A stretch of DNA of 20,000 nt. It comes from Ancylonema sp. (taxonomy: Eukaryota). The stretch's first letter is position 1. The number at the start of each line of letters is the position of its first letter. Positions 1 to 20,000 of the stretch are shown in pieces. The notes under the pieces are model-generated. The model saw only the letters and a list, made by a program, of their open reading frames with translations. It was not told where the DNA came from and searched no databases. Made by a program: the position numbers and the translations under genes. The stretch covers positions 49,893 through 69,892 of the forward strand of contig JBFLGF010000214.1 in the NCBI GenBank assembly GCA_050230475.1. Reading direction: 5' to 3'.

Positions 1-24
1 CCAGCTGTCCGCCATCTCCATATG
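1..24 (+). CDS. MATE/DTX transporter, internal exon (partial, continues upstream of window)
   Basis: Frame from 2 reads QLSAISI + TG, then a GT donor at 25. Splicing to 155 gives SAISICVNT, matching the plant DTX S-x-S-I-C-x-N-T motif. Confidence 0.75.
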
Positions 25-154
25 GTACCCTACCTCCCCCCCCCCCATGCCCCCCGCCCCCCCTCCTCCCCTCCACCCCCCCCCCTCCCCCTCCCTCACA
101 CAGTACCCAACCCCTTCTCCCCCCCCCCCCCCACCCCCTCGCCCCCCCCCAAAG

Positions 155-656
155 CGTGAACACGGGCTATTTCGCCTTCATGCCCGCCTACGGTTTCTCC
201 GCCGCTGTCAGCACCCGGGTATCCAATGAGTTGGGGGCGGGGCGTCCAGCTGGCGCCAGGGGTGCGATAACCGTATCCCTCGCCCTCGCTTTCTCCAACG
301 GCCTCCTCATGCTGGCAGCCATTATGGCGGGGAAGCGGCCGTGGGCCCTCCTCTTCACCTCAGACGCTTCGGTGCTGGAGCTGCTGAGTCAGATTCTGCC
401 CATAGTGGCAGTGAGCTGTGCCCTGGACGGGGGTGGGGGGGTGCTCTCGGGGATTGTGAGGGGATGCGGGAGGCAGCGGTTGGGGGCGGTGGCCAACCTG
501 GTGGCCTACGACGGGATCGGGGTTGGGTCTGCGGTTGTTCTGGCCTTCGTTTTCCACCTGCAGGCCAAGGGGCTGTGGTTGGGGACCAGTCTAGGGGTGG
601 TTGCGCAAGCCTCTATTCTGGGGATATTAGTGGGGCTCACAAATTGGGATGAACAG
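155..656 (+). CDS. MATE (multidrug and toxic compound extrusion / DTX) efflux transporter, exon encoding the C-terminal MatE repeat
   Basis: Plant MATE signatures GFSAAVSTRVSNELGAG, VLSGIVRGCGRQRLGAVANLVAY, GLWLG and TNWDEQ. AG acceptor at 153-154; CAG|GTAAGA donor after 656. Confidence 0.93.
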
Positions 657-795
657 GTAAGAAGGGGGGGGGGCGTTGGGGGGGGGTTGGGTATGGGGGG
701 GTGGTTTTGGGGCAATTTGAGAAGGGGGTGGGTTGTCTTACATTGGGTCTGGATTGGGTAAGAAATGTTTTTTTGGGGTCTGACATTTTTCGCAG

Positions 796-876
796 AGTGA
801 GAGGGCGTTGGATCGCATTACAGCAGAGGATTATGCGGCTCTACCAGACGGGGTGTCATCTATAGAGGAGGCGTAG
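796..876 (+). CDS. MATE transporter terminal exon
   Basis: Acceptor ttttcgcag|. Phase-0 join gives TNWDEQ|SERALDRI...EEA*, resembling the DTX W-x-x-E-A-x-K-A-x-x-R tail. TAG at 874-876. Confidence 0.8.
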   Translation, partial: SERALDRITAEDYAALPDGVSSIEEA

Positions 877-2958
877 AGAAGTAAATGGGATGATGGGATG
901 ATGAGATGGGGAGGACTTGGTTGGGATGACTCCTTGTGAACGAGGTGGGGACTTTTTGTAGGACTTTCGGTAGGGTCCTTTTTTTTTTTTTTTTTTTTCT
1001 CCTCCCCTTTCTCCTTTGCGTAATAAAAATAAACATGTGTGTCTGGAAAACACGAGGATAAATTTATTTATTTATGTTTGGTATTCATTTGGAGTGAGTT
1101 GCTCAAGACGGCATTGATGTTATGATGCCCTACTGCGACCTTGATTGTTGAGTAGTACAGTTTGGCCCTTTGTCAAGGTTAACCTGATCCAAATATATAT
1201 TTTATTACTCTTTACCTGGTTCCAATGCAAAGCGCTAGCACTGTTCTCATGGGCTTGGCCACATAGCCTTTTGCGCACAAGTTTTAAAATCCCAACATCA
1301 CCTTTGCTTGCGTCCCCTATTCCAAGTCACCAAATGCTTGTTTGGCATTATATGCGCCTATGTAACGAACCAACAAATGTGATGATGAGAAGGATGTGGA
1401 TTTGTACTAGCCAACTATTCCACTCAAAAGTTCAAATGACACTATGGTATTGATTAGAGATCATGACCCGGAAATAATTCCGAGAAGGGCGGGTCATTTA
1501 TATGTGGGTCACCGGATAGGAGTAGAAGTTCAGATATTTTGGAAATTTGATGTTGGGCGCGCGGGTGGGTCAATCCTGGATTAACCGCGTTAATTAACTA
1601 TTGTTTTTCAAACCTGGGTCATTATCTTTGGCTAGTACGGTAGACACCAAAAACACAGCAATATAACGACTTCGGTTGATCAACTCACGGACTTAACTGT
1701 CCCGATCAACACGTTGTGTACATGTGGACATGTTGCGTGAAGCAACGCACATCAATATGTGTCCAAGCCCCAGCACGTGTGTCTGTATTCGCCCTGCTTT
1801 AGTGAGAATCCCGAGTGCGTTGATTTTCCGCATTATCCGCATTAAAGATACCGTCTCAAGCATGCTTGGGGACTTGCGGGAATGCATGTAGAAAGAACAC
1901 GCAAGGACTATTCCCCCACATATGAAAACACGATGACTCTCTCACCTCATGAAAATCCGTTTACAAGTTTACAAGAGCTAAAGCACCGTTGTTGTAAACA
2001 ACACGGTACCTCAATTAGTAAGAGCAAGGGCAAGGGCATGGCAAAAGCACCATTGAGCCGCTGGTTGTGTGCAACACGAGAACGTTCGAATTTGATTTGA
2101 TGTCGAGTATATAACGCTCGCCACAAAGCATCAATGTGTGTGTGTGTACATATTTGTCCAAAAACTTTGGAACCTTGTGTAAATGCTTGCCGCGTAACGA
2201 ACACATTGTCTGCAAACCAAAATACTAACTTGTGCCGTGTTTCATTTGTATTACACCAACACGACGTGCCATGCATCAAGTGGTTTGAGTCTCTATCCTA
2301 TGTCGTCTTGGTCCAAATGCATACTCCCCCAATACAAGTGACACTCAAGTGGATTTTACCCGTCGAGGTCATTGTTCACTAAATTGTGCCAATCGAGGAC
2401 GTCCCGGTAAAGGGGGTACTTCGACATAATCTCTTTACGGAAGGATTTGTCGATCGTCAGTTCCGTACTAGCCACTTCTAAATCCCCAACGTTCTTATAA
2501 AATAGTATATTTATTCTTCCCCCACTTCTTGTCCCAACCAAATAGTTATTAACCCACTACGATATAAACCCCCAAAAATATTGAAATTATTAATCAATAT
2601 CATTGCCCCCCCCTAGCCCCAAACCATCAATTAGTGGGGATTAAAGTTTGCCGCTACGAATATATTGAGAATGTCGTTATTGAGTGACGGGGGATGTATT
2701 GCATCGGGATGTCAAGATCACATATTAGGTGTCGCTCGTCGTAACAACATTGTTATTTCCTCGTCCATACCAACCGCGCGATGGCCAGCCGCGTACATGA
2801 CGGATGCACCCCCCAACCGGGGCAAATTCAGTAAGGGGGTCGACCAGCTGCTCAATCAACCGTCCGAGTGCAAACGGCATGTTTATGTGCCTTGAGTGTT
2901 GATGGTCTGTGATCCCCCGTCTGGTAACTTCAATGCCTGGAGTTCCCCAACCGCACTA

Positions 2959-4077
2959 CAGTGCTCCCTCGATATAAAGACAAAAAAAAACCAATAAAGT
3001 GTCGTTATATCGAGGTGTCATTATACACTGTATAACGACATTTACTACTAGAATCTGAAATCTCTGTCCTTGTATCGAGGGACTTTGCGAATGAAACAAA
3101 GTGAATAAGCAAATGTGTTTATTATGTGTTTCCTAGAGTAAGTTGCCTCGGCATGATTTTCCAATTCAGCGTGTGTGTTGATATACGAGCTACACAAGTG
3201 CGTCATGATACCAATACATGCGGATCATAGTTGCGTCCCGGACCGTCCAGGGATCTCCGGACGCGTCCGGAACGCGTCCAGACCCGGACGTGTCCCGGAC
3301 GTGTCCCGGACCCAGACGCCAGAGCCAAAATTTGATATTCATATATTTGGAACCCCGATATTCGTGTAACTTCAGGTTGAAAACTTTTTTCTTTTTTTTT
3401 GCATCATAGTTGCGTCCCGGACCGTCCGGGGATCCCCTGACGCGTCCGGGACGCGTCCTGGGCCGGGCGTGTCCCGACCGCGTCCGGCATCCTCGCGTCC
3501 GGGACGCAACTATGATGCGGATGGACAAAATATACTACAACACTTTACGAGGAGAGATGGGGAGGTATTAAGGTTGTTACAAAGCAACACCGGACACGCA
3601 CATTCTGTTGGACATGAAGTAAAAGCAGCGGAAGGTTGGAACAATGAACAACATGGACATTTTTTTACAAGTGGTAACGTTAACATTGAATGAGTGTAAC
3701 TTGTGAGTGCTTCCCAACCCAAGAGGAACTACTACTACATATACACGAGCTTAGTTCTGGACCATCCGAGGAGGACAGAGGCGGCGTTCTCCATGACATG
3801 TGGAACAACTCGAACACGTTGTAGAGAATCTGAGGTGTCGTTCATGAGGTTTCTAGATTTTTCTCGATTACCATACATCGTTATCTGCGAGCACTAGCGT
3901 TATATACACAGTATAACGACATTCAGTAACAAATTTCTGAAATAATTTATAATTATATAGAGTGTTGTTATGCTTATATCGAGGGCAATTTCATATTGAT
4001 TTGAAAAAAGTTCCCAAAAACTGTCGTTATATCGAGGTTGTCGTTATAAATAGGGTCGTTATATCGAGGGAGCACTG
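2959..4077. mobile_element. Non-autonomous Tc1/mariner (pogo/Tigger-like) element
   Basis: 23-bp TIRs CAGTGCTCCCTCGATATAAAGAC / GTCGTTATATCGAGGGAGCACTG (1 mismatch). TA on the left flank, TTA on the right. Internal TIR-derived repeats GTCGTTATATCGAGG at 3001 and 4023. No transposase ORF recognised. Confidence 0.85.
3226..3514. mobile_element. hAT-type MITE, family A, copy 1 (inserted in the Tc1/mariner element)
   Basis: Perfect 18-bp TIR CATAGTTGCGTCCCGGAC. Perfect 8-bp TSD ATGCGGAT at 3218-3225 and 3515-3522. Confidence 0.93.
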
Positions 4078-4403
4078 TTATTGCGGTCTCGGACCCCCCA
4101 GCCACACAAAAATGAGTGGTGGGCGCAAGTCTGGTGATGGGACGCCCCCGTGAATATCCCCGTGGGAAGGGGCCACCGTTCCCCCACAAGAGACCCCCTC
4201 CTCTAGGTGGGCGGTTTTTTTGGACAAACTGAAACGGCGTGGGGTTGGCGGGGCTAGTCGGGGCTCGGTGAGGCATCTAAGCATAGTTGGCCCCGTCCCG
4301 GGCGGAAAGCGGGGCTTAGTCCGGAGCGGGCCCGCCCGAGTTGGAAAGCGGGGCGAAATTTGTGGGGCGGAGCCATAGGTCTAATTACCATTCAAAAGAA
4401 AAA

Positions 4404-5820
4404 GGGAGAGACTTCGGGCACCCCCAAAAGCGACTGCGGGCACCCCCCTCCAACAACTCAAAGTCTCTCACTTTTTTTACTCCACACTGATCGGGAAAAA
4501 AAAAGAAAAAAAAAATGCTAACATCAACCACATAGTCCCCTTTGCCATGCCGAGAAAAAAATATTTTGAATATCGCAAATCGTTTGTCTATGATTTTTTG
4601 AACTTGGCTATTGTTAAGGGAGAGACAGCGGGGCACCGGGAGGGGGGTGCCCGCATTCGCTTTGGAGGGTGCCCGCAGTCTCTCCCATAGTTGCACGGAC
4701 CGGCGGACCGGGGTCCCGAGGTCCCGACTCCGGACCGAGGTCCGTCCTTTTGGGTCAAAAATCCGGACCGGCTGTTTAGGGTAATATCCGTTTTTTGGGG
4801 GTTTTAAGGTGGTTTCCGTGGAGAAAAAACTCCGGAAGTATTTTTTTCGCGAATAAAATTATATTTAACATCTTATAAAAATGTAAAAAAAATGTTAGGC
4901 CTATCAAATAAGTAATTAAAACCTGCAATGCATCATTGTAGATAGAGTTTTTCACCACTTTCGAAATACATCACTTGGGAAAATGCAAGAGTCAATTTGG
5001 AATGGTTATAAGTATTCCATATTCTTTCATTTTCCATACGTTACAATGTAACTCTGAAATGATACTCATGTGAGGCTCAAAAAAATGTGATGAAGGGTCA
5101 CCGTCTCATGAAATAAAGTAAAATTAGAAACACCTTATCAAACATTATCCTGATTTTGTTTTCCACGCTCAAAACCTTGTACTCAAACTTCTCTCCACCT
5201 TAAAAACAAATTTCTAACTTCTCACTTTCCTATTCTACATAAATGAATGGGTAACTTCCCTATTTGTAATTTACTGACCTTCTCAAAATCTATCCTTCCC
5301 TATAACTCCATATTTATATGAAACGGGAAAAAAAAACATTACGACCTCTACACCCGTAATGTTTGTTTTATTTTCACACCCATAACACTCTTCACTGTTT
5401 ACAACACCTTAAATAACCCCCCTCTCCCCACTTCCCACTCCTCACTTGTCACTCCCCAAAAATCTTTCCTCACTCCGAATAACACACTTCCAAGTACCAA
5501 CTTACACCAAAATTTAAGCCATTTTGTCAATTTTAAATTGCACCATCTCAATCAATGGACGGTTGAATATGAACATGCTATTTTATTTTAGTTATTATTC
5601 TAATTTGCTACAACTTTGCAAGCCACAAATGACAGAGTTATATCACACGTGTGAGGTACAGGAAAAAAATTGAAGCCCCAAGTCCTTTTTCCCCGCGGAA
5701 AAGTTGCCTGACAAAAAAACCCTAAAAGTTCCCCGGTCCGACCGGGTCCCGACTCGGGACCCGGTCCGACCGCGGTCCGAAAATCCGATGTTGCCGGTCC
5801 GTGCAACTATGGTCTCTCCC
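4404..5820. mobile_element. MULE-like MITE (about 280 bp once the hAT insertion in its right TIR is removed)
   Basis: TIR GGGAGAGACTTCGGGCACCC against the reconstructed right end GGGTGCCCGCAGTCTCTCCC. Flanks CAAAAGAAAAA (4393-4403) and CAAAAAAAAAA (5821-5831) fit a long A-rich TSD. Superfamily assignment is inference. Confidence 0.7.
4686..5811. mobile_element. Non-autonomous hAT element, family B (innermost layer of the nest)
   Basis: Perfect 19-bp TIR CATAGTTGCACGGACCGGC. Perfect 8-bp TSD GTCTCTCC at 4678-4685 and 5812-5819. GGACCG/CGGTCC subterminal repeats and an AT-rich non-coding interior. Confidence 0.93.
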
Positions 5821-5964
5821 CAAAAAAAAAAGCCGCAATGCGGATATATGGTTGGTTTTGTTCAAAACCAACTTATTAGAGAGTGTACGACATACGCCAA
5901 ACGTCCGACATCATCTAATGTCACTCATCATTCGGACTCCGTGGCGGGGCGTGGTATAATGAGA

Positions 5965-5991
5965 TAATAATAATAATAATAATAATAATAA
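5965..5991. repeat. (TAA)9 microsatellite
   Basis: Read directly from the sequence. Confidence 0.95.
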
Positions 5992-6474
5992 AGCCTTGAG
6001 AAATCCAAAAGAATATAACACGAGTAAAGATGGCAGGCGTTCTTTGTGTTATACAATCTTGAATACTGGTCGGATTTTATTTCTTAAAAGATGTACATGA
6101 ACTACGTAGTATTGGGATCCTTTATCCAAAGAACCTCAAAATCCTTCGTGGCTCACTGCCGGACGGAAATCGGGGCGGAATTTGCGGGGCGGAGCCAACT
6201 ATGCATCTAAGGGCTTGGGCGCCCCCCAGCGCCAAGGGGATTGGGGCAAATGTCCTCATGAGCTCATGAGCGCAGATCCATGCGGTCCTGCCGACAGAAC
6301 AATCTGCAATCTGAAGGCAGCCGGGAAGAGCTCCCAACGACCGCTCAAAGATTCATGTCAAAGCCTGCGGCTCATGGCAAAGCACACATGTTCACCGTGA
6401 TCGGTCAGAACAGGTGATTATCCTGAGAGAGGCCCCCCATTCTCTTTGGAAAGGGACTGTTGGGGTGTGTGGCT

Positions 6475-6492
6475 CTGCTGCTGCTGCTGCTG
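6475..6492. repeat. (CTG)6 microsatellite, likely in the 5' leader or promoter of the MYND gene
   Basis: Repeat read directly; its relation to the gene is inferred. Confidence 0.85.
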
Positions 6493-6589
6493 TCTTTTGG
6501 CAGCTGCTCGTAACCGTAAATCGGGATATCGTGTTTTCCTCACCTCGTCCTTTTCCTCACTTTCAGAGCAGGCATTTCTCCTTTCAGAA

Positions 6590-7815
6590 ATGAGCGAGGT
6601 AATCCAATATGCAATTTTTGCCGTCCATTGCCCTGATTTTGTGCAGAGAATGGTCGAATGCCTTTTCCAGTCAATACTAAGTTGGCTTACTGCTGCGTTC
6701 CTTTCTTTCCATCTGTCTCGGTATCACTTTTGGCGTCTCCGCTGTAACTCCGCAGTGCGGACCGCCTTGCAGTTTTGCTTTGCGTGAAGGGGTGCTCACG
6801 GTATCTCTGTCTCGAACTAGTTAAGTAATCTAGTTCGATAATTTGAGCCAGAGATAGATATTCATCTCAATAGGACACACCAGTACAACCAGCTCGTAAG
6901 GCCATGGAGCATCAACCCTTTCTCATTCGCTGCGTCATTACATTGAGGAGTAGCTCAACCCAATTGCCGTGTACGCTGTCTTGATGAGGCTTCTCCTATT
7001 TTTTTTTCGTCCAGATGAAGAAGTCTGAAATCCGGACAGAAGAGAAAACCGGGCTTTCTTCGAGCAGTCTTCAATAAGGAGCGGACGGAGATGACTCTGG
7101 TGCTGGAGATAAGGCGGTCCTTACGTCTTCAGTGAAGAACAAACTCGAGGAAGACAAGAACAAGCTGAAAGCACAGGAAGCGGCTGGCACCGGGAGGTAA
7201 ACCATGTGTCCATCTGTCCTTAGTTTCCCCGTCGTCTTAGTAGACTGATCAGTAGACCGAGAGACGACCCATCAGAGACCTATCAGTGATCTTCCATAAA
7301 TCTTGTGAATCGAAAATATCTTCTGCGGCAGCATCCTTGGAGAAGAACCGGGGAGTAAGGAGGGGGCTGGGGAAACTATAATTGTCACCCTCGCCGGCAC
7401 TTTCTTTGCTTAAGGACCAGGTTAATATAATTAAGCTTGGCACATAGGTCTTTATCAAATTATTGTCTCCTAGTCGCCCGTGTCTAATGTGTACCTCCGT
7501 TCTGTATCACTTCTCCTCATCTGCTCGTTTAATATTTTGAGGCTGTACATCTGGATTCTGTACCGATTTGCCCCATATGTCGTGACGGCATTGCTGTCCT
7601 GCAGCTTTGGTCATGAAGGACGCCACCAGTGACAGCTCGGATCAGGAGTGTTCAATTATTGTGTTTTTTTGTTGTTTGACCAGCAGCAACGGTTCGTTGC
7701 AAAATGGTGACCTTGCAGAAGGATGTGGGGATGGAAAGCGGGCTACTCCAAAAAAAGAGTCAGGAAAGAAGCAAAAGGAGTCGACGTCCACCACTTCTTT
7801 AGTGAGCCAGGACAG
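6590..7815 (+). CDS. Predicted upstream exons of the MYND gene: 6590-6598, 7015-7196 (in-frame TAA at 7075-7077), 7684-7815
   Basis: ATGAGCGAG|GTAATC; ttttcgtccag|ATGAAG...GGGAG|GTAA; gaccag|CAGC...GACAG|GTAAG. Intron phases 0, 2, 2 all keep frame with the terminal exon. The product is charged and Ser-rich. Confidence 0.5.
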
Positions 7816-7976
7816 GTAAGGTGGAGTTTTTTGGTCGTGGTCTGGGAGGGTGAAGTAAAAAATCGATGCACAGTTACGCGTAACCCCAGCTCATTCCTGC
7901 ATACTCGATCGTTCTAACATGCAAAACAGAGCCGGCTTATCTTGCCCCTCAACCGAAGTACCTTTCTTTTATGCAG

Positions 7977-9114
7977 CTCCAGTGATGCAAGCAAGCAGCT
8001 CGGGTCTCCCTCTGCCACAGACTCGCAAGAGAGCCTGGACGCTGCGATGGAGAAACTACACCTGACGTACTTGATGTGGGACTGCGGTTATGAGGAAGGC
8101 TGCCCATGGGTCAGTAAACTCAATGACAGCAGACCAGAAGTACTGGACGATAAACCTCAAGTGAACCTGAAGTGTGGTCGGTGTCTTCAAGTCAAGCACT
8201 GCTCGAAAGAGTGCCAGAAGGCGGATTGGCCCGAGCACAAGCTTGGCTGCAAGAAGAGTGAAATGGCACGGTCGCTTTGGGAACAGAGTCGTGTGGAACA
8301 GGTTGCTTATGAGAGGGGAGAGGCCATGCTGGAGGAGTTCGAGAGAAGTCGGCAGCAGCAGTTGGCGCGACTTCGTGAGGTGGACCGGAGGTGGGCAGCT
8401 GGCAGCATCGATGAGGAGACAAATGCGGAGCTGCTGAACACAAAGGAGGATGCGAGGATGATTTTGGACCAGCTTGCACAAGAGGTTTCATTAAAGAAGG
8501 AGGAAATGATGTGGACGCACAGAAACAAAGTGCAGCTGGAGGAGGCAAACGAGAAGCTGAAATTGACAAAGACGATCATGCGCACAGCCGCGAGGTTCAT
8601 GACCAGGCTTGTTGACATGAACAAGGAGAGGCTGGTGCTCATCGGGTTGTGGCTGTATGTGCTGCACAAGAAGAAAGGAGCCATCACAATCGAAGTGGAG
8701 TCAACGGCCGCCTTGGAAAACATCATCAAGTGGTTGGGGCAGAGACGAGGGGCATTCAAGGAGAGAGGAGAGAATGGGGGGACCAAGATGGTGCCCTCTC
8801 AGGCTGCCTCGGAGGTACTGCAGCTGCTCTTCCTAGGGGAGAAGGTGAAGGGTGTAAAGAAGCTGGCATACTTGACCCTTCCAGAAACGAAGTCCAAAAT
8901 CAAGGCCATGGAGAGGGCTTTCTCCGCCGTAAGCCCTACTGTCGTAGCAATGCAGGAACTTCAGTCGTGGAAAGATCTTGCGGATGACATGCAAGCATAT
9001 GACGAGCGCTGTAGTGTAATTATCCATATATCTCTTCTAGTTGAGGAAGTGAAAGATTATGATAACCAGCCGTTGCTTCTCTTGAAATGGTTGGAGTATT
9101 GCCCTAGCGGTTGA
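7977..9114 (+). CDS. MYND-type zinc finger protein, large terminal exon
   Basis: CGYEEGC...LKCGRCLQVKHCSKECQKADWPEHKLGC matches the zf-MYND pattern and is followed by an E/K/R-rich coiled-coil-like segment. Acceptor ttttatgcag| before 7977; TGA at 9112-9114. Confidence 0.88.
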
Positions 9115-9335
9115 GTTTCTTTTTGGGGTGTAGATTTTACCTCATTGTTTTAAGGATGGCACATAGAGTGTTGCCTCCGTGCTCGACCCAACATTTTGAC
9201 GTTCTGTAAATTATTACCCCGATTCATAATGCAAGTATGCAATACATTTTTGTGAAGCGCGGGACACATCAGCGATCATTGTGCCATACACATTAACCAC
9301 TCGACCACGAAGGCTTGTGGTGATACCATGTGGAA

Positions 9336-9614
9336 CATAGATGCGTCCCGGACCGTCCGCGGATCTCCGGACGCGTCTGGGACTCCTCCGGGCTCGGACG
9401 CATCCGGAACGCGTCCCGGACCCGGAAGCCACAACCAAAATCTGGTATCCACGTCTTGGGAACCCCCAAATTTGTGTAACTTCGGAATGTTGTTTTTTTG
9501 TGTTTTTTTTTGCATCTCAATTGCGTCCCGGACCGTGCGGGGATCTCCAGACGCGTCCGTGGCCGGCCGTGTCCCAGACGCGTCCCGAAACCTCGCGTCC
9601 GGGACGCAACTATA
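9336..9614. mobile_element. hAT-type MITE, family A, copy 2 (about 220 bp downstream of the MYND stop)
   Basis: TIR CATAGATGCGTCCCGGAC / GTCCGGGACGCAACTATA. Perfect 8-bp TSD ATGTGGAA at 9328-9335 and 9615-9622. Colinear with 3226-3514. Confidence 0.92.
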
Positions 9615-10100
9615 ATGTGGAACTTATCGGCACTCGATTAGACAGTGGTCACATTTTCATTTTCATTTTCAGTGGCACTCACAACAGGCACATTGGCGAT
9701 GATCTCAAATGATTTGAAACCTATCCGTTGATAGTCAATAACCTCTTTGAATGTATACATCCGACAATATTATTTTATTTTGTTTTTGTTTTTTTCGGAC
9801 CAAGTTGCTCGCACCATGCGTGGTTCTTCTCGTACACAATCCCTGATGTATGAACAAGGTAAAATGCTCAAAATTACCCGAATAAATTTGAAATCCCTAG
9901 AAAATAGATTGTTTTATGCATAAAATTGAATAAATTGTTCGGCATGCAACCTTATATTTGAAAACCACGAGAACATGCACATATACTAAGAAAACGCACA
10001 AAGAATGAACACCATATTTGGTTCTTCCGTCCACGTACTAAATGTGTTGGGAATGCGTCTTCTTTTTTTTTACCATTGAAAATTACAATCTGTAATGGCC

Positions 10101-13100
10101 ATGTGACTTCCAACTTGCTCAATGCAGTCCCCCCAACAGTAGTGACCCACCCTGTGACCGACTTCCCAGTCATATTGCAGTTGTTCCAACTAGCATCACA
10201 GTACCCCTTGATCTCGAACCTCTTCCGCCTCACGTAGCATATTCCGTGATCCACTGTTCCCCTTAAATCTCTGAACACTTGGTGTAAGGCCTTGATGTGA
10301 GCAGTCCCAGGATTTCCCATGTGTTTTGGAAGTACCCCGAGTGCATGTGCAATATCCGGTCTGGTTTCATTGCATAAATGAGTGACCCAATTTTGCCCCG
10401 GAATTCAGTTATTTGTTCAGGTGTAGGGGGAGTCAGAGGTTCATCTTCTTGATGAAATGTCAGCCCAGGTGGTAAGGGTAGTTTTGTAGGGTTAGAGTTT
10501 GCCATCCCAAAACGTTCCAAGAACTTGCCTTATGAACCCTCCCTGATGCAACGTGAGCACCCCCTGTTGTCTGTCCCTTCACTTCCACCCCCAGGATATG
10601 GGTTGGCCCCAAGATCCTTCATTAATTTTCCCTGACAGTTGTTGTTTGAATGCTTTAATGACCATGGAATTTGGACCAACTATCACCTGATCATCTACAT
10701 GGATCCCCACTATGATTCGTGATTGTCCTATCCCCTTGGTGTATATGCATGTATCCATGATGCACTGTTTGAACCCTATACTGAGCACGAAGGCTGTGAA
10801 CATCTCACCCCAGACCTTGCTACTCTGTTTCAGTCCGTACAGTGCCCCCCTCATTCGCAAAACTTTTCCCCAGCCCCTCCCTCAATATAAATGGTGGAAT
10901 TTTCATGTATACTTCTTTCTCTTTCCGTCAGTCTTCCGTGCAAGAAAGCAGTGACCACATCAATCTGTTCAATTTCCCAACCCTCCTGATTCGCAATAGC
11001 TAGTAGAAGAGAGATAGAGGTTCTATCTACTACAGGTGCGAATATTTCATTTTAGTCAACTCCTTCTTGTTGTAGAAAACCTTGGGCGACCAGTCTGACT
11101 TTATATCGTTCAAGGGTTCCCGTGGGTGTGTATTTTGTTTTGAATACCATATTATATTTGCACCCCACAGCCCTTTTACCTGGTGGAAGTTCACACACCT
11201 CGGTGTTGAATTCCCCCAAGCTTTTAAGCTCCTCCTGGATGGCAGCTAACCACAGATCCCAGTCTGGCCGTGTCATGGCTTGGTTTAGCGTCAGAGGGTC
11301 GGAGGAGTCAGCAGACATGGCCACCATGCAAAATTCAGGGTCAGAGGGGCCGTTGAAGCGTGTGACGAAGCATGTTGCCTCCCACTCTTCGTCTTGAATG
11401 GCTGCTTCCAGCGCCTGGTCGTCGAACTCCTCCCCATCATATCAGACGACATCCCCAAAGTGGGCAAAGTTTGCCCTCCTCCTTCCCATTACTCTCTCAC
11501 CTATGCTCCCAACATCCGCCCCCTGGCCCCCCACTTCACCCCCTCCTTGAACTTCCTCCTCCTCGCCTGCCACACCTACGTTGTTGATCCCAGATTGACT
11601 ATCAGACAGCTCAATCACAGCGATGGGGACCTCAGCAGCTGGTGGGTGGCGGAAACTGCAATGCTGGGATCTGGGCTCTTGGGTTGTTGTGGGCTGCTGC
11701 TGCTGCATTGCTGCTAGCTCTGCTGCTGGCACCTCTCCTTGTCTTGGCACCCCTCCAGCCTTAGGCTCATCATCCGTGCCGGGGAACAGCTGGAAGAAGT
11801 GTCCATCTGCTTTGGCCTCGACCTGGGGATATCTCCCCCCCATGAGTCTCGGGTACCCCGGCACTTTCTCAAAGAAACGGACGTCTGTCCGCACCATCAC
11901 ACCGGCTTTGAGCGGGTCGAAGATGTTGTAACCTGTCTGATCTGCTGCCAGCCCAATGAATACCCCAAAAGCAGTCCTGGGAGCATACTTTTCCCCTTGT
12001 TTGTTCTTATCATGACCTACTTTCAAGTATTGCACTAGGCGGCCGAATGTGTGACTCCTGTCCAGTTTGATAGTGCGTCCAGTCCACTTCTCAATAGGGA
12101 TCCCCCCTGTCAATGAACTAGTGGGCTGTTCCTTAACCAGTTTGCATGTGTTAATGCCACATCCCAGTATGATTTTGGCAGTTTTGACCACATCAGCAGA
12201 CATCTCATCTTCTCCATCAATGTTCTGTTTAGTCGTTCACACATACCGTTTTGTTGTGGACTGTAGGGGGCAGTCAGTTCATGCTTGATGCCATTATCCT
12301 CATAATAATCTGTCCATTCCTTGCTGGTATATTCCCCCCCCCCATCTGTCCTGATCGACTTTAACGGCAGTCGTGACTCAACCTCCAGTTTCTGTACAGT
12401 GATGCGTGTTTGACTGAAGCATCGCTCTTGTGCTTAAGAGAGATACTGTAAACAGTCGAGAATTGACCTCTATCCCTGTGTGTGCGTACTGGAAACCTCC
12501 ATTGATGTGTCCAAAAGGACCTATCAGATCTAGATGCAACCTTCCCATTCTTGGCATAGTGGCCACATCATGTGCATGTCCCCTCTCTCCCATCTTCCCC
12601 ATGCAGCAGATCTCACAATCTCTAACCTCAGTCAACTCTCCCTGACTCAATCTCGGTATGTCTCCACGTCTGACCATGTCTGACATCGTGGCTGGAACAC
12701 CAGGGTGACCCAGCTTGCCATGCCAGAGCATGCCTATGGAGGAAACATTTGCTTGCAGACCAAATGAACCAGGCATGATGATAGATGCATGCAACAGTGA
12801 TAGACCATTCCTTTGTCTGCTGACATCAGCCCATTTCTGTCCATTCTTAGTGAGTTTAGGACCTTGTGGGGTCTGGGCAAAACTCAGTCCACCTCTCTGG
12901 ACGAGGCAGTTGGTGGACACCAGGGTCGCAGCGAATGTAGGGACGTGCATAGCAGTGAGAGGGACGACGAAGAAAGAGTCGTCGTTCTTCACTCGAATAT
13001 GTACGAAGCCTGTGCCCTCGACCTTGTGAGGCGTGCCGTCAGCCGTGTGGATGAATGAGTGCTGCATCGGGACGTTGGTGTCGTACTCGACGAAGTGGTC

Positions 13101-14028
13101 TTTGTTCGTGAATACGTGATCGGTCGAGCCTGAATCCAGCCACAGATGCGAGCAATCAGTTCCACCTGCCATGGCAATCCGTGCATCAGATGAGAATGCT
13201 GCATAAGCTAGGGTTTTGGATGCATCGATAGGTGTGTCTGAACGTGCAGCAAGTCGAGCCTGAGCTTGGTCACGAAGATTAGCATCAGGTACAGCCAATG
13301 CCAGGTCAGATCTACGCTTCATGCATTCTACCAATGTATGCCCGAGCTTATCACAGTATCTGCACTTTGGTTTAGGACTGCCAGTTCCCTGGCCAGCCGA
13401 TCTTCCACCTCCACCTTGCCGTTGCTGTCCACATTGCGACAGTCTGTGGCCGATCTGGTTGCAGCCATGGCACCTCATCGGCGGACGTGTAGGGCAGTCG
13501 GATTTTAGGTGGCCATATTGGTTGCAGCCGTAGCACTGAACTTCGTCAGGTCGCGACTTCCGGGACCGCCACTCCCATCAGGTCGACTTGGGCCAGTTCC
13601 GGAGCCACCCGAGTAACCCGAGGCGACCTCTTCAGCGTTGGCAATTTCGATGGCTCCCTGAATGTCGTAGAAAGACTTCAGGGCCTCCCACATCTCTGCA
13701 GCAGTCGTGCACTTCCTCACATGCGTCAGATCCCCCGTCTGGAGGTGTTTGACGATGTAGGCCATCGCACCGATATTCTTCTTCGACCAGACCTCTCGAA
13801 GGAGAGTCTGTCGACCGATGACCGTTCTAGCGACGTCCGCACATCCAGCGTATCGAGCTCATCCTACGTGACTGATGGAGACACGACAGGTTCTGCTTGC
13901 CTCGGGGATTTGCCCCAATTCATAACAATGTCATGCAGCTCCTTGTCTGCCAGACCGAACTTTATTTTAAAAGCCCATCCTTTATAGTCTGCTCTTGTGA
14001 AGACCGGAATGTACGAATTTTCCGTCAT
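10101..14028 (-). pseudogene. Copia gag-pol pseudogene
   Basis: Gag: MTENSYIPVFTRADYKGWAFKIKFGL (ATG at 14028), TTAAEMWEALKSFY, three CCHC knuckles. PR: WLDSGSTDHV. Pre-integrase: LWHGKLGH...CEIC. IN: LHLDLIGP and IRTDGGGEY-like. RT: YKVRLVAQGFLQQEGVD, ALYGLKQS, IHVDD. RH: GYCDASW...KSVTGW. Confidence 0.92.
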
Positions 14029-14233
14029 GTTAGGCAGCAGCTGAATTCTTCTGATGATCAGTTCTCAGCTGCTTTCTTAAGCGTGTTTCGTGCAGCGCAG
14101 CTCACACCTCAATCACTGGCAGCGCAATTCGAGGATTACGTGCAGTACTTAATAACCTCAACCTCAGAGTCTCTGCAGCGAATCGCGTGGAATGCCTGTA
14201 GTTATTGACGAGCGTCTTTAACTAGACCGCCTG

Positions 14234-14244
14234 TGGGCCCATAC
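14234..14244 (-). other. Putative copia primer-binding site (internal/half tRNA-iMet type)
   Basis: Minus strand GTATGGGCCCA resembles the GGTTATGGGCCCAG PBS of copia-type elements and lies just inside the predicted LTR end. Confidence 0.6.
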
Positions 14245-14253
14245 TTTTAGCAA

Positions 14254-14692
14254 TGTTACGTGATATGTGCAAGATCGTGTGAATCTTTCCGTACAAGGAA
14301 CATCGTCTCTCATAGATGATCAATGACAAGTATTGTGTTGGAAGAATTATTAGTGAATGGTCGGCATCGTGTAGGTATACCACGATGCCTCGTCCAAAAC
14401 AAGAATCTACAATGCCGACGGTCTATCTGCGGACCGTCGGCCTATCATAACACAACAACAGTCAGATCTGACAACGGCACATGCCGGACAGTCTGACAAG
14501 ACATAACGTCTAGATTCGGAACCATCTAGACCCGCACGTGCCACAAACGGCACAATCGAAACGTCATATGCGTGTGCCCGGACATAATTCCGGCCCCTCA
14601 ATATAAGCACACCCTAGGAATCCTACCGGTTACACTAACCGGTAGTCCGGACTAGCACACTAGCAAACATCGCTATCCGATATAATTCTACA
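14254..14692 (-). repeat. Putative 5' LTR of the copia element
   Basis: Minus strand starts TGTAGAATT exactly where the gypsy coding sequence breaks and ends ...CGTAACA shortly before the PBS-like motif. TATA-like CTTATATTGA near 14600. The inner boundary is uncertain by about 10 bp, with no second LTR to confirm it. Confidence 0.65.
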
Positions 14693-14693
14693 C

Positions 14694-14795
14694 TAGATCC
14701 TCCATGCTGTAGGCAAAGCGATCATTGTTCTCCCTCAGCAGCTCCAACATCAGCAGCTGGTCCCTCTCCATTAACCCCCCCCTAACCTTGATTTT
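14694..14795 (-). pseudogene. Gypsy-type segment immediately N-terminal to reverse transcriptase
   Basis: My translation KIKVRGGLMERDQLLMLELLRENNDRFAYSMEDL fits the L-x-x-L-L-x-x-x-x-D-x-F-A-x-S-x-x-D-L(G) motif preceding gypsy RT. It is cut off by the copia LTR. Confidence 0.72.
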
Positions 14796-14919
14796 CTTAA
14801 GATTCTCACAAAAAAACAGGTATTGGGTTTAAGGTCCCACCCTTAGTGCTCACTCCTACCCCTGAGTGCTCTCTACCATTCCCCCCAAACTTCCCCTATA
14901 AATCATTTTCTGCCTGCAT

Positions 14920-15236
14920 CCCCGGCTGTTGCTCTGGCATTCCCAGCCAGCCCCCACTATATCAACCTCCCCGTTCTGAGCAATCAGGTTCACGAGTGCC
15001 ATTTCGCCAATCAGCCCCACATCCTGTGGCAACCGATTCTCCCAACCAATGAATGCTCCCGTGTTGATCTGGCCCGGGTACTCAAGGATCAGCTTCCCGA
15101 TCACCCTCTCGTTGATCCGGTTGGAAATAGGGTCCCTCTCGGCGCACGACACCAGCCGCACCCTCAATTCTGCCGCCAAGGCTGCTCTAGTGCCCCCTAG
15201 ACCGATGCCACTGAAAAGCTCGACAATATGCGCTCC
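14920..15236 (-). pseudogene. C5 cytosine DNA methyltransferase domain, N-terminal half (within ORF 14856-15779)
   Basis: Motif I HIVELFSGIG (15201-15230), motif II CAERDP, motif III LPQDV and motif IV VDIVGAGWECQS (GWECQ at 14934-14948), in the correct order. Motifs VI-X not found. Confidence 0.85.
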
Positions 15237-16229
15237 CTCTTCGGCTGCCTCCTCCCTCAGGTTCACGACCCGGGTGTTGATCGGGGCTGCACCCCTCACT
15301 CGTGCCCCCACCCACTTCCGGGACCTCCTTGTTCTGGCCTTTCCCAACAACCTCTCCTTCGCCTTCAGCAGCCTCAAAGTTGCAACCGCTCGCCGTGCTG
15401 CATCCGCCTGCTGCATTGCTACAACGCGCAAATCTAACTCACTAGGCTCACCAGTCAGCTCCCCCAACCGTGGTTGGGGCTGGCTTTGCCGTGCGCTTTT
15501 CACAGCTACCCCACCCACCATTACCCTAAGGTCAGGTTGCACCACACTCGTGTGCTTCCCCCAGAGCTGAATCTCCCCCTCTACCCCCGTTCCCAGCATC
15601 TCCTGCGGTTGGGGCCCCAGCCGCGGTTGGCCCCCCTTCCCTTGGGCTATCTCCCAGTTGTGTAACCGCCATGCCCTCAAATTTCTCCCAGGCTTCCCCA
15701 TTACCCCCTCCATACCCCTCCTCAACCCACCCCGGACTTTTCCCACCCATCTTCTCCTCAAGCAAGAGGTTGGCCTCATCGAGTGCCACCCCTCGAGCTA
15801 TCTCCCCATCCACATCCCACCCCCGGGCTCCTTGCTCCTCCATGTGCTGCAGCAGAGTGAGCAGTGCCAAATTTTACACTTCCCCACCACCCCCTCACTC
15901 TCACCCCCCCCCATATCCCCCTCGTCCACCTCCTCCCACTCATAGGAAGTATCACTTTCCGCATCCTCACCATCTGAGTTGTAGCTTTCCGCATCCTCAA
16001 ACTGGCCCTCCTCAGCATCTGAGGTGTAGAGGTCAGATTGCATCTGCACCTCTCCCGTCCACTCCCTGTGCATCCTCCCCAACGCCATTTCCTGCATAAG
16101 CAGTGTCACGCGCACTACCGTGCACTCCTCCTGTGTCATCCTCCCTTGAGCAGGCAAAACCCCTCTAATCTTGCCCTGATCGATGGTAGTCCACCCTCCA
16201 AGTGAACACCTCTACCCATGAGTCATACA

Positions 16230-16530
16230 CCCCCCCAATAGGACCCATCACCTCCATCCCCAATAACACATCATAATACTCCGTGTCCACCACAAATGCC
16301 GTCTCCTCATACGTGGTTTCATAATGTGCCTCTAGGAGCCAGTGTAAAACTCAACTTGTCCCTAGTCATGCGCTGCCCCGTTGACATTTTCCCCGCTGCC
16401 GTGACGAACGAAACCCCCACCGTCACCTGCTCCTACGTTATCCCCATGCGCCTGGCCATCCGAGTGCTGATCATGGGTTTAGTGCCCCCCGAATCCAGGA
16501 TCACCATGCCCATTGGAGTGACGCCGTTCA
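16230..16530 (-). pseudogene. Retroviral-type aspartic protease of the gypsy-like element
   Basis: Active site VILDSGGTKPMIS, flap FVTAAG and frameshifted C-terminal motif YDVLLGME. Internal TAG at 16433. Confidence 0.85.
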
Positions 16531-17983
16531 CCACCAACTCCCTGTTTTTGACCGGAAGTGTCGCCACACCCCAGGGACCCTTCTTCCCCCCCCCTCCTAC
16601 CCAGCCAGCGTGTGGTGGATCTCCCTCCACTAACGACCTCAACCCCCCGTACTGGTCCATGTTTTTCTCCAGGACTTCAGCACGTGAAAGTTTCTCTCAA
16701 GGTTTTTGAACTTTTCTGCCAATAGGTTTGCTAGAAACTCCCCTTCCGGCCCCAAACCTTTCCCCATAACCTCGATCATATTTCCCTGGTCTATATATGT
16801 TCCTGATTCAGCCAGCTTTTTTATTTCCCTTATCACCTCCAGCCGGCCCGTCATGATTGGCGGAGTTTCTGCAAGTTTCCCGTCAAGATACTTGCTAGAT
16901 GCCTGTAGTTTCACCAACCTTTCCCTCTCCTTTGCATTGTGCACCACCTCCTGAATCCCCTCCTCCGCCACCTCTATGGAAACTGGCTCCCGGCCGTCTC
17001 TCCCGTACTCAACCCGTCAATCATAAGACCCAAATTGTAGATATGCTGCCTCCTGCAATGCCCTCCCCGCTGCAGTGTCCATTCCTGGAGGGTATCCTAT
17101 AGGCACCCTCAGAGTCCCACTCTCCCCAACAAACACAACTCGCGCACCTGACTCCATTGTTGATGGAGGGGTTGTCACACCCGTGACACTCATCCCCGGT
17201 CGAACCTGAACGGCTGGCCCTTTGTCGGCCCTCTCCGACGGATACAGAATGTCACGTGGCTGTGTGTTGTGCGCGAAGATCACCCTCCTAGGCTTCCCCG
17301 GATCCCTCTTCTCTGCAGCCGTTGCTTTTGCCGCAAGAACCCATGTTGCTTGCACTCCCCTCACCACTGCCTCCTCATGCTCCAAACGCTGTCCCACGTT
17401 CTGGATCACCCGCCTCAAATCATCCGCCCCCGGCGATCTTTGCCGGGGCCCTCCTTGAGTTGGCCCCATACCCTGAGGTCCCAGCCTGCCTGCTAGGCTG
17501 CTACCCTCTCCCCTCTCCATGCTCCGTAGCCTCTCGGAAGCTCGCAGTGGTCCAACAGTCCCTCCTCCAGATCGCCCTCCTCGAGCGCGTGGCGCCATCA
17601 TCTGAAATGGGGTCCTCACGTGCACCACTGGCACCTCCATGGCGACCCACACCTTTCCCACATAGAACCCCAGTTCCACTCCGTGAGCGTCACCCTCCTT
17701 ACCCACTCCCATCGCCATCATCTGGCGTGGGTAACCAGGGCTGAAGAACTCCTCATCTCCTCGCCCCAGCCTTAACTCAAACTCAGCACCCCTCCTCGCT
17801 GGTAGCCCTGGCACCGCCATTGCCAGCCCCTGTCGTGGGTGCTTAGCCGCAGGTGCTCCTCCCCCTGGGTTGTAGTTCTTTGGACGAAGCGCAGGGTGCT
17901 TCGCCCAACACTGAGCCTCAGTGTGGTTTTACTTATCGGAAAAGCTGCAGGGTGCCCCCTCCGTCATGTGGACCCGTGGCATG

Positions 17984-18784
17984 CAGGGATGCACCGGGAC
18001 GACAAAATAGTCTGCACACGCCGTTTTGCAAACGCGGACGTACGGAATACGTCCGTACGGCAAAAGTGTTGCAAACGTTTGCAAAACGTTTGCATTTTGC
18101 TAACGTTTTGCAAACGTTTGCATTTTGCAAACGTCCGCAAATTATTCCTAGAAAGGCCCGTTCCCGGCTAAACCGTAAACCTATTATATCCGGCGGACTC
18201 TCTATTTTGTCGTACCCCCAGTTTGTCCCCGTCAGTTTGTTGTATCCCCGTTTATGTCATCATTACATTTCCTCCGTGTTTTCCGTGTCCCCGTCGTTTT
18301 ATCCTGTAGCACGTCCCTATTTTATCGTACCTTCCGTTCCACAATCGTATCTTGGCCCGTAGCCCGTCTCCCGTTCCATCATAGATTATGTTTGTCGTGT
18401 GTGAGAAAGAATATTTCATCTTTCTGAGATATCTAGCATCTGACGGTTGAGCGTCGTTCACGACGTTGTCCCATCCCCCGATGCCGTCCAAATCCCCTGT
18501 TGTCAGTAGATTCTGTACACATTCACGTTCGAATCTACCTGTTAAAAAAAAAATCCGGAGTCATTAGTACAGACATGTACGGACTGTACGGACGCAAACG
18601 TTTGCAAGCGCAAACGTTTGCATCCGTACAATCCGTACCCGTTTGCCGCATTTCCACGACCGTATTCCGGACCTTTGCGGGCAAATCCGTACGCCGTTTG
18701 CATTTGCCAGGGCCGGCAGATTGCCCTCGGCCCCGTCCGGAAGACGTGCCGTACAGAAAACGGGCCCCGGCCCGGTGCATCATG
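17984..18784. mobile_element. Non-autonomous hAT element inserted in the gypsy gag region
   Basis: Imperfect TIR CAGGGATGCACCGGG / CCCGGTGCATCATG. 8-bp TSD GTGGCATG (17976-17983) / GTAGCATG (18785-18792). Subterminal GCAAACGTTTGC and CCGTAC arrays. Confidence 0.85.
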
Positions 18785-18841
18785 GTAGCATGGACATGGC
18801 AACCCTCCTTGCCGTCCCATATCTGGCGGCGAAGGGTGCTT

Positions 18842-19576
18842 TCAAACTGCGGCGAAGGGTCCTACTGTTGTGGTCTTAAGTGCTTCCCTTAGCCTCCCAA
18901 CCGTCTCCTCCCGCTTCCCAGTGGGACACTTCGTAGCTCTGTGCCCCAGCCCGTCACAAGTGAAGCACTTGATGGGGGTTCCCCCCCCCATCCCTCCTCC
19001 CCCAGTCCCAGCCCCTCCTCCCCCTCCATTCCCAGCCATTCCTCCCCCTCCATTCCCAGATCTTCCCCCGCCTCCACCTTCTCTCAGCTTCCCCTTCCCC
19101 TCCTCCCTTCTCCCCTCCTCCTTCGTCTCCTCCTTCTGACTTGGCAATACGCCAAACATCCGCAGCTCCGCATCCCGCGACATCTGCACTCTCTCCTCAG
19201 ATGTGGCAATGTCCCTGACATCTGCCATGCTCATCTTTGGGAGGCCTTCTCCATCCCGTCGCTGCTCCTCAGCCCTCAGCTTCGGGATGATCACCCGCTT
19301 GAGCCCTCCGGGAAGACAGTCCTCATAGAAACAGGTTGTCTGCCACGCACTGACCATATGCGGCACCAAATTGATGGTGATCCTCGAGAGATTATCATAG
19401 ATGGAGTTGGCGGTCGCCTCTGGTGTGGGCTTGTAGTTTTGTAATTCCACAAGCCACCTAGACCCAGCAGTGGCGAACCTGGTCTTCAGCTTCTGGAAGA
19501 ATCCCTCCAAATCAGCGGGTTTTGCCTGCAGGGGTGCAGCTGGTGGCCCCAGAAGTTCAGAGGTCAGCCGCATCAA
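18842..19576 (-). pseudogene. Gag (capsid-like region, Gly-rich linker and CCHC knuckle) of the gypsy-like element
   Basis: 244-aa ORF with LEGFFQKLKTRF...LQNYK, a Gly-rich stretch and CFTCDGLGHRATKC at 18926-18967. Confidence 0.8.
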
Positions 19577-20000
19577 CTGCCAGTTGGCCTTTTGCCCATA
19601 GTATAACCGGCTGCTAAAGGTATCGGGGCAGGATCTGGGGCTTGGTACAAAACGAGCTGAAGATCTGGCAGTCCAACCACGCCCTGTGAATCAACAAACT
19701 CTTGTAGCCCTGCTAATCGTGACCACGATCACGATCTATCGCGCGCGGAAGCACTACTAGAGTCGTCGCCACCACTTCCCCCTACGCTTGCTTATCTTCG
19801 AACCAAACGTTGATTCCGATCACGAGACCAGCCAGACATGAACGTCCTGACTTAGGTTAGTCCGAAAACTACCTCCTTGGGTTATCAGAACTAAACTACG
19901 CGCTGAAAATCTTGCTCAAAATCCGATTTTGACAGTTTTGCTAGCGTAGCATTACGCCAGAGTAAAATTACTGCGCAAGATATCTAACGCTGTCTCTAGA

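What the first reader, a model, noticed from the sequence alone, without database searches (positions are those of the whole stretch)
14920..15236. LTR retrotransposon with its own cytosine DNA methyltransferase between protease and RT
Seen: C5-MTase motifs I-IV (ELFSGIG, ERD, PQDV, DIVGAGWECQ) lie on the same strand as, and between, a retropepsin (16230-16530) and a gypsy pre-RT motif (14694-14795), with no introns evident. Known: DNMTs captured by retrotransposons were reported in charophytes and dinoflagellates (de Mendoza et al. 2018, Nat Commun), with self-methylation of retrotranscribed DNA proposed. Inference: this is such a system, with the MTase made as part of Pol and possibly packaged with RT. 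The class is not new, but this family, host and EC (rather than PC) catalytic motif may be undescribed.
Basis: partly seen in the sequence, partly recalled or inferred. Interest (0 to 1): 0.88.

Follow-up and report, generated by a model that had tools for sequence, protein, structure and literature searches.

The report
Dead retrotransposon with half a DNMT3
This is a broken copy of a multi-copy jumping gene whose family carries a DNMT3-like DNA-methylating enzyme next to its protease; the family likely makes the enzyme along with its shell protein and would use it to mark its own new DNA copies, and elements of this kind were already described in the alga Klebsormidium.

Summary
The motifs are real, and the domain is a DNMT3-like C5-methyltransferase in a Ty3/Gypsy element, between protease and the pre-RT motif. 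This copy is dead: about 290-300 codons (motifs VI-X) are deleted at 14909/14910, a Copia element sits where RT should begin, and gag-protease carry stops, frameshifts and a MITE. It is not a one-off capture. Other copies continue into the missing half and into RT, family variants are mostly synonymous (20 of 26 listed), and whole relatives read Gag-PR-DNMT-RT-RH-IN-PHD, the order of Klebsormidium nitens GAQ87975.1, whose RT groups with theirs. Two first-reader points change. EC is not peculiar to this family: it is the commonest form among the hits and goes with intact catalytic residues. The enzyme probably ends a Gag-protease ORF rather than running on into RT. Activity, terminal repeats and host were not established. 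The scan has noted this kind of element many times on other DNA. Verdict: new member of a known kind.

The parts
18842..19690 (-). Gag of the Gypsy element, with first zinc knuckle
   Evidence: zf-CCHC E 4.5e-4; tblastn to Gag of P0152, E 3e-9
17984..18784 (.). 801-bp MITE-like insertion (hAT-like by recalled criteria) that splits gag
   Evidence: imperfect terminal inverted repeats and 8-bp flanks identical at 7 of 8; contigs of all three runs skip 809 bases here
17845..17988 (-). second zinc knuckle of Gag, with an in-frame stop
   Evidence: tblastn to P0150-P0153, E 4e-4 to 1e-8
16177..16546 (-). retropepsin (LDSG), broken by one stop and a frameshift near 16324
   Evidence: weak Pfam Asp_protease_2, E 0.022; tblastn to P0150-P0154, E 1e-6 to 3e-13; frames and stops
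14910..15323 (-). N-terminal half of a DNMT3-like C5-methyltransferase: motif I 15221-15201, motif II 15140-15132, motif IV with Glu-Cys 14963-14934
14909..14910 (.). deletion junction: about 290-300 codons missing, including motifs VI-X
   Evidence: loose ends on both sides in runs X1-X3; alignment jumps from residue 1191 to 1520 of P0151 over 34 codons
14805..14909 (-). spacer before the RT frame, closed by stops in all three frames, with a G-run at about 14887-14881
   Evidence: no variant listed at these stop codons among the 40 of 76 sites shown; no unusual RNA structure, z 0.46
14694..14804 (-). Gypsy pre-RT motif, cut by the Copia insertion
   Evidence: 51-66% identity to the same motif of P0151-P0154; other copies continue past 14693-14695
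14245..14692 (-). 5' LTR of a nested Copia element (starts TG at 14692; far end approximate)
   Evidence: junction and primer-binding-site-like stretch; many loose ends and high contig depth
9952..14030 (-). decayed gag-pol of the nested Copia element, cut off in RNase H; no second LTR in the window
   Evidence: Pol_BBD, gag_pre-integrase, zf-CCHC, SH3_retrovirus; ORFs; no long direct repeat

Best explanation
This is a dead, internally deleted copy of a multi-copy Ty3/Gypsy retroelement whose family encodes a DNMT3-like cytosine methyltransferase behind its protease; intact copies likely make the enzyme as the last domain of a Gag-protease polyprotein, likely carry it into the particle, and would methylate cytosines of the newly reverse-transcribed DNA. 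Shown: identity of the domain, its place, the deletion, the multi-copy family, selection on the family's enzyme, the domain order of whole relatives (about 0.93). Inferred: a stop between the enzyme and RT in this family, so that the enzyme is made in Gag-like amounts and RT-RH-IN-PHD by a rarer recoding or splicing event (about 0.6). Inferred from de Mendoza 2018 and the kept catalytic residues: the enzyme is active and its substrate is the element's own cDNA, most likely at CG (about 0.45). The copy in the window makes no working enzyme.
For: Domain: 119 relatives; family profile hits only C5-methyltransferases in the PDB, 45 of 45; full-domain profile ranks DNMT3A 1.6e-19, DRM 2.1e-16, M.HhaI 3.5e-11, DNMT2 2.8e-7; the window fragment folds at pLDDT 80 and its best Foldseek matches are DRM/DRM2. 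Family: proteins 80-90% identical continue through motif VI (ENT) and VIII (RxR); contigs leave the window on both sides of 14909/14910 (18+11+1 and 22+9+1 contigs) and at 14693-14695. Selection: 20 of 26 listed variants in 14910-15260 are synonymous against 24% expected, p 2e-8. Lineage: window collinear with P0151/P0152, Gag-PR-DNMT-RT-RH-IN-PHD; same order in K. nitens GAQ87975.1; RTs of P0151-P0154 group with it at SH 0.99. Catalytic residues in 43 full-length EC domains: Cys IV 43, Glu VI 43, RxR 42 and 43, motif I F and G 43. Stop after the enzyme: spacer closed in three frames; TAG right after the domain in L009; P0150/P0195, P0033, P0113/P0193 end 53-58 residues after the start of motif IX.
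Against: No direct Pfam, NCBIfam or PDB-sequence hit for the window fragment. The VIA-align top match, DNMT3A Z 7.3, is tied with an unrelated Rossmann fold, Z 7.1. P0151-P0154 read from the enzyme into RT in one frame, so the stop is not universal. The family's own motifs IX-X and the sequence between them and 14909 were seen only as 30-letter loose ends, and 36 of 76 variant sites were not shown. The Pro of the Pro-Cys dipeptide is replaced, and PMC2965745 treats loss of that Pro as inactivating. The Klebsormidium enzyme did not methylate yeast DNA. The DNMT tree does not put the window's clade next to the Klebsormidium enzyme and has no host DNMT3 in it.
Confidence: 0.6

Rival explanations
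1. Same element, but the EC/ENT domain is not a working DNA methyltransferase: it is kept as a cytosine-flipping or SAM-binding module that binds the cDNA or target DNA, or acts on RNA or RNA:DNA hybrid.
For: Pro of the Pro-Cys pair replaced by Glu, and Val of motif VI by Thr in 36 of 43 full-length EC domains; loss of the Pro was read as inactivating for rice DRM3; no activity of the Klebsormidium enzyme in yeast; other notes of this scan describe dead DNMT folds in retrotransposons (unchecked).
Against: Cys, Glu, both Arg and the SAM-binding motifs are kept in 42-43 of 43 EC domains, which a pseudo-enzyme would not need; active DNMT5 has Ser-Cys; related SymbioDIRS-Dnmt3 domains methylate CG.
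Confidence: 0.2
2. The enzyme is part of a single Gag-Pol frame with RT in this family too, and the stops in the spacer are decay shared by dead copies.
For: P0151-P0154, in the same clade, are single frames; L008 keeps enzyme and pre-RT motif in one frame apart from one stop.
Against: Three stops in the RT frame and stops in both other frames within 110 bases; none is listed as variable, while other window-private changes nearby are; 12 of 14 listed variants in 14750-14871 are non-synonymous in that frame, some being decay of the window copy; an A-rich run precedes the spacer in other copies.
Confidence: 0.15
3. A one-off captured fragment of a host or bacterial methyltransferase, or a chance motif match.
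For: No library hit for the fragment alone; only motifs I-IV are present.
Against: 0 of 400 shuffles give the motif pair; family members continue into motifs VI and VIII; synonymous bias; whole relatives with the same order.
Confidence: 0.02

Closest known systems
KnitGypsy-Dnmt3 of Klebsormidium nitens (de Mendoza et al. 2018, PMC5890265; called streptophyte Gypsy-DNMT3 in bioRxiv 10.64898/2026.05.21.726589); GAQ87975.1 is taken here as a copy of it, by organism and domains
   Same: Intronless DNMT3-like domain in a Gypsy polyprotein; order PR-DNMT-RT-RH-IN-PHD; RT of the window's nearest whole relatives groups with GAQ87975.1, SH 0.99; profile-profile match probability 99.5; signs of purifying selection.
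   Different: Only 27% identical over 108 residues; Glu-Cys and ENT here, Pro-Cys and EMV there; separate DNMT subclade; this copy is dead; terminal repeats not seen.
SymbioDIRS-Dnmt3 and SymbioLINE-Dnmt of Symbiodinium (PMC5890265)
   Same: Retroelement-borne cytosine methyltransferase; SymbioDIRS-Dnmt3 is also DNMT3-like and methylates CG in yeast.
   Different: DIRS and LINE backbones, independent captures by the paper's account.
EpiLTRs of Euglena and Cymbomonas (bioRxiv 10.64898/2026.05.21.726589)
   Same: LTR retrotransposons with a DNMT.
   Different: They also carry DAM and a chromodomain, and their DNMT is sister to DNMT4, stated to be distinct from Gypsy-DNMT3.
DNMT3A/B/C and plant DRM
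   Same: Best profile and fold matches; unpermuted motif order as in DNMT3.
   Different: No PWWP, ADD or UBA seen; Glu-Cys for Pro-Cys; an insertion of about 30 residues between motifs II and III relative to DNMT3A.

Membership tests
C5-cytosine DNA methyltransferase, DNMT3 type | Motif I (FxGxG) and acidic motif II | tested here: met
   ELFSGIG and ERD in the window, aligned
C5-cytosine DNA methyltransferase, DNMT3 type | Catalytic Cys in motif IV | tested here: met
   Cys at 14939-14937, aligned to the Pro-Cys of HaeIII and DNMT3A
C5-cytosine DNA methyltransferase, DNMT3 type | Pro before the catalytic Cys | tested here: not met
   Glu in the window and in 43 of 52 full-length relatives; active DNMT5 also lacks it
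C5-cytosine DNA methyltransferase, DNMT3 type | Motifs VI, VIII, IX, X in the window copy | tested here: not met
   deleted at 14909/14910; the window copy is therefore not filed as an enzyme
C5-cytosine DNA methyltransferase, DNMT3 type | Motifs VI and VIII in the family, IX and X in the clade | tested here: met
   ENT and RxR in P0058, ENT in P0002 and P0147; IX and X only in relatives about 40% identical such as P0150-P0154
C5-cytosine DNA methyltransferase, DNMT3 type | Closer to DNMT3/DRM than to other C5 enzymes | tested here: met
   profile ranks DNMT3 and DRM 5-8 orders of magnitude above M.HhaI; no tree with host DNMT3 could be built
C5-cytosine DNA methyltransferase, DNMT3 type | Methyl transfer to DNA | not testable with these tools
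   needs an assay
Gypsy-DNMT3 (KnitGypsy-Dnmt3 kind) | Intronless DNMT3-like domain within a Ty3/Gypsy polyprotein region | tested here: met
   gag, protease, enzyme and pre-RT motif collinear on one strand
Gypsy-DNMT3 (KnitGypsy-Dnmt3 kind) | Order PR-DNMT-RT-RH-IN(-PHD) | tested here: met
   PR-DNMT-preRT in the window; full order in P0151, P0152, P0154 and GAQ87975.1
Gypsy-DNMT3 (KnitGypsy-Dnmt3 kind) | RT of the same lineage as the Klebsormidium element | tested here: inconclusive
   the window has no RT core; RTs of its nearest whole relatives group with GAQ87975.1 at SH 0.99 among 37 RTs, none from DNMT-less elements
Gypsy-DNMT3 (KnitGypsy-Dnmt3 kind) | Multi-copy, DNMT under purifying selection | tested here: met
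   1280, 509 and 114 contigs laid on 601 bases; 20 of 26 listed variants synonymous
Gypsy-DNMT3 (KnitGypsy-Dnmt3 kind) | DIRS-like split terminal repeats | not testable with these tools
   both ends lie outside the window, no genome is held, and the 7 loci examined show no self-repeat, most being partial
Canonical LTR retrotransposon | Paired LTRs, primer-binding site and target-site duplication | not testable with these tools
   not in the window for the Gypsy element; the LTR at 14692 belongs to the nested Copia

The most novel reading that the evidence does not exclude
Most green-lineage Gypsy-DNMT3 enzymes form an undescribed catalytic variant, with Glu-Cys in motif IV paired with Thr in motif VI, that is active inside the retrotransposon particle; in this family a fixed stop behind the enzyme packs it at capsid-like numbers, so that every new cDNA is methylated before it integrates. 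The same capture has two positions in Pol (PR-DNMT-RT and RH-DNMT-IN), always with a C-terminal PHD finger where the end is seen, and may reach land plants.
Probability: 0.25. Interest if true: 0.7.

Novelty: new member of a known kind. Interest (0 to 1): 0.38.

Why it matters
The copy itself is a fossil. The family matters as one more sign that Gypsy-DNMT3 elements are not a Klebsormidium oddity but a broad green-lineage group under selection. It points to natural full-length relatives (P0150-P0154) with which the open question of the 2018 paper can be tested: does a Gypsy-borne DNMT3 methylate its own cDNA? If Glu-Cys enzymes are active, the 'invariant' Pro-Cys has a second widespread exception beside DNMT5, and standard domain scans, which miss many of these domains, undercount them.

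Tried and rejected
No genome is held, so the genome-wide tblastn for full-length copies could not be run. Pfam, NCBIfam and PDB sequence searches with the fragment: nothing. Word-based protein searches with the window ORF: none at E<=0.001 among 1576 and 7996 candidates. Viral contigs: 171 pattern matches, none confirmed. First metagenome scan: 79 matches, none confirmed; second: 14 loci, 30-32% identity or short matches, none of this family. No RNA holder listed, which says nothing on expression. Rfam: no match. Spacer RNA folds no better than shuffles, so no frameshift or readthrough structure is claimed; a splice acceptor or slippery site there stays a guess. The first tree's phage outgroup split, one sequence falling on a long branch, so no root and no order of EC versus PC is claimed. 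Some hits are unrelated repeat proteins (P0045, P0103) and were not used. Contig depth was not read as copy number.

Full report
1. Observation. The four motifs lie in one minus-strand frame, 15797-14856, between a decayed retropepsin (16546-16177) and a Gypsy pre-RT motif (14804-14694). Motif I plus motif IV in one open frame arose in 0 of 400 shuffles, motif I alone in 101 of 400 (pattern written after seeing the sequence). The fragment by itself hits nothing in Pfam, NCBIfam or PDB sequences, and two word-based searches found nothing.

2. What the domain is. phmmer of 14907-15377 against 1.84 billion representatives gave 119 hits, 23 at E<=1e-10. I scanned 29 of the 119, chosen for closeness or length: 21 hit PF00145 at E<=0.001, 18 above the curated cut-off, and 2 were unrelated repeat proteins. 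A profile of the window fragment and 24 relatives hits 45 PDB sequences, all C5-methyltransferases. A full-domain profile of 18 sequences (without the window, with its family members P0147 and P0058) ranks DNMT3A 1.6e-19, DRM 2.1e-16, M.HhaI 3.5e-11, DNMT2 2.8e-7. The window fragment folds at mean pLDDT 80; Foldseek's first eight rows are DRM/DRM2 (best E 4.8e-4), and VIA-align's first row is DNMT3A at Z 7.3, tied with an unrelated Rossmann fold. A relative's model (pLDDT 62) matches DNMT3C/B/A first. The domain is DNMT3-like.

3. This copy is broken. Against the whole relatives P0151-P0154 the window skips about 290-300 codons just after motif IV. Contigs from three public runs (at most two samples) break off on both sides of 14909/14910: 18, 11 and 1 contigs go on with other letters after the enzyme half, and 22, 9 and 1 arrive with other letters before the spacer; none of the 24 listed pieces crosses the junction. 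The letters after the enzyme half agree with what proteins P0058, P0146 and P0147 (83-90% identical) have there, and P0058, P0002 and P0147 go on to motif VI (ENT), P0058 to motif VIII. So motifs VI-X were deleted in this copy. At 14692 a Copia LTR begins; other copies continue past this point. The Copia element is itself cut in RNase H near 10100, and no RT, RNase H or integrase of the Gypsy element is in the window. Gag is split by an 801-bp MITE-like insert that contigs of all three runs skip; gag and protease carry stops and frameshifts.

4. The family is real and under selection. 1280, 509 and 114 contigs lay on 14660-15260. Of the 40 of 76 variant sites shown, 26 fall in the enzyme half and 20 are synonymous, against 24% expected (p 2e-8); of 14 listed variants downstream only 2 are. 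P0151 and P0152 are single frames Gag-knuckle-PR-DNMT-RT-RH-IN-PHD, collinear with the window from Gag to the pre-RT motif. K. nitens GAQ87975.1 has PR-DNMT-RT-RH-IN-PHD (its protease is read from the sequence, Pfam does not list it). In a DNMT tree of 63 sequences the window's family sits with P0150-P0154 (SH 0.999) and apart from GAQ87975.1; in an RT tree of 37 sequences P0151-P0154 group with GAQ87975.1 and L009 (SH 0.99) apart from 31 elements of a second layout, RT-RH-DNMT-IN-PHD. Both trees are midpoint-rooted and hold no host DNMT3 and no DNMT-less RT.

5. EC for PC. Among 174 aligned domains, cluster members included, motif IV reads EC in 94, PC in 28, QC in 5, is missing in 36 and otherwise in 11; the sample leans to EC because the query is EC. 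EC occurs in Mesostigma and Closterium proteins; the Klebsormidium protein has PC. In 43 full-length EC domains the Cys, the motif VI Glu and Asn, motif I and the acidic motif II are kept in 43, the two Arg of motif VIII in 42 and 43; motif VI ends in Thr in 36 of 43 EC and in Val in 8 of 9 PC domains (kin share states, so this is no test of coupling). PMC2965745 (passages) treats loss of the Pro as inactivating; bioRxiv 10.1101/2021.10.01.462825 (passages) reports Ser-Cys in active DNMT5. I found no description of EC in these elements in searches, but the supplement with the alignment of the Klebsormidium copies could not be read.

6. How it is expressed. Between 14909 and the pre-RT motif all three frames are closed. 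These stops are not among the listed variants, though window-private changes close by are, and other copies have an A-rich run just upstream. L009 has one in-frame TAG right behind the domain; P0150/P0195, P0033 and P0113/P0193 end 53-58 residues after the start of motif IX; the gene model GAQ87975.1 departs from its close relative P0189 within motif X, as if it skipped such a stop (inference). P0151-P0154 read through. I infer that this family ends a Gag-PR-DNMT frame behind the enzyme and reaches RT by recoding or splicing. I met this reading first in earlier notes of the scan and tested it here only as described.

7. Mechanism. Shown: identity, place, deletion, family, selection. Inferred: the protease frees the enzyme in the particle, where it methylates the cDNA, as proposed in PMC5890265 (abstract, passages, sections 9-11 whole, one table). 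That paper shows CG methylation only for SymbioDIRS-Dnmt3; the Klebsormidium domain was negative, called inconclusive. Rivals: a non-methylating or non-DNA role (0.2), a single Pol frame (0.15), a one-off capture (0.02).

8. Known and new. The kind is in print: PMC5890265, named again in bioRxiv 10.64898/2026.05.21.726589 (passages; supplements closed) and PMC12344493 (passages). PMC6338049 (parts 1-2 of 4) states that such elements are absent from land plants such as tracheophytes. The host here is unidentified: a MATE gene with an intron-like 3' end and the named relatives point to a green plant or alga. Earlier unchecked notes of this scan report the same kind in mosses and liverworts on other DNA. 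Verdict: a dead copy of a new member of a known kind; the clade-wide EC/ENT site and the stop behind the enzyme are the parts worth a bench test. Interest 0.38.

Noticed in passing
P0039, P0101, P0104, P0155-P0186; L001, L002, L005: A second, large group of Gypsy elements carries the same EC-type enzyme between RNase H and integrase, also with a C-terminal PHD finger; many of these domains fall below the Pfam threshold. I found no paper on it.
   Followed up: partly
window 14887-14881; L008 about 11000; L009 about 970; P0151-P0153: A G-run (read as LGG or VGG in protein) lies between enzyme and RT in several distant members; possibly an internal polypurine tract.
   Followed up: no
window 14245-14692: The Copia LTR starts with TG but seems to end in TAAAA, not CA, followed by a stretch like the half-tRNA primer sites of algal and bryophyte Copia clades (recalled, not tested). 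Contig depth shows a far more abundant family than the Gypsy one.
   Followed up: no
window 17984-18784: MITE-like insert with 8-bp target duplication and inner AAACGTTTGC palindromic repeats.
   Followed up: partly
window 3217-3523 and 9327-9620: Two copies, 77% alike over 184 bases, of a roughly 300-bp element with terminal inverted repeats, rich in GACGCGTC/CCGG.
   Followed up: no
window 4404-4686; 4343-4375 and 6165-6197; about 4700-4860 and 5680-5815: Further inverted and dispersed repeats, probably ends of non-autonomous DNA transposons.
   Followed up: no
window 7918-9114 (+): Intronless 398-codon frame with a MYND finger (E 4.5e-10) followed by a coiled region.
   Followed up: no
window 3-761 (+): 3' part of a MATE transporter gene (E 3e-21), with long C and G runs at the exon edges.
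   Followed up: no
window 16560-17700 (-): About 350 codons between the second knuckle and the protease with no Pfam match and little similarity to the whole relatives.
   Followed up: no
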